Assembly (NCBI GenBank): GCA_038245295.1
Contig: JBBRSP010000002.1
Span: 96,001 to 160,000, forward strand
Origin: Candidatus Binatia bacterium
GTDB lineage: Bacteria; Desulfobacterota; Binatia; HRBIN30
DNA: 64,000 nucleotides
Direction of reading: 5' to 3'
In this document: positions 1-64,000 of the stretch, one piece after another
How the letters are laid out: each line of letters opens with the position of its first letter
Numbering within the stretch: position 1 is the stretch's first letter
Notes under the pieces: model-generated
Seen by the model: the letters and a program-made list of their open reading frames with translations, nothing else
Told to the model about the DNA's origin: nothing
Database searches by the model: none
Program-made: the position numbers and the translations under genes

Positions 1-2
1 TT

Positions 3-689
3 TCGGTCGGCGCGGCGAATAGCACTCTCCAGGATCTCACCGTCGTCGGCGGTACGACCGGGGTCAGTGTCTCCGGCTCAACCGCGCTGCTGTCCAACGT
101 TCGCGCCTTCCGCAATCTCGGTGCCGGCATCAGTGTGGCGGCGACCGGCGCAGAATTGTTTTGTTCCGAGGCCGAGCAAAACGGCGGGCCCGGAGTGACG
201 ATGACGGCGGCCAATCAATCGAGCATCAGCCAGAGCCGTCTGCTCGACAACAGCGGCGTCGGCGGCTCGCTGCTCAGCCTGCAGTCGGTGATCGTCGACA
301 ACAATTGGATCGGCGACAATGGGCAAGGTGGCTTGGCCATGACCTCGGTCAATTCGAGCCAGATCACCAACAACCGCATTGCCAACAATTTTACCCCAGC
401 GGTTGTCACGGGCGACGATGTTGGACAAGGAATCGGCCTCATCTCCGGCTCCGACGATCAGATCACCGGCAACGTCTCGGTGTTCAACGACGGCGATGCC
501 ATGCATTTCGATCAAACGAGCAACCTGCTGGTCTCCGGCAACAACGGCGACACCAACCAGGGCTACTGCATCTATGCTCGCCGCGGCACAAACGATGACT
601 ACGCGGCCGCCGCGGGCATCCAGACGCCGCGAGGCGACAACATCTGCACCAACAACAAAAAGGGCGACGTCTTCATTCGCACGAAATGA
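3..689 (+). CDS. Right-handed parallel beta-helix repeat protein (5' end outside the window)
   Basis: Frame of ORF 135..689 is open back to position 3; Asn/Gly-rich repeats (IxNNxIxxN, GNxG) typical of pectin-lyase-fold/NosD-like beta helices. Confidence 0.7.
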   Translation, partial: SVGAANSTLQDLTVVGGTTGVSVSGSTALLSNVRAFRNLGAGISVAATGAELFCSEAEQNGGPGVTMTAANQSSISQSRLLDNSGVGGSLLSLQSVIVDNNWIGDNGQGGLAMTSVNSSQITNNRIANNFTPAVVTGDDVGQGIGLISGSDDQITGNVSVFNDGDAMHFDQTSNLLVSGNNGDTNQGYCIYARRGTNDDYAAAAGIQTPRGDNICTNNKKGDVFIRTK

Positions 690-793
690 GACCCAAGCAT
701 CGATGCAGGCTCGGTCTCATGGTGTGAGCGAAACACCCGAGCACCCGACACGATAACACCTGATCGCGCGTTTGAAGGCGTACAAACACCTCG

Positions 794-917
794 GTCATTC
801 CGGCGAAAGCCGGAATCTCGCCAGCTTTCGAGGCTTCCAGCACCGGGAGATCCCGGCTTTCGCCGGGATGACGGGGTGGCATCCGAGTCTATCGACAGTC
901 TCCTTCGCCGGGATGAC
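794..917. repeat. GTCATYCCGGCGAAAGCCGGRATC palindromic repeat element, copy 1
   Basis: GTCATTCCGGCGAAAGCCGGAATC...GAGATCCCGGCTTTCGCCGGGATGAC plus an extra half unit; homologous to 9786-9954 and (reversed) 29832-29955. Confidence 0.85.
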
Positions 918-1021
918 GTGACTCGTGCGGCAGAGATCGAAATGACCCATTACCCGGCAATGAATCTTAATCGGCTTTGCCGCGCACCTGTGGTACTCGA
1001 CCGGCTCCAAGGAGAGTCCAC

Positions 1022-2829
1022 ATGCGAACCGTCCGCCGCGTCATTCGTTCCAGTCGCGCCATCGGCTTCCTGACATTGCTCGGTCTGCTCCTGCCGTTGC
1101 ACCAGGCCGCGGCGCTTACCAGCGCCTTCACCTACCAAGGCAATCTCGAGCTCAGCGGCCAACCGGCGAGCGGCAACTGTGATTTCGAATTCACACTGTG
1201 GGATGCGGCCGGAGCGGGAGCGCCACCGGCCGGCGGTAATCAACTTGGTGCGCCACAATCTCCTGGGAATGTCGCGGTCAGCAACGGTGTCTTCTCCACG
1301 GTCCTCAACTTCGGCGCCAATGCCTTCGACGGCAGTGATCGCTGGCTGCAGGTCGCCGCCCGTTGCCCGGCTGGTGCCGATGCTTTTACGACGTTGAGCC
1401 CACGCCAGCAACTTACGCCATCCCCCTATGCACGCTTCGCCGACAACGCCGGTGGTCTGCAGTGCAGCGGTTGTGTCTCGTCCACCGACTTGGCCGACGG
1501 CTCGATCGTCGCCGGCAAGATCGGTGCGAACGCGATCGGCCTGAGTGAGATCGATCCGGCGATCGTCCAGCGCCGCGTCACCGGCCAATGCGCCGTCGGC
1601 GCCGTCAGTCAGATCAATCAGGATGGCAGCGTCGTTTGCGCCGTGCCATCCGGCGATATCAGCGCCGTCAATGCGGGAGCCGGCCTCACCGGCGGCGGCA
1701 GCAGCGGCGACGTAACCTTGAATGCCAACTTCGCCGGCTCCGGCGCCGCCTTGACTGTGTCGCACAGCGATCATGATCATTACGGACAATCGTGGACCGG
1801 CGGCGGCAGCTTCGGCCTCACGGTGTCCAATGGCCAAGCCGATGCCACCGGCATCTCGGCTCATGCCGACAGCGGCACCGGCGCCATCGGCCTCTACGGC
1901 GCGGCGCAGTCGGGAAGTGGTCTATACGGATTCTCCGCCAGCAAACTTGGCGTCTATGGGCAGTCGACGAGCGGTGTCGGTGTGCGTGGTTCGTCGACGA
2001 GCAACTTCGGTGTTCTCGGCGAAACATTCAGCAACAGCCAGGCTGGCGTCCGCGGCAACGGCAACGGACTGTCGGCAATCGGTGTCCAGGGGGCCGGCAA
2101 CGGCACCGGTAGCGTCGGCGTGCGCGGCGACGGTGACAGCATTGGCACGTCCGGCACCAGCAACACGGGCTTCGGTGTGCGCGGCGAGAGCCAGAGCTCG
2201 GTTGGTGTGTACGGTCAGACAAACGCATCGCGTGTCAACAACGGCGTCGGCGTGTTCGGCAGCGCCCCGCCGAGCGACGGTGTTGGGGTGATTGGCTTCG
2301 CTCCAACCGGCGCCCTCGCGCGCGGTGTCTGGGGAACCTCGACGGACGGAACAGATGTCTACGGTGATTCCTCCACCGGGATTGGAGTCATCGGCGATTC
2401 CAATTCGAGCACGGGTGTAGCGGGCAGCCGGCCAACAAGTATCTGTCGCACTCGTTCGTCGAGAGCCCGGACATGAAGAACATCTACGATGGCAACGCGA
2501 CACTCGATGCCAATGGCGAGGCGCTGGTGCAACTACCGGCTTGGTTTGAGGCACTCAATCAGGACTTCCGTTACCAGCTCACGTGTATCGGCGGCTTCGC
2601 CCCGGTCTTCATCGCCAGCGAGATCGGCAACAATCAATTCCGGATCGGCGGCGGCACACCCGGGATGAAGGTGTCGTGGCAGGTGACCGGCACGCGCCAC
2701 GATGCCTACGCCAACGCACATCGTATTCCGGTGGAAGAGGCCAAGACAGCGGCCGAGGCTGGTCACTACATGCATCCAGGCGAAGCGGGGCAGCCCGATT
2801 CGATGGGCATGAAAACGGCGGAAAAGTAA
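1022..2829 (+). pseudogene. Secreted 'FTYQG' Gly-rich tail-fibre-like protein, frameshifted near 2425-2428 (ORFs 1022..2476 and 2473..2829)
   Basis: ATG 1022 after GGAG; signal peptide; AFTYQGNL N-domain; GVxG repeats; the C-terminal motif [22 protein letters not shown] is encoded in a different frame from 2428. Confidence 0.7.
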
Positions 2830-2851
2830 GCGGCGGCTTCAGGAGTCGTAC

Positions 2852-3601
2852 ATGCGATCCACTCTTTTCCTCACGATAGCGTTGTGGTGTGCCGCCATGC
2901 CGGCAGCGGCGCAAAGCGGCGGCGCCTACAATATTGTCCGCAGCAGCGTCGCCGGCGGCGGCGGCACGTCGAGCGGCGGCGTGTTCGTCCTCGGTGGCAC
3001 CAGCGGTCAGGCCGATGCCGGTACCCTTGGCGCGCGTGGCATCGATCTGCAGGGCGGCTTCTGGGGCGGCGCCGCCGCTGTTGCGATGGCGACACCCACG
3101 ATGTCTGCCACATCCACACGCACGCCAACTGGTACACAAGCGGCCACCGGGACGCCGACCCATACGGCGAATCCTACAGCGACGGCAACGCTGCCCGCCG
3201 TCGCAACGTCAACGCCGACCTCGATGGCCGTGGCATCGGCTACTTTGACCCAGACCACAGCTCCGTCCGTAACACCGACACGCACGGCGACCACCGTAAC
3301 GGCGACCACCACGCGAACGGCCACGCCATCCAATACTGCGGTCGGCTCATCACCTACCGCAACGCAAACCGAAACAGCGTCGCCGACCGCGACATCAACC
3401 CCTGTCGCGCCGCCGGCCTGCGCCGGTGACTGCAACAACGATGGCGAGGTGACCGTCGATGAACTGTTGCGCCTCGTGAACATTGCACTTGGACAACAGC
3501 CCGTGAGCGTCTGTCTCGCCGGCGACACAGGGATGGACGGCGAAATTACCATTGATGAAATACTCACGGCGGTGAATCGGGCGCTCGCGGGATGCGGATG
3601 A
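2852..3601 (+). CDS. Secreted protein: SGG..GGGG..SGQ..GGFW N-domain, Thr/Pro linker, C-terminal dockerin-like domain
   Basis: Signal peptide; long T/P/A linker; duplicated Ca-binding-like loops GDCNNDGEVTVDEL and GDTGMDGEITIDEI. Confidence 0.75.
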   Translation: MRSTLFLTIALWCAAMPAAAQSGGAYNIVRSSVAGGGGTSSGGVFVLGGTSGQADAGTLGARGIDLQGGFWGGAAAVAMATPTMSATSTRTPTGTQAATGTPTHTANPTATATLPAVATSTPTSMAVASATLTQTTAPSVTPTRTATTVTATTTRTATPSNTAVGSSPTATQTETASPTATSTPVAPPACAGDCNNDGEVTVDELLRLVNIALGQQPVSVCLAGDTGMDGEITIDEILTAVNRALAGCG

Positions 3602-3638
3602 CAACGACCCGACACGGCCCAAATGGCCAAATGATCTG

Positions 3639-4160
3639 ATGGCCATCCTTGCGATCAACGGCCACACCCCGCGTATCGATCCATCGGCCTGGGTCCACAG
3701 CAGCGCGCAGATCATCGGCGATGTCGAAATCGGCGCGCAGTCGAGCATCTGGTTCAACACCGTCGTGCGCGGCGATCGTCACGCCATCCGAATCGGCGCC
3801 CGTACCAACATCCAAGACAACTCGACGGTCCACATTACCGCCGATCGCTGTGGCACCTCCATTGGCGATGATGTCACCGCCGGCCACAACGTCATCCTGC
3901 ACGCCTGTTCCATCGCCGATCGTTGTTTGATCGGCATGGGCGCCATCATCATGGACGGCGTAGAGGTCGGCGCCGATTGTCTGATCGCCGCCGGGGCGCT
4001 GCTGACACCCGGCACCAAGATCCTACCGGGGCACCTCGTCGTCGGCAGCCCGGCACGTGTGGCGCGACCGCTACGCCCGGAGGAAGTCGCGGAGCTTCTC
4101 GTCTCGGCATCAAACTACGTCGAGAACGCACGCACCTTTCGCGCCGCCGGGATCGTCTGA
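3639..4160 (+). CDS. Gamma-class carbonic anhydrase family hexapeptide-repeat protein (YrdA/PaaY-like)
   Basis: IIGDVEIG, VVRGD, TNIQDNSTVH, GHNVILH motifs carrying the metal-binding His residues. Confidence 0.9.
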   Translation: MAILAINGHTPRIDPSAWVHSSAQIIGDVEIGAQSSIWFNTVVRGDRHAIRIGARTNIQDNSTVHITADRCGTSIGDDVTAGHNVILHACSIADRCLIGMGAIIMDGVEVGADCLIAAGALLTPGTKILPGHLVVGSPARVARPLRPEEVAELLVSASNYVENARTFRAAGIV

Positions 4161-4215
4161 GTCTATCCGTCGAGCCGCTCCTCTCGACTGGCGACTCTCA
4201 ACTCACCAACTAGCG

Positions 4216-5019
4216 TTAGCAGCCAACACCGAGCAGGAAGTCCAGCACGGTGCGATTGAACTCTACCGGCTGGTCGAGATTGCTCAGGTGTGCCGCATCG
4301 GCCAGACGCACGAACTTGGCGCCCGGGATACGCGCCGCGATGTCTTCCGACAGACTCGGCGTCGTCGTGATGTCTTGCTCGCCGACCAGCACCAGCGTTG
4401 GGACGCGAATTTCGGCGATGCGATCGGCAACGCCGAAGGTCAGCGCGGCGCGTGCCGCCTGGACGTATGACGGTTTGTCATTCGTCGCCACCTGATCAAT
4501 GAAGTGGCTGCGCATCACCGGGTCGACCGCCCTGGCGAACGCCGCGGTGATGCGTATCTTGGCGATGTCCGCCATCGTGTTGTCGTCGATGAACTGGAGA
4601 GCGGCGTCCATGGCCGGGCGCATCTCCGGCGGCACCGCCGCAAAGGTATCAGCCAGCACCAGGGAGGCGATGGCAAGCGGAAAGTCGACCGCCATCTGCT
4701 GCGCCACCATTCCGCCGAGGGAAAGGCCGACGACGTGCGCGCGCTCGACTCCTTGCTCCCGCAGTAAGCGAACGATGTCGCGCGCCATGTCGGCAACCGT
4801 GAACGGCGTTTGGTGCAAACTCGACTGTCCGTGGCCGCGCAGATCCAGAGTGATCACGGAGAAGCGCTGGCTGAAGTCCGGCACCTGGTACAGCCACATC
4901 GCGTGGCTGCCACCCAGCCCATGAATCAACACCACCGGCGCCCGCCCGCTCTTCCATGGCTCGGTGTAATCAATCAGCTCGAAATACAGGGACACATCAC
5001 CAACGGGCTGCAACGGCAT
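4216..5019 (-). CDS. Alpha/beta hydrolase (3-oxoadipate enol-lactonase-like)
   Basis: LIHGLGG oxyanion motif, DLRGHG, GLSLGG nucleophile elbow, C-terminal Asp and His (GEQD, AAH); start at ATG 5019. Confidence 0.85.
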   Translation of the reverse strand: MPLQPVGDVSLYFELIDYTEPWKSGRAPVVLIHGLGGSHAMWLYQVPDFSQRFSVITLDLRGHGQSSLHQTPFTVADMARDIVRLLREQGVERAHVVGLSLGGMVAQQMAVDFPLAIASLVLADTFAAVPPEMRPAMDAALQFIDDNTMADIAKIRITAAFARAVDPVMRSHFIDQVATNDKPSYVQAARAALTFGVADRIAEIRVPTLVLVGEQDITTTPSLSEDIAARIPGAKFVRLADAAHLSNLDQPVEFNRTVLDFLLGVGC

Positions 5020-5087
5020 GGCTCGGGAATCCTCCGCGGCGCGGTGTAGAACAGGCGTTGCAAGGCGGCAAGCAGGACGCCGGGCGG

Positions 5088-6911
5088 TCACTCCTGCGGC
5101 ACGGGCTGCGCCCGGTCGTCGCGTAGGGTGGCAGGTGGGACGAGCGGCAGCCAAACCCGGAAGGTCGAGCCGTGACCAACCGCGCTGTCTAATGTAAGGC
5201 GACCACCGAGCAGGTCGACCATACGGCGCACGATATACAGCCCCAGCCCGGTGCCGCCAAAACGCTGCGGGATCGACGCATCGGCCTGTCGGAACGGTTC
5301 GAAGATCAACTGCCGCGCTTCCGGGGCAATGCCGATGCCGGTATCGGCAACGACGAACTCGATGCCTTGCTGGTGCTGCCGGGCGTGCAACGATACGGTA
5401 CCGTGCTCGGTAAATTTGAGTGCATTTTGGATCAAATTCGCTAGGACGACCTTCAGCTTGATCTGATCGACCCGCAGCAGTGGAAGATTACCTTCGACAC
5501 TCCAGGCAAGCTGCACGCCGGGACGCTTGATGTTCAGTGGTGTCTCTCGCTCCAGGTCGGCGACCAGACGCGCCACGTCAATGTCAACGGCGGGAAGACG
5601 CACGCCGCCGGCCTCCAGCCGGCTTAGGTCCAGCGTCGCATTGATCATCGACAACAATTGCTCCGACTGCTGACGCATGCGCTCGACAACGTTGCGTTGC
5701 GGCTCACGCAACGTCTCGAACGCGCCTTCGAGCAGCAGATCACTGTAACCGATGAGGATGTTCAGCGGGCTGCGCAGTTCGTGCGACATCGTCGCAACAA
5801 ACTCGTCCTTCACGGAGTTGGCACTATCGAGCTCGGCAACCAGGCGCGCATTTTCGAGGGCTAAGGCCGCGGCACGAGCGATGCCGCCGGCAACACGCTC
5901 CGCGAGTGCCGAGAAGGGCTCGACAGGCCCGCGGAAGCCGGCGATGAGCACACCGACCAGCTTGCCGCCGGGCAGTAGAGGCACAAACATCGCTCGTGTC
6001 ACACCCAGGCGCGACTGCAAACCCGCGGTAACAGTATCCCGCGCCTCCCCCGGCGCGAGTTGGACGATTTCACCAGCCTCCAAGCGTGGCACCAGATCCG
6101 CGAACAACGCGCGTGGCAGATTGAGCACTCGCATCTCCGCCTGCTGCTCCACGGAATCACCGAAGCTGGCGGCTAGCGCGAACGTATCGTCACTCGATCG
6201 ATGGAAGATCGTCCGCGCGAAATCGCAGTGGAGCACGGTCGCCGTCACCTCACACAAGCGATGCAGCAACGCCGGTGTATCGAACGACGCAATCATCTCT
6301 CGCGTCACCCGCCCGAGCGCCTCACTCTCCTCGGCACGTTGCTCGGCAGCGCCCCTAAGCCGCAGAAGCTCCTGGCGGTTGCGTTGCAGTTCGTAGCCAA
6401 TCCACGGCGCCGCGGCACCGGCAACCCAAAACGGTAGGGCCGGGATAGTAAGGACGCCGTCCACGCTGCCCTGCGCCAGGTACGCCGCACTGAGCACGGC
6501 GAAGGCGGCCATCGCCGCGACTGTCGCGTGTGCGGCAAAGGAAACCGGCAGCAAAAAGGCCTCGACGTAAACCGTGACGAACAAGTTCACCGCGGCGGTG
6601 TAGACGTCATGGCGCAACGCCGCGTGACCGACCACACCGACGAAGAACAAGCCGGCCGCCACGTGTGACAGCCGTGCCAGGTGTTGCGAGTTTGGCCTGG
6701 CTCGCAGCGCAACCACGACAATGACCAGCGCAGCCACCTGCAGTGCCTTGTAAGGCAACAGGGCCGGCAATAGCTCCGGGTGACTGCGCCAGTCGGCGAT
6801 GGCGAAGAGCGGGATCGACGCTCCCATGAACGCCAGACCCAGGCGCAGACGTCGGGAAAGCAGGTCCCGTTCGCTATCCGGCGGCGGATTGTTGATTTCG
6901 TGATCAGTCAT
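5088..6911 (-). CDS. Membrane sensor histidine kinase with GAF domain
   Basis: N-terminal TM helices, GAF-like region, H-box SHELRSPL, N-box NLIQNALKFT, DTGIGI, GGTGLGL. Confidence 0.9.
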   Translation of the reverse strand: MTDHEINNPPPDSERDLLSRRLRLGLAFMGASIPLFAIADWRSHPELLPALLPYKALQVAALVIVVVALRARPNSQHLARLSHVAAGLFFVGVVGHAALRHDVYTAAVNLFVTVYVEAFLLPVSFAAHATVAAMAAFAVLSAAYLAQGSVDGVLTIPALPFWVAGAAAPWIGYELQRNRQELLRLRGAAEQRAEESEALGRVTREMIASFDTPALLHRLCEVTATVLHCDFARTIFHRSSDDTFALAASFGDSVEQQAEMRVLNLPRALFADLVPRLEAGEIVQLAPGEARDTVTAGLQSRLGVTRAMFVPLLPGGKLVGVLIAGFRGPVEPFSALAERVAGGIARAAALALENARLVAELDSANSVKDEFVATMSHELRSPLNILIGYSDLLLEGAFETLREPQRNVVERMRQQSEQLLSMINATLDLSRLEAGGVRLPAVDIDVARLVADLERETPLNIKRPGVQLAWSVEGNLPLLRVDQIKLKVVLANLIQNALKFTEHGTVSLHARQHQQGIEFVVADTGIGIAPEARQLIFEPFRQADASIPQRFGGTGLGLYIVRRMVDLLGGRLTLDSAVGHGSTFRVWLPLVPPATLRDDRAQPVPQE

Positions 6912-7036
6912 CACAAGTGGGCAAGTACCGTTTCGGTTTAGATCACTGAAGTCAAGTGCACCGCCTTTCCCTGCCCCATCAGAAGGTCGTGTCTCAGGTT
7001 TACCTGTTGGCGGCTGGCGGGTGGTGGATCCCATCG

Positions 7037-7128
7037 CGGAGCGCGCCACTCCGTAACGCCCCTCACTGGAATCCAAACCCGTAGCGGGTAAGGTTCCGTT
7101 TCCGGGCGCCACGGAGTGGCGCGCTCCG
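7037..7128. repeat. Perfect 18-bp inverted repeat (REP-like doublet)
   Basis: CGGAGCGCGCCACTCCGT (7037-7054) and ACGGAGTGGCGCGCTCCG (7111-7128). Confidence 0.75.
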
Positions 7129-7206
7129 ATGAGAGACCATCGGAGGCACTACCCATCAGAACGGCCGCTTGCTTGGCCCGGCGATGCAGCTTAGTGTCAC
7201 TCGGCT

Positions 7207-8964
7207 TTGACCACGCCGCCTTCTCCTAAACGGAAATCAGAACGCGTCCCCTTCACGACGGTCTTGCTGTACGGCGCTCCGAGCTTTGCCGGTGCCGCCA
7301 TGCTGGTGCCGATCCTCATCCACATGCCGAAGTTCTACTCCGACGTGGTGCTGGTACCACTCGGTTACCTGGCGATGGCGATCGCCGTGGCGCGCGCCCT
7401 CGACGCGCTCAGCGATCCGCTGTTCGGCTGGCTTTCGGATCGCTTTTCGACGCGCTGGGGCCGCCGTCGTCCGTTCATTGCCCTGTTCGCGCCAATGTGT
7501 GCGCTGGCGTTCTGGGCCTTGTTCACACCCTCACCGTCCTTGTCGCGCACCGGCGCGGCGTTGTGGTTCGGCTCGATGTTCATCCTCTACTCGGTCTTCC
7601 ACACCGCCTACGGATTGCCCTACTGGTCACTCGGTCCGGAGCTGACACTCGACTACCACGAACGCTCGCGCCTCTTCGGTTTCCGCGAGGGCTTCAGTAT
7701 CCTCGGCACCATCGTCGCCTCGATCGCCCCCGGGATCCTCGTCGGTGCCGGCATGACCGAGCGCGGCGCCTTCGGCTCGATCGGCATCTTCTTCGCCTGC
7801 CTGCTGACCGCCTTCTGTTGGTTGTTGGTGTGGCGCGTGCGTGAGCGTCCCGACTTCACCGCGCGTGAATCAAATCCGTTCGCACCCGGTGTCCGTCGCG
7901 CCCTCCGCAACCGGCCGTTCCGCATCTTGTTACTGACCTACGTGGTCTCCAACATTGCCGGGGCGATTCCGGGAACGCTGATGCCGTACTTCAACAAGTA
8001 CGTCATCCGTCCCGACAATGAGGGTCAATGGTTGGCGATCTTCCTCGGCGCCTACTTCACGGCGGGCTTCCTCTGTCTGCCGTTGTGGGTGATGGCGGCG
8101 CGCCGCTTCGGCAAGCGACCGACCTGGTTGGCCAGCTCGTTCGTCGGCATCAGTGGCGGCGCCGCGATGTTCTTCCTCGGCGCCGGCGACACGATTCTCT
8201 GTCTGGCGATGATTCTGTGGTCCGGTTCGGGCTTCGGCGCCGGGTTGTTCCTCGGACCGGCGATGCAGGCCGACGTCATCGACTACGACGAACTCCACAC
8301 CGGCAAACGTCGCGAGGCGCAGTACTCATCGTTCTGGGCCATGCTGCCGAAGTTCGTGGCGATCCCGAGTGCTGCCATTCCCATCGCCATCCTCGGATCG
8401 CTCGGCTACGTGCCGAATGTCGAACAGCCACCGCAAGTCGTCTTCGCCATCCGCGCCATCTTCGCGCTGACACCGGCGTTCTTCTCGATGCTGTCGTTCT
8501 TCATCGCCTATCGCTTCCCGATCGACGAGCGTGTACACGGCGCCATCCTCGATGGCATCGACAACCATCGCCGTGGGGTCAACGCGATTGATCCGCTCAC
8601 CGGCTTGGAGCTCCCGCCGGTGCGCTCGCGCAGCGTTTCCGAAGAGACGTCGTGGTTCCTCGACCACTTCTCGCCGCGCGAGCTGATGCGTTACCTCGGA
8701 AACCAATCAGGACGCATCGTGCGCGACGTCTGGGTTGCTGCTCTTGCCTGCGTCGCCGTCGCCGGTGCCGCCGCCGTGATCGCCGCCAGCCGCGTCACCA
8801 ACCTCGAAGTCGACCCGGGCGCCCTACCGGTGCTGGCTGTGGTGACGGTCGGCTTCGCGGCCGCCGTCTGCGTGTTTCACCTATCGCGATTGGGTCCAGC
8901 ACGCCGCCTCGCCACCGGCTCGGTACCGGCGGCAGTCGTGCAAGCCCATCTGGACGCGCTCTAG
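7207..8964 (+). CDS. MFS transporter, glycoside-pentoside-hexuronide (MelB/GPH) family, with C-terminal extension
   Basis: DALSDPLFGWLSDR..RWGRRRPF motif, ADVIDYDELHTGKRRE, about 12 TM segments plus two extra C-terminal hydrophobic segments. Confidence 0.85.
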   Translation: MTTPPSPKRKSERVPFTTVLLYGAPSFAGAAMLVPILIHMPKFYSDVVLVPLGYLAMAIAVARALDALSDPLFGWLSDRFSTRWGRRRPFIALFAPMCALAFWALFTPSPSLSRTGAALWFGSMFILYSVFHTAYGLPYWSLGPELTLDYHERSRLFGFREGFSILGTIVASIAPGILVGAGMTERGAFGSIGIFFACLLTAFCWLLVWRVRERPDFTARESNPFAPGVRRALRNRPFRILLLTYVVSNIAGAIPGTLMPYFNKYVIRPDNEGQWLAIFLGAYFTAGFLCLPLWVMAARRFGKRPTWLASSFVGISGGAAMFFLGAGDTILCLAMILWSGSGFGAGLFLGPAMQADVIDYDELHTGKRREAQYSSFWAMLPKFVAIPSAAIPIAILGSLGYVPNVEQPPQVVFAIRAIFALTPAFFSMLSFFIAYRFPIDERVHGAILDGIDNHRRGVNAIDPLTGLELPPVRSRSVSEETSWFLDHFSPRELMRYLGNQSGRIVRDVWVAALACVAVAGAAAVIAASRVTNLEVDPGALPVLAVVTVGFAAAVCVFHLSRLGPARRLATGSVPAAVVQAHLDAL

Positions 8965-9058
8965 CCCCCGCCCGAGCCCGCGCCCCTGCCCCCGCCCGAG
9001 CGGTGGAAAGCCAACCGCGCAGCCGGGCGTGGGCAGGGGCAGGGGCGCGGGCTCGGGT
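8965..9058. repeat. Inverted GC-rich hexamer arrays forming a long hairpin between convergent genes
   Basis: (CCCGAG/CCCGCG/CCCCTG)n followed by the complementary (GGGCAG/GGGCGC/GGGCTC)n; same style at 51642-51705 and 54206-54282. Confidence 0.7.
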
Positions 9059-9684
9059 TAGAACACAAACCGGTTCTGCGCGCGGGCCAGGCGGCGTAGC
9101 GGACCGCGATCCAGCTCCGTCAGCGTCGCGCCGTGCAGGTCGTACAGAACCCGACTGGTTGTAATGCCCGGGGCGTTTAACGGCATGGCGAACACGAGGA
9201 AAAGCTCGAACCACGTCGACAACACTTCTTTCTTCTCGACCGTGGCCAGCGTCTTTCCGGTGCGGTCCTTGAGCACCGTCTGCACGCGGATCTCTTCGTC
9301 GAAGCGCATCGGATAGAGCATCAGGGTCATTCCCCAGGCGACGCTCTCGAGCGGGTTGCTGACGCTGCGATAACGCACCAGGATCTCGGCGGTGAGATCC
9401 GAGGTAGGCACGTCGGCAAACAGGTCGACGTTCGAGAACAGTCCCGACTCACGATAGGCTGCCACGGTGCGGCTATCCCATGCCGCAAGCACGGCACCGT
9501 CCTGCGACTTACCGCCCACGGAAGCATCGTGTTTGATCACCAGACGGATCGACTGCCGCGAGGTCAGCGCCTGTCGCGGCCACAACGGCGGCTCGACGGC
9601 ATGATTACGAAACGTCGCGCAGCCACTGCCACAACCGGCCATCAGCGCGAGCAAGATTGCTCCATACGTCCGTTGCATGGGCAC
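9058..9684 (-). CDS. Hypothetical lipoprotein
   Basis: Hydrophobic leader with MAGC/GSGC lipobox-like Cys; sole plausible ORF between the MFS gene and the repeat. Confidence 0.6.
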   Translation of the reverse strand: MPMQRTYGAILLALMAGCGSGCATFRNHAVEPPLWPRQALTSRQSIRLVIKHDASVGGKSQDGAVLAAWDSRTVAAYRESGLFSNVDLFADVPTSDLTAEILVRYRSVSNPLESVAWGMTLMLYPMRFDEEIRVQTVLKDRTGKTLATVEKKEVLSTWFELFLVFAMPLNAPGITTSRVLYDLHGATLTELDRGPLRRLARAQNRFVF

Positions 9685-9785
9685 CTCCTTGATCCATTCG
9701 GGGTACCATCGGGCGCGCGCTACGACGATCGCTGCAGGCTAGAGATGCGGAGCATGTATGCGATGAAGGTACGGGAAACGCATCC

Positions 9786-9954
9786 GTCATACCGGCGAAC
9801 GCCGGTATCTCCCCAGCTTTCGAGGTTTCCAGGACTGGGAGATCCCGGTTTTCACCGGGATGACGTTGCTCCACTTTGGGTTTACGACAGTCTCTTTCGG
9901 TGGGATGACGTTGCTTCATTTCAGTTTATCGACAGTCTCCTTCGCCGGCATGAC
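9786..9954. repeat. GTCATYCCGG palindromic repeat element, copy 2, with a tandem ~45-bp unit
   Basis: GTCATACCGGCGAACGCCGGTATC...GAGATCCCGGTTTTCACCGGGATGAC followed by two similar GTTGCT..CGACAGTCTC..ATGAC units. Confidence 0.85.
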
Positions 9955-9986
9955 GGCCCGCGATGGACGCAAGCCGAACACGCTCC

Positions 9987-11399
9987 TCACGCGCTGCGGA
10001 TCAGATGCTCGGCCGCGAGCTCGCCGGAGTGGACACAGTCGGGAACGCCGACGCCGCGGTAGGCGCTGCCGGCAAGGGCCAAGTTTGGCAATCCGCCGAC
10101 AAGGGAATCGATGCGCTGGACGCGATCGAGATGGCCAACATGATACTGCGGCATGGCGCGGGCGTGGCGGTGGACGCGCGACAGAATTGGCTCGCTCTTG
10201 ATGCCGAGCAGCGCCTGCATCTCGGCTCGCACACTTGCCACCATCGACGCATCATCCTGCTCGAACATTTGCTGCTGCATGGCGCCGCCGACGAAGGAGC
10301 GCAGCAGGACATGGCCTTCCGGAGCCCGCCCCGCATACTTCACGCTGCTGTAGGTACACGCAACGATGGAGCGTGCTTCGACGAGCGGAACAACGAAGCC
10401 GAACCCACCGAGTGGGCGAGGGATCTGGTCGGCGCGATACGCCAGGTTTACGGTTGCCGACGACGCATAGGAGATGCCGCGTAGCTCCTCCGCAAGCGAT
10501 CGCGATGACGCTTCGAGAAGCTGAGCACTGGCATACGTTGGCGTCGCGAGGATCAGCCCGTCGGCGACGACACTCTCGCCGTCGGTCGTGCGTAGATGCC
10601 ACTGGCGATTGAAACTCATCCCTTCGACCGCGGCGCGCGTGCGGATCGCTCCCTCGGGTAAACGCGCCGCCAGGGTATCGGTCAACGCCTGCATGCCGTC
10701 GTCGACGCTGACGAACAAACTCCAGCGTGCCCCGCTGGTGCCGCGGTTGGCGGCCATGCGTCGCTGCTGCGACCACATCGTCCAGATGATGCTACGCTTG
10801 GTGCGCTCCATCTCCAGAAAACGCGGCATGGTCGCGGCCAGGCTGAGGGTGTCCGGATCCGCGGTATAGATGCCGCCGACCAGCGGTTGTGCGACGCGTT
10901 CCAGCGCCTCACGCCCGAGGCGTCGCGTCACGAAAGAGCCCAGACTTTCATCCTTGCTCTCCGGCCCGCGCGGCAACACCAGGTCGAGTGCCATGCGCAA
11001 CTTTCCCGGCCACGAAAAGAGCCGAGTCGTCAGCAGCGGCCAGAACTGCGTCGGCGCCAGCAGCAGAAAGCCGTCGGGAAGCGCATGCAGCTTGCCGTTG
11101 TGAACGATGTACGTGCGACGAAAACCATCCTGTGTGCCGATCAACCGTGAGTTGAAGCCGATGCGCTCGCAGAGACTGAGCGCCCAGGGCTTCTCGGAGA
11201 TGAACGAGTCGGGACCACCTTCGATCGTGAAGCCATCGACGTGTTCGGTACTGATCGAACCACCGGTGCGTTTCCCTGCTTCAAGGAGGGTCAGCTCGAT
11301 CGGCACGCCGCGCTCGCGGCTGAGCTCGACGACCCGGTGAGCCGCCGACAACCCGGCAATGCCGCCGCCGACAACCACGATTCGGCGCGGTGCCGTCAT
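9987..11399 (-). CDS. hemY: Protoporphyrinogen/coproporphyrinogen oxidase, HemY family
   Basis: VVGGGIAGLSAA FAD motif, EGGPDSF, PLVGGIY, AMPQYHVGH, GVGVPDC; downstream of hemE. Confidence 0.9.
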   Translation of the reverse strand: MTAPRRIVVVGGGIAGLSAAHRVVELSRERGVPIELTLLEAGKRTGGSISTEHVDGFTIEGGPDSFISEKPWALSLCERIGFNSRLIGTQDGFRRTYIVHNGKLHALPDGFLLLAPTQFWPLLTTRLFSWPGKLRMALDLVLPRGPESKDESLGSFVTRRLGREALERVAQPLVGGIYTADPDTLSLAATMPRFLEMERTKRSIIWTMWSQQRRMAANRGTSGARWSLFVSVDDGMQALTDTLAARLPEGAIRTRAAVEGMSFNRQWHLRTTDGESVVADGLILATPTYASAQLLEASSRSLAEELRGISYASSATVNLAYRADQIPRPLGGFGFVVPLVEARSIVACTYSSVKYAGRAPEGHVLLRSFVGGAMQQQMFEQDDASMVASVRAEMQALLGIKSEPILSRVHRHARAMPQYHVGHLDRVQRIDSLVGGLPNLALAGSAYRGVGVPDCVHSGELAAEHLIRSA

Positions 11400-11455
11400 G
11401 GCTTCTCCGACCCGACCGCCTCAAGGGCGGCGAATGAGGGGGACATGAAGTCTTC

Positions 11456-12478
11456 TTAGCGGTGAGTCATCTCGTGGACCATGTCCACGAGAGCGATGAC
11501 ATGATCGACCGGGGTCTTGGGCAGGATGCCGTGACCGAGGTTGAAAATATGCCCAGGACGTCCCGCCGCAGCGTCGAGGATCGCTTTCACCTGTGTACGA
11601 ATTTCAGCGATCGGCGCGAACAGCGTCACCGGGTCGAGATTACCTTGCACCGCCACGTCGTGGCCGACCTTGCCCCAGCCCTCGGCGAGATCGATGCGCC
11701 AATCGAGACCAACGACATCGCTGCCGCAATCACGCAGCAGCGGCAGCAGTCCGTTCGTGCCGGTACCGAAGTAGATCACCGGCACTTCGCGGCGCAGCAA
11801 GCCGATCAGGCGCTTCATGTGTGGCAGAACGAAACGCGCATAGTCGAGCGGCGACAAACAACCCACCCAGCTGTCGAAGATCTGCAACGCATCGGCACCG
11901 GCGTCGATCTGCGCGTTGAGATACGCCGCGACGGCGTCGCTAAGCGTGGTCATCAAATGGTTCCAAGCGTCCGGCGCCTCGTACATCAGCTTCTTGGTGT
12001 GGACATAGTTTCGCGACCCGCCGCCTTCGATCATGTACGAGGCCAGCGTGAACGGCGCACCAGAGAAACCGATGAGCGGCACCTTGAGCCCAGCGCGCGC
12101 CTTGCGCACAGCATCGTAGACAAACGGCACAGCGGCGGCGGCATCCACCTTGGGCAGGCGCGCGATATCCTCCGGCGAACGTACGGGATGATGCAGCACC
12201 GGGCCGTCGCCTTCGGAGAATTCCAGGCCGATACCGAATGGTTCGAGGATCAACAGAATGTCGGCAAAGATGATGGCCGCATCGACGCCGAGACGTTCGA
12301 CGGCGGTAACCGTAACTTCTGCCGCGGCATCGGCGTCTTTGCACAGATCAAGAAACGAATAACGCGACCGCACAGCCCGATACTCGGGCATGTAACGCCC
12401 AGCCTGCCGCATCAACCAAAGCGGCGTGTAGGGAACGGATTGGCGGCGGCAAGCGCGTAGGAAAGGTGCGTCTTTCAA
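11456..12478 (-). CDS. hemE: Uroporphyrinogen decarboxylase
   Basis: PLWLMRQAGRYMPEY, AIIFADIL, LIGFSGAPFTLASY, VQGNLDP, IFNLGHGI. Confidence 0.97.
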   Translation of the reverse strand: MKDAPFLRACRRQSVPYTPLWLMRQAGRYMPEYRAVRSRYSFLDLCKDADAAAEVTVTAVERLGVDAAIIFADILLILEPFGIGLEFSEGDGPVLHHPVRSPEDIARLPKVDAAAAVPFVYDAVRKARAGLKVPLIGFSGAPFTLASYMIEGGGSRNYVHTKKLMYEAPDAWNHLMTTLSDAVAAYLNAQIDAGADALQIFDSWVGCLSPLDYARFVLPHMKRLIGLLRREVPVIYFGTGTNGLLPLLRDCGSDVVGLDWRIDLAEGWGKVGHDVAVQGNLDPVTLFAPIAEIRTQVKAILDAAAGRPGHIFNLGHGILPKTPVDHVIALVDMVHEMTHR

Positions 12479-12568
12479 GATGCGTCGGTGCTAGGCCAGG
12501 TCCAAGGACGGGTCAAGTGTCCGGCTCCCTGGGTCCATGTCACTCGACGTGCATTGTGGTCCTGGGTG

Positions 12569-13136
12569 GTAGGCGCACGGCTTTAGCCTGCGCTAGGCGT
12601 CGTGAACACGGGATTGTGACGGACCGGCATCGAGGCGGTGAGGTAGGCGCAGGTCTTTAGCCACGCCGGATAGAGCGTTCAGCATGGGTATTCCGCCGCC
12701 AGCTAAAGCTTGCGCCTACCCGCGACCCTCCATGCCGGGCGGGTGTCGATCGCACGGCACGGAGGGGAGCGGAGCATCCGAGTTGCGTGGACGCGACACG
12801 TTCAAGCCGCTTTAGGCGTGTCGCCCGGCACGTTGGCGTGTTCGTCCACTGTCGCGTCACTCGACTTCGGCAGGTTCACCGTCCGCGCCGCAAGCGGCAA
12901 CGCCGAACCAGGCTCTATATCCCATTGTCCATTGTCGGCAGTCGGTTCTGGGTCGTCGGTCTTCCATTCGTTCGAGCCTGATTGTCCTAAGCCTAAGTAC
13001 TCGGTTTTATAAGTTCGGCGACGTATTTCGCGGCTGTTCGGAAGCATTGGGCTCACGCGCCGCAAGCTGAAGCCTGCGCCTACCAGACTGAGTACGCAGC
13101 CTAAAGCGGACCGGTAGGCGCAGGCTTTAGACTGCG
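12569..13136. repeat. Cluster of GTAG-type REP elements (GTAGGCGCAGG..TTAGCCTGCG) in both orientations
   Basis: Copies at about 12569, 12643, 12701-12720 (rev), 13061-13084 (rev), 13114; further copies at 13997-14022, 34372-34390 and 62397-62559. Confidence 0.85.
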
Positions 13137-13284
13137 GAGGGCGGTTGCGGATACGTCACCGTACCTGCGCCGAACAGTACTAAGATATGCCGATTAGGGG
13201 GATGCGGTTGCGATTCTCGCAATTCTCCGGGACCGCGGAATCAAATTCGAATCAGAGCGCTCGAAGTGGTATCTTTGACAAAGG

Positions 13285-13545
13285 ATGAGTAACGACACCG
13301 AGGCCATCCGGTTGGCTCGCACGTATGTCTGGTGGCAAGAGCCCGCTGCCACCCTGGTCGCGCCGCACACGCTGCTGTGTCAGATCCTCAAGCTTGGGCG
13401 TACCGAGGACTTTGTTGCCGCCGAAAACATATGGGGCCGCGCCGCCCTTCTGGACGCGCTACAGAGTGCGCGACATGGCGAGATTGACCCCAAATCGGAA
13501 CACTTCTGGCGTCTCTGGTTCAGGTTGGAAGCCAACCACCCATGA
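13285..13545 (+). CDS. Small putative antitoxin partner of an AbiEii-type nucleotidyltransferase
   Basis: 86 aa; LARTYVWW..QILKLG..IDPKSEHFWR pattern; ATGA overlap with the downstream nucleotidyltransferase. Confidence 0.6.
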   Translation: MSNDTEAIRLARTYVWWQEPAATLVAPHTLLCQILKLGRTEDFVAAENIWGRAALLDALQSARHGEIDPKSEHFWRLWFRLEANHP

Positions 13546-13845
13546 TGCACCTGGAGATCTACCGCCACCACAGCTGGCGTTCTGGCGGGAGGACGCGCCG
13601 GCGCTGCCGCGTCGATGGGTTCTCTATGGCGGAACGGGGATCGCGCTGCAGCTTGGCCATCGAACCTCGGTCGACTTCGATTTCTTCTCTAGCGATTCCC
13701 TTGATCGTCAAGCCGTGCGTCGTTCGTCGGCGATCCTACGCGAGGCCAAGACGATACAAGAGGCTCCCGACACGTTGACGGTCGTTGCTGAAAAGAATGG
13801 CCTACCGATCAAGCTCTCCTTCTTCGGCGGAATCGATTTCGGCCG
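13542..13845 (+). pseudogene. AbiEii/AbiGii-family nucleotidyltransferase toxin, frameshifted and 3'-truncated
   Basis: MMHLEI then a frameshift at about 13560 into LPPPQ..VLYGGTGIALQLGHRTSVDFDFF; recognisable similarity stops after KLSFFGGIDFGR at a repeat element. Confidence 0.8.
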
Positions 13846-13851
13846 CCATCG

Positions 13852-13880
13852 GCGGCGGCGTGAGGGCACGCCGACTCCGT
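13852..13880. repeat. REP-like element, inverted copy of 14937-14965
   Basis: GCGGCGGCGTGAGGGCACGCCGACTCCGT matches the reverse complement of 14937-14965 at 28/29 positions. Confidence 0.8.
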
Positions 13881-14032
13881 TCATACGAAACGCGATAAGT
13901 GCCGGCATTGGATCGATGGGCGCTTGGCGTGTTGGCCTTACGTCTCGCCGCGATCGGCAAGATAACCTTACGCCGGTCAGCCGCGTAGCCACCCCGGCGC
14001 AGGCTAAAGGACCTGCGCCTACCCTCGTCTCC

Positions 14033-14848
14033 TCAATCGGCGGCGTTCGAATGGTGCGTCCGCTCGGCAGCGCAGCGGACCAGCTGGCCCATCTTGCCCT
14101 GATCCGGCTCGAAGGTCGGCGTCAGCCCGTGCTCGCGTAGCGCCTCGGAGCACACCGGCCCAATCGAGCCGATCTCGACTTTGGCGAAGGCGGCGCGCAA
14201 GAGGTCGGCTGATTCGGCGACTTGGAACAGGTGGTAGACCTGCGTTGCACTGGTGAACAACGCCACGTCGATCTCGCCTCGCAGGATGGCGGCGATGGCG
14301 TTGCGCAGCGGCGTCAGGTCTTCCGGTAAAGCCCATGTGTAGATCGGCACACGCGCCACGGAGGCCCCACGCTCGCGCAAGCCGTCGAGAAAGGCGGCGT
14401 TTGTCGCACCGTATTCCTGCACGGCCACACGTTTACCGGCAACCGGGCACTGCGCATCGAGCGTCTGCAGAACCTCGCGCCAGGTGTTCGGTGCCGGCAC
14501 GGCAATGGAAGGAGCCAGGCCAATCTCGCGCAGCGCGGCGACGGGTTTGGGTCCACGCGCCACTGTCGTCACCGCACCAAGAGCCGGCGCCACACGCTCC
14601 GCCGGCCAACTCGTCGCCACACTCTTCAACAATGTGCGCAGGCCGACGCCGGTCATCAGGATGACGATGTCGAGCTTGCCGGCCTCGAGCTCGGCGAGAT
14701 GGGCCAAGGCCTCGTGTGGATCGGCGAGCGGCAATTCGCGTAACGCCGGCGCCGATACCGGCTCGCCGCCGTGACGGCGGATCAGCTCGGCCATCTCGAC
14801 GGCGCGGCGACTTTCGAAGGCGAGCACGCGTAATCCGGAGAAACCCAT
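14033..14848 (-). CDS. hemD: Uroporphyrinogen-III synthase
   Basis: LAFESRRA, ILMTGVG, VARGPKP, VAVQEYG, FTSATQV, SIGPVCSEAL; same strand as hemE. Confidence 0.9.
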   Translation of the reverse strand: MGFSGLRVLAFESRRAVEMAELIRRHGGEPVSAPALRELPLADPHEALAHLAELEAGKLDIVILMTGVGLRTLLKSVATSWPAERVAPALGAVTTVARGPKPVAALREIGLAPSIAVPAPNTWREVLQTLDAQCPVAGKRVAVQEYGATNAAFLDGLRERGASVARVPIYTWALPEDLTPLRNAIAAILRGEIDVALFTSATQVYHLFQVAESADLLRAAFAKVEIGSIGPVCSEALREHGLTPTFEPDQGKMGQLVRCAAERTHHSNAAD

Positions 14849-14868
14849 GATCTGTCGGTCATGCCGCT

Positions 14869-15226
14869 ATTTGGCCGGTTTGTCATCTGGCCATCTGGCC
14901 ATGTAGCGGCTGTGCCCGGTAATTGCATTCGTCTGGACGGAGTCGGTGTGCCCTCACGCCGCCGCAGACGGATCGTCTCAAAGCTGCCTGGATTTGTTGA
15001 GGATGATCCGCCGACCGCGGGCTGGTGGCAGCCCGACTCCGTTCTGCACAACGCTGAAAACGAACTGCCGGGCAAAGCCCCATTTAGCCATTTGGTCATT
15101 TGGCCATTTGCGTTGGTGGCACCACCTGGCCAGATGTGTTGGTGGCTCCATGCGCTCATGCCCAAATGGCAAACCGGCCAAATGGCTACATGGCCCAATG
15201 GCAAAATGGCGAGATGGCCAAATGAT
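14869..15226. repeat. Octamer (GCCAAATG / CATTTGGC) short tandem arrays, partly inverted
   Basis: Arrays at about 14869-14902 and 15081-15110 (reverse) and 15162-15226 (forward); also 3618-3645 and 59320-59476. Confidence 0.75.
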
Positions 15227-15705
15227 CAGGCCGCCAGCTCCATCTCCAGGCGCATCTCATTCGTCGGCATGAAGCCCATCGCAGCATACAAGGGCTGGCC
15301 GGCGGCCGAGGCGTGCAGGGCGATGCGCGTAACGTGTTGCCCGCGGCACCACTCGACGATCGATTCCATCAGCAGGCGCGCCACGCCGCGGCGGCGATAT
15401 TCGGGCTCGGTGTAGACGTTGTAGACGTATGCCTCGCTTACCTGACGCTGCTGCTGCGGGCGTGGCTGCAGGAAGCGCATCGTCAGTCCGCCACCCGCCA
15501 CCACGACGCTGCCGGCTTCGACGAACCAGCCGCGATACTCGTGACGCGACAGCGCCAGATGTACGCTGGGTTCGCAGAGCTTGGCGAACGCCTCGACACG
15601 CGTGGCGTCGAGCAGCTGCATGTCGCGAAACATCGCGGCACGATGGTAGGAAACGATGGCGGCCTCATCGGGCCGCGCCAACCGAATGGTGAGTGACGGG
15701 TCCAT
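15226..15705 (-). CDS. GNAT family N-acetyltransferase
   Basis: Motif A NVYTEPEYRRRGVA; LHAS..G..LY..MGF. Confidence 0.9.
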   Translation of the reverse strand: MDPSLTIRLARPDEAAIVSYHRAAMFRDMQLLDATRVEAFAKLCEPSVHLALSRHEYRGWFVEAGSVVVAGGGLTMRFLQPRPQQQRQVSEAYVYNVYTEPEYRRRGVARLLMESIVEWCRGQHVTRIALHASAAGQPLYAAMGFMPTNEMRLEMELAA

Positions 15706-15942
15706 GCCGCTTGAGTATCACGGCGGACTTTGTCGAAGGAAGATTCTGGGCGGCGCTGCGTTTCAACGTTCGACGAAGTACTCTGGTTCATACCTTCCGC
15801 GACGTATTTCGCAGCTGTTCGGAAGCGTTGCATGACCGGCTCATCATGAGAGCCCGACCGGCGATAGCGCCGCCTTGGCGAGGCCATGAAGCTGAGGCCC
15901 ACAGACTTCGATAGCCCCTTCTATTTTCTGGGTTAAAAGCGG

Positions 15943-16083
15943 CCCCTCTCCCACTTCGAGCGGAATCTCGGAGCGTGGGAGAGGGTCGGGGTGAGGGCCC
16001 GCTTCTGAGTCCACAGGCCCAAACCCTCACCCTAACCCTCACCCTCTCCCAGAGGTTGCCGAACCGTTCGAGCTGGGAGAGGG
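15943..16083. repeat. CCCTCTCCC..GGGAGAGGG / GGGTGAGGG..CCCTCACCC composite palindromic repeat
   Basis: Same architecture at 52903-52960 and 56311-56445. Confidence 0.8.
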
Positions 16084-16287
16084 AACTAGTGCTTCCGCAG
16101 GCAAGTTCGGCCAAACCGAACCAGGATGAGCCCGGGTCAGATCATGTTCATGGCAGCCTGTCGGATACCCCACCGTATTTGTGCCGAACACTACTAAGGT
16201 TGACGAGGGTAGGCGTCTTGGGTCGCCCGATCGCCCACGCGCCACGCGGTTGCGTCAGCGCGGTGAAAACTCGATAGAAGGCATCGT

Positions 16288-17481
16288 ATGCAAATCGATC
16301 CGGCCGCCACCGACGTCGTCATCACCGGCATCGGCGTGGTCTCGCCGTTTGGTGGCGCGCACGATCTGGCCGGCAAGGTCGCCGCCGGGGCAACCGCCGT
16401 GCGTCGGCTCGACGGCTTCCCCAACGCTTCGGGCGCGCCGATCCGCGACATTCCCCTCGATCATCTGCCGGCCGACAATCGTACGCGCATCGGACGCCTT
16501 GATCGGCTGTGCCGGTTGTTCCTGGCGGCGGCGTTCGAAGCGGTGCAGAGCGCCGACCTCGACATCGCCCGGCAGGCGGATCGGGTCGGGCTTTCGTTTG
16601 GCACCGGACTCGGTTGCCTGCTCAGCAACGCTGAGTACTTCGAAAAAGTGGTGGCGCAAGGACCGGCGGCGGCCAGCCCGCGCGTCTTCGCGTACACCGT
16701 TTCCAATGCCGCGGCCGGAGAAGTCTCGATCGCCCTTGGTATCCACGGCGCCAACATCACCTCGCATGCCGGCCTTGCCGCCGGCCTTCAGGCTATTGGC
16801 TACGGCGCCGACCTGATTCGCCTCGGCAAGGCCGACGTGGTGCTCGCCGGCGGCGCCGATGCGCTCGGCGAAGCGCTGCTGCGCGGCTTGTCCGACCTGG
16901 GTGTGCTGCGTGATGCAAGCCCGCCTTTCCGCGGCAACCGACCCGGGTTCTGTCCATCCGAAGGCGCCGCCGTGTTCATCCTCGAGCGAGCTGATCTTGT
17001 CCACCAACGTGGCCAACCGCCTTTGGCGCGCCTCGCCGGCTATGCCGCCGGTTTCGAACCAACACTGACGCAACCGATGCGACAGACCGAGGGCCTCATC
17101 GCAACGCTACGGCGCGCCTTGGAGCACAGTCGCTGCAACGCAGCAGATATCGGCGCCGTCTTCACCAGCGCTCACGGCGGGGCTCTCGATGAAATCGAAC
17201 GACAGGCGCTCGCCGCGGTGTTCGAAGCACCGACAATGCTGCTGACGCCGAAGGCGAACCTCGGCGAAGCCTTCGGCGCCAGCGGCCTGCTGGCGATGTC
17301 GTTGGCACTCGACTGGCTTGGAAATATGCCAGCGTTCACAGCCGGCGTGGCCTCAGATCTTCACGGCGACGGACTCGCTGCCGCAATCGCCACGACGCGT
17401 TGGCAACAAGCGCGGCGCGTCATGATCCATTCCCTCTGTTACGCCGGCCCGAGCGTGGCGTTGGTGCTCGCACGCGTGTAG
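16288..17481 (+). CDS. Beta-ketoacyl synthase-like protein lacking the catalytic Cys (chain-length-factor-like)
   Basis: VVITGIGVVSPFG, SPRVFAYTVSNAAAG, EGAAVFILE; TACxS replaced by HAGLAA; second His replaced (NLGEA). Confidence 0.8.
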   Translation: MQIDPAATDVVITGIGVVSPFGGAHDLAGKVAAGATAVRRLDGFPNASGAPIRDIPLDHLPADNRTRIGRLDRLCRLFLAAAFEAVQSADLDIARQADRVGLSFGTGLGCLLSNAEYFEKVVAQGPAAASPRVFAYTVSNAAAGEVSIALGIHGANITSHAGLAAGLQAIGYGADLIRLGKADVVLAGGADALGEALLRGLSDLGVLRDASPPFRGNRPGFCPSEGAAVFILERADLVHQRGQPPLARLAGYAAGFEPTLTQPMRQTEGLIATLRRALEHSRCNAADIGAVFTSAHGGALDEIERQALAAVFEAPTMLLTPKANLGEAFGASGLLAMSLALDWLGNMPAFTAGVASDLHGDGLAAAIATTRWQQARRVMIHSLCYAGPSVALVLARV

Positions 17482-18335
17482 CGAACCTCGGCCGGCATCG
17501 TCGCATCCACCTGTGCCGCGAACACTTCGCGAATCGGCGCGAACGTCGTACGGCGCAGCAGCTCAGCCAGGCGTTCGGCGGTGAAGTCGCGGCCGAAGCG
17601 CAACAGCCAGCGACCCGCCAGCGGCGCTGTCGGTGAGTCGACATCGAGCTCCCAGGGGTGGAGGTAGAAAACCGCCGGGCCGACGTCCTGCTCAAACGTT
17701 CGCATCAGTTGGTCAACACGATCGACACCGAGGAAGCGCAGGCCGCCGCCACTCGCGAGGGGCAAGTAGTAGAGGCCGGCAACGCGCAGCATCGCCACCG
17801 GAATCTCGAGCAAACCATTGGCGTGACGGAACGGGTGACGCGAACGGATCAAATGGAAGTTGCCGCTGCGGTGTTTGGTGCTGAGCATACTCGAGTCGTA
17901 GATGATGCCGGCGCTTTGTAGCGCGTCGACGTAGGCCGGCGGCGCGTCATGGATGGAAAAATACGGGGCGCGGTAACCAAGCACCTTGGTGCCGGTAATA
18001 CTTTCCAACAGAGCAACGGAGCTCGCCACGTCTTCCTCGAGAGCGCGCGGTGAGAACTGCGTTACAGGACGATGGCGAAAGCCGTGGCTGGCGATTTCAT
18101 GTCCGGCCGCGGCGACATCCCGCACCAGTTGAGGAAAATGTTCGGCAACTTCGCCGAGGAAGAAGAACGTGGCGCGCGCGCCACGCGCGGCGAAAAGTTC
18201 GAGCAGACGGTATGTGTTGAGGTCGACCCGTTCCCCCGGCGGATTTCGCAAGACCACCTCGCTATCGTGGTACCAGTCTTCGACATCGACGCTGAGGGCG
18301 TTCAGGCGACCGGACTCGGCGCCTTGCGTCGTCAC
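17439..18335 (-). CDS. Polysaccharide deacetylase family protein (DUF3473-type)
   Basis: SVDVEDWY, ATFFFLG, HEIASHG..H, GYRAPYFS, FYLHPWELD. Confidence 0.85.
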   Translation of the reverse strand: MTTQGAESGRLNALSVDVEDWYHDSEVVLRNPPGERVDLNTYRLLELFAARGARATFFFLGEVAEHFPQLVRDVAAAGHEIASHGFRHRPVTQFSPRALEEDVASSVALLESITGTKVLGYRAPYFSIHDAPPAYVDALQSAGIIYDSSMLSTKHRSGNFHLIRSRHPFRHANGLLEIPVAMLRVAGLYYLPLASGGGLRFLGVDRVDQLMRTFEQDVGPAVFYLHPWELDVDSPTAPLAGRWLLRFGRDFTAERLAELLRRTTFAPIREVFAAQVDATMPAEVRYTRASTNATLGPA

Positions 18336-19219
18336 CCAACGCCTCCACGCTTGCGCGCAACGAAGGTTCGAAACGGCAACTGCGATCGATCACTCAGCAG
18401 GTCGAACCCGGCGCGGTCGAGCCACGAACCCAAATCGAGATTATGCCAGCGGCGAACCATCGGTTCGTGGATGATACGCGCTAGCGCCGCGAAGTACACA
18501 CCCATAAAACCGGCGCTGCGCCAGAGCCGCCATGGATTGGACTCGCGCCACTGGTCGGGCGATGGCTCGGTAGCCGCCAGCAGCCCACCCGGCTTCAGAA
18601 TGCGCCAGATCTCGCCCAGAACGGCCTCGGCGGCGCGCGGCGCCAACTCATGGAATAGGAAGCAGGCACCGACCGCGTCGAAACGTTCGGCCGCGAAGCC
18701 GGTATCCTCCGCCAAGCCCTGCACGAGCTTGATCCCCGCGGAGCGCCGCGCCGCCTGCCGCAGCAGATACGGCGAGGCGTCGAGGCCCCATACGTCGTCA
18801 ACACCGCGCTGCTGCAACTGGCTCGCGAGCGCCGCGCCGCCACAGCCGAGATCGAGGACACTGCTGCAGCCGCTCAATGCTTCGACGATGTAACCGCGGC
18901 CGCGCGGCATGGTGCCGAGCATCGAGCGATCGAACCAGGCAACGTACGCTTCGGTCATGCGCAGCGAGTAGTTACCATTCGGCAAGTTGTGGAACTCCTG
19001 GAGGAGATAGCTCGGTAGCTCACGCCGCAGCGGCAAATTGGGCGGCAACTCCACCGGACGACGGCGGCCAAAGAGGCGACGCAAGTAGAGGGCCAAATCG
19101 CCGGGTCGGTGAAGGTCCAACCGGTCCGGCCACGCCGGGGGGAGGCTCACCTGCGACCAATCGACGACCTCCGGATCGCTGGGGTAGCCTGGCAACGGCG
19201 CTGAAGAAGCGTCGGACAT
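18332..19219 (-). CDS. Class I SAM-dependent methyltransferase
   Basis: YLLQEFHNLPNGNY N-region, VLDLGCGG, GLDASPYLL, CFLFHEL, ILKPGG; 4-nt overlap with the deacetylase. Confidence 0.85.
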   Translation of the reverse strand: MSDASSAPLPGYPSDPEVVDWSQVSLPPAWPDRLDLHRPGDLALYLRRLFGRRRPVELPPNLPLRRELPSYLLQEFHNLPNGNYSLRMTEAYVAWFDRSMLGTMPRGRGYIVEALSGCSSVLDLGCGGAALASQLQQRGVDDVWGLDASPYLLRQAARRSAGIKLVQGLAEDTGFAAERFDAVGACFLFHELAPRAAEAVLGEIWRILKPGGLLAATEPSPDQWRESNPWRLWRSAGFMGVYFAALARIIHEPMVRRWHNLDLGSWLDRAGFDLLSDRSQLPFRTFVARKRGGVG

Positions 19220-19318
19220 CGGCACGCGGGCTAGCAGAATCAAACGGTCCGTGTCAGCGGCGGCAGCGTCTCCGGTTGCACCTGAGGTCGCGATTCGACT
19301 ATTTCCCAATCCCTACCC

Positions 19319-20566
19319 ATGAAGACGCTTGATACAGACGTAGTGATCATCGGTGCCGGGCCGGCTGGATCGATGGCCGCGGCGCTTTTGCATCGTGATG
19401 GTGTGCGCTTGCTGGTTGTCGAGAAGCAGATCTTTCCACGCTTCGTCATTGGCGAGAGTTTGTTGCCGCACTCGATGGATCTCCTGCAGGAGGCCGGCCT
19501 GCTCGATGCCGTTCAGCGGCGTGGATTCATGCAGAAACACGGCGCCGTGTTCCTGCGTGGCGACGAAAGCTGCAATTTCAACTTTGCCGACCAGTTCAGC
19601 AACGGCTGGGACCACACCTATCAGGTGCCGCGTGGGGAGTTCGACAAGACGTTGGCCGACACGGTGGCGGCACGCGGCGTTGAGATTCTCTATGGCCACG
19701 GCGTCACGGCGGTCGACTTCGACGACTCGTGCGCGACCGTCACGATCGAGCAACCCGACGGCGTCTCCCGCTCGGTAACCGCGCGCTTTGTCCTCGATTG
19801 CAGCGGCTACGGCCGTGTCTTGCCCCGCCTGCTGCAACTGGAGCTGCCATCGCGTTTCCCGACGCGCGAGGCGTTGTTGACGCATATCACAGGCGACATC
19901 CGCCCCGACGGTCACGAAGAAGGCAAGATCTGGGTCTGCGTGCATCAGGCAGGCGCCTGGGTGTGGATCATTCCGTTTTCGAACGGCAAGACGAGTGTCG
20001 GCGTCGTCGCCACGCCGGAATTCTTCGCCCGTTATCCTGGCGAGCCCGAAGCGCAACTACGCGCCATTCTTGCCGACGATCCGAATACGGCACGACGCCT
20101 GGCGCGTATGGAAGTGACCTTCCCACCGCAACGCATCAGCGGCTACGCGTGTTCGGTCAAGCAGCTCTTCGGTCCGCGCTTCGCCCTCGTCGGCAACGCC
20201 ACCGAGTTTCTCGACCCGATCTTCAGCTCGGGGGTTACCCTGGCACTGGAATCGGCCCAACGCGCCGCTCATGTTCTCAGCCGCGAGCTGCGCGGCGAAA
20301 AGGTCGACTGGCAAGCCGACTATGCCGACTACGTGATGCAGGGCATCAACACGTTCCGCTCCTACGTGTCGGCCTGGTACGACGCCAGCCTGCTCGACAT
20401 CTTCTTCGCGTCGCAACGGAATTCGTCGACCATGCGGCAGATCTGCTCCGTTCTGGCCGGCTATGTGTGGGACAATTCTAATCCGTATGTCGCGCAGGCG
20501 GAGCGGGCGTTGACGCTGTTGGCCAAGGTTGCCCGCATGCAATCCCGGCCGGCCCAGGCCACTTAG
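19319..20566 (+). CDS. Flavin-dependent halogenase-family oxidoreductase
   Basis: GAGPAG, FPRFVIGESLLP, GFMQKHGA (Lys at the halogenase catalytic position), WVWIIP (WxWxIP), FLDPIFSSGV. Confidence 0.8.
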   Translation: MKTLDTDVVIIGAGPAGSMAAALLHRDGVRLLVVEKQIFPRFVIGESLLPHSMDLLQEAGLLDAVQRRGFMQKHGAVFLRGDESCNFNFADQFSNGWDHTYQVPRGEFDKTLADTVAARGVEILYGHGVTAVDFDDSCATVTIEQPDGVSRSVTARFVLDCSGYGRVLPRLLQLELPSRFPTREALLTHITGDIRPDGHEEGKIWVCVHQAGAWVWIIPFSNGKTSVGVVATPEFFARYPGEPEAQLRAILADDPNTARRLARMEVTFPPQRISGYACSVKQLFGPRFALVGNATEFLDPIFSSGVTLALESAQRAAHVLSRELRGEKVDWQADYADYVMQGINTFRSYVSAWYDASLLDIFFASQRNSSTMRQICSVLAGYVWDNSNPYVAQAERALTLLAKVARMQSRPAQAT

Positions 20567-20577
20567 CAAGGGAACCT

Positions 20578-21339
20578 GTGGCAGTTTCATCGATCTCGTC
20601 CGTCGACAAACGCGCCCTCGTCACCGGCGCATCGCGCGGCATCGGTCGCGCCGTCGCCCTGGCGCTCGCCAAGAACGGCGCGCGTGTCGCGGTGAACTAT
20701 ACGCGCTCCGATGCCGCCGCCGCGGCGGTTGTCGAAGAAATTCGTAGCGCCGGTGGTGTCGCCGAGGTCGTGCATGCAGACGTTGCCGACGGTGTCGCCG
20801 TACAGGGCATGTTCGATCAGATCAAGAAACTGTGGGGCGGCGTCGATATCCTGGTGAACAACGCGGCCGTGACGCAGGATGCATATCTGATGATGATGAG
20901 CGAGCCGGCGTGGGATCGCGTCATCGATACGAACCTTCGCGGCGCCTACTTGTGTTGCAAGTTCGCCGTGCGCTCGATGATCGCCGGGCGCTGGGGCCGC
21001 ATCATCAACGTCATCTCACCGGCCGGCTTGTTGGGCAAAGACGGTGCCGCCAACTATGCCGCGTCGAAGGGTGGCCTGCTCAGTCTCGGCAAGTCGCTGG
21101 CGCGCGAAGTCGGCCGCTACGACATCACCGTCAATGCGGTGTGCCCCGGGCTCATCGACACCGATCTGACGGCCGGCCTGCCAAGCGAGCTACGCGAGAA
21201 ATACTTGTCTCAGATTGCCCTGCAGCGATTCGGTGCGCCCGACGACGTCGCCGCGGTGGTCGCCTTCCTGGCGTCGGATGCGGCACGCTACGTCACCGGC
21301 GCGATGCTCAGTGTCGATGGTGGCCTGACGATGATGTGA
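20578..21339 (+). CDS. fabG: 3-oxoacyl-ACP reductase (FabG-like ketoreductase)
   Basis: TGASRGIG, VNNAA, YAASK, VNAVCPG, VDGG; adjacent to ACP and KS. Confidence 0.85.
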   Translation: MAVSSISSVDKRALVTGASRGIGRAVALALAKNGARVAVNYTRSDAAAAAVVEEIRSAGGVAEVVHADVADGVAVQGMFDQIKKLWGGVDILVNNAAVTQDAYLMMMSEPAWDRVIDTNLRGAYLCCKFAVRSMIAGRWGRIINVISPAGLLGKDGAANYAASKGGLLSLGKSLAREVGRYDITVNAVCPGLIDTDLTAGLPSELREKYLSQIALQRFGAPDDVAAVVAFLASDAARYVTGAMLSVDGGLTMM

Positions 21340-21500
21340 GGCGGGTCGCAGGCGGGGCCGCCAGGGAGCACCGTAATCTCGCGCCGATCACTCCTGTTCG
21401 TCGCCCCGATTCTCGAAACTCGGAACGACGCGTTTGTCCCTCAACTCACCACTTCAATCATGCTACCAAAACCCATTCGTCCACTAAGGAGAACTGTCCA

Positions 21501-21761
21501 TTGGATCGCAATGAACTCAAAGCCGAGCTGAAACGGCTGGTGATCGACGGGTTGAAGCTCGAACACGTCACCGCCGATCAGATTCAAGATAACCAGCCGA
21601 TCTTCGTCGAAGGGCTGGGACTCGACTCGATCGACGCACTCGAGCTCGTCGTGCTCGTCGAAGAGAAATACGGTGTGGCCGTTCCCGACGAAGACGTCGG
21701 TAAGCAGGCCTTTCAGTCGATCAACTCGCTCGCCGACTTCATCGCCGCCAGCAAGGCTTGA
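21501..21761 (+). CDS. Acyl carrier protein (aryl-polyene-type)
   Basis: TTG start after AAGGAG; GLGLDSIDALEL phosphopantetheine motif; 86 aa, acidic. Confidence 0.92.
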   Translation: MDRNELKAELKRLVIDGLKLEHVTADQIQDNQPIFVEGLGLDSIDALELVVLVEEKYGVAVPDEDVGKQAFQSINSLADFIAASKA

Positions 21762-22987
21762 GTCGCATACAGCCGCGTATGAATCGTCGCCGTGTTGTCA
21801 TCACCGGAGCCGGGACCATCAACGCCCTGGGCAACGGCGTGGCGGCCTTCCTGGAGGGCTTGCGGTCCGGACGGTCCGGCATCGGAGAATTGACCGCCTT
21901 CGACAGCCGCGGCTTTCGCACCAAATACGCGGCGCAGGTAAACGACCTGCGCGCTCCGCATTGGATTCCGGCAGCCCTGCGCCGGCGCGCCTCGCGGTCC
22001 GACATGTTGGCCTTGCACGCAACCCGTGAGGCGCTCACGACGGCCAGCTTCCCGGCACTTCCGGACGACGCCGGCATCGTCATCGGTGCGACCACCGGCG
22101 GCATGTTCGGCGGCGAAGAATACTTCCGGCGCAAGTTTCTTGATCAGGCGCGGACACGGCGCTCCAACATCCTGGCAACACCGGTGTCGACGACCGTCGA
22201 TCTTCTGGCGCAGCTCCTCGAGTGTGGCGGCCCGCGACTGACGGTGTCGACGGCGTGTTCGTCCGGCGCCAATGCGCTGGGCATCGCCGCCGACTGGATC
22301 CGTACCGGTGTCACGCCGGTTGTCCTGTGCGGTGGCAGCGACTCGTTGTGCCGCATGACCTTCTCCGGCTTCAACGCCTTGCAGGCTCTCGACCCGGCAC
22401 CGTGCCGGCCCTTCGATCGGCGCCGCGCTGGTCTGACACTCGGCGAAGGCTCGGCCATGTTCGTCTTCGAAGATGCCGAACACGCTGCCGCACGCGGCGC
22501 GAAACCGCTGGCGGAGTTCCTCGGCTACGGCATCAGCGCCGACGCGCACCACATCACGCAACCGCGTCCCGACGGTGCCGGCGCCGAGCTGGCAACACGC
22601 CGGGCACTCGAGGACAGCGGCGTAGGTATCGAAGAGATCGACTACATCAACGCCCACGGCACCGCGACGGTGCTCAACGACGTGATCGAAACACGCGCTC
22701 TGCACGCCGTGTTCGGCGTGCGCGCTGCGAAGATCCCCGTCAGCTCGACCAAATCGATGATCGGCCATTGCCTCGGTGCCGCCGGCGCCCTCGAGGCGCT
22801 GGCCGGTATTCTGGCGATACGCGAGAGCTTCGTGCCGCCGACGATTGGTCTGGAAGAAGCAGATCCTGAATGTGACCTCGACTATGTGACCGAAGGGGCA
22901 CGCTCGGCGAAGGTGCGTTCGGTGCTCTCCAACTCCTACGGCTTTGGTGGCAACAACACCTGCATCATTCTGCGCGCCATCGACTGA
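21758..22987 (+). CDS. Beta-ketoacyl-ACP synthase, catalytic (FabF-like)
   Basis: Intact Cys-His-His triad: STACSSG, INAHGT, KSMIGHCLGA; SNSYGFGG; alternative start at 21779. Confidence 0.92.
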   Translation: MSRIQPRMNRRRVVITGAGTINALGNGVAAFLEGLRSGRSGIGELTAFDSRGFRTKYAAQVNDLRAPHWIPAALRRRASRSDMLALHATREALTTASFPALPDDAGIVIGATTGGMFGGEEYFRRKFLDQARTRRSNILATPVSTTVDLLAQLLECGGPRLTVSTACSSGANALGIAADWIRTGVTPVVLCGGSDSLCRMTFSGFNALQALDPAPCRPFDRRRAGLTLGEGSAMFVFEDAEHAAARGAKPLAEFLGYGISADAHHITQPRPDGAGAELATRRALEDSGVGIEEIDYINAHGTATVLNDVIETRALHAVFGVRAAKIPVSSTKSMIGHCLGAAGALEALAGILAIRESFVPPTIGLEEADPECDLDYVTEGARSAKVRSVLSNSYGFGGNNTCIILRAID

Positions 22988-22989
22988 CG

Positions 22990-24210
22990 ATGAACTTGCG
23001 ACCCGAAACGGAAATCGTCGTCACCGGTATCGGTATTCTGAGCCCGATCGGTATTGGTGCGCCACATTTCTGGAGCGCGCTCACCCAAGGGATCTCCGGA
23101 ATCCGACCGGTTGCCGGCGCCACTGCCGCGCCGACGGTTGCGGCGCAGCTCGTCGACTACGTCCCGCGCGACCTGATCCGTACACCGCACCTGCGGCGGA
23201 TGGACAAAGTGTCGCGCGCCCTGGTGGCGGCGGCGCGCCTGGCCGTGGACGATGCCGGCGTCGGCGCCGAGAGCCTGGCGTCCGATCGCTGTGGCATCGT
23301 GGTCGGCACCGTGTACGGCAATCTTGGCGAGTCGGCCCAGTACTTTCAGCGCTTCGTCACCAAGGGGCCAGCACTGGCGAGCCCGATGCTCTTTCCCAAC
23401 CTCGTGCTCAACGCGCCGGCCAGTTACGCGGCGATGGAGCTCGGTTGCGTCGGTCCCAATCTGACCGTGTGCAGCGGCGAAACCTCCGGCGAGAGTGCCC
23501 TGGCACAAGCCTGCATGCTGATCACCACCGGCAAGGCTGATATCGTGCTGGCCGGCGGTGTCGACGAAATCGATGACGTGTCGCTCGAGGGCTATCGCGG
23601 CTTCCGCGCCTTGTCGTCGCAACGTGGCGGGCGGGAATGGGGCAGCCCATACGATACCCGCCGCAACGGTGTCGTGCTCGGCGAAGGCGCCGCGGTGCTG
23701 GTCCTCGAATCGGCAACACATGCGAGGGCGCGCCGCGCGACGGCCTTGGCGACCATCCGCTCGGTCCTGCAATTCGGCGTGCCGGCGTCGACCTTTGACT
23801 GGCCACGGCGCAGTGGAATTGCGGCGACGCGATTGCGTGCCTGGTTGAAGCGCTCCGCGGCAAAGGTCGGAGCGGTGTTTGGCTCAGCCAACTCCTCGCG
23901 CTGGCTCGACACGTTCGAGTTGGCCGAGCTTGGTGACGTATTCGGTGAAGCAGCGGCAAGCGTTGCTCTGACATCAATAAAGGGAGCGATTGGTGAGTTC
24001 AGCGCCGCCGGCGCACTTACCGGGGCGGCGGCGGCGTTGGCGGTGCGTCATGGAACGATTCCACCCCTCTGCAATCTTGAGGAGGCAGACCCGGCGGCCA
24101 CCCTCTCGTTGGTGCAGCGAGCGACGCCGCGAAGTGATGGCAGCATCCTGCAACTCGGTGTGGCGCGCGGTGGCGGTTGTGTTGCCTTGTTGTGGGAAAC
24201 ACCGACCTGA
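22990..24210 (+). CDS. Chain-length-factor-like ketosynthase beta subunit
   Basis: SPMLFPNLVLNAPA; CSGETSG in place of TACSS; both active-site His absent (GSANS, AIGEF); immediately after the catalytic KS. Confidence 0.82.
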   Translation: MNLRPETEIVVTGIGILSPIGIGAPHFWSALTQGISGIRPVAGATAAPTVAAQLVDYVPRDLIRTPHLRRMDKVSRALVAAARLAVDDAGVGAESLASDRCGIVVGTVYGNLGESAQYFQRFVTKGPALASPMLFPNLVLNAPASYAAMELGCVGPNLTVCSGETSGESALAQACMLITTGKADIVLAGGVDEIDDVSLEGYRGFRALSSQRGGREWGSPYDTRRNGVVLGEGAAVLVLESATHARARRATALATIRSVLQFGVPASTFDWPRRSGIAATRLRAWLKRSAAKVGAVFGSANSSRWLDTFELAELGDVFGEAAASVALTSIKGAIGEFSAAGALTGAAAALAVRHGTIPPLCNLEEADPAATLSLVQRATPRSDGSILQLGVARGGGCVALLWETPT

Positions 24211-24312
24211 ACCTGGCTCCCATGCATTGTCTTTTGACAACGATCGGCCGGTCGGTGTATCCGACTCCCTCCGTTGACCGATAACGTCACAAAGCTGGAA
24301 AGGTCACCTACT

Positions 24313-25176
24313 GTGAAAACAATCCTCGCGTTCGTTGGCGGCGGTGATCGCGACCAGGTCATCCTGCAGACGGCGTTTGCCGCGGCGCTGCCGATCTCGG
24401 CTCATCTGGACTTCGTCCACATCCACGTGCCGGCCACGGAGGCGGCGCGGTACAACCACACCGAGTTCGCCAGTGGAGCGGCTCTGCGCAATGCACTCGA
24501 TCGGTTGGATACGAAAGCCAAGACCTTCTCGGATCTCGCTTCGGACAATGTTCGCGAGTTCTGCGCTGCAGCCAAGATCGAGATGTGCGACACGCCGAGC
24601 AATGCGCCCGGCGTGACGGCAAGTTTTCGCGAAGAGAAGAGCAATGCGTTGGAACGCATCACCTTCCATGCGCGCCACGCCGACCTGCTCGTCATGGGCC
24701 GGGCGCGACAGACGCAGGGACTCTCTCCGGATACGCTGGAGCATATGGTGCTGAACTCGGGACGTCCGGTGCTGGTTGCGGCGACTGCGGCGCCGCAGTC
24801 GCTCAGCGGCACGGTCATGGTGTGCTGGAAGGAGTCGATCAATTCGGCGCGCGCCCTCAGCGCCGCCACACCAATTCTGGTCAGCGCAAAACGCGTCGTA
24901 TTCGTCGGCGTCGCCGATCGCGACGACGGCGTCACCGATGCCTTGCAAGACGTGGCGCGGCAGTTCGCCTGGAATGGAGTTGCCAGCGAAGCGCGGGTCA
25001 TCCCGACGAGCGGCCGCAAAATACCCGCTGCCCTCGCTGCCGCCGCCGAAGAGTGCGACGCCGACCTCGTCGTGATGGGCGCCTACGGCCGCTCGCGGAC
25101 ACGCGAGCTGATCTTCGGCAGCTGCACCGAGGCATTCATGGACGATGCCGACCGGCCGATTCTGCTCATGCACTAA
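24313..25176 (+). CDS. Tandem universal stress protein (UspA family)
   Basis: KTILA, ADLLVMGR, GRPVLV, ADLVVMGAYGRSRTRELIFGS..PILLMH. Confidence 0.9.
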   Translation: MKTILAFVGGGDRDQVILQTAFAAALPISAHLDFVHIHVPATEAARYNHTEFASGAALRNALDRLDTKAKTFSDLASDNVREFCAAAKIEMCDTPSNAPGVTASFREEKSNALERITFHARHADLLVMGRARQTQGLSPDTLEHMVLNSGRPVLVAATAAPQSLSGTVMVCWKESINSARALSAATPILVSAKRVVFVGVADRDDGVTDALQDVARQFAWNGVASEARVIPTSGRKIPAALAAAAEECDADLVVMGAYGRSRTRELIFGSCTEAFMDDADRPILLMH

Positions 25177-25310
25177 CCCTACTCGTTTCCGTTCTGGAGG
25201 GTTCGGGGTGCGGGGTGCAGGGGTCGGTCGAACCGTCGAACCTAGAGACTTTTGCGTTAACCAGGTTCATCTTGTCCGGGCGAGACGGTTGGGACCGGGC
25301 AGCCCACACC

Positions 25311-25814
25311 TCAGCGTCTATAGGGATACCTCGGAGGGGATGCAGGGCGACCATAGTACTGTCGTCCCTGACCGTACTGCACCGGGCGAGGAGCGAAGTA
25401 CGCCTGGCGTGCACCGTAGTAGGCGGGAGCGGCCGGGTAGTACGCGCGCGGCGGCGGCGCGTAGTAAATAGGCGGCGCAGGGTAATAGGCGCGGGTGGGC
25501 GGCGCATAGTAGGCGCGAGCCGGCGGTGCGTAATAGGGCGGCGGCGGTGGCGCATAATACGCTGGGGGAGGCGCGCCATAGCTGGGTTCGGGACCATAAT
25601 ATGGAGCGTTCACCGCAGCGCCTAGAATGGCCAACGGTGCGGTGACGATTACCGCCGCCGTTCCGACGACGGCGGCGGCCAGGCCGAGCGGCCAGTAGCC
25701 ATGGCCGCCATAGTGTCCATGGCCGCCGTGGTACGCGAGGGCGGGTGAGACCGGCGCGAGAAGGAGAGCAACTCCCATCAAACCGCCAAGTGCAACCGCT
25801 TTGTACGTGGTCAT
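25311..25814 (-). CDS. Exported or membrane Pro/Tyr-rich repeat protein
   Basis: AAGGAG RBS; signal peptide ending ALA; Gly/His segment; TM segment; tandem (YYAPPP/YYPAAP) repeats. Confidence 0.7.
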   Translation of the reverse strand: MTTYKAVALGGLMGVALLLAPVSPALAYHGGHGHYGGHGYWPLGLAAAVVGTAAVIVTAPLAILGAAVNAPYYGPEPSYGAPPPAYYAPPPPPYYAPPARAYYAPPTRAYYPAPPIYYAPPPRAYYPAAPAYYGARQAYFAPRPVQYGQGRQYYGRPASPPRYPYRR

Positions 25815-25938
25815 CGTGTTTCTCCTTGGTGCGCGGACCAGCAGGATCCTGCAGCATCCTCTCATGATGACGGACCGATGGGTAGGAAATTCAGCCACGG
25901 ATGAGAATCGTACACACGTGGCTGCGGCGCACAGCAGA

Positions 25939-27636
25939 TCAGTCCGGCGCGGTGTCACTGGTTTGTGCCGCAGCACCGGGGAGTGAAAAGCCCACCACGG
26001 CACCACCCTGGGGATTGTTCTCGGCCCACATCTCCCCGCCATGCGCCTTGATCACCGACTGGCTGATCCACAGGCCCATGCCGAGGCCATCGGTCTTGGT
26101 CGTAAAGTAGGGCTCGAACAGTTTTCCCTCTCCATGGGGCGGCAGGCCGCTGCCCGTGTCGCGTACCTGCACCTGGACGCCGCCGCCCGCATGCCGCTCG
26201 ACATGGACAACGACCTCCCTGAGTCTGCCGGTATCGGGCAGCATCGCGTCGAGACTATTGCTGAGCAGATTCACGACAACCTGCTCAATCTGAATCGGAT
26301 CGACGTGCACACCTGGCAGTGGCGAATCCACCGACAGTCGTACGACAACGCCGCGATGGTGTGCATCCGCCTCGACCAGCTCGACGGCTTCGCGCACCAC
26401 CGTCGCGATCTCCGCCAGCACCCGCTGCGGCTCGACGCGGCGAACGAAGTTGCGCAGGTGGCGGACGACTTCACCGGCGCGAATTGCCTGTTGACGGATC
26501 TGTTCGCTCACCAGCCGTGCTGAGTCGACATTCACCGGTACTTTCTGCAGAAACCGCGTCAGCCCACCGGCAAAGTTGGCGATCGCGGCCAACGGTTGGT
26601 TGATCTCATGCGCCAGCTGCGCCGTCATACCCTCCACCGTGCGGAGCCGCAGCAGGTGAGCGAGAAGCGACTGTTGCTGGCGCAGCCGCTCCTCGGTGCT
26701 CTGCCGCTCGTGCATTTCCGCCCGCAACTGTTCGACGGCACTGGACAGCTGACGCGTGCGCTCCTCGACCCGTACCTCGAGGCTATCGCGCGCTTCGCGC
26801 AATGCATCTTCGGCCTGCACGCGTTCGGTGATGTCGACCGCAAAAACGATGACGCCGATGATCTCGCCGCTCGAGTCACGGTATGGAACCTTGTCGGTGC
26901 GGATCCAGCGTTTTTCGCCCGAAGCCGACAACAACGGCTCGACGATGCCGAGCTTGGGCTGCCCGGACTCGATCACTTGCTGATCGTCCCGATGATACTT
27001 GTCCGCCTCGTCTGGATACAGATCGTAGGTGGAGCGGCCTTCGAGGTCGGCTGGCGTCAAACCCACCGAGGCGGCCGCCGCCTGGTTGGCTCGCAAGATG
27101 CGATTGTGACGATCCTTGTACCAAATGTAGGCCGGTACCGCGTCGAGGATCAGTTGCAGCTCTTCCTGCTGAGCGACCAGGATGTTTTCGGCGCGAAGCC
27201 GCGCCGTAATTTCATTCGAGCAGCCGACGAACCCGACCGGCTTCCCGTGTTCGTCGTGCCGCACCGACGCGCGCACTTCCACGAAGATCTCCTTGCCACC
27301 CTTGGCGCGACTGCGCAGCACCACGTCGTGCACACCGCGATCCAAGGTCGGCTGCCGCACGTCGCGCCGCAAGATGGGAAGATCCTCGGGGAAGTGGATG
27401 AAGTCGACGGTCTGGCCGATCGCTTCGGCGGCGGAGTAGCCGTAGATTTGTTCGGCGCCACGATTCCAACTGCGGACGAAGCCGTCCATGTCGGTCGAAA
27501 TCACCGCGTCGTGGACGGCGTCGAGAATGTCAGCGGCGCGAACCGTCCGAATCGAGGCAGGTCGAATGCGACGCACCTTCCCCGACCCGCGGTCAGTCGG
27601 CACCTTCGATTTAGGGCTTCGCCCGACGCTGCTCAT
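25939..27636 (-). CDS. Cytoplasmic double-PAS sensor histidine kinase (FixL-like kinase core)
   Basis: Two PAS/PAC domains, AHEINQPL H-box, NLLSNS, DTGSG, FTTK..GLGMGL. Confidence 0.9.
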   Translation of the reverse strand: MSSVGRSPKSKVPTDRGSGKVRRIRPASIRTVRAADILDAVHDAVISTDMDGFVRSWNRGAEQIYGYSAAEAIGQTVDFIHFPEDLPILRRDVRQPTLDRGVHDVVLRSRAKGGKEIFVEVRASVRHDEHGKPVGFVGCSNEITARLRAENILVAQQEELQLILDAVPAYIWYKDRHNRILRANQAAAASVGLTPADLEGRSTYDLYPDEADKYHRDDQQVIESGQPKLGIVEPLLSASGEKRWIRTDKVPYRDSSGEIIGVIVFAVDITERVQAEDALREARDSLEVRVEERTRQLSSAVEQLRAEMHERQSTEERLRQQQSLLAHLLRLRTVEGMTAQLAHEINQPLAAIANFAGGLTRFLQKVPVNVDSARLVSEQIRQQAIRAGEVVRHLRNFVRRVEPQRVLAEIATVVREAVELVEADAHHRGVVVRLSVDSPLPGVHVDPIQIEQVVVNLLSNSLDAMLPDTGRLREVVVHVERHAGGGVQVQVRDTGSGLPPHGEGKLFEPYFTTKTDGLGMGLWISQSVIKAHGGEMWAENNPQGGAVVGFSLPGAAAQTSDTAPD

Positions 27637-27775
27637 CTTCCAAATTCCTGGCTCCAGAACTGAGCCGTGTTCTCTATGGCCCACAGCTCACGGGGTCAAG
27701 GCTCGGGACGAGCCGAGGCGCGCAGGCAACGCCAACAGGGTTGGGGTGCAGGGTGCGGACGCTCGTATGGGCAGC

Positions 27776-27895
27776 TCATTCGACGAGTCGACTTCCTTTG
27801 GCAAGGTCGCGCAGCGCCGCGCGCAGTCGGCGGCGCGGGTCGGGAGCCAGGCGACCGACGAAGTCGACCACCTGGACGCTAACGCGAACGATCAC
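27776..27895 (-). pseudogene. Truncated RelE/ParE-like toxin (39 aa)
   Basis: Manual translation from a GTG overlapping the antitoxin stop (GTGA): MIVRVSVQVVDFVGRLAPDPRRRLRAALRDLAKGSRLVE*. Confidence 0.55.
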
Positions 27896-28155
27896 GGGCG
27901 ATCTGGGCCGAGCGCCGACAGCGGCAGAAATTTCAACTTGCCGGCCTGATGTTTGGCGATAGTCTTCCTGGCCTCCGGAGTTGCCAACAGCTCCATCGTT
28001 TCCACGATCGCCTCCATGCGCTCACGGGAGACGAGATATGCGACCGTCTGGTTGTGGCGAAGGATCCGTACCGGCTCCCCCTCCTCGGCCTTACGGATCA
28101 GGCTAGGAAGACGGCTCTGCGCCTCGGTCACAGAATACGTAGAATCCGTGGTCAA
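27892..28155 (-). CDS. Phd/YefM family antitoxin
   Basis: YSVTEAQSRLPSLIRKAEEGEPVRILRHN..AYLVS..ETMELL. Confidence 0.88.
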   Translation of the reverse strand: MTTDSTYSVTEAQSRLPSLIRKAEEGEPVRILRHNQTVAYLVSRERMEAIVETMELLATPEARKTIAKHQAGKLKFLPLSALGPDRP

Positions 28156-28222
28156 TGCACATATTCGTGGGCGGCCTTGGAATCAAGCGCGGTTCCTTGC
28201 TCTGCTGTCTCCGGAAAACGCC

Positions 28223-29587
28223 TCACGCCGGAACGCTGGGCAGCCCCGACAGCGCCATCGCTAGCTCGGCTTCGTCGTAGGGCTGGTCGACCAGTTTGCC
28301 GGCGGCGTAGTTGCTGTAGGCCGACATGTCGAAGTGGCCGTGGCCGCACAGGTTGAAGAGGATCACCTCCGAGCGCCCTTCCTTCTTGCATCGCAGCGCT
28401 TCGTTGATCGCCCCAAGTACGGCGTGATTGGCTTCCGGTGCCGGCACGATGCCTTCGGCGCGGGCGAACATCACGCCGGCGTCGAAACACGCATTCTGAT
28501 GATAGGCCGTCGCTTCGATCAGGCCGAGCTGGGCCAGGTGCGACACCAGCGGCGCCATGCCGTGGTAGCGCAGACCGCCGGCGTGGAATCCCGGCGGTGT
28601 GAAGGTCGAGCCCAACGTGTGCATCTTGGTCAGCGGTGTCAGATGAGCCGTGTCGCCGAAGTCGTAGGCGTACTTGCCGCGTGTCAGCGACGGACACGCC
28701 GCCGGCTCGACCGCGACGATGCGGCGTTTCCTACCGCCGCGCAGTTGCGCGCCTAGGAAGGGAAAGGCGATACCCGCGAAATTCGACCCGCCTCCCGTGC
28801 AGCCGACGATGACGTCGGGATCGTCGCCGGCCATCTCGAGCTGCAGCATCGCCTCTTGGCCGATGATGGTCTGGTGCATCAGCACGTGGTTGAGCACCGA
28901 GCCGAGCGCGTACTTGGTGTCGTCGCGTGTCGCGGCGACCTCGACGGCTTCCGAGATCGCAATGCCGAGTGACCCCGGGTGGTTCGGATCCTTCTCAAGG
29001 ATGGCGCGGCCGGAGCTCGTTTCGTTCGACGGCGAGGCAATACAGCGCGCACCGTAGGTTTCCATCAAGGCGCGGCGGTAAGGCTTCTGATCGTAGGACA
29101 CACGCACCTGGAACACCGTGACGTCGATGCCGAACAGCGCGCCGGCAAAGGCCAACGCCGAACCCCACTGCCCGGCCCCGGTCTCGGTGGCGATCTTCTT
29201 GATGCCGGCCTGCTGATTGTACCAGGCCTGCGGAATGGCGGTGTTGGGCTTGTGCGAGCCGGCCGGCGAGACACCTTCGTACTTGTAGTAGATGCGCGCC
29301 GTGGTCCCGAGCACCTTCTCCAAGCGGTGTGCCCGAATCAGCGGCGACGGGCGCCACATGCGGAGGACGTCGCGCACTGGCTCGGGAATCTCCACCTCGC
29401 GCTCGGTGCTGACTTCCTGTTTGATCAGCTCCATCGGAAACAGCGGCGCCAGATCGTCGGGCCCGATTGGTTGCAGCGTCCCCGGGTGCAGCACCGTCGG
29501 CGCCGGCACCGGCAGATCGGCCGCGATGTTGTACCAGTGCTTTGGCATCTTGCTCTCGTCGAGCAGGAATTTGGTTTGGGTGCTCAT
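28223..29587 (-). CDS. trpB2: TrpB2-type tryptophan synthase beta chain (stand-alone)
   Basis: WYNIAADLP, KYEGVSPAGSHKPNTA (PLP Lys), TETGAGQWG, GGGSNFAG, NLCGHGHFD; no trpA nearby. Confidence 0.93.
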   Translation of the reverse strand: MSTQTKFLLDESKMPKHWYNIAADLPVPAPTVLHPGTLQPIGPDDLAPLFPMELIKQEVSTEREVEIPEPVRDVLRMWRPSPLIRAHRLEKVLGTTARIYYKYEGVSPAGSHKPNTAIPQAWYNQQAGIKKIATETGAGQWGSALAFAGALFGIDVTVFQVRVSYDQKPYRRALMETYGARCIASPSNETSSGRAILEKDPNHPGSLGIAISEAVEVAATRDDTKYALGSVLNHVLMHQTIIGQEAMLQLEMAGDDPDVIVGCTGGGSNFAGIAFPFLGAQLRGGRKRRIVAVEPAACPSLTRGKYAYDFGDTAHLTPLTKMHTLGSTFTPPGFHAGGLRYHGMAPLVSHLAQLGLIEATAYHQNACFDAGVMFARAEGIVPAPEANHAVLGAINEALRCKKEGRSEVILFNLCGHGHFDMSAYSNYAAGKLVDQPYDEAELAMALSGLPSVPA

Positions 29588-29644
29588 GGGGTTCTCCTCG
29601 TCAAAGGGCTCGTGGCATGGCGGGAAACGCGGCAGATTGCGAGA

Positions 29645-29755
29645 TCATGATCGACCGGTGTCCGGCGATCGGAAGTTTAGGCGGATCTTGAGTGACTGCA
29701 CCAGTTTCAGTTCGTCCTGCGGTAGGGTGACACTGGACTTGGCATTGCTTCTCAT
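29645..29755 (-). pseudogene. Possible ribbon-helix-helix antitoxin N-terminal remnant
   Basis: MRSNAKSSVTLPQDELKLVQSLKIRL resembles an RHH beta-strand and helix, then degenerates; GGTATG direct repeat at the start. Confidence 0.35.
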
Positions 29756-29831
29756 ACCTTTCGCATACCCACGTTGCACTGCAGCCACAAGCAGCGGGAG
29801 TGGGTCCGTTTGGTCCCCAATGGTAGGCAAC

Positions 29832-29955
29832 GTCATCCCGGCGAAAGTGACTGTCGTAAAACCAAAGTGGAGCAACGTCATCCCGGTGAAAACCGGGATC
29901 TCCTCCTGCTGGAAACCTCGGAAGCTCGCGAGATACCGGCTTTCGCCGGAATGAC
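29832..29955. repeat. GTCATYCCGG palindromic repeat element, copy 3 (reverse orientation)
   Basis: Reverse complement aligns with 794-917 and 9786-9909 including the internal spacer. Confidence 0.85.
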
Positions 29956-30138
29956 GTCGGTGGGCTTTCAAATGTGCGATCAGAGAAAATCGACGGTCTC
30001 GGTCGCCGGAATGCCGAGTCCTCGCCGCCTCGGTTTTCAAATGGCCCCACTACCCAAGCAGTGCCTTCCAACTTTGGTCGCAGTGCTGGCCGACCGGTTC
30101 ATTGGCTTTTGGACGGCGGGGAATTATACGGACTCGCT

Positions 30139-30789
30139 ATGCGATTCTCGGCCCGGGGTGCTTGGCGCTTGGTCTTGTCGGCCCTGTGTTTGCTCCGTGC
30201 GAGCACGGGGTTGGCGCAACTTTGCGCCGCGCCGGAGCGCTGCCTCGAGTTGATCGAGGCACAGCAGCGCCAGACGCGCAGCCTCGCGGCGCGGTTCACG
30301 CAAACCAAACATCTCAGCCTGATGAACGATCCGTTGATCAATCATGGTCGCTTCGCGTTCCGCATGCCCGATACCGTGCTGTGGGAAATGGAAGATCCGT
30401 CGTTCATCATCCGCATCGATCACAATGGGCTCTCGCTGCCGAACCGGCCTGACTTGCAAGGCGAGGTACAAGCGATGGCACCGCTGACGACGATGCTGCG
30501 CGAGATGTCGTCGGTCTTCACCGGCGCCACCACGGTGTTGCGCGAGCGCTTCGTCGTCACCACCGAATCGACCGACACGGAGATCACACTGCACTTGCAG
30601 CCACGCCAGGCGGAGTGGGCGCGTATGTTCAGCGCCGTCGACCTGACCTTCCGCGCTCCCGACTTCGTCATCGCCCGCCTGCAGATGCAGGAGAGCATCG
30701 GCGATCGGCTGGTGATCGATTTCACCGAAATGCACCGCAACGACAACACCGCCGAGCTCTGGCTTGCCGGCGCGACGCCCAAACCATGA
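30139..30789 (+). CDS. LolA-like periplasmic lipid/lipoprotein carrier
   Basis: Signal peptide; LAARFTQTKHLSLM..GRFAFRMPD.VLWE; GDRLVIDF; first gene of the LolA-DH-lipoprotein-MMPL operon. Confidence 0.8.
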   Translation: MRFSARGAWRLVLSALCLLRASTGLAQLCAAPERCLELIEAQQRQTRSLAARFTQTKHLSLMNDPLINHGRFAFRMPDTVLWEMEDPSFIIRIDHNGLSLPNRPDLQGEVQAMAPLTTMLREMSSVFTGATTVLRERFVVTTESTDTEITLHLQPRQAEWARMFSAVDLTFRAPDFVIARLQMQESIGDRLVIDFTEMHRNDNTAELWLAGATPKP

Positions 30790-31187
30790 GTCTGCCCGAC
30801 GCTCTGCCACAGCGTTTCCCGTTCGTCCTGCTCGATCGTATCGTCGAAGTGCAACCGGGGGTTGCGGTTACCGCCGAACGTACCCTGACTCACGACGATC
30901 CCCTGCTCGATCCGCAAGGCGCATTGCTGCCGGTGCTACTCGTGGAAGCAATGGCCCAATGTGCCGGCTACGCCGCCTTTGATCCCAGCCGTCGTATCGG
31001 CGGCATGCTCGTTCGCATCAGTCGTTTCCGCTGTCGGCGCGGTGCCGACGCCGGTTGTGTGCTGCGCGTCAACGCCCGCATCGTGCGGGTCTTCGGCCAG
31101 ACCGTGAAGGCACGCGCGGCCGTGCGCGTCGGGCGACGCGTCGTCGCGGCGGCGGAGCTGACGCTGCAACTGTCGGAGTACAAATGA
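30786..31187 (+). CDS. FabZ/FabA-like hotdog dehydratase subunit (canonical catalytic His not evident)
   Basis: LPQRFPFVLLDRI, LLVEAMAQ; no GHFP motif; ATGA coupling at both ends. Confidence 0.8.
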   Translation: MSLPDALPQRFPFVLLDRIVEVQPGVAVTAERTLTHDDPLLDPQGALLPVLLVEAMAQCAGYAAFDPSRRIGGMLVRISRFRCRRGADAGCVLRVNARIVRVFGQTVKARAAVRVGRRVVAAAELTLQLSEYK

Positions 31188-31873
31188 AGCGGCGGCTCCT
31201 CGGCGGAGCGCTGCTGGTCTGCCTGGCCGCCTGCGCCGCGCCGCCGGCCGCGCACCCGCCGCAGGTACCGTTGACCCTCGGCGAGCAAGAGGCACGCATC
31301 CACACATTACGCGCGCAATTCAAAGCGAAGGTCACAACCCGCGACACCGAACGCAATGCCGCGGGTGTGCTCCTGGTGCAGAAGCCTGATCGCTTCCGCC
31401 TGCGCATGTCGTCGCCGTTCGGCATGACGGTGATGGACTACTTGAGCGTCGACCGGCACACACGCTTGGATTTGCCGATGAACCAGAAGGTTCTGTTCGA
31501 CGATGCCATCGACGCCGGCAACGCGTTCCACACAACCGACCTGCGCGCCGCCTTCTTACGCGGTCCGGATGCCTACCCGCCGCCGTGCCAGTCGACGGAA
31601 AGCAACGACGCAACGCTACTCGACTGCGGGTTGCGGCATCTCACGCTGCACGGCGGCGATCTGGCAACCGAGAGTGAATCGGACGAGGCCGGGGTGCGCC
31701 TGACCGCCGCCTACACCGACATCCGCGACGTCGGCGGTATGCGGATGCCGTTTTCGATCATCATGCAATACCCGCGTGACGGCGTGACACTCGAAGTCAC
31801 GATCGTGCGCTACGAGATCAACCCGGCCTTCTCCGAAGAACTATTCCGCGCCGGTGAGTGGCCGCCGCGATGA
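31184..31873 (+). CDS. Lipoprotein, probable LolB/DUF4292-like fold
   Basis: MKRR + hydrophobic core + LAAC lipobox; KPDRFRLRMSSPFG; YTDIR..G..MP..I; YEINP. Confidence 0.65.
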   Translation: MKRRLLGGALLVCLAACAAPPAAHPPQVPLTLGEQEARIHTLRAQFKAKVTTRDTERNAAGVLLVQKPDRFRLRMSSPFGMTVMDYLSVDRHTRLDLPMNQKVLFDDAIDAGNAFHTTDLRAAFLRGPDAYPPPCQSTESNDATLLDCGLRHLTLHGGDLATESESDEAGVRLTAAYTDIRDVGGMRMPFSIIMQYPRDGVTLEVTIVRYEINPAFSEELFRAGEWPPR

Positions 31874-34347
31874 ACGATCGCAGTGAGCGCTGGGCCGGCT
31901 GGATCGCGCGCTGGTATCGCTGGATCCTGATCATCTCGTTGATCATTTCCGTTGGAGCGGCGTGGTCGCTGACGCGTCTGCGTCTGGACATCGACGTTCT
32001 CAGCATGCTGCCGGCGGGATCACCCGGCTTCGACAACTTCAAGACGTTGATTGCCGACTTCGGGCAGCTCGATGAGCTCGTTGTGTTGATCGACGGCGAC
32101 AGACCCGAGCAGGCGCAGGAGTTTGCCGATCTGTTCACGGCGCGCGTCGCCGCGCTGGGGTCGGTGAGCAGTGTGCAGGGCAAACTCGATCCGACGCGCC
32201 TGTTTGACGAGCTCTTCGGGCGCCACAGCTTGAACTACCTTTCCACCGAGCAGATTCGTCAGCTCAACGAGCAACTCAGCACCGACCACATCGAGGAGAC
32301 CATGCGCGGCAATCGCGCCGCCTTGCAGGCGCCGCTTGATCTGCAGGCGGGACAGTGGATTCGCCGCGACCCGCTCGGCATCGCGCGATTGGCGGCGCAA
32401 GGGCTGTCGGATACCTTCGGCGAGCGCAAACTCGGGCCGACCAACGGATACCTCAGCAGCACCGATGGACGCGCCGTTCTCGTGCTCATCCGACCAACAG
32501 GGAGTCCGTTCGACGCGCCATTCACCACCGAGTTTATCGCCGCTGTGCGCGCCGCCGAGGACGCAACCCACCGAGCGACCAACGACTGGAGCGCCGTGCG
32601 CGTGCGCTACACCGGCAGTTACGCTTTCGCACACGAGGATGCCGCAACCATCCAGGCGGACATCACCCGCTACACCGTCCTCGCCTTGCTCGGTGTGCTG
32701 GCGATCTTCTACGCCGGTTATCGCAACCTGCGAATCATCCCCTTCGTCACCTACCCGACATTGCTCGGCACACTGATCACCTTCGTGCTGTCCCTGGCGA
32801 TCTACGACCAGCTCAATGCCGTCTCGATGACCTTCGCGGCAATCTTGTACGGTGTCTCCATCGACTCCGGCATCCAGTACTACACGCGTCTGGTGCAGGA
32901 GCTCCGCAGCAAGGATCTGCCCCGCGCCGTCGCCGCCACGGTGCGTGGTTTGGGTGCGGCGAATATCATCGCTTCCACGACGACTGCGGCCGGGTTCGCG
33001 GTGATTGGCATGTCGCGTATCGTCGGCATCAGCCAGCTTGGTTACCTGACGGCGCTCGGTATGCTGATCGACATCGCCGAGTTCTTCCTGATCTATCCGG
33101 CGCTCAGCTTCATCATGTCGCCGCGGGCTCTCGCCGATCGGCAAATCGAGACGCCACGCCTCGGGGCTATTACGGCGGCCTCGGTACGGCTCGCCTGGCC
33201 GATCACGCTCGCCACCGCGGCGATCACGGTGGTGCTGGCTCTGGTGGCGAGCGGCACCGACTTCGATGTCGACCTGACGAGCTTGCGGCCCGGTGGGACA
33301 CAAGCCGCGGCGGTGCAGGAGGAGATCGCGACGCGGTTCATCGGCAAAGCCGACAGTGGTGCCATCCTGGTGCGCGGCGGCAGCGTCGACGCGGCGCTGG
33401 AGGCAAGCGAGAAGCTCAACACGATTCTCGAGAAGTATCGCCGCGACGGACTGCTCAGCGAAGTCCATTCGATTACACCGCTGTTGCCCTCGGCCCACAC
33501 ACAGCGCGAACGCTTGGCCGCCGCCACGGCGCTGCCGCGCGAACGTATCGTCGCCGACCTACGTGCCGCCAGCGAGCATCAGGGATTTCGTCGCGAAGCG
33601 TTCGAGGGCTTCGCCGAACAATTCCTGCATCCAGACACGTCGATCGTTTCCTACGATGATCCGGCTCTAGGTGCACTCGCCGGCTTGGTGCAGCATCATG
33701 TCCGCGTCCACGACTCGACCGTGCGGATCGCCACCTATATCGAACCCGTCGCCGGAACGCGGCTCAGCGCCATCGCCGAGCGGCTTGGGCACGACGCGGC
33801 GGGTATCGACATGATCGTTGCCGGACGCGGCATGATGGAGGAAGACCTATCGCACCTGTTGAAACGCGAGCTGACTTTATTCTGCTTGGCGGCGTTCTTG
33901 CTGAACCTGGTGCTGATCGTCTGGCGTTTTCCATCGCTGCGTGACGCGGCGGCGTTGCTCTATCCCGAGCTGCTGGTGATTCTGGCGTTCTTGGCCATCC
34001 TGCACCTCAGCGGCCTGCGCCTCGATCCAGTCAGCGTGATCGTCGTGCCGATCATCCTCGGCATCGGTGTGAACAACTGCGTCTACATCGCCGAGCGGGC
34101 ACGCCGCGGCATGGTACTCGGGGAGGCGGTGCGCCTCGGTGGCCGCGCGCTGGTGCTATGTTCGCTAACGGCGACGGCCGGCTTCGGCTTCCTCGGTATG
34201 TCGGACTACCCGGCGCTGTCGCGCATGGGGCTGCTGGCCGCGGCGAGCCTGCTCCTATGCCTGATCACCTCGCTCACGGTTCTGCCGGCGTTGTGGTCGG
34301 TGGGAAGAGCAGATGCGTCCTCGCCGGGCGCTGGGCGCCGCGGGTAG
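31870..34347 (+). CDS. MMPL/RND family lipid exporter
   Basis: Two repeats of 1+5 TM segments with large loops; GVSIDSGIQ and GIGVNNCV at TM4/TM10; TTTAAGF and LTATAGF. Confidence 0.88.
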   Translation: MNDRSERWAGWIARWYRWILIISLIISVGAAWSLTRLRLDIDVLSMLPAGSPGFDNFKTLIADFGQLDELVVLIDGDRPEQAQEFADLFTARVAALGSVSSVQGKLDPTRLFDELFGRHSLNYLSTEQIRQLNEQLSTDHIEETMRGNRAALQAPLDLQAGQWIRRDPLGIARLAAQGLSDTFGERKLGPTNGYLSSTDGRAVLVLIRPTGSPFDAPFTTEFIAAVRAAEDATHRATNDWSAVRVRYTGSYAFAHEDAATIQADITRYTVLALLGVLAIFYAGYRNLRIIPFVTYPTLLGTLITFVLSLAIYDQLNAVSMTFAAILYGVSIDSGIQYYTRLVQELRSKDLPRAVAATVRGLGAANIIASTTTAAGFAVIGMSRIVGISQLGYLTALGMLIDIAEFFLIYPALSFIMSPRALADRQIETPRLGAITAASVRLAWPITLATAAITVVLALVASGTDFDVDLTSLRPGGTQAAAVQEEIATRFIGKADSGAILVRGGSVDAALEASEKLNTILEKYRRDGLLSEVHSITPLLPSAHTQRERLAAATALPRERIVADLRAASEHQGFRREAFEGFAEQFLHPDTSIVSYDDPALGALAGLVQHHVRVHDSTVRIATYIEPVAGTRLSAIAERLGHDAAGIDMIVAGRGMMEEDLSHLLKRELTLFCLAAFLLNLVLIVWRFPSLRDAAALLYPELLVILAFLAILHLSGLRLDPVSVIVVPIILGIGVNNCVYIAERARRGMVLGEAVRLGGRALVLCSLTATAGFGFLGMSDYPALSRMGLLAAASLLLCLITSLTVLPALWSVGRADASSPGAGRRG

Positions 34348-34458
34348 GGCGTGGGCGCGGGATCGAGTGCACGCTGAAGTTTGCGCCTACCGAGTTCAAA
34401 GGCGCACAGCCAGGTGCAGATCAACGCGCCAGGCGGGCGCTGATCCAAAATTGAGACA

Positions 34459-35553
34459 CTACCGGGCGCTCACATCGGGCAGTGCCGATAGTGCCGTCGT
34501 GCGGCCGAGTTGGTACCAATACGCCGTACTCGAGTAGTCGTTAGCCAGGGCGTTGTTGTGGCCGGTTTCGATGCTGACGCGGATCGACTTCTCGAAACGA
34601 ATCGGGTCTTCGATGTGGAAGCGGTACATCGAGTTCTTGCCGCCCCAGGGCCACTCTTCGGTGCCGCTGTAGAGCGTGATGCCGTGGTAGGGGGCGCTGT
34701 ATTCCTGTGTCGGGCAGAAGGCGGTGTTGAAGTAATCTTCGGTGCCGGTGCCTTGCAGGCGCGGCGGCCACGGCTCGCCGTCGATGAAGATCATGTCGTC
34801 GCCTTCGCCGTACCAGTCATTCACCTGGCGATCAAAGACGTTGATGTTGAGGTTGCAGCCGACATAGTGGCCGTTGCCCTGGACATCCAGAATGACGTAG
34901 TTGCGTTCGCCGGTGAGATTGGGCTGCCGCCACGGGCCCCGCAGGGCGAGGCCGGGACCAGACGGTCGCTCGTCCGTATAGCCGTAGTCGCGGCGTGTGT
35001 ACCCTTGCTCGCGCGCCGTGCCGGCGGTTGGGTTGACGCGGTTCCACCAGGCATGGAAACGCGCCTGGTCGGGGTCACACGCTTCATGTTCTTCGTAGTC
35101 GATGTAGAAATAGAAGATGCGGCGCTGGCTACCCTGATTCTCGACCTCGACGCGCGCCCCTTGCGCGAACGGCATCGGGAACCAACAGTTGAAGCTCTTG
35201 CCGTCCTGCGGGCTCATTTGCAGCGGCAGGGAAACGAAATTGCGGCGCAGGCCGAAGCCGAGTCCGAAGAAATCGCCGAGCGGCACTTCGACGCTTGGCG
35301 TCGGTTCGCCATCCCAGAACATGCGCAGGACAGTCTGTCGCAGCTCCTGAGCTTCCTCCGGCCACGACATCATGGTCATCCAAATGTGTCGCACACAGCC
35401 CGCGCCGGCGATCTCGCCGATGATCTTGCACTCACCGGGCTCGATCAGAACGGCGTCGAAGTTGCCGCCGCTCCGATCCCATGAAGAAAGCCGCTGACTC
35501 TTGTACCGGCGCAGGCGCGCCAGATTGGCCAACGAGCCGCTGCCTAGATCCAT
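34459..35553 (-). CDS. DUF2961 / glycoside hydrolase family 172-like protein
   Basis: SSWDRSGGN.D, VEVPLGDFFG, NCWFPMPF, WYGEGDD, GTGTEDYFN, YRFHIEDPI.F, SSTAYWYQ. Confidence 0.85.
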   Translation of the reverse strand: MDLGSGSLANLARLRRYKSQRLSSWDRSGGNFDAVLIEPGECKIIGEIAGAGCVRHIWMTMMSWPEEAQELRQTVLRMFWDGEPTPSVEVPLGDFFGLGFGLRRNFVSLPLQMSPQDGKSFNCWFPMPFAQGARVEVENQGSQRRIFYFYIDYEEHEACDPDQARFHAWWNRVNPTAGTAREQGYTRRDYGYTDERPSGPGLALRGPWRQPNLTGERNYVILDVQGNGHYVGCNLNINVFDRQVNDWYGEGDDMIFIDGEPWPPRLQGTGTEDYFNTAFCPTQEYSAPYHGITLYSGTEEWPWGGKNSMYRFHIEDPIRFEKSIRVSIETGHNNALANDYSSTAYWYQLGRTTALSALPDVSAR

Positions 35554-35555
35554 CG

Positions 35556-36587
35556 TTACTCCTGAGCTGGAGGAGGAGTCTCGCCACCACCTTCGCCGCC
35601 TGCACCCCCTTCGCTGCCTGCACCCCCTTCGCTGCCTGCACCACCGCCGCCGCCGCCGCGCCGCCCACGGCCGCGCTCGCGACCGCGACCGGCGCTGATT
35701 CCCTTCGGCAGGATCACCAGCTTGCGATAGAAACCCTCGCCGGAGCTCTTGGTGGTCAACTCGGCGTCGCCCTGCAGCGCCAAATGGACAATGCGGCGAT
35801 CGCGCGGGCTCATGGGATTCAACGTCACGGGACGTTTGCGTTGCTTGGCTTGTTCGGCCATGCGCGTCGCCATCTGTTCCAGCGACTCGCGCCGCCGCGC
35901 CCGGTAGTTCTCCGAATCGACGACCAGGCGAACCGCATCGGTCTGATCTTTCAGAACGATTCGATTGAGGACGTACTCGAGGGCGTCGAGCATCTGCCCG
36001 CGGCGTCCGATCATCAGGCCGCTGCCGTCGCTGACGATATCGAGCACGGCCGAGTCTTCTTCCTGGCGCACGTTCACCGTCGCCTCGGCACCGATCTGCC
36101 CGATGATCTCCTGCAGAATCCCGCGCGCTTTCTCGACCAATGCCGCGTCGATGGGTGCTTCGGACTCAGCACGCGGGGCGGCCGGTGGACGCGGCGTAGC
36201 CGGCCGTGGTGGTGCAGGTGGCCGCGGCGCCGATGGTGCCCTCGGAGGTGTTGGGCCGCGTGATCCGCCAGGGGGGCGGGCAGCCGACGAGACAGGAGCG
36301 CGCCGCCTCTCCGGTCGACCGAGAAGCGGCTGTTCTTCGTATGGATAATCCGGGGCGCTGACCACCGTCTGATCGGTCGCCGGTGCCGGCGGTGCACCCT
36401 CGGGACGCATCGTCGCGCGAACTCGGGCACGGCGCGAGCCGAATCCGAGGAGTCGGCGTGAACCGCCGCCGAGAACTTCGACATCTACTCGGTCGCGTTC
36501 GACGCCGAGCATCAAGAGAGCGCTCTCCGTCGCTGATTCGACGGTTTCGCCTTCCGCTTCTACTGACTCCAGTGGTGTGTTTCCCAT
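35556..36587 (-). CDS. jag: Jag/KhpB (EloR) RNA-binding protein (Jag_N, KH, R3H)
   Basis: Jag_N N-terminus, IGRRGQMLDALEY (KH), RRIVH (R3H); follows yidC. Confidence 0.92.
   Translation of the reverse strand: MGNTPLESVEAEGETVESATESALLMLGVERDRVDVEVLGGGSRRLLGFGSRRARVRATMRPEGAPPAPATDQTVVSAPDYPYEEQPLLGRPERRRAPVSSAARPPGGSRGPTPPRAPSAPRPPAPPRPATPRPPAAPRAESEAPIDAALVEKARGILQEIIGQIGAEATVNVRQEEDSAVLDIVSDGSGLMIGRRGQMLDALEYVLNRIVLKDQTDAVRLVVDSENYRARRRESLEQMATRMAEQAKQRKRPVTLNPMSPRDRRIVHLALQGDAELTTKSSGEGFYRKLVILPKGISAGRGRERGRGRRGGGGGGAGSEGGAGSEGGAGGEGGGETPPPAQE
35590..35643. repeat. In-frame 18-bp tandem repeat x3 in the jag 3' end
   Basis: CCTTCGCYGCCTGCACCM x3 encoding GGAGSE/GGAGGE. Confidence 0.85.
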
Positions 36588-36593
36588 GGTCCC

Positions 36594-38243
36594 CTACGTT
36601 TTGTTGCGATTCATGAGGTACTGCTGGACGATCGTCAACACGTTGTTGACGAGCCAGTAGAGTGACAGACCGGCCGGAAAGTTGACGAACATGAAGGTCA
36701 TCATGAGCGGCATGACCATCATCATTTGCCGCTGTGTCGGGTCGCCCATACTCGGGGTCATCCACTGCTGCAGGAACATACTGGCGCCCATCAGCAGGGT
36801 GAGAACCGGAATGCCGGGATGCTGCACGAACGGAATCTGCAAGGCGCCCAGACGATCCGGCGCGGCAAGGTCGTGGATCCAGAAAAAGAACGGCGCGTGG
36901 CGTAACTCGATGGCACTATTGAGCGCGGTGTAGAGTCCGATGAACACGGGAATCTGCAGCAGCATCGGTAGGCAGCCGCCGAGCGGATTCACCTTGTGCT
37001 TGCGGTACAGCTCCATGATCTCTTTGTTCATCTGCTCGCTGTTGTCTTTGAAGCGTTCGCGGATCTGCGTCATCTGCGGCTGCAGCTTCTGCATCTCCTT
37101 CATCGACTTCATGCTGGTGCGCGTGAGCGGGATGAACAGCACCTTGATGATGACGGTCATCAGGATAATGTCGAGACCGTAGTTGCCCGTGAAGGTGTGG
37201 AACACGCGCAGCACGTGCAACATCGGTAGGGCGATGAACCAAAAGATGCCGAGATCGACGGCACGATCGAAGTCGTGCCCGGCTGCCGTCAGCGCATCGA
37301 CATCCTTCGGTCCGGTGTAGAGGTCGAGCCCAACTTCCACGCTGCCTTGCGACATCGTGAGGAGGAGTTTCTCTTCGATCGTCTGGCCGCGCAGCTTGAG
37401 CCACAGACGCGGGTTGCGCGGTTCGCTCGGCGCCATGCCGACGAAGAAGTGGCTCCCGGAATGTCCAACCCAGCGCACGTCGACATCCTGGATCACTTTG
37501 CCGTCGCCGAGCGACGCGTAGGCATCGTTCTTCAGCTTGTGGGCTTCGAGATGGGCAACTTGATCGAAGGTGTGCGTCGGGCTGGCCGGTCCGGGAGGTG
37601 GCGTGCCTTCGCTCCAGGTCAGCGCCACTTCGTTGTAGGCGGCAGGCGCATTACTGACCGTGACGACGGCTTTGGAGCCGTAGGTATCACCTTTGAAGCT
37701 GAAGCGTTTACGCAGGCTAACGCCGTCGAGTGTTCCGGAGAGCTCGACAACACCTTCCTCACCGCCGGTGAGCTTCAACTCCGACACGTCGCTACTGTAC
37801 GACACGGCCGCATCGGAAAGCACCGCCGTACCTTGCGGACCACGCAGCTCGACACCAATCGGCACTTCGCCGCCCTGGCCGGGCAGGATCAGTTCCTGGG
37901 GCGGGCTGTCCGATTCCACCGTCGCCCGATAGTGCTTGAGTCGAATACTGGTGAGACGGCCGCCGATCGTGCTGAGTGTGGCGAAGTAACGCTCGGTCTC
38001 AACCTTGATCAGCTTCTCGGGCATGGCCGGCTGACCCGCGGCAAGCGCCGGTGCCGGACGGTCGTCGGGCACGGCCGCAGCCGGGTGCGGGGCATCCATT
38101 GACGGTGGCGCTGGTGCCGTCGAGGGCGGAGCGTCTTCGACGATCGCCGGACGAGTTTGGGGGAAGAAGCGCTGCAGCACTTCCTGGTAGACCATCAGAA
38201 TTGCGATCGAGATGCCGACCGCGAGCAGGACGCGTCGTTCCAT
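36594..38243 (-). CDS. yidC: Membrane protein insertase YidC
   Basis: YTGPK, NYGLDIILMT, KLQP, NPLGGCLPMLLQIPVF, PAGLSLYWLVNN. Confidence 0.97.
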   Translation of the reverse strand: MERRVLLAVGISIAILMVYQEVLQRFFPQTRPAIVEDAPPSTAPAPPSMDAPHPAAAVPDDRPAPALAAGQPAMPEKLIKVETERYFATLSTIGGRLTSIRLKHYRATVESDSPPQELILPGQGGEVPIGVELRGPQGTAVLSDAAVSYSSDVSELKLTGGEEGVVELSGTLDGVSLRKRFSFKGDTYGSKAVVTVSNAPAAYNEVALTWSEGTPPPGPASPTHTFDQVAHLEAHKLKNDAYASLGDGKVIQDVDVRWVGHSGSHFFVGMAPSEPRNPRLWLKLRGQTIEEKLLLTMSQGSVEVGLDLYTGPKDVDALTAAGHDFDRAVDLGIFWFIALPMLHVLRVFHTFTGNYGLDIILMTVIIKVLFIPLTRTSMKSMKEMQKLQPQMTQIRERFKDNSEQMNKEIMELYRKHKVNPLGGCLPMLLQIPVFIGLYTALNSAIELRHAPFFFWIHDLAAPDRLGALQIPFVQHPGIPVLTLLMGASMFLQQWMTPSMGDPTQRQMMMVMPLMMTFMFVNFPAGLSLYWLVNNVLTIVQQYLMNRNKT

Positions 38244-38252
38244 AGAGATTGC

Positions 38253-38465
38253 TCAGTGCACCGGGTCCCATCCGCCCGGATGAAACGGATGACAACGCGC
38301 CAATCGCCGCAAGGCCATCCAGGCGCCGCGTCGCACGCCGTGACGGTGAACCGCCTGGCGCGCATACTCGGAGCACGTCGGATGAAAGCGACAGGCGGGG
38401 CCGATCAACGGAGATAGGGTGACTCGATAGACGGCAACGAGCAGGTCAACGGCGCGAACCGTCAT
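38253..38465 (-). CDS. yidD: Membrane protein insertion efficiency factor YidD (start uncertain; frame open to 38624)
   Basis: [33 protein letters not shown]. Confidence 0.93.
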
Positions 38466-38610
38466 CGTCGGGCCATCCAGCGTGCCCAGCGGCTTTGATG
38501 AAAAGTTAGAAAACCCGGCTTCGACGGGCTCAGCCTGAGCGGTCCTTGGTCCTCGATCGCGAGCATCAGCCCGCTCGCCCTGAGCCCGTCGAAGGATGAG
38601 CTTGTGCACG

Positions 38611-39156
38611 TCAGGCGTCGACATGGAGCCCCAGCAAGAAACTCAGATCACGGTGCACTTCGGCGCGACCGATTTCGGCTGCCGCCGAGCGCGCAATGAC
38701 GACGATGTCACGTGGCTCGAGGAGGTGTTGGTGATGACGAAAAAACTCGCGCACCATCCGTTTGATCCGGTTGCGCACGACGGCGTTGCCGACCTTTCGG
38801 CTAGCGGTGATGCCCAGACGTGGCTCTGTTGCACGGGTCATGGCCGTAAGCACCACAAAGGTCGGTCGCGCTCGCCGTTGGCCAACCCGCTCGGTACGCA
38901 GGAACTCGGCCCGCTTGCGCAGGCGACGTGAGTTCGGAAAGCGGCGGTCGACTAACCGCGGCGTTGGCTCGGTTGCTTCGGCGGGATCGAGACCGTAAGG
39001 CGCTTGCGCCCCTTGTCGCGTCGGCGCTTCAGTACGGCGCGGCCGCCGGGAGTTGCCATACGGGCGCGAAAGCCGTGAGTGCGTTTGCGACGCCGGTTGC
39101 TCGGTTGAAATGTTCGTTTCATCACTGCCTCTCGGAGGTTTGGCCGTGCCAGCCAT
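38611..39156 (-). CDS. rnpA: Ribonuclease P protein component with apparent N-terminal extension overlapping rpmH
   Basis: [29 protein letters not shown] (RNR motif), DIVVIAR; the only ATG/GTG/TTG upstream of the conserved N-terminus is ATG 39156. Confidence 0.9.
38952..39122 (-). CDS. rpmH: 50S ribosomal protein L34
   Basis: Manual translation: [65 protein letters not shown]. Confidence 0.97.
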
Positions 39157-39198
39157 TTCTCACCACGGCCGACGATCTATTCGTTTCGGCGGCACGCA

Positions 39199-39226
39199 GG
39201 ACTAACAAACAAAACCCTGCCGTCAA
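39199..39226 (-). promoter_or_regulatory. Candidate sigma70 promoter for the rpmH-rnpA operon
   Basis: TTGACG-16 nt (with TG)-TAGTCC on the minus strand; -10 element is imperfect. Confidence 0.35.
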
Positions 39227-39315
39227 GTCGTTTGACCCCAAAAGCAGGTTCGCATGCCCTTGCCCTGAGCACCGTCGCAACGTCGAGATTTTCAGACGAA
39301 CGGGTCGCCCGCTGC

Positions 39316-39546
39316 CTAAGCAGCGGCAGCGACGGCGTCCGTCTTCTTCGCGTATTCCTTGGCGTAGTGCTCGACGCACAAGCTGCGACGTGAGCGTGGC
39401 TTGTGGCAGTTCTCGGCGGTGCAGATCGTGTAGCGCGGCTTGCCAAGCTTGCCTTTGCGCCACTGGCGATAGTGCCGGTCGCAGTAGCCCTTGGCGCGGA
39501 CGTCCTTCTCGCAGGCCTCAGCCTTGCACGTTCCTTTGTTCGACAT
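39316..39546 (-). CDS. Small basic protein with two Cx4Cx9Cx2H zinc-finger-like repeats (myxobacterial vegetative-protein-like)
   Basis: CKAEAC..KGYCDRHY and CTAENC..SLCVEHY; GGAGG RBS; 4 nt after the gpsA stop. Confidence 0.75.
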   Translation of the reverse strand: MSNKGTCKAEACEKDVRAKGYCDRHYRQWRKGKLGKPRYTICTAENCHKPRSRRSLCVEHYAKEYAKKTDAVAAAA

Positions 39547-39550
39547 GTTC

Positions 39551-40549
39551 CTACCTCCAAAATTCCGGCTTGGCCTGGCGGCGCATCAAATCGCCGACCA
39601 CCTGCGAAGCGGGCTTGCCCTCGTGAAGCAGAAGGCGGACCTGTTCTGCAATGGGCATCTCAACTCCGGCCTGTCTTGCCAGGCCTGAGACACTGATGCT
39701 GTTGCGCACCCCTTCGGCCACTTGACGGGTGCTGGCCATGATATCGTCGAGCGTTTCTCCGCGTCCTAGTCGTAGCCCGACCGTGCGGTTGCGGCTCAAA
39801 TCACCGGTGCAGGTAAGCACCAGATCACCGACACCGGAGAGGCCGGAGACGGTCATTTCGGCGCCGCCCATCTTGGCGACCAGCCGGCCGATCTCTGCAA
39901 CGCCGCGGGTAATCAGCGCCGCGCGGCTGCTGTGGCCGAGCCCAAGCCCATCACTGACGCCGGCGGCAATCGCGATGACGTTCTTCACCGCGCCACCGAG
40001 CTCGACACCGACGCAATCATTGCCGGTGTAAACGCGGAAGGTGGGCGCTTGGAACGCCGCCTGCGCCGCCTGGGCGGCAGCCTCCGAGCATGACGCGGCG
40101 ACCACGGCGGTCGGCATCCCGGCGGCAACTTCTTTGGCAAAGCTCGGACCGGACAGCGCCACGACGCGCCCCGGATCGCCGAACACTTCGGCGAGAACCT
40201 CGGTCATGCGCTTGAGCGAGCCTTCTTCGACACCCTTCGAGGCCGAGACAACCACCGGGGAGCCGCTGGCGAAGGGCCGCGCCGCGAGCATGACCTCGCG
40301 CATGACGTGTGACGGACTGGCCGCCAACAACATCTCGGCCCCGTGCACCGCCTCTTCCATCACGTTGGTGGCGCGTAGGCTCTCCGGCAACTCGAGCCCA
40401 GGCAAGTAGGTGGAATTTTGTCGCGTCTCATTCAGCGTGCGGCACAACTCGGCGTTGCGCAGCCACATGGTGACCGCATGGCCATTGTCGGCCAACAGCT
40501 TCGCCAGAGAGGTGCCGAAGCTGCCGCCGCCGATCACACCAATTCGCAT
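39551..40549 (-). CDS. gpsA: NAD(P)H-dependent glycerol-3-phosphate dehydrogenase
   Basis: GGGSFGT, SKG, LSGPSFA, GAVKNVIAIAAG, GDLVLTC..SRN, VAEG. Confidence 0.96.
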   Translation of the reverse strand: MRIGVIGGGSFGTSLAKLLADNGHAVTMWLRNAELCRTLNETRQNSTYLPGLELPESLRATNVMEEAVHGAEMLLAASPSHVMREVMLAARPFASGSPVVVSASKGVEEGSLKRMTEVLAEVFGDPGRVVALSGPSFAKEVAAGMPTAVVAASCSEAAAQAAQAAFQAPTFRVYTGNDCVGVELGGAVKNVIAIAAGVSDGLGLGHSSRAALITRGVAEIGRLVAKMGGAEMTVSGLSGVGDLVLTCTGDLSRNRTVGLRLGRGETLDDIMASTRQVAEGVRNSISVSGLARQAGVEMPIAEQVRLLLHEGKPASQVVGDLMRRQAKPEFWR

Positions 40550-40685
40550 GGCCGCGACTTGGCACAACGGGGGACGGGGTTCAACACAAGGTCGGCGGTT
40601 GCGCGGTTGGGCGGCAGGTAAATGGGTCCCACCCTTTACGGCGTTGCGGAGCCGGAGGCCAACAGATCAAAGGCGGGACGTGTAA

Positions 40686-41924
40686 TCACGGGACCTGGCC
40701 GGAGTCAGCGCCGACCTGCAGCGACGACTCATCCACGACTTCAAAGTCGGCGCCGTGCAGTTGCTGCAGCTGGTGCAGATCATCGTTGTCCCAGCGCGCG
40801 TCGGCGACGCCGCTGACGAACATCGATGAGCCGTTGTCGGCGAGGAGCATGCCGTATTTCTTCAGGGCGGTGAGGATGACCTGGTTGTGCGCCGAATAGG
40901 CTGACATGTCGAACGACGACTTGAGCCGCAGGCGGATGCCCATCGGCGGCAGGCTCGGGTCGGACGATGAGCTGGCGAAGTGTCGCGCCGGCCAGACATA
41001 GGAGCGCTGCGTCTGGCTGGCGGTGAAACGTAGCGCGTGGTTGATGCTTCCGGCGGCGACCTCGTCGTAACGCGCCAGTCCGGGCAGCATTGGCAGGCCA
41101 GCCGCGTCGGCCGAGGTCCAGGTGTCCGAGCGCAGGTTGTTGCTGTTGAGGTCCCACGTCGCGCCGGATCCGGCGCTCCACGACTTGCCGCGGCCGTGCC
41201 AGCGGGCACTGTAAATCTCGTACAAATGACAGGTCGCCGAATCGACGATCAGGATGTGCCGGTCGCCGGCTCCGTCACCTGGCCGCTTGCCGCCTTCGAT
41301 TGGTGCGTAGGGCGGGATTGGATACGGACCGGCGTCACTCTCGTCGGCGTATAGAAAGCTGATGGGGATGAGCGGCTGGATGCTCGGCACCACAGTGTAG
41401 GGGATGCCGATGGGTCGTTTGTTGTAGAGCCCCGAACCGAAGTCGGGATGCAGAGCGTTCGCGGCACCGATGCTGTTGATCCAGGTCGTCGAGCTCGCGT
41501 GCACCGGAAGCGCCGAAATATCCGCGTTCCAGACATTGTTCGTCGGGAACAGGGTGCACGGCACCGGCAACGGTTGCGGAATACAGCCTTTGATGTAGGC
41601 GGCGCAGCGTTGGCCGCCGTCATCATTGAGAAAGATCGTGCAAGTCGGCGGTGGCGTCGTGCGCGCCGGGTTGCCGATGGCCGCCAGTGTGCAGCCTCGC
41701 GAGCTGCTGCCGGTGCTGCGGACACAGGTCGTTTGATTGTCGAACGCCTGGCTTTCCAGGCTCAGCTCATTACCCCAGCGCAGGGTACCGACAATGCCGC
41801 TGGCACTGACGATGATGGTCCCGTCGCGCATGTGGCCGGTGCGGCATCGGGTTACGCCGTGCGCCGCAGGCGAAGAGAATAGGACAAGCGCCAGTGCCAG
41901 AGGGGCGACGCGAAGCTCGCGCAT
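40686..41924 (-). CDS. Secreted protein: Cys-rich N-domain plus a C-domain of unknown function
   Basis: Signal peptide; FPTNNVWN.DIS, GIPY, GDRH, SADAAGLP, INHALRFT, ALKKYG..LADNG. Confidence 0.7.
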   Translation of the reverse strand: MRELRVAPLALALVLFSSPAAHGVTRCRTGHMRDGTIIVSASGIVGTLRWGNELSLESQAFDNQTTCVRSTGSSSRGCTLAAIGNPARTTPPPTCTIFLNDDGGQRCAAYIKGCIPQPLPVPCTLFPTNNVWNADISALPVHASSTTWINSIGAANALHPDFGSGLYNKRPIGIPYTVVPSIQPLIPISFLYADESDAGPYPIPPYAPIEGGKRPGDGAGDRHILIVDSATCHLYEIYSARWHGRGKSWSAGSGATWDLNSNNLRSDTWTSADAAGLPMLPGLARYDEVAAGSINHALRFTASQTQRSYVWPARHFASSSSDPSLPPMGIRLRLKSSFDMSAYSAHNQVILTALKKYGMLLADNGSSMFVSGVADARWDNDDLHQLQQLHGADFEVVDESSLQVGADSGQVP

Positions 41925-42005
41925 GGTGGTTCCCTTTCGCGGTCAAGGATGCCTCAAGCGGAGGCGGCAAGCCATCGGTTTTCTCGACGGACGGGCGCGT
42001 CGACG

Positions 42006-43508
42006 TCAGGCCCGCGTGCGCCACAGCAGCAGCGCCGCGATGGCAACGACACTCCAGGCAAACACGTCACCGAAACGGGTGTAGAAGGTTTGCAGATCGA
42101 GCAGATGCACCGGCGCTTCGACGACTTCGGTGGTGAACAATCCACCCTGGGCCACAACACGACCGGCAGCATCGATGACGGCGGTGACGCCGGAGTTCGA
42201 GCCACGCAGCAAATAGCGGCGATTCTCGACAGTGCGCCACAAGGCAAGCGCCTGATGTTGATACGGCGCCGCGCTATCGCCATACCACGCGTCGTTGAGG
42301 ATATTGATCAGCACTTGTGCGCCGGCCTCGGTCGTATGGCGCGGCATGTTGGAGACGATGTCCTCGTAACAAATGAGTTGCCCGACCTTCGCTTTGCCGC
42401 CGATGTCGAACACGGCGACCTGGCTGCCGCTGGTGAAGTGACCGGTTTCCGGACTAAGTTTGTAGATCCACGGGAAATACTCGCCGAGCGGAATGTACTC
42501 GCCGAACGGCATCAGGATGCGTTTGTCGTAACGATCGCGCAGTTGCGCCCCAGGACCCATCAGAAAGGCGCTGTTGAACTCGTCGGCCATGTCCGGCCCC
42601 GTCAGTCGGAACGACAGGCCGCCGAAGATGAGGTTGGTGCGCAGGATGCCGAACGGGTTCTCCTTCGGCGGGATGGTGGTCGCGTCGACCGGGATCCAGT
42701 GTTGGTTGACCGTCTCCGGCCAGACGATCAGGTCGACACGATCCTGCAGCTCGGCCGACAGATCCTGATACTTGTCGAGGTTGACATCGAAGTAGCGAAC
42801 GTCGCCTTTCTCTTTGAGGCCGACGTTGCCTTGCACCAGCGCCACACGCAGGGTGGGGGCGGCGGCGATCGCCGCATCGACCTGCGGCAGACGGACTTCT
42901 CCGTACACGAACAACGCGATGGCCGCAGCGCTCGCCGCTAGCAGCGGCACAAATCGGCGCTGCGATTCGAGAATCGCATAGGTCACTGCCGACGCAAACC
43001 AAACGATGACGAAGCTCAGCCCGTACGGCCCGGTGATCTCACCGATCTGGATGAGCGCCGGCACCTGCCACTGAGTGTGCCCCATGCGCCACGGAAACTC
43101 GTTCGGAAAGAGGAACTCCAGACTCACCCACAGGAATGGCGCCGCCAAGCCGAGGGCTCCGAATCCAACCCGGCGCCAGGCCACGGCAAAGAGCAGGAAC
43201 TCCGTGGCGGTGAGGATCGTGAGCAACGCGTACAGCGCGATGGCAACGGCATAGGGAAAGCCACCGAACACCTCGAAGGTGTAGGCCAGCCAGTAGAACG
43301 CCGGCAGGTTGGTGACGAGGCCGGCGACATACCCAACGCGCGCCGCCTGCCGCGCCGACTGCGTCTGGCGCAGGGCCCACAGCAGCGGCACGAATGCGAC
43401 CCAGGCAAGCGGGTACAACCAGAAACGCAGGAAGCTGGCGGCGATCGCCGCGCCACTGGCGGCGGCGGCCCAGTAAAGCCGCGATGTCTTGGGAGCGGAA
43501 GGCGCCAA
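42006..43508 (-). CDS. lnt: Apolipoprotein N-acyltransferase
   Basis: E-K-C triad: VWPE, YDKRILMPFGEY, ICYE; VQGN, NDAWYG, NSGVT. Confidence 0.95.
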   Translation of the reverse strand: MAPSAPKTSRLYWAAAASGAAIAASFLRFWLYPLAWVAFVPLLWALRQTQSARQAARVGYVAGLVTNLPAFYWLAYTFEVFGGFPYAVAIALYALLTILTATEFLLFAVAWRRVGFGALGLAAPFLWVSLEFLFPNEFPWRMGHTQWQVPALIQIGEITGPYGLSFVIVWFASAVTYAILESQRRFVPLLAASAAAIALFVYGEVRLPQVDAAIAAAPTLRVALVQGNVGLKEKGDVRYFDVNLDKYQDLSAELQDRVDLIVWPETVNQHWIPVDATTIPPKENPFGILRTNLIFGGLSFRLTGPDMADEFNSAFLMGPGAQLRDRYDKRILMPFGEYIPLGEYFPWIYKLSPETGHFTSGSQVAVFDIGGKAKVGQLICYEDIVSNMPRHTTEAGAQVLINILNDAWYGDSAAPYQHQALALWRTVENRRYLLRGSNSGVTAVIDAAGRVVAQGGLFTTEVVEAPVHLLDLQTFYTRFGDVFAWSVVAIAALLLWRTRA

Positions 43509-43520
43509 ACTGGGCGCCGG

Positions 43521-43724
43521 TCAGCGGTTCTTCAGGCCCAGGGCTTGCGGACCCTTCTCGCCCTTGCGCACCTGGAACTCGACCTCTTCGCCCTCGCGTA
43601 GATCGTCGAAGATGACGCGCGGCGCCAGGCTGCTGCGGTGGAAGAACACATCGTCGCTGCCGTCGTCGGGTGTCACGAAGCCGAATCCCTTGTCGCGTAC
43701 GATTTTCTTGATGGTACCAAACAT
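43521..43724 (-). CDS. Cold-shock domain protein
   Basis: KGFGFV (RNP1), DVFFH (RNP2), KGPQA; GGAGGAG RBS. Confidence 0.93.
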   Translation of the reverse strand: MFGTIKKIVRDKGFGFVTPDDGSDDVFFHRSSLAPRVIFDDLREGEEVEFQVRKGEKGPQALGLKNR

Positions 43725-43752
43725 GTCGTCTCTCCTCCGCTTGTGAAACGCC

Positions 43753-45051
43753 TCAACGGCGCCGTGGCGGCCCGCCACGACGGCCACCGGGTGGTCGACC
43801 GCCATGTCCCCCACCGGGCCGGTGCGTGGTTTCTCGGCGAGCTCCTTTGGGTGCAACGAACAGCTCGTCGCTCGGTTCGCCAACGGGAATCTTGAAGGTG
43901 GTGAGCTGCTCGATGCTCTCGAGCGCCTCGACATAGTCCTCACACGCTAAACTGATCGCCTTCCCGGAGGCGCCGGCACGCGCCGTGCGGCCGACGCGAT
44001 GGACATAGTTCTCCGGGTCCTGCGGCAGATCGTAGTTGAACACGTGTGTCACATCGTCGATGTGCAGGCCGCGCGACGCGACATCCGTGGCGACCAAGAT
44101 CGGCAGCTCTCCGGAGCCGAACTCCTTGACGACACGCAGGCGCACGCGTTGATCGAGATCACCCGTAATGGCGCGAGCGCGGTAACCGTTCTCATCGAGG
44201 CGATTGGCCAACCACTCGCCGGTGCGCTTGGTATTCACGAAAACCATGGCCCGCTGCGGTTTCTCGCGCGCGAGTAGACCCAACATGAGAGGCAACTTCT
44301 CGTTTTTGCCGACGTGAAACAGCTCATGCTCGACATTGATCGCCGTCACCTGCTCGGGATTCACCGCGACTTTCACGGGATCGTTCATGTGTTCGTAGGC
44401 AAGCTCCATCACCGAGTACGACAGAGTTGCTGAGAACAGCATCGATTGGCGACGGTTGTATGGCGGCAGGCGTCGTAACATGAAGCGCAGATCGGCGATG
44501 AAGCCCATGTCGAACATGCGGTCGGCTTCGTCGATCACCAGGACCTGAACATGGCGCAGCGAGTAGACGTGTTGCTTGAAATAGTCGATCAGCCGCCCGG
44601 GGGTGCCAATCAAGATGTCGCAGCCTTGCGCCAACAAGTCGCGTTGCTTGCGATAGTCGATGCCACCAAACACGGCCTGCATGGACAAGCCGGTAAACTG
44701 CCCGAGCGCCTGGGCATCGCGCAGGATCTGCATCACCAGTTCGCGGGTCGGAGCGATGACGAGCGCACGCGGCGCCGGTTCCTGGCTGTCGGCTGGTGGA
44801 TGGGCGAGCAAACGGGTGAACGTGGTGACCAGGAACGCGGCCGTCTTGCCGGTGCCGGTTTGCGCCTGACCGGCGACATCCTTCCCCGTGATCGAGAGAG
44901 GCAAGATGCGGGCTTGAATCGGTGTGCACTTCTCGAAGCCGACTGCACGGATGCCACGTTGCACCGGTTCCGGGAGAGAAAGTTCGTCGAATCTCTCGAC
45001 GACAGGAGTAGCCCCCGGCTCTACCGATGGCGTGGCTGTTTGCGAAGTCAC
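43753..45051 (-). CDS. DEAD-box RNA helicase (RhlB-like)
   Basis: Q motif, AQTGTGKT, PTREL, TPGRL, DEAD, SAT, SRGL, HRVGRTAR. Confidence 0.93.
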   Translation of the reverse strand: MTSQTATPSVEPGATPVVERFDELSLPEPVQRGIRAVGFEKCTPIQARILPLSITGKDVAGQAQTGTGKTAAFLVTTFTRLLAHPPADSQEPAPRALVIAPTRELVMQILRDAQALGQFTGLSMQAVFGGIDYRKQRDLLAQGCDILIGTPGRLIDYFKQHVYSLRHVQVLVIDEADRMFDMGFIADLRFMLRRLPPYNRRQSMLFSATLSYSVMELAYEHMNDPVKVAVNPEQVTAINVEHELFHVGKNEKLPLMLGLLAREKPQRAMVFVNTKRTGEWLANRLDENGYRARAITGDLDQRVRLRVVKEFGSGELPILVATDVASRGLHIDDVTHVFNYDLPQDPENYVHRVGRTARAGASGKAISLACEDYVEALESIEQLTTFKIPVGEPSDELFVAPKGARRETTHRPGGGHGGRPPGGRRGGPPRRR

Positions 45052-45199
45052 CGGGCGCGCAATCTAGCGCCACCCCGGTGGAGCCACAACCCAATCCGGG
45101 GTGACCGCCGGTGCCCCCCCATTGGCAGTGGCGCAGAAAAACGGATAGGAACGCGCGCAACAAAGCATGCGAAGTTGGCACCACAGTCCGCAGGGTACC

Positions 45200-47209
45200 A
45201 TGAACGTTCAAACCGGCGAGGCGCGAAACACGACGCGGAGTCTTGCGACGCGGTGGAAGGCACCTGTGTGCACCCTGTGCGCCTTGCTGTTGCTGAGCAG
45301 CACGGTCCGCCACAGCCAGGCTCAGGTGGCCGGCGACGCCAACTGCGATAACGTCATCGACGCGAACGACGTCTCGGCACTGGTCGAGACAGCGTTCAAC
45401 TCGCCCACCAATCCGGCCTGCGGCTTTGCCGATGTGAACGGCGACGGGCGTGTGGACGCCGGCGACATCGTCTCCCTGGCGCGCATCCTTGCACCGCCTC
45501 CTGCCGGTCCTGTCCTCAGCTACTTCGGCATTGCCAGCGCCGAGGGTGTAGCGGCGGGGTCGGTAGGCTCGGTTGGCGCCGTGCCGATCTTTTTCCGCCG
45601 CATCGGTTCGGGCTTTCAAATCGTCGTCGAAGGACGGGCCGGCAGCAACGGTCGTGCACCTGGGCTGACCACGTACAATCCGGACCCGCGTGATCCAGCC
45701 AAACGGCCCGACATCCAGCTTTTGAGCGCCCGGGCTCTCGGTGACGGCAGCCGCGAGGTGTGCCTCGGCGGCGTACCGGCCGTCGATCCCCCGACATTTG
45801 GTCCGCAGCAACCTATCGCCGATGCCCTCAACGACATCGGCTGCAACTTCATTCTATCGAGCCAGGGTAGCTGCACACAGAACTCCTTTGGTCAGCCGGC
45901 CTTCCTCGGCAGCGGCACGCAGGCCCAGTTTTGCCTACTGGTGCCGCGCACCCTTGCGCTGCCGGACGGCGACACGCTGCTGAGTGTGCGGCTGCGTGAT
46001 GCCAATGGTGTTGTCGGACCAATTCGCCAAATGATCATTCGCGTCGGCAACGACGCGCCGCCGACGTTCACTTCCACTGCGACAAGCACACGTACTCCGA
46101 CACGCACGGCAACACCGCCGTTTACGATCCGACCAACCAATACACCGACGGGACCGCGGCCCCCTTCGCGTACACCGACCGCCACGCCGCGCAGCGCCTC
46201 GGCGACAGCAACCTTACGCCCGACCGATACGCCGGCCAACGCGACGCCCAATTCACCGACGCGAACCGCCACACGTTCGGCAACGCCAACACTCACCCAG
46301 ACAGCATCGCTGACGGCAACCGGACCGCGCCCGAGCGTCACGAAAACCCCGACGGCCACCATCACCATGGTGCCGGTCCGCACGCCGACACCGACAGCAT
46401 CGCTGCGGCCGACCGCAACGGCCACGGTCACGACGACAGCCCCGCGAGCCACGCCGACGCGGACGGCAACCAGCACGGCAACAACGACGCGCTCGCTAAC
46501 GCCGACCCGCAGCGTGACAAGAACTGCAAGCCCCACACCGCCGGTAACGGTGACACCGACACGCACGCAGACGCGAACCCCGCGGTCGACACCAACACCC
46601 ACGCCAACCGACAACGGCGCGCAGGGACCGCAGATTACCTACTTCGGTCTGACCCGCGCCGACGACTCGCTGGTCGAGCCAATCGGCAACACGCAGGACA
46701 GTGTGCCGATCTATACGCGACCCGCCGGAGCCGGATTCTCCCTGTTGATCGAAGGGAAGCCGGGCGCCAGCCGCGCCGCGCTAGGACAGTCGACGTACGT
46801 CGTTGGTTCCGACGCACTGCCGGATCTGCAGATTGTCGCGTCGCGACAGCTTGGCGACGGCAGCCCGGCGATTTGCGATGTCACACCTCCCGACGTCGGT
46901 GGTGTTCCGGCTCTCGATCCACCGATCTTCGACGATAGTCAGAACGTCATCGACACCGTGAACGACCTCGCCTGCCGTTTCGTCGACGGCAGTGGCCAGC
47001 CAAGAGGGCGCGGTCAAAACGACGCCTGCGTCCTGTTCTCGAACGGTGACTATCGCTTCGTCAGTCCATCGTCGATGCTCCAGTTCTGCGGCTTCATCGA
47101 CGGAGCCCTGCACTTCCCCAATGGTGACACGCGCTTTACAGCGCGCCTGCGCGACGCCCAGGGCAATGTCGGCCTACCGCGCCAGATCGTCGTCCGAGTC
47201 GGCCAGTAA
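45200..47209 (+). CDS. Secreted protein: dockerin-like domain plus two copies of an unassigned ~185-aa domain separated by a Thr/Pro/Arg linker
   Basis: Signal peptide; GDANCDNVIDAND and ADVNGDGRVDAGD loops; internal duplication GP..YFG....RLRDA.G.VG..RQ...RVG. Confidence 0.75.
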   Translation: MNVQTGEARNTTRSLATRWKAPVCTLCALLLLSSTVRHSQAQVAGDANCDNVIDANDVSALVETAFNSPTNPACGFADVNGDGRVDAGDIVSLARILAPPPAGPVLSYFGIASAEGVAAGSVGSVGAVPIFFRRIGSGFQIVVEGRAGSNGRAPGLTTYNPDPRDPAKRPDIQLLSARALGDGSREVCLGGVPAVDPPTFGPQQPIADALNDIGCNFILSSQGSCTQNSFGQPAFLGSGTQAQFCLLVPRTLALPDGDTLLSVRLRDANGVVGPIRQMIIRVGNDAPPTFTSTATSTRTPTRTATPPFTIRPTNTPTGPRPPSRTPTATPRSASATATLRPTDTPANATPNSPTRTATRSATPTLTQTASLTATGPRPSVTKTPTATITMVPVRTPTPTASLRPTATATVTTTAPRATPTRTATSTATTTRSLTPTRSVTRTASPTPPVTVTPTRTQTRTPRSTPTPTPTDNGAQGPQITYFGLTRADDSLVEPIGNTQDSVPIYTRPAGAGFSLLIEGKPGASRAALGQSTYVVGSDALPDLQIVASRQLGDGSPAICDVTPPDVGGVPALDPPIFDDSQNVIDTVNDLACRFVDGSGQPRGRGQNDACVLFSNGDYRFVSPSSMLQFCGFIDGALHFPNGDTRFTARLRDAQGNVGLPRQIVVRVGQ

Positions 47210-47257
47210 CGTAAAAGGATGAAGTGTGAGGGTGAGTCACCCTTCACCGTTCACTCT

Positions 47258-48577
47258 TCAAACGGCTTCCGACCGACAAGCCTGATCACAGCCGTCGCCG
47301 TTGTCACGGTTGCCGTCGTCGCAGGTCTCGTGATCGCGCTGCACGATTCCGTCGCCGCAGGTGCTGGGACGGCAGTAGAGCTGCAGGCCGTCACGATCGC
47401 GCGTGCCGTTGGAGCTGATGGCCTGCAGACGGAAGCGCTTGCGACCGGCGAGCAACCGTCCACTCTGATTCGAACCCAGCGGTACCTGTAAGGCAAACCA
47501 AGCGCTGCATGCATCGATGCGATCGTTGGCGCCGCCGCTTTGAACGATGGTCTCGCGTCGAGCCACTGTGAGACGCAGCCCCGCGTGCCCTGCCGAGTCT
47601 TCGAGACGCAACAGATTAGCGGCGTCGGCGCTGTCTAGGAGGCCATCCGGGCGCGGCATCCGTACTTCGAGAGTTTTGACGTCGCTGGCGACACACTTGG
47701 ACAGGCGCGGATCGGCGTTGTTGATGCACAGCCGGGCGCGAAACGTGCAGCTCTGATTGTCGAGATCGGGATCGTCGTCGCAGGTCGGATCCCCTTCGTA
47801 ACAAACCAGCTTGCCCTTCGGCATGCCGCCGCGATCCGGCAGCGGCGCCGGCCGGGTGACCCACTCGACCAGACAATCGGTGGACTTCGGTCCGCCGCCG
47901 CGCACGCACGGGTTGGTCGTGGCCGCCCCGGTGCATTGGCCTGGTGTCGGCGACACCGTTGTTGTCGCCGTGCCGGTGCGTGTCGCGGTCGCCGTTGGCG
48001 TCGCCGTCGGGGTCGAGGTCCGGGTCGCCGTCGCCGTGACGGTGGCTGTTACGGTGATTGTGGGCGTTCGTGTCGGTGTCGGTACGACCAACGCATAGGC
48101 CGACGAGGTGGTATTGCCGATCGCGCCATTCAGCACCGGCGAGGCGGACATGAGGATCGTCTTGTTACCCGGCGTGCTGCCGTTGGTAATGTCGCGCAAG
48201 ACAATCGTCAGTGGTGTGCCACTAGCGGCGTTGATCGGCGAGATGAACGTAATGGTCTGGCCGGCGTTGCCGATGAAGCTCTCGATCGGAATGCCGTTGA
48301 TGCTGCCGGCCGAGACGGTTCCCACCTCGGTGTCGACCTGGAACAAGATGGTGACGTAGCTCACCGTCGTCAGATCGCAGCCGCTCAAGTTCGGAACGGC
48401 GGTTTCAATGGTGAAGTCGCTCAAGCGCGACGTGATCGGACTCGCCGCGGTAACCGTGATTGGCTGAAACGTTCTACCGCCGCAATTGTAGGCCAGGGCC
48501 GCATCCGTCCAAGGAAAGACGGCAACCATTGCGACTACTGAGCCCGTAAGGATGGAACGAACTACCCCGAGATTCAT
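47258..48577 (-). CDS. Secreted protein: Ig-like N-region, Thr/Pro linker, Cys-rich domain, C-terminal myxococcal Cys-rich (DUF4215-like) repeat
   Basis: GAGGAGG RBS; signal peptide; CGDGIVQ..ETCDDGN..NGDGCDQAC. Confidence 0.75.
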   Translation of the reverse strand: MNLGVVRSILTGSVVAMVAVFPWTDAALAYNCGGRTFQPITVTAASPITSRLSDFTIETAVPNLSGCDLTTVSYVTILFQVDTEVGTVSAGSINGIPIESFIGNAGQTITFISPINAASGTPLTIVLRDITNGSTPGNKTILMSASPVLNGAIGNTTSSAYALVVPTPTRTPTITVTATVTATATRTSTPTATPTATATRTGTATTTVSPTPGQCTGAATTNPCVRGGGPKSTDCLVEWVTRPAPLPDRGGMPKGKLVCYEGDPTCDDDPDLDNQSCTFRARLCINNADPRLSKCVASDVKTLEVRMPRPDGLLDSADAANLLRLEDSAGHAGLRLTVARRETIVQSGGANDRIDACSAWFALQVPLGSNQSGRLLAGRKRFRLQAISSNGTRDRDGLQLYCRPSTCGDGIVQRDHETCDDGNRDNGDGCDQACRSEAV

Positions 48578-48612
48578 AGTGCACCTCCTCGCGCCAAGTT
48601 GACGCAGAGGAG

Positions 48613-48629
48613 AGCACGCGGCTTGCCAA
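48613..48629 (-). promoter_or_regulatory. Candidate sigma54 (-24/-12) promoter
   Basis: TTGGCAAGCCGCGTGCT on the minus strand, GG-N10-GC spacing, about 35 nt upstream of the 48577 start. Confidence 0.4.
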
Positions 48630-48935
48630 CTCCGGCAAGCACGAAAGTCGGCGCGGCGCGGCCAACCCCGCCGCTCAGGCGGACTCACTCAGAGTCGCGT
48701 CGAAGGCTCAGTCTGATGCCACCACTGCATGGCTGCATTGAACCTAAGCCAAGCAGGGATGTCGTTTGGTGCGACGCGGCTGAGCACGCGAAATGGCCAC
48801 GCAGCACAGCTCCAGGCGCAGAAGATGTCTCAACACTGGGAAGGCCAGCCAACGGCCGGGCTGCGCCCGTCGCAGGGTGAGCCTACGTTTCGAGACAGCC
48901 GGCAATGCGCCGACCGGTTTGTCTTGCGTGCCGGG

Positions 48936-49748
48936 TTACGGCATGCAGGTCAGCTTGAGCACATCGCGATCCGAGCGCTTCCGGCTACCGGTCGAGTTGA
49001 GAAAGCGTTGCGCGCTGAGGCCGAGATATTTAGTGGTCGCCAGAGCCTGCCCCGTCGAGCTCATGCGCAGCGGGATGGTGAAGTCCGCAAACGCGGTACA
49101 CGCCCCTTCATCTTGCAACGATGGGTTGAAGCGGATGGAGCTGATGACACACTGGCCGTCGAAGGTGTTGAATCCGGAATCGCAATCGGTGTCTAGCGTG
49201 CAGGCCTGGCTGTACTTGTTGGTGGCGGCATTGCAGCGGCCGCGTTCGACGACGCCGCCGAGACCAAGAAGCTCGTCGATGATCGGATTGCCGAGGTTGG
49301 GATTGCGCGCGTTGTAGAGCAGTCGGACCCGATCGATGGCGTCCGGTGCACAGGATAGAATACGGGGATCGGTGTTGTTGAAGCACAGGGCAACGTGGAA
49401 GGTGCAGGCCTCGTCTCCGGGTGAGCCAAAATCGCACGCCGGATCATCATCCTGGCACGATACCGTCAGCCGGTTGGCGTCCGTCGACTGAGTCGGAATC
49501 GGCTCCGTCATCCATTCCTGGAAGCATTCCTTGTAGTCGAATCCTTTCGACCCCGGGATGAGCTCGTAGCGGCAGGTCGAGGAACAGAAGTCGTAGTCGA
49601 CCAGATTGCCGTCATCGCATTGCTCGCCAACGTCGACGACGCCGTCGCCGCAGGCGGCCCGCGACGTGCCCGCCGCCAGCAGCAGAAGTGCCGCGCTTGC
49701 CAAGCATCGACCGAAGAAACGCCACCCGACTGAAATTTCCTGTCTCAT
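48936..49748 (-). CDS. Secreted Cys-rich protein with N-terminal myxococcal Cys-rich (DUF4215-like) repeat; paralog of 47258..48577
   Basis: Signal peptide; CGDGVVDVGEQCDDGN; shared EW.T.P.P, C.DDDP.CD, CTF...LC.NN.DPR, D.D.L.L.C.P motifs. Confidence 0.75.
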   Translation of the reverse strand: MRQEISVGWRFFGRCLASAALLLLAAGTSRAACGDGVVDVGEQCDDGNLVDYDFCSSTCRYELIPGSKGFDYKECFQEWMTEPIPTQSTDANRLTVSCQDDDPACDFGSPGDEACTFHVALCFNNTDPRILSCAPDAIDRVRLLYNARNPNLGNPIIDELLGLGGVVERGRCNAATNKYSQACTLDTDCDSGFNTFDGQCVISSIRFNPSLQDEGACTAFADFTIPLRMSSTGQALATTKYLGLSAQRFLNSTGSRKRSDRDVLKLTCMP

Positions 49749-49930
49749 AGTCAACCCCTCACTAGCCGTCTCGCTCGCTCGGCCTCCCGTAACGGTTATC
49801 GCCTCGGAACCAAGCGGTCTATTGCCTGTCGCATACCGAGACGACCTTTTGCAAGGAGGATTGAGCCTCGGTTGTGGGTAAGCCTTCCCATACCCGTACC
49901 GGCTCGTGCTAGAAGCGCCCACCAATACGT

Positions 49931-50536
49931 ATGGCGAACGCGAAGAAACACTTCTCAATGCTGCGTAGTTTCCACCTGGCTGACCTGTTCACTCTGGGAA
50001 ACGGCGCCTGCGGCGTGGCGGCAATCTTTCATGGCATGCGTTTCATGGACACGCAGTACAACCCGCACCTCTTCCTGGCGGCGGTGCTTGTCCCCGTAGC
50101 CCTCGTTTTCGATGTTCTCGACGGGCGAATTGCTCGCTGGCGCCACAAGGCTTCCCCCATGGGCCGCGAGCTCGACTCCCTTGCCGATGTAATTTCGTTC
50201 GGCGTGGCGCCTGCCTGTATCGGCTTCGCCATCGGCCTGCGCTCGGCCCTCGACCAGGCGGTGCTGCTGTATTTCGTGCTCTGCGGCTTGAGCCGCTTGG
50301 CGCGCTACAATATCTCGGCCGACGACATGGCGTCGCAGACCGGCAAGGTCGAGTACTTCGAAGGCACCCCGATTCCGACAAGCATCGTGCCTCTGCTCGG
50401 CGTTCTGCTCCTGTATTGGTACGAAGCACTCGGAATGATTCACCTCGCTGGCCTGCCGCTCCACCCGGCCACCCTGCTCTTCGCCTTGTCCGGCAGCTTG
50501 ATGATCAGCAAGACCATCCATATTCCAAAACCGTAG
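49931..50536 (+). CDS. pssA: CDP-diacylglycerol--serine O-phosphatidyltransferase
   Basis: FTLGNGACG, DVLDGRIAR..GRELDSLAD.ISFGVAP, RLARYN, FEGTPIP. Confidence 0.88.
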   Translation: MANAKKHFSMLRSFHLADLFTLGNGACGVAAIFHGMRFMDTQYNPHLFLAAVLVPVALVFDVLDGRIARWRHKASPMGRELDSLADVISFGVAPACIGFAIGLRSALDQAVLLYFVLCGLSRLARYNISADDMASQTGKVEYFEGTPIPTSIVPLLGVLLLYWYEALGMIHLAGLPLHPATLLFALSGSLMISKTIHIPKP

Positions 50537-50637
50537 ATGTGCGGCGAACCGCCTGTCGGCGTTCGTGGGAACAACGCTTGAGCGGATTGTATCAACCGCG
50601 CCGTTCACGTAGGGCCACAGCAGGAGTTCCGTCGCGT

Positions 50638-51641
<1,004 letters not shown>

Positions 51642-51642
<1 letters not shown>

Positions 51643-51705
51643 CCCCCGCCCGCGCCCCCGCCCGCGTTCGAGGCGGGGGCACGGGCGCGGGCGAAGGCGG
51701 GGGGT
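51642..51705. repeat. Inverted GC-rich hexamer arrays (hairpin) after nadA
   Basis: CCCCCGCCCGCGCCCCCGCCCGCG..GCGGGGGCACGGGCGCGGGCG..GGGG. Confidence 0.65.
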
Positions 51706-51750
51706 GTAGCTTGATTCCCGCCCGCCGTTGGGCCAATCCCTTGGCCGCGT

Positions 51751-52851
51751 ATGCCACAACCATTGTCATCTGTTCGCATCGGGATGGTCGGTGCCGGAAT
51801 CATCGGCGGTACCCACTCCGCCGTCCTCCAACAAATCCAACTGGCGCTGGGTGACAAGGTCGAGCTGGTCGCCATCGCCGACCCGGACGAGAAGCACCGC
51901 CAGTTCTTCGGATCGGTGTACGGCTACCGCGAGCAATACAGGTCGGCCGAGGAGTTGCTCACCAACGCCGACGTCAACACGATCTTCGTCTGTACGCCGA
52001 CCAAGTTCCACGCCGAGCTGGTGCACGTTGCCGCGGCGCGCGGCCTGCACATCTTTGCCGAAAAGCCGCTGGCGATGGATTACGCCGAGGCCAAGGGCAT
52101 GGTGGAAGCGGTCGACCGCGCCGGTGTGACCACGCAGATCGGGCTGGTGTTGCGCTTCTCGTCGGTCTTCACGGTGATTCGCGACCTTGTCCGGTCCCCG
52201 CAAGCCGGACACCCGATGGCCGTCGTCTTCCGCGACGATCAGGTGTTCCCCATCCGCGGCGTACACGACACACCGTGGCGCAAGGACCGTACTCTGAGTG
52301 CCGGTGGCACGCTGATCGAACACGGGGTGCACGATCTCGACATTCTGACATGGCTATTCGGACCCGTGGCACGCCTGCGCGCCTGGGAGCAGAACCGCGC
52401 CGGTCATCCGGGCATCGAAGATTACGTTGCCGTCGACTTGGAGTTCGAAAACGGTTTGCACGCGCAGCTCATCAATGTGTGGCACAACATGGTGCAGCGC
52501 CACTCGAATCGGCGCATCGAAATCTTCTGCGAGAATGCCTTTGTCGCCAGCGAGGCCGACATGATGGGATCGATCACCGCGCAGTTCGGCGAAGGCAGTG
52601 AGCAGGTGATGGCTGATGACGAGATCATGCGGCGCTTTCTCGAACACCATCCGAAGGCGCCGGAAGGACTGCGCGGCATGTATGGCATTGCCTACCTGGT
52701 GCAGGACTTGAGCTTCATCGCCGCACTCCTCGAAGGCCGCACTGCCGATCCATCGATCCACGTCGGTCTCGAAGCACAGCGCCTGGCTGCCGCGACCTAT
52801 CACTCGGCCCGGACGGGGGCAGACGTCGATGTCCGCACCTTCCAGGCCTGA
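51751..52851 (+). CDS. Gfo/Idh/MocA family oxidoreductase
   Basis: IGMVGAGIIG, VCTPTKFH, AEKPLA, GGTLIEHGVHDLD. Confidence 0.9.
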   Translation: MPQPLSSVRIGMVGAGIIGGTHSAVLQQIQLALGDKVELVAIADPDEKHRQFFGSVYGYREQYRSAEELLTNADVNTIFVCTPTKFHAELVHVAAARGLHIFAEKPLAMDYAEAKGMVEAVDRAGVTTQIGLVLRFSSVFTVIRDLVRSPQAGHPMAVVFRDDQVFPIRGVHDTPWRKDRTLSAGGTLIEHGVHDLDILTWLFGPVARLRAWEQNRAGHPGIEDYVAVDLEFENGLHAQLINVWHNMVQRHSNRRIEIFCENAFVASEADMMGSITAQFGEGSEQVMADDEIMRRFLEHHPKAPEGLRGMYGIAYLVQDLSFIAALLEGRTADPSIHVGLEAQRLAAATYHSARTGADVDVRTFQA

Positions 52852-52902
52852 GCCAGGCCCGCCAGCCAGAATGTTCAGACAAGTCTCGACGCAAGCCAAT
52901 CT

Positions 52903-52960
52903 CCCTTCTCCCACTCCGAGCGGACTCGCCATCGGTGGGAGAGGGTTAGGGTGAGGGCCC
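52903..52960. repeat. CCCTCTCCC..GGGAGAGGG..GGGTGAGGG repeat (half element)
   Basis: Matches the left half of 15943-16083 and 56311-56445. Confidence 0.75.
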
Positions 52961-52990
52961 GAAGTCTTCCCAAAAGGAGCCAACAAGAAC

Positions 52991-54199
52991 ATGGACGCTA
53001 AAAAAGACACGCCGGAACAAGCTGAGTTCCGCGACCACGCGCGCCGCTGGCTGCGCGAAAACAAGCCGGCGCCGCTCTCGACACGCTTGCCGGAGTATCC
53101 GATCGAAGTCGTGTCGGACGAACACCGCCGTTACCTCTGCGACTGGCAGAAGAAATGTTACCAGGCCGGTCTGGTCGCCTGCGACTATCCGAAGGAGTTC
53201 GGCGGTGGCGGTCACTCCGGTTTCCAGCGTATTGCGTCGCAGGAAATGGGCGCCGCCGGCACGCCCTACCTGATCAATGTCATCGGCCTCAACATGGCGG
53301 CGCCGACGATCCTGCATCACGGCAGCGACGAGCTGAAGCGCAAGTTCCTGCCGCCGTTGTTCGCTGCCGATGAGATCTGGTGTCAGGGTTTCTCCGAGCC
53401 CAACGCCGGCAGCGATTTGGCCGGCGCACAGACCTCGGCCGTGCGCAGCGGCGACAACTGGATCCTCAACGGCCACAAGGTGTGGACCAGTCTGGCCACC
53501 TTCGCCAGTTGGATGATCATCCTGTGCCGCACCAGCAACGACGACAAATACAAAGGCCTGACATACTACGTCACCCCCATCGCCAACACCAAAGGTGTCA
53601 CGGTGCGCCCGCTGATCAAGATCACCGGCCAGGCCGGATTCAATGAAGTATTGTTCGAAGACGTGGTGATCCCCGACGCCTATCGCCTCGACGAGGTCGG
53701 CAACGGCTGGCAAGTCGCGATGACCACCCTGTTGCACGAACGCGGCGCCGCCGAAGGCGCCGGTGGTGGTGGCGGCGACACGCTCGAAGAACGCACCGCC
53801 GGACTGGTTCGTCTCGCCAAGCGGATGAAGCGCAATGGCAAGACGGCTTGGGACGATGCGGCGATTCGCGATCGCATTATGCAGATCATCGTACGTGCCG
53901 AAGGCATGCGTCAGTTGTATCGCCGGGCTCGCGTCGGCGGGCTCATCGAACATCCGATGCGCATCCCGTTGCAGGGCAAGCTGCTGATCAGCGAGCTCTT
54001 GCAGGATGCCTCGGCGCTCGGAATGGAGATCGCGGGTGCGCACGCGTCGCTGTACCTCGGCGATGCGAATGCTCCCGACGGCGCCGAATGGCCGCTGTCG
54101 TACTTGAACTCCTACGGTATCACCATCGCCGCCGGCACGAGCGAAGTGCAGCGCAACATTCTCGGCGAGCGGGTACTCGGATTGGCCAAGTCGAAGTAG
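52991..54199 (+). CDS. Acyl-CoA dehydrogenase family protein
   Basis: WCQGFSEPNAGSDL, NGHKVWTS, FNEVLFEDV, AGTSEVQRNI. Confidence 0.92.
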   Translation: MDAKKDTPEQAEFRDHARRWLRENKPAPLSTRLPEYPIEVVSDEHRRYLCDWQKKCYQAGLVACDYPKEFGGGGHSGFQRIASQEMGAAGTPYLINVIGLNMAAPTILHHGSDELKRKFLPPLFAADEIWCQGFSEPNAGSDLAGAQTSAVRSGDNWILNGHKVWTSLATFASWMIILCRTSNDDKYKGLTYYVTPIANTKGVTVRPLIKITGQAGFNEVLFEDVVIPDAYRLDEVGNGWQVAMTTLLHERGAAEGAGGGGGDTLEERTAGLVRLAKRMKRNGKTAWDDAAIRDRIMQIIVRAEGMRQLYRRARVGGLIEHPMRIPLQGKLLISELLQDASALGMEIAGAHASLYLGDANAPDGAEWPLSYLNSYGITIAAGTSEVQRNILGERVLGLAKSK

Positions 54200-54205
54200 A
54201 AAACT

Positions 54206-54282
54206 TGCCCTTGCCGTTGCCCTTGCCCGTGCCCTGGTTCCAGCCGGGTCGGACAAGGGCACGGGCAAGGGCACGGGCAAGG
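54206..54282. repeat. Inverted (GCCCTT/GCCCGT)n..(AAGGGC/ACGGGC)n hexamer hairpin inside the operon
   Basis: Directly visible complementary arrays between the two acyl-CoA dehydrogenase genes. Confidence 0.75.
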
Positions 54283-54291
54283 AAGAACAAA

Positions 54292-55455
54292 ATGGCACAA
54301 CCAAAAGATTTCGGATTCGGTGAAGACGAACAGATGCTGCGCGATTCGGCGCGCAAGTTCCTGGCGGACAACGCGGGCATCGAGACCCTGCGCCGCAGCG
54401 TCGCGCATGATCATCACGAGGCATACGAGAGCCCGGTACCGCCGGCGACCTATGACGCCGACTTGTGGGCGAAGATGGTCGAGCTCGGCTGGACGACACT
54501 GGCGGTGCCCGAAAGCAGTGGCGGCTCCGGGATGAAGATGGTTGCCGTCGCCGCGTTGGCGGAAGAGGCGGGGCGCGCCGCGCTCGTGTCGCCGTTGATC
54601 ACGACGCTGCTGGCCACCTGCACGCTACGCGAGGCAGCGTCCGACGGCGCACGCGCCGCGTTGACGCGTATCGTCGGCGGTGAAGCATCGGCGTTGGCGA
54701 TCACGAATGCCGATGGTGTTTGGGATAGCGCCGATAGCGGCGTAACCGCGAAGGTGACCAAGAAGGGTGCGACCCTGAACGGCACCGTGCATTTCGTTCA
54801 AGACGCGCGCAAAGTCGCCTTCTTCGTTGTCGCCGCCAAGAGCGGCAAGAAGGTCGGCCTCTACGTCGTCAACGCCGACACACCGGGCGTGACGATTCAT
54901 CCCGATCGCATCGTCGACCTGACGCGCGACCAGGCGCACATCACCTTCGAGAACGTGACGATCCCGGCAACTCAGATCGTCGCGCCGGCAGGCGAAGGCG
55001 AAGCGGTGCTGACCAAGGCGATGCCGGCGTGGCTGACCATTGTGGCCGCCGACATGTGTGGCGCCGGTGAGTGGCAATTGCAGACGACAACGGCCTACGC
55101 CCAGATGCGTAAACAGTTCGATCATCCGATCGGCTTCTTCCAGGCAGTGAAACATCCACTCGTCAACATGATGGTGAAGATCGATGAGGCGCGTTCGCTG
55201 GTCTATGCCGCGGCCTGCGCCATCGATGTCGAGCCGAAGAGCGCCGAGCGTTATGCGCGATTGGCCAAGTCGAGTGCTTCCGACATGGCGGCGTTCTGCT
55301 CCGGACGTTCGGTGCAATTGCACGGTGGCATCGGCTTCACCTGGGAGTGCGACGTGCACATCTACTTCAAGCGCCAGAAGCACAATCAGATGTTGTTCGG
55401 CGACGGGTTGTTCCAGCGCTCTAAACTCGCCGACATGTTCGACAGCGCCGCCTAG
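54292..55455 (+). CDS. Acyl-CoA dehydrogenase family protein (probable partner subunit)
   Basis: RKQFDHPIGFFQAVKH, VQLHGGIGFTWECDVH; lacks the SEP..GSD and GTSE motifs. Confidence 0.88.
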   Translation: MAQPKDFGFGEDEQMLRDSARKFLADNAGIETLRRSVAHDHHEAYESPVPPATYDADLWAKMVELGWTTLAVPESSGGSGMKMVAVAALAEEAGRAALVSPLITTLLATCTLREAASDGARAALTRIVGGEASALAITNADGVWDSADSGVTAKVTKKGATLNGTVHFVQDARKVAFFVVAAKSGKKVGLYVVNADTPGVTIHPDRIVDLTRDQAHITFENVTIPATQIVAPAGEGEAVLTKAMPAWLTIVAADMCGAGEWQLQTTTAYAQMRKQFDHPIGFFQAVKHPLVNMMVKIDEARSLVYAAACAIDVEPKSAERYARLAKSSASDMAAFCSGRSVQLHGGIGFTWECDVHIYFKRQKHNQMLFGDGLFQRSKLADMFDSAA

Positions 55456-55472
55456 ACGCGGAGGTTTTTGGC

Positions 55473-56267
55473 ATGGCCAAGCCGCTCTTAGAGTACCGTG
55501 ATCGGGTGGCGCTGATCACCGGCGCGTCCAGCGGGATGGGTCGCCTGCTGGCTCTGCGTATGGCGCAAAAGGGCGCCGACATTGCCCTGGTCGCGCGGCG
55601 TCGTTCGGAGCTCGACGAGGTGGCGAAGGAGATCCGCGCCCTTGGCCGGCGCGCGCTGGTGCTTCCGGGCGATGTCGCCGAGCGCGCCGAGGTTTTCGCC
55701 GGGGCATCCGCGGTGCTCGACGAGTTCGGACACGTCGACATCCTGGTGAACAACGCCGGCTACGGGCATCATCGCACCTTCCTCGAGTGGGACCTCGACG
55801 ACATGGAGCGCATGATGCGCGTCAACTTCTTCGGCACGCTCTACTGGACGAAGGCACTGCTGCCGCAGATGGTCGAGGCGCGCAGCGGTTGGATCGTCGT
55901 CATGGCGTCGGTTGCCGGCAAACTTGGCGTGCCCGAAGAGAGTGCCTATGCGGCGTCGAAGTTCGCCCAGGTCGGATTGGCGGAAGCACTGTCGTACGAA
56001 GTCGAAGACCTCGGCGTACACGTCATGACCGTCTGCCCGGGCGCCATCAACACGCCCTTCTTCGATGAAGAAGCCCTGCGCCGCATGCCCAAGGTGGCCA
56101 AACGCCTGATGATCGAGCCCGAGGTAGTCGTCGACGCGGTGATCAATGGATTGGCCAAGTCAAAACGCGAAATCACCGTGCCGCGCCTGATCAAGAGCGG
56201 CTACATCGTCCGCACCCTGGCGCCGGGCCTCATGCACCGCAACACCAAACGCACGACGATGCGCTGA
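55473..56267 (+). CDS. Short-chain dehydrogenase/reductase
   Basis: TGASSGMG, VNNAG, SVAG, YAASK. Confidence 0.9.
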   Translation: MAKPLLEYRDRVALITGASSGMGRLLALRMAQKGADIALVARRRSELDEVAKEIRALGRRALVLPGDVAERAEVFAGASAVLDEFGHVDILVNNAGYGHHRTFLEWDLDDMERMMRVNFFGTLYWTKALLPQMVEARSGWIVVMASVAGKLGVPEESAYAASKFAQVGLAEALSYEVEDLGVHVMTVCPGAINTPFFDEEALRRMPKVAKRLMIEPEVVVDAVINGLAKSKREITVPRLIKSGYIVRTLAPGLMHRNTKRTTMR

Positions 56268-56310
56268 GGGACGTGAGCCTTGCTCCTTCGCCAACAATGG
56301 AAACCAATCT

Positions 56311-56445
56311 CCCCTCTCCCGCTGCAAGTGAAACCAAGACCCGCGGGAGAGGGTTAGAGTGAGGGTGCACCTGGTGGAACCCTCGGCGGGCCCTCACCCC
56401 GACCCTCTCCCACCATTCTGCGTTACACCCGATGTGGGAGAGGGA
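56311..56445. repeat. CCCTCTCCC/GGGAGAGGG composite palindromic repeat
   Basis: Same architecture as 15943-16083. Confidence 0.8.
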
Positions 56446-56492
56446 GCACCCGCGAAGGCCCCACCCCCGACCGAAAACGCCCGACCTGTCTG

Positions 56493-56966
56493 ATGGGCCT
56501 CCTAGTCATCATCGGTATCCTCGTCGCTGCCGTCGGCGGCATCTTCGGCTTTGCCATCGCCCTGAGCCTCGGCGCCGCGCCGGGTGGTTCGACGTTGCAG
56601 AGCGCCGTGGTGCTGGAGGCGCTCTACTTGTCCCCGGCCATCTGTGTGCTCAGCGGCCTGAACGCCCTGAGTCGGATCCGCAACGGCGACGGCTGGAAAG
56701 CACCGCTCGCCGCGCACTTCGTCTGGTCGGTCCTGGTCGCCCCGGTTGCGGCGTTGCCGCTGTTCCTGGCCGCCAGTCTGCTTGGCAGACTCGTCGGTAT
56801 CGCCACCTTCGAGGGCGACGCCGGTATGGTGATGGTGGTAATCCCGGGAGTCATGCTCGCGCTGTCTCTGGCGCTCTTCGCCGTATCGATTGTCATCGCC
56901 ATCCGCACAGAGAACGCCGCGAGCAGCGCACCCAAATCTCAGCCCCCATTTCAAGACCTCGACTGA
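56493..56966 (+). CDS. Hypothetical membrane protein (about 4 TM segments)
   Basis: Hydrophobic 157-aa ORF with GC3-rich codon usage. Confidence 0.6.
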   Translation: MGLLVIIGILVAAVGGIFGFAIALSLGAAPGGSTLQSAVVLEALYLSPAICVLSGLNALSRIRNGDGWKAPLAAHFVWSVLVAPVAALPLFLAASLLGRLVGIATFEGDAGMVMVVIPGVMLALSLALFAVSIVIAIRTENAASSAPKSQPPFQDLD

Positions 56967-57475
56967 CAACACAGCGTTTGCCATCCCCCGCCTCGGTGCC
57001 GTCGGGTTCTCAAGAATTTTTGGGCGCTCACCGTAGTTGTGACGCACCAGGAAGCCCCAGGACGAACGATCGAGGCCCGGGATGACTCTACCTAGGCACG
57101 CAAACTCAACGTTTTTCGGCGATTTGTCGCTCCGACCATTGAAATTACTAGGGAATCTTGTCGCGCCGGTTGCTTTCGCCCGCGACCCCGACACCCCATG
57201 GGCGCTCCTTGCGCCTCCGTCCGATAGTCTCGGCAGGCATCGGCATTTCGCCGCTGTCCAGGCCGGCGAAGGGAATCGTCCGTTGGGTCGACCAGTCAAC
57301 CGAATACATCCAGCGTTCCGCACCAGAGCGAGTCCTGGAAGCGGATCCGCTCGAACTCCCCCGAACCGTCGTACTGACTAAGGCCGGCGATCCTCGAGCG
57401 CTCGCCACGCAGATTGTCCGGTTGCAACGCGGCGGCGCTACGCATAGCTTCGCCGCATAACGACGAGGAGAAGCC

Positions 57476-58280
57476 GTGGCCGTACTCTACGATTGCGTCA
57501 TTCGCGGCGGCACCATCGCTGACGGAACCGGCAGCGCCTTGCGCCAGGCCGACGTTGCGATCCAAGACGGATTGATCGCCGCAGTCGGCGCGGTGCAAGG
57601 CCGAGGCGCCGAAGAGATCGACGCTCGTGGTCTGTTGGTTACACCAGGCTTCGTCGACATCCACACGTACTACGACGGACAGGCCACCTGGGACACACGT
57701 CTGACGCCTTCATCCTGGTACGGCGTGACGACCGCCGTGATGGGCAACTGCGGCGTTGGCTTCGCTCCAGGCGGACGGCCGCGGCATGCTCTACTTCCCA
57801 TTTCTCAACTACGCCGAAAGCTCGCTCGATCCTTCTCTGGTGATGATGCACAGCCCGAACACCGTGCTCGGCCTCGGTGACGGCGGCGCCCACCTCGGTA
57901 CAATCTGCGACGCCAGCCTCACCACGCATATGCTCACGCACTGGAGCCGTGACCGGCGTCGCGGCGACAAGGTTCCGGTCGAAACCGTCGTAAAGTGGCA
58001 CACACAGGACACCGCCGCCGCCGTGGGCCTACTTGATCGCGGTGTGCTGCGGCCCGGCTACAAGGCCGACATCAACATCATCGACTACGACAATCTGCGG
58101 CTGCGCCCGCCCCACATCGTACGCGATTTGCCCGGTGGCGGTCGCCGCCTCGTGCAGGAGGCTGACGGGTATCGTTTTGCGATTGTTTCCGGCCAGATCA
58201 CCTATCGTGATGCGGCGCCGACCAAGGCGTTGCCAGGCCGCCTGGTGAGCGGCGCGCAATCCGCACCGGCGAGCCGTTGA
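57476..58280 (+). pseudogene. N-acyl-D-amino-acid deacylase (amidohydrolase) with large internal deletion and frameshift at about 57770
   Basis: N-terminal PGFVDIHT..GNCGVGFAP joined out of frame to C-terminal GDGGAH..ICDAS..DRG.L.PG.KADINIID..DLPGGG.RL.Q.ADGY..PGRL. Confidence 0.85.
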
Positions 58281-58293
58281 GAGAGGAGAAACC

Positions 58294-59319
58294 ATGACAC
58301 AGACGCCGCGAGTTCTGGAACCACAGTGTGAGTGGACCTCGTCGCAAGTTGCCGACGAGTCGCTATGGACGGAGCACTTCACCATGCCCGAGCTCGACGA
58401 GCTCGATCGAGCCCTACGACACGCACTGGCAAAGTCGGACGATGTCCCGAAGATCGGCCGCGCCGACTTCCCGCTGCCTGAGCTGAGCGCGCGCCTGCTC
58501 GACATCGAGCGCCAGCTCATCGAAGGTCGCGGCTTCGTGCGCCTGCGTGGAATCAATCGCGCCCGCTACTCGCAGGCCGAAATGGAGATGCTCTACTGGG
58601 GTATCGGCATGCACCTCGGCGCGCCGTGGGCCCAGAACCATTATGGTCATGTCCTGGGTGACGTCACCGACCAGGGCAAAGCGATGAACGATCCGACAGC
58701 ACGCGGCAACGAGCTCGGCGGGATACCGCTGCCGTTCCACTGTGACGGCTCCGACCTCGTCGGCCTGATGTGCCTAACCAACGGTGTGCGCGGCGGTCTC
58801 TCGGCCGTGGCCAATTCAGTCACCATTCACAACCAACTAGTGCGCGAAAGCTCCGAGCTGGCGGCCGAACTCTACCAGCCGCAACCCTACGATTTCAGGG
58901 GCGAGCAGGCGACGGGCGGCAAACCCTTCTACCTGCTGCCGGTCTTCACCGAGTGGCATGGCCGCCTCTTCGTACGTTGCATTCCGCCCTACATCTACGC
59001 CTCGCAGCGCCATGCACATTCGCCGCGCCTCACCGACCTCGCGCAGCAGGGACTGGCGCGTCTCGTCGACATGGCCAACGATCCGGCCAACCACGTGACC
59101 ATGGAGCTGCGCCCGGGCGACATTCAGTTCATCAACAACTACCACGTCATGCACGGACGTACCTCCTACGAGGACAACCGCGCCGCCGGCCAGATCCGGC
59201 ATCTCAAGCGCTTGTGGCTCGAGACTGACGTGCTCAAAGATCGGCCGCCATACTCTGCCAATAATGTCAGCTCGCATTGGACGGCGCGCCGCAGCGCCAG
59301 CCGCATGCAGGTGCAGTAG
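58294..59319 (+). CDS. TauD/TfdA family Fe(II)/2-oxoglutarate dioxygenase
   Basis: FHCDG (HxD), PGDIQFINNY..HGRT, RHLKRLW; GAGGAG RBS. Confidence 0.88.
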   Translation: MTQTPRVLEPQCEWTSSQVADESLWTEHFTMPELDELDRALRHALAKSDDVPKIGRADFPLPELSARLLDIERQLIEGRGFVRLRGINRARYSQAEMEMLYWGIGMHLGAPWAQNHYGHVLGDVTDQGKAMNDPTARGNELGGIPLPFHCDGSDLVGLMCLTNGVRGGLSAVANSVTIHNQLVRESSELAAELYQPQPYDFRGEQATGGKPFYLLPVFTEWHGRLFVRCIPPYIYASQRHAHSPRLTDLAQQGLARLVDMANDPANHVTMELRPGDIQFINNYHVMHGRTSYEDNRAAGQIRHLKRLWLETDVLKDRPPYSANNVSSHWTARRSASRMQVQ

Positions 59320-59476
59320 CCATTGGGTCATTTGTCATTGGGGCATCTCAGGTCGTGGGTGCTCCGCAAGGGTGGCTCGGCTCGCCAACCAACGCATCTG
59401 GCGCGGCGGACGAGTCAAACCACCCACGGAACCAATCAACTGGCCAAATCGCCAAATGGCCAAATGGCCAAATGAA
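59320..59476. repeat. Inverted octamer arrays between convergent genes
   Basis: CCATTGGGTCATTTGTCATTGG (59320-59345) and (GCCAAATG)n (59437-59476). Confidence 0.7.
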
Positions 59477-59477
59477 C

Positions 59478-60902
59478 CTACTCCGCTCCCATCACAGCTT
59501 TGACTTCGAGAAACTCTTCAAAGCCAACCTCGCCCCATTCGCGGCCGTTACCGGATTGTTTGTAACCGCCGAAGGGTGCGGCAAAGTCGGCGCCGGCGCC
59601 GTTCAGGTGCACGTTGCCGGTACGCAGGCGTGACGCCACTTTCAACGCGTGTTCGGTGTTACCCGACGACACATAACCCGACAGGCCGTAGACGGTATCG
59701 TTGGCGATCTTGATCGCCTCTTCTTCGTTCTCGTACGGCAGGATCGACAGCACGGGTCCAAAGATCTCTTCGCGCGCGATGGTCATGTCGTTGCGCACGT
59801 TGGCGAAGACGGTCGGGCGGATGAAGTAGCCGCGCGTCATGCCTTCCGGACGTCCCAAGCCACCCGCCACCAGCTCGGCGCCTTCCTTGATGCCGGCCTC
59901 GATGAGGCGCTGGATCTTGTCGTACTGCGTCTTGCTGACCACCGGTCCGATCGCCATGCCTTCGGCCTTTGGATCGGCAACCTGCGTTGCTTCGGCCGCG
60001 GCCTTGGCGATCTTCACGGCTTCCGCATGTTTGGCCTTCGGCACGAGCATGCGCGTCGGCGCGTTGCACGACTGACCGCTGTTGGTGAAGCAGTTGCGCA
60101 CGCCACCTTCGACGGCACGCTTGAGATCGGCGTCGTCGAGGATGATGTTCGCCGACTTGCCCCCGAGCTCCTGAGCGACGCGCTTGACCGAATCAGCGGC
60201 TGCTTTCGCAACCTGCACGCCGGCGCGTGTCGAACCGGTGAACGACATCATGTCGATGCCCGGGTGCGCCGACATGGCCGCGCCGACGGTCGGACCGTCG
60301 CCATTGACCAGGTTGAACACACCAGCCGGCACACCGGCTTCGTGCATGATTTCGGCGAACAGAATGGCATTGAGCGGGGCGATCTCGGTGGGCTTCAGCA
60401 CCATGGTGCAGCCGGCGGCGAGAGCCGGGGCGACTTTGCAGGCGATCTGGTTGATCGGCCAGTTCCACGGCGTGATCAGGCCGCAGACACCGATCGGCTC
60501 GCGCACCAACAGCGTCGAGCCCTTCTTTTCAGAGAACTCGTAGGTCTTCAAAACTTCGAGCGTCTGCATGAAGTGCGCGAGGCCAGCCGGGGCCTGGGCG
60601 GCATTGGCCAACCACAGCGGGGCCCCCATCTCGGAGGAAATCGTCTCGGCGATCTCTCCCAGACGTCCCATGTAGACAGCGATGATGCGCTCCAACAACG
60701 CAACCCGCTCTTCGCGCGTCGTGTGGCTGAAGGTCTCGAACGCAGCGCGCGCCGCGGCGACGGCTTTGTCGACGTCGGCAGCGCTTCCCATACTGATACG
60801 GCCGATCGGTTCCTCGGTGGCCGGGTTGATGACGTCGAGGGTCTTCGGCACGACGGGGTCGACCCACGCACCATTGATGTAGAACTTCAGGGCTTCTTTC
60901 AT
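59478..60902 (-). CDS. Aldehyde dehydrogenase
   Basis: ITPWNWP, FTGST, QELGGKS, NSGQSC (catalytic Cys), EEIFGP, PFGGYKQSG. Confidence 0.95.
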   Translation of the reverse strand: MKEALKFYINGAWVDPVVPKTLDVINPATEEPIGRISMGSAADVDKAVAAARAAFETFSHTTREERVALLERIIAVYMGRLGEIAETISSEMGAPLWLANAAQAPAGLAHFMQTLEVLKTYEFSEKKGSTLLVREPIGVCGLITPWNWPINQIACKVAPALAAGCTMVLKPTEIAPLNAILFAEIMHEAGVPAGVFNLVNGDGPTVGAAMSAHPGIDMMSFTGSTRAGVQVAKAAADSVKRVAQELGGKSANIILDDADLKRAVEGGVRNCFTNSGQSCNAPTRMLVPKAKHAEAVKIAKAAAEATQVADPKAEGMAIGPVVSKTQYDKIQRLIEAGIKEGAELVAGGLGRPEGMTRGYFIRPTVFANVRNDMTIAREEIFGPVLSILPYENEEEAIKIANDTVYGLSGYVSSGNTEHALKVASRLRTGNVHLNGAGADFAAPFGGYKQSGNGREWGEVGFEEFLEVKAVMGAE

Positions 60903-61002
60903 GGGCAGCTCCTTTTCCGCGTTCGCACGACGGATTTGTGTTGTGTACCCCGTAGATGACCGGATCGCGGCGTTGGGTCAATACGGTGACTGCCTGGGGC
61001 TC

Positions 61003-61173
61003 GAACAGGATGTACAGGATGAACAGGATAGACACGTCGTGAATCGCACCTCGTCACACCTGGCGTGAAGTCTCGCCTCAGGAAGACGCGAGAGCAATGT
61101 TCCTTGAGGCACACGATGGGGCAACGAGCCCGCACCGGGCGCGATTATCCTGTTTATCCTGTCCATCCTGTTA
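61003..61173. repeat. Inverted 9-mer arrays (ACAGGAT..)x3 and (ATCCTGT..)x3
   Basis: AACAGGATGTACAGGATGAACAGGAT near 61004-61029 and ATCCTGTTTATCCTGTCCATCCTGTT near 61147-61172. Confidence 0.75.
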
Positions 61174-61242
61174 GAACCCCGCGGTGAATCCCGAGCCCAA
61201 ATCGCCCTTTGCCCACGCCGCGCCACGCGATAGGGTGTCGCA

Positions 61243-62382
61243 GTGGCGGATGGGATGATGGAGCGGAAAGCGGCGGGGCCGGACGATGCACTCGATGCAC
61301 CAATTGTCTTGCGCACGGAAGTGAAGCGGCGCGCTACCAAACCGGGCAAGCCGCGCTCGCGCAGCAAGAAGAAAAAACCGAAGGTTTCGCGGCTGAGTTG
61401 GGTGGCCCTGGGCCTGGAGAGCATCGCCCTCCTCAGCGCCGCGCTGATCCTCGTCATCGCCTTGCTCGGGAATGCCGCCAGCCGCTTCTCCGGCATCGAC
61501 TTGTGGAAGAGTCTGCTGCCGTTCGCCGCCAGCGTGTTGGCGATCCTGGTAGGTGGGCTGGCCGTGGCGTCTGTGTGGCTGTGGCTGCGCCGCAAACTGG
61601 CCACATTGTGGTTCGGCATCCCGGCAGCCGTCGCCCTGGTGATGGTAAGCGGAGCGATCTGGTTAACCTGGCAACCGCGCTTTCAAGAAGAGGTACTGCA
61701 CTTGCAGACGTTCGTAGGCGGTCACGCCGAAGCGGAGCGCCAGGCGATCGCGCATCAAGTCTACGCCGCCTATCGGCGCGCCAACCGCAAGGATCTGCAG
61801 ATCATGCTGGACAGGGCGCACGCCTTCGAGCCGGTGATCCTCGAAGCCGGTATAGCCTTTGGCCTCGACGCCGAAGTTCTCGTCGGCATCGGTGCCGCCG
61901 AATCGTCGTTCCTGCCGCGCGACAGCAAAGACGGCGGACGCGGTTTGTTCCAGATTACACTGGCCCCGGCGGCGGCCGAGTCCGATGTGCGAGCGCGCCT
62001 CAAGGTCGACAAGCTCGACCCGGTCAACCCGCGCCACAATGCCTTCATCGCCGCCGCGACGTTGCGTCACTACCTCGACGAGATGAACGGCGACCTCTTC
62101 CTGGCCCTGCTGGCCTACAACATCGGCCCGCGTAACGGCGGTATGGCGTCGATCATGAAACAGTATGGCGCACGCGACTTCGTCACCATCCAACCCTACC
62201 TGCAGAACCTGCCGCGCGACTATCCGATCCGTGTCTTGTCGTCGGCCCTGGCGTATCGCCTGGCACGGCGGGAGGGAACTCTCGTCGCCTACGAGGACGG
62301 CACCAACGCAGCGCACATTCAGGAGATTGGTATTCCCGGGCTTGACCCCGACCGGAGCGCGGCGCTCCGCGCCGCCCCGTGA
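61243..62382 (+). CDS. Membrane-anchored lytic transglycosylase (SLT domain)
   Basis: About 3 N-terminal TM segments; AAESSF (catalytic Glu), GLFQI, AYNIGP. Confidence 0.85.
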   Translation: MADGMMERKAAGPDDALDAPIVLRTEVKRRATKPGKPRSRSKKKKPKVSRLSWVALGLESIALLSAALILVIALLGNAASRFSGIDLWKSLLPFAASVLAILVGGLAVASVWLWLRRKLATLWFGIPAAVALVMVSGAIWLTWQPRFQEEVLHLQTFVGGHAEAERQAIAHQVYAAYRRANRKDLQIMLDRAHAFEPVILEAGIAFGLDAEVLVGIGAAESSFLPRDSKDGGRGLFQITLAPAAAESDVRARLKVDKLDPVNPRHNAFIAAATLRHYLDEMNGDLFLALLAYNIGPRNGGMASIMKQYGARDFVTIQPYLQNLPRDYPIRVLSSALAYRLARREGTLVAYEDGTNAAHIQEIGIPGLDPDRSAALRAAP

Positions 62383-62396
62383 CACTCCATCGGCGC

Positions 62397-62559
62397 AAGC
62401 TTGCGCCTACCCGGAACGGATGCCGATGCGCGCCGGGTCGGAGGTAGGCGCAGGTCTTCAGCCTGCGCCGTGTGGTCGAACGCAGCGCTACGCCGCAAGC
62501 TGAAGCTTGCGCCCACCCGGAACGGATGCCGATACGCGCCGGGTCGGAGGTAGGCGCAG
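62397..62559. repeat. BIME-like mosaic: 57-bp direct repeat x2 bounded by GTAG REPs in alternating orientation
   Basis: 62397-62453 vs 62503-62559 differ at 2 positions; lies between convergent genes. Confidence 0.85.
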
Positions 62560-62577
62560 CCTCGCGCTGGCGGCCTC

Positions 62578-63987
62578 CTACTCCACCCGCGGCATCAGCT
62601 GAGACGCCAAAGACTCGATCGTCTCCAGCGATACGGATTGCATCCCGCCGACGATACGCTGGCTCGAGGCATACAGACGCGCCGCCAGAGACGGCCAATC
62701 GATACCGACGAGACGGCCCTGCCGCTTGACGATTTTTCCTCCGACTAGAACCGTATCGACATCACTCGCATTGGCATTGAGGACGACGGCACCAACCGAG
62801 TCGATCGCCGGCGTCATGTGAATCGCATCGGTGCGGATCAAGACAATGTCCGCCAGCTTGCCGGGCTCGAGGGTTCCGACGCGATGCGCCAGGCCGGCGG
62901 CCTCGGCGCCACCTCGGGTCGCCAGGTCGAGGACGTTGCGGGCGGTAACGCGTATACGACGCGGCGAACGGCCGCGTTGCTCGTACTCGCGATTCTCGTT
63001 GGCCCGCGTTGCCTGCAAGCAGAGACGCATCGGCGTAAACATGTCTCCGGCGTAGTTCGACACGATGTCAACGCCGAGTGAGCTGCGCACACCGGCGTCA
63101 CGAGCCCGAACTGCCACGGGGAAGCCCATGCCCATCTGCATCTCGGTCTCCGGCGTCGACGACACGGCCGCGCCACTGTCGGCCATGGCCCGCAGCTCGT
63201 CGTCGGTCAACGACGCGCCGTGCACGAAGAGCAGATCCTCACCGAGCAAACCGTCCTTTGCCATGCGCCCTACGAAGCGTTGGCCTGAGTCGTACGCACC
63301 CATCGCCACGTGGCAAGAGATGCGCTGCGCCGACAGCTCGCGGCCCAAGCGGATCTCCGCAATATTGATGTCGTAAGGGTTGGCGTCGATCTCGGCCGGG
63401 GCAAAGCCCATCAGGATACGCGCATCATCGGATGACAGGCGGTCACGCCGGAGACGCAGCGCGTCCTGCCGGCGCCAATCCGCCGGCAACGACGATCGGC
63501 GCACGTCCTCGCGGTAGGAAGGGCTTTCGAAGAGTCCGTAACAGAAGACAGCGCGAATACCCGACTCGTCCAGGCCGCGCAGCGCTTCGTCCGTGTGCTC
63601 TGGGGTATGCAAGATGTGGCAATGATCGACGACCGTCGTGACTCCCGCGTCGAGCGCTTCGAGGGCGCCGACGTGGTTGCCGAGGAACACATCGTCGGGC
63701 TCATAGAAGGCGGAATACATCAGACGCATCTGCGTGAAGTAGTTGAACAGGCTCCAGTCGGTCGCCACCGTGCGCAGCTGTGTCTGCCAGACGTGGCGGT
63801 GGGTGTCGACGAAACCCGGCAGTACGATCATGCCGGCGGCTTCGATGATCTGAGCGTCGGCACAGGCAAGAGCCGGGGCGACTTCAACGATGCGCCCGTC
63901 GCGCACCAGCACGTCAGCGACGACTTCGTTGGCTCCCGGGAGCATGGTCAGCACGCGCCCGCCGCGGATGAGGAGTTGTTCGGTCAT
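62578..63987 (-). CDS. Metal-dependent amidohydrolase (AtzA/MtaD-like deaminase family)
   Basis: PGFVDTHRH (HxH), CH, FVHG, TPETE, LGVD, GTLEPGKLADIV. Confidence 0.9.
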   Translation of the reverse strand: MTEQLLIRGGRVLTMLPGANEVVADVLVRDGRIVEVAPALACADAQIIEAAGMIVLPGFVDTHRHVWQTQLRTVATDWSLFNYFTQMRLMYSAFYEPDDVFLGNHVGALEALDAGVTTVVDHCHILHTPEHTDEALRGLDESGIRAVFCYGLFESPSYREDVRRSSLPADWRRQDALRLRRDRLSSDDARILMGFAPAEIDANPYDINIAEIRLGRELSAQRISCHVAMGAYDSGQRFVGRMAKDGLLGEDLLFVHGASLTDDELRAMADSGAAVSSTPETEMQMGMGFPVAVRARDAGVRSSLGVDIVSNYAGDMFTPMRLCLQATRANENREYEQRGRSPRRIRVTARNVLDLATRGGAEAAGLAHRVGTLEPGKLADIVLIRTDAIHMTPAIDSVGAVVLNANASDVDTVLVGGKIVKRQGRLVGIDWPSLAARLYASSQRIVGGMQSVSLETIESLASQLMPRVE

Positions 63988-64000
63988 CGTCGGTGTTCCT

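Follow-up and report, generated by a model that had tools for sequence, protein, structure and literature searches.

A likely nested rpmH-rnpA gene pair with a separate upstream rnpA start in a Binatia bacterium and its relatives

Organisation of the rpmH-rnpA locus

The window analysed in this study is a stretch of 64,000 nucleotides from Candidatus Binatia bacterium (assembly GCA_038245295.1, contig JBBRSP010000002.1, positions 96,001 to 160,000), and the features of its rpmH-rnpA locus are listed in Table 1. The rnpA frame is the +2 (equivalent to -1) frame relative to rpmH and is stop-free from position -37 relative to the rpmH ATG. The last 109 codons of the 181-codon frame encode a normal RnpA domain, and the first 72 run through all of rpmH. 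A frame scan found the ATG at -34 from the rpmH ATG to be the sole ATG, GTG or TTG before the RnpA domain, in agreement with an earlier, sequence-only reading of this DNA, which had reported a frame open through rpmH and no such codon between position 39156 and the RnpA N-terminus. The codon for the V of VDRRF is GTC.

The Pfam model Ribonuclease_P (PF00825) matched residues 73-175 of the extended product (E 2e-28, 99.1 bits against a gathering cut-off of 22.3), and Ribosomal_L34 (PF00468) matched residues 1-44 of the 56-residue rpmH product over profile positions 1-44 of 44 (E 6.9e-24, 84 bits). Eleven solved RnpA sequences match the extended ORF, and residues 3-8 of the solved chains (112-137 residues) fall on its residues 70-77, so that about 65-70 residues are extra in this RnpA. 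A genome-wide search found a single rnpA, and RNase P RNA of type A is present in the genome (RF00010 at G000:C40:21790-22154, 230.9 bits); RnpA therefore has to come from this locus. No entry identical to the exact 181-aa or 56-aa protein was found in the protein collection searched.

The L34 proteins of this order (loci L001-L030) carry a C-terminal extension (SIPPKQP...) and are 51-56 residues long against 44 in the Pfam model. In the L34 of this locus, 12 C-terminal residues lie beyond the model (38952-38990, reverse strand), and four genera, including that of this Binatia locus, carry four further residues.

Two ORFs flank the gene pair on the same strand. A 76-codon Cys/His-rich ORF (39316-39546) lies just 5' of rpmH and contains C..C...C..HY twice; it is kept at the same position in 41 fetched loci, all of this order, and gave no Pfam match at E <= 0.01. 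The yidD ORF (38253-38624, 123 codons) overlaps the end of rnpA, and its Pfam YidD match covers residues 61-122 only. Between the rnpA stop and yidD lies a dispersed, REP/MITE-like repeat of two arms (38515-38543 and 38571-38601), with 98 blastn-short hits across the contigs of the genome and a Logan word depth about 20 times that of its flanks; one of its arms also scores as a terminator-like hairpin. It is more likely that yidD starts at an internal ATG (38463-38465), after the repeat element.

Over 38514-39400 the sequence is reproduced, without a difference or a gap, by an independently assembled Logan contig (run X1, 1626 nt) that possibly stems from the source sample. No RNA run was found to contain this stretch. 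Another study provides a 449-nt contig (X3), which differs over 38812-39257 by 18 substitutions and lacks indels. Variant effects were read by applying the 12 listed X3 substitutions to the window sequence: in the overlap, none of the 5 substitutions alters L34 and all 5 alter the RnpA extension; in the RnpA core all 6 are silent, and no new start or stop is created. On this comparison purifying selection acts on the RnpA core. A length of 181 residues and the same initial methionine recur in two metagenome proteins, 89% and 84% identical.

Table 1. Coordinates of the rpmH-rnpA locus and its leader in the window
Feature	Position	Strand	Remarks
Extended rnpA ORF	38611..39156	-	181 codons plus stop, ATG start; likely the true extent of the gene (ORF listing)
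rpmH, ribosomal protein L34	38952..39122	-	56 codons plus TAG; wholly inside rnpA, +2 frame
RnpA core domain, residues 73-175	38632..38940	-	Pfam PF00825
RnpA N-terminal extension, residues 1-72, overprinted on rpmH	38941..39156	-	Predicted disordered, weakly constrained
Likely rnpA start codon ATG, 34 nt 5' of rpmH ATG	39154..39156	-	Sole canonical start in frame
SD-like GGTGAG, 2 nt 5' of rnpA ATG	39159..39164	-	Sequence reading
rpmH Shine-Dalgarno GAGAGG, doubling as codons of the rnpA extension	39128..39133	-	Sequence reading; motif in relatives
Promoter-like stretch TTGACG, about 16 nt, TTAGTC/TAGTCC, 5' of both starts	39199..39226	-	
TTAG: rpmH stop TAG and the TTA of the rnpA frame that overlaps it	38952..38955	-	Usual coupling site, without a start codon
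Possible leader hairpin GGCCGTG / CACGGCC	39142..39170	-	SD-like motif and rnpA ATG in 15-nt loop

Distribution of the nested layout in the order

The order is represented by 52 species-level genomes in the collection, 51 of which gave an rnpA match. One locus was cut by a contig end, and the 50 usable loci holding both rpmH and rnpA were all read and classed. Loci were placed in class N when no canonical start occurred from 12 nt before the end of rpmH to the first codon of the domain and an upstream in-frame start with an open frame was present, in class D when a start was found only at or after the rpmH stop, and in class B when both kinds of start were present.

The classes comprised 27 (N), 17 (D) and 6 (B) loci, and no locus lacked both kinds of start. 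Each of the 27 loci that lack a canonical start near the rpmH stop has an open frame with an in-frame start 5' of rpmH; of the 23 loci that own a downstream start, only 6 have such an upstream start. The sequence-only reading had named an open -1 frame with an upstream ATG as the pattern to look for in relatives, and the nested layout is indeed kept in the 27 class N loci, which span three families (f1, f2 and f3) and include two loci of a fourth, f4. One of them, L024, is borderline, with a GTG 13 nt before the end of rpmH.

Class D consists of 15 loci of the sister family f4, in which GTG or TTG overlaps the TGA of rpmH, and 2 loci of genus g5, in which a spacer of 124-165 nt after rpmH is followed by ATG. 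A usable upstream start is missing from all 17, and in 7 of them stops interrupt the +2 frame. In family f4 a canonical start overlaps the rpmH stop in 16 of 18 loci (GTG in 9, TTG in 7), the overlap codon of the other 2 being CTG; such a start is absent from this Binatia locus, which reads TTAG. The 2 CTG loci, which were among 11 later loci fetched after the pattern had been seen, have upstream in-frame starts (ATG at -34 and TTG at -13). A further f4 locus, L093, with TTG at the overlap, also has an upstream in-frame start. In the f4 loci L006, L028, L071, L072, L077 and L078, where rnpA starts at GTG or TTG on the rpmH stop, open stretches of the rnpA frame 5' of rpmH, 16-79 nt each, contain no ATG, GTG or TTG, and it looks as if upstream starts are avoided there.

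Of the 29 nested loci surveyed first, 16 end rpmH in TGA, overlapped by CTG (13) or TTG (3), and 13 end it in TAA or TAG, with TTA, ATA, GTA or CTA as the overlap codon. The junction codon is thus not kept in nested loci. When the loci are compared, the rpmH stop of these 13/29 has drifted to TAA or TAG, destroying the NTG codon.

The upstream ATG, SD-like motifs and a possible promoter

An ATG is located at -34 in 13 of the 29 nested loci first surveyed and at -31 to -70 in 14 more, and the in-frame upstream ATGs occupy eight distances (-31, -34, -37, -40, -49, -55, -64 and -70). ATG triplets within -70..-1 of these 29 loci lie predominantly in the rnpA frame (30/33), with 2 in the rpmH frame and 1 in the third frame. 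Eight f4 loci hold four ATG triplets in the same interval, and none opens a frame reaching the rnpA domain.

The SD-like sequence noted earlier before the upstream ATG was recovered as GGTGAG (Table 1). The two starts are 34 nt apart and have separate motifs, GGTGAG for rnpA and GAGAGG for rpmH, not one shared Shine-Dalgarno site. In family f1 the motif GGYGGTGAG is conserved 3-6 nt before the rnpA ATG, and a GAGGG-type motif, 5-8 nt 5' of the rpmH ATG, is conserved in relatives. Calculated against the canonical 16S tail (the 16S 3' end was not found in the assembly), the SD duplex energy 5' of the rnpA ATG is -7.4 kcal/mol here with a mean of -6.9 over 27 loci. The rpmH motif averages -7.4 kcal/mol and background windows average -4.5; pairing in front of rnpA is as strong as that in front of rpmH. 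In L027, the closest relative, the SD-like pairing is weak (-2.9 kcal/mol).

Anchored alignments of relatives revealed a conserved promoter-like motif 5' of the ATG, consisting of AAATTGACA, about 17 nt and TGTGGTTTTAAT. At the corresponding position this locus has a -35-like hexamer, TTGACG (39221-39226), with a poorer -10. For the candidate promoter proposed by the sequence-only reading, the hexamer was recovered, and the only support is its position relative to the motif of the relatives; a strict promoter consensus scan found no site.

Significance of the open frame

When this rpmH was resampled synonymously with the codon usage of the genome, the +2 frame was open in 21% of trials (P=0.21), and 41.5% of the 57-codon windows taken from the long ORFs of the genome were open in +2. 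Of 17 loci from outside the order that have a normal rnpA start and GC >= 0.55, 16 had an open +2 frame through rpmH; at least 4 of the 17 had been picked for long open frames. Given these controls and the resampling result, an open frame through rpmH alone is not evidence. The stop-free +2 frame as expressed in T at the wobble sites at risk (0/241 in the order) was likewise dropped as evidence, since controls outside the order had T at 1/132 stop-prone wobble sites, as against 99/430 at other sites. In GC-rich genomes with a normal rnpA start (L043-L087), T is nearly absent at rpmH wobble sites before AA/AG/GA codons, and such scarcity of wobble T may make rpmH an unusually easy target for overprinting.

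Stops in the +2 frame of rpmH were found in 0/33 loci with an upstream start and in 7/17 loci without one (Fisher 0.0002, kinship ignored); those of the 7 loci lie at positions 23, 35 and 116. On a quick tree built from L34 and the RnpA core (160 columns), the nested and downstream-start states must have changed into one another at least 5 times. An independent-pairs test on this tree yielded two well-supported pairs, so the test is underpowered and significance is out of its reach. Judged across the loci read here, chance does not account for the lack of a downstream start combined with a conserved in-frame ATG upstream.

A possible hairpin in the leader

In the leader of this locus GGCCGTG (39164-39170) pairs with CACGGCC (39142-39148) in a GC-rich stem around the rnpA ATG (P=0.04 against dinucleotide shuffles). 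The corresponding sequences of relatives are GGCGGTG/CACCGCC or GGCCGCG/CGCGGCC, and the differences in the stem arms between genera are seemingly compensatory. A stem enclosing the ATG reaches 0.05 against dinucleotide shuffles in only 7/29 loci (median P 0.13), RNAalifold found no consensus structure in 13 leaders of the same length, and an Rfam search of 38900-39350 at E <= 10 gave no match. On these grounds the leader hairpin is treated as a lead only.

One broader reading, which we regard as doubtful, is that nesting recurs whenever the GTGA coupling codon is lost, and that in this clade it would come with a hairpin-controlled ratio of L34 to RnpA. On that reading, the rnpA ribosome-binding motif would be paired with the anti-SD-like CACCGCC/CACGGCC beside the rpmH Shine-Dalgarno, and ribosome loading on rpmH would open the rnpA start, fixing the L34:RnpA ratio.

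The RnpA extension

AlphaFold2, run with 28 extended homologues, predicted residues 1-70 with pLDDT below 50 and without secondary structure, and a confident RnpA alpha-beta fold for residues 71-178 (pLDDT block means of 83-97 for residues 71-180). The second and third letters of the extension codons are the first and second letters of the L34 codons, and an Arg/Lys/Gly-rich L34 accordingly results in a Pro/Thr/Ala/Ser/Gln/Glu/Arg-rich RnpA tail. Pairwise difference at rpmH wobble sites is 0.50 in nested and 0.47 in f4 loci, near saturation in both. Because these sites differ about equally in the two groups, the tail sequence seems free apart from avoiding stops. In Thermus, the length of the extension reportedly varies, and its first third is said to be dispensable in vitro (work of Feltens et al. 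2003).

Annotation of rnpA in public records and in the wider phylum

Of the 120 best relatives in the database, 113 have lengths of 171-245 residues, which indicates that gene callers already predict the long form, and many public calls of this rnpA are of 180-200 aa. Public records disagree on the gene, as judged by eye: P0114 (L027) is a 115-residue RnpA beginning at an ATA that overlaps the rpmH stop, and P0030 (L002) is a 217-residue 'hypothetical protein' beginning at a GTG 142 nt 5' of rpmH. In view of this disagreement, annotation pipelines may truncate rnpA.

Most rnpA open frames in 301 sampled genomes of the phylum have 110-160 codons. No canonical start follows rpmH in L079, a class-level relative with an in-frame ATG at -10, in L032 and L039 (family f30, GC 0.72), with an ATG 28 nt before the true rpmH ATG, or in L088 (G065, GC 0.31), with an in-frame ATG at -37. 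The frame through rpmH is open in 6/24 low-GC controls, so that an open frame in L088, at 31% GC, is unusual.

Where does rnpA start?

We consider it most likely that rnpA starts at the ATG at 39156, 34 nt 5' of the rpmH ATG. The nesting of the two frames is real and conserved in relatives, and the pair is likely translated in the Thermus manner, but from a separate start site. Ribosomes would initiate at this ATG by means of the SD-like GGTGAG, and translation of rnpA would run across the rpmH ribosome-binding site and then through the whole of rpmH in the +2 frame. The product would be a 181-residue RNase P protein made up of a predicted floppy tail of 70 residues and a normal RnpA domain. 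Initiation at rnpA would be weak, in keeping with the low need for RnpA relative to L34, and the tail would be a by-product of overprinting and not a functional domain. A nested gene with its own RBS was the first of the arrangements that the sequence-only reading had offered, and it is the one favoured by the 27/27 loci with upstream starts and by the 30/33 upstream ATGs in the rnpA frame.

The same reading had also offered a non-canonical start. Under this explanation ribosomes that have just made L34 start rnpA by termination-reinitiation, on a non-canonical codon located at the rpmH stop or close to it, and the upstream frame is open by chance; the candidate codons are TTA (38953-38955) or the ACG at codon 65 in this locus, and CTG or ATA in relatives. 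A weak start of this kind would suit a protein needed far less than L34: according to PMC9945441, L34 exceeds RnpA roughly 130-fold in E. coli and rnpA starts are frequently weak. The CTG overlapping TGA in 13 nested loci could act as a weak start, the record P0114 begins rnpA of the closest relative at ATA, and GC-rich genomes commonly have the +2 frame of rpmH open. The TTA of this locus, however, is two changes away from ATG, and the ACG is replaced by GCG in the X3 variant contig. In the 13 loci with TAA or TAG stops the overlap codon varies among TTA, ATA, GTA and CTA, and a codon that is not conserved argues against a start at the rpmH stop. A start there also leaves unexplained both the contrast between 27/27 and 6/23 loci in the possession of an upstream start and the preference of upstream ATGs for the rnpA frame. 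We therefore hold this explanation to be unlikely for rnpA as a whole; in the 13 CTG loci, it is possible that the junction CTG serves as a second, minor start.

A third proposal, that ribosomes slip by -1 within rpmH and make an L34-RnpA fusion, is highly improbable. The rnpA frame is indeed -1 relative to rpmH, and no start follows rpmH, as a frameshift would have it. Against it, the slippery heptamer X_XXY_YYZ is absent from this rpmH and is present in 5/30 nested loci at three different positions, so it is not conserved, and slippage leaves the conserved upstream ATG unexplained. L34 is a buried ribosomal protein, and a fusion to it would be an odd product.

Finally, hardly any weight can be given to the layout being an artefact, with a GTG lost through a miscalled base or faulty assembly, or the mark of a decaying gene: although one letter, GTC to GTG, would give a conventional rnpA start, the base-call error suspected earlier at 38945-38960 is ruled out by the identical, independently assembled X1 contig and by the relatives, 27 other species-level genomes share the nested layout, X3 has neither an indel nor a new start and only silent changes (6/6) in the core, and the genome is without any other rnpA.

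Comparison with Thermus and significance

The rnpA/rpmH pair of Thermus (Feltens et al. 2003, PNAS 100:5724) is presented in PMC9841429 as the only described bacterial case in which one essential gene lies entirely within another and the two starts are linked. Its two AUGs, 4 nt apart in AUGGAUG, are thought to share a single GGAGG (PMC9841429), and the precedent invoked by the sequence-only reading, an rnpA that starts just 5' of rpmH and overlaps it fully, agrees with that account. In our literature searches, no nested rnpA/rpmH was reported outside Thermus, and none was evident by title among 12 papers citing Feltens et al.

The present locus resembles that of Thermus in that rpmH lies wholly inside rnpA, out of frame and with the same frame relation between the two genes (the rnpA start at -4 in Thermus and the ATG at -34 here are each 2 mod 3). 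RnpA gains a long N-terminal extension in Thermus, as it would here, where the extension is predicted to be disordered and varies freely. The start geometry differs: the two starts of Thermus, in the same account, are 4 nt apart with one GGAGG, whereas those of this locus are 34 nt apart (10 to 70 in relatives), with an SD-like motif of its own for rnpA and possibly a hairpin. The host is unrelated to Thermus and belongs to a probably mesophilic, Binatia-type lineage. The Thermus case has proof at the protein level. The coupling of rnpA to rpmH through GTGA, ATGA or TTGA (termination-reinitiation) shares the operon and the relative frame with the nested layout and is used by family f4; this locus has TTAG instead.

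As a second instance spread across a clade, with a different start geometry and with a GTGA-coupled sister family, the nested pair described here provides a natural comparison for the origin of the overlap. The same comparison bears on how the ratio between ribosome and RNase P synthesis is set.
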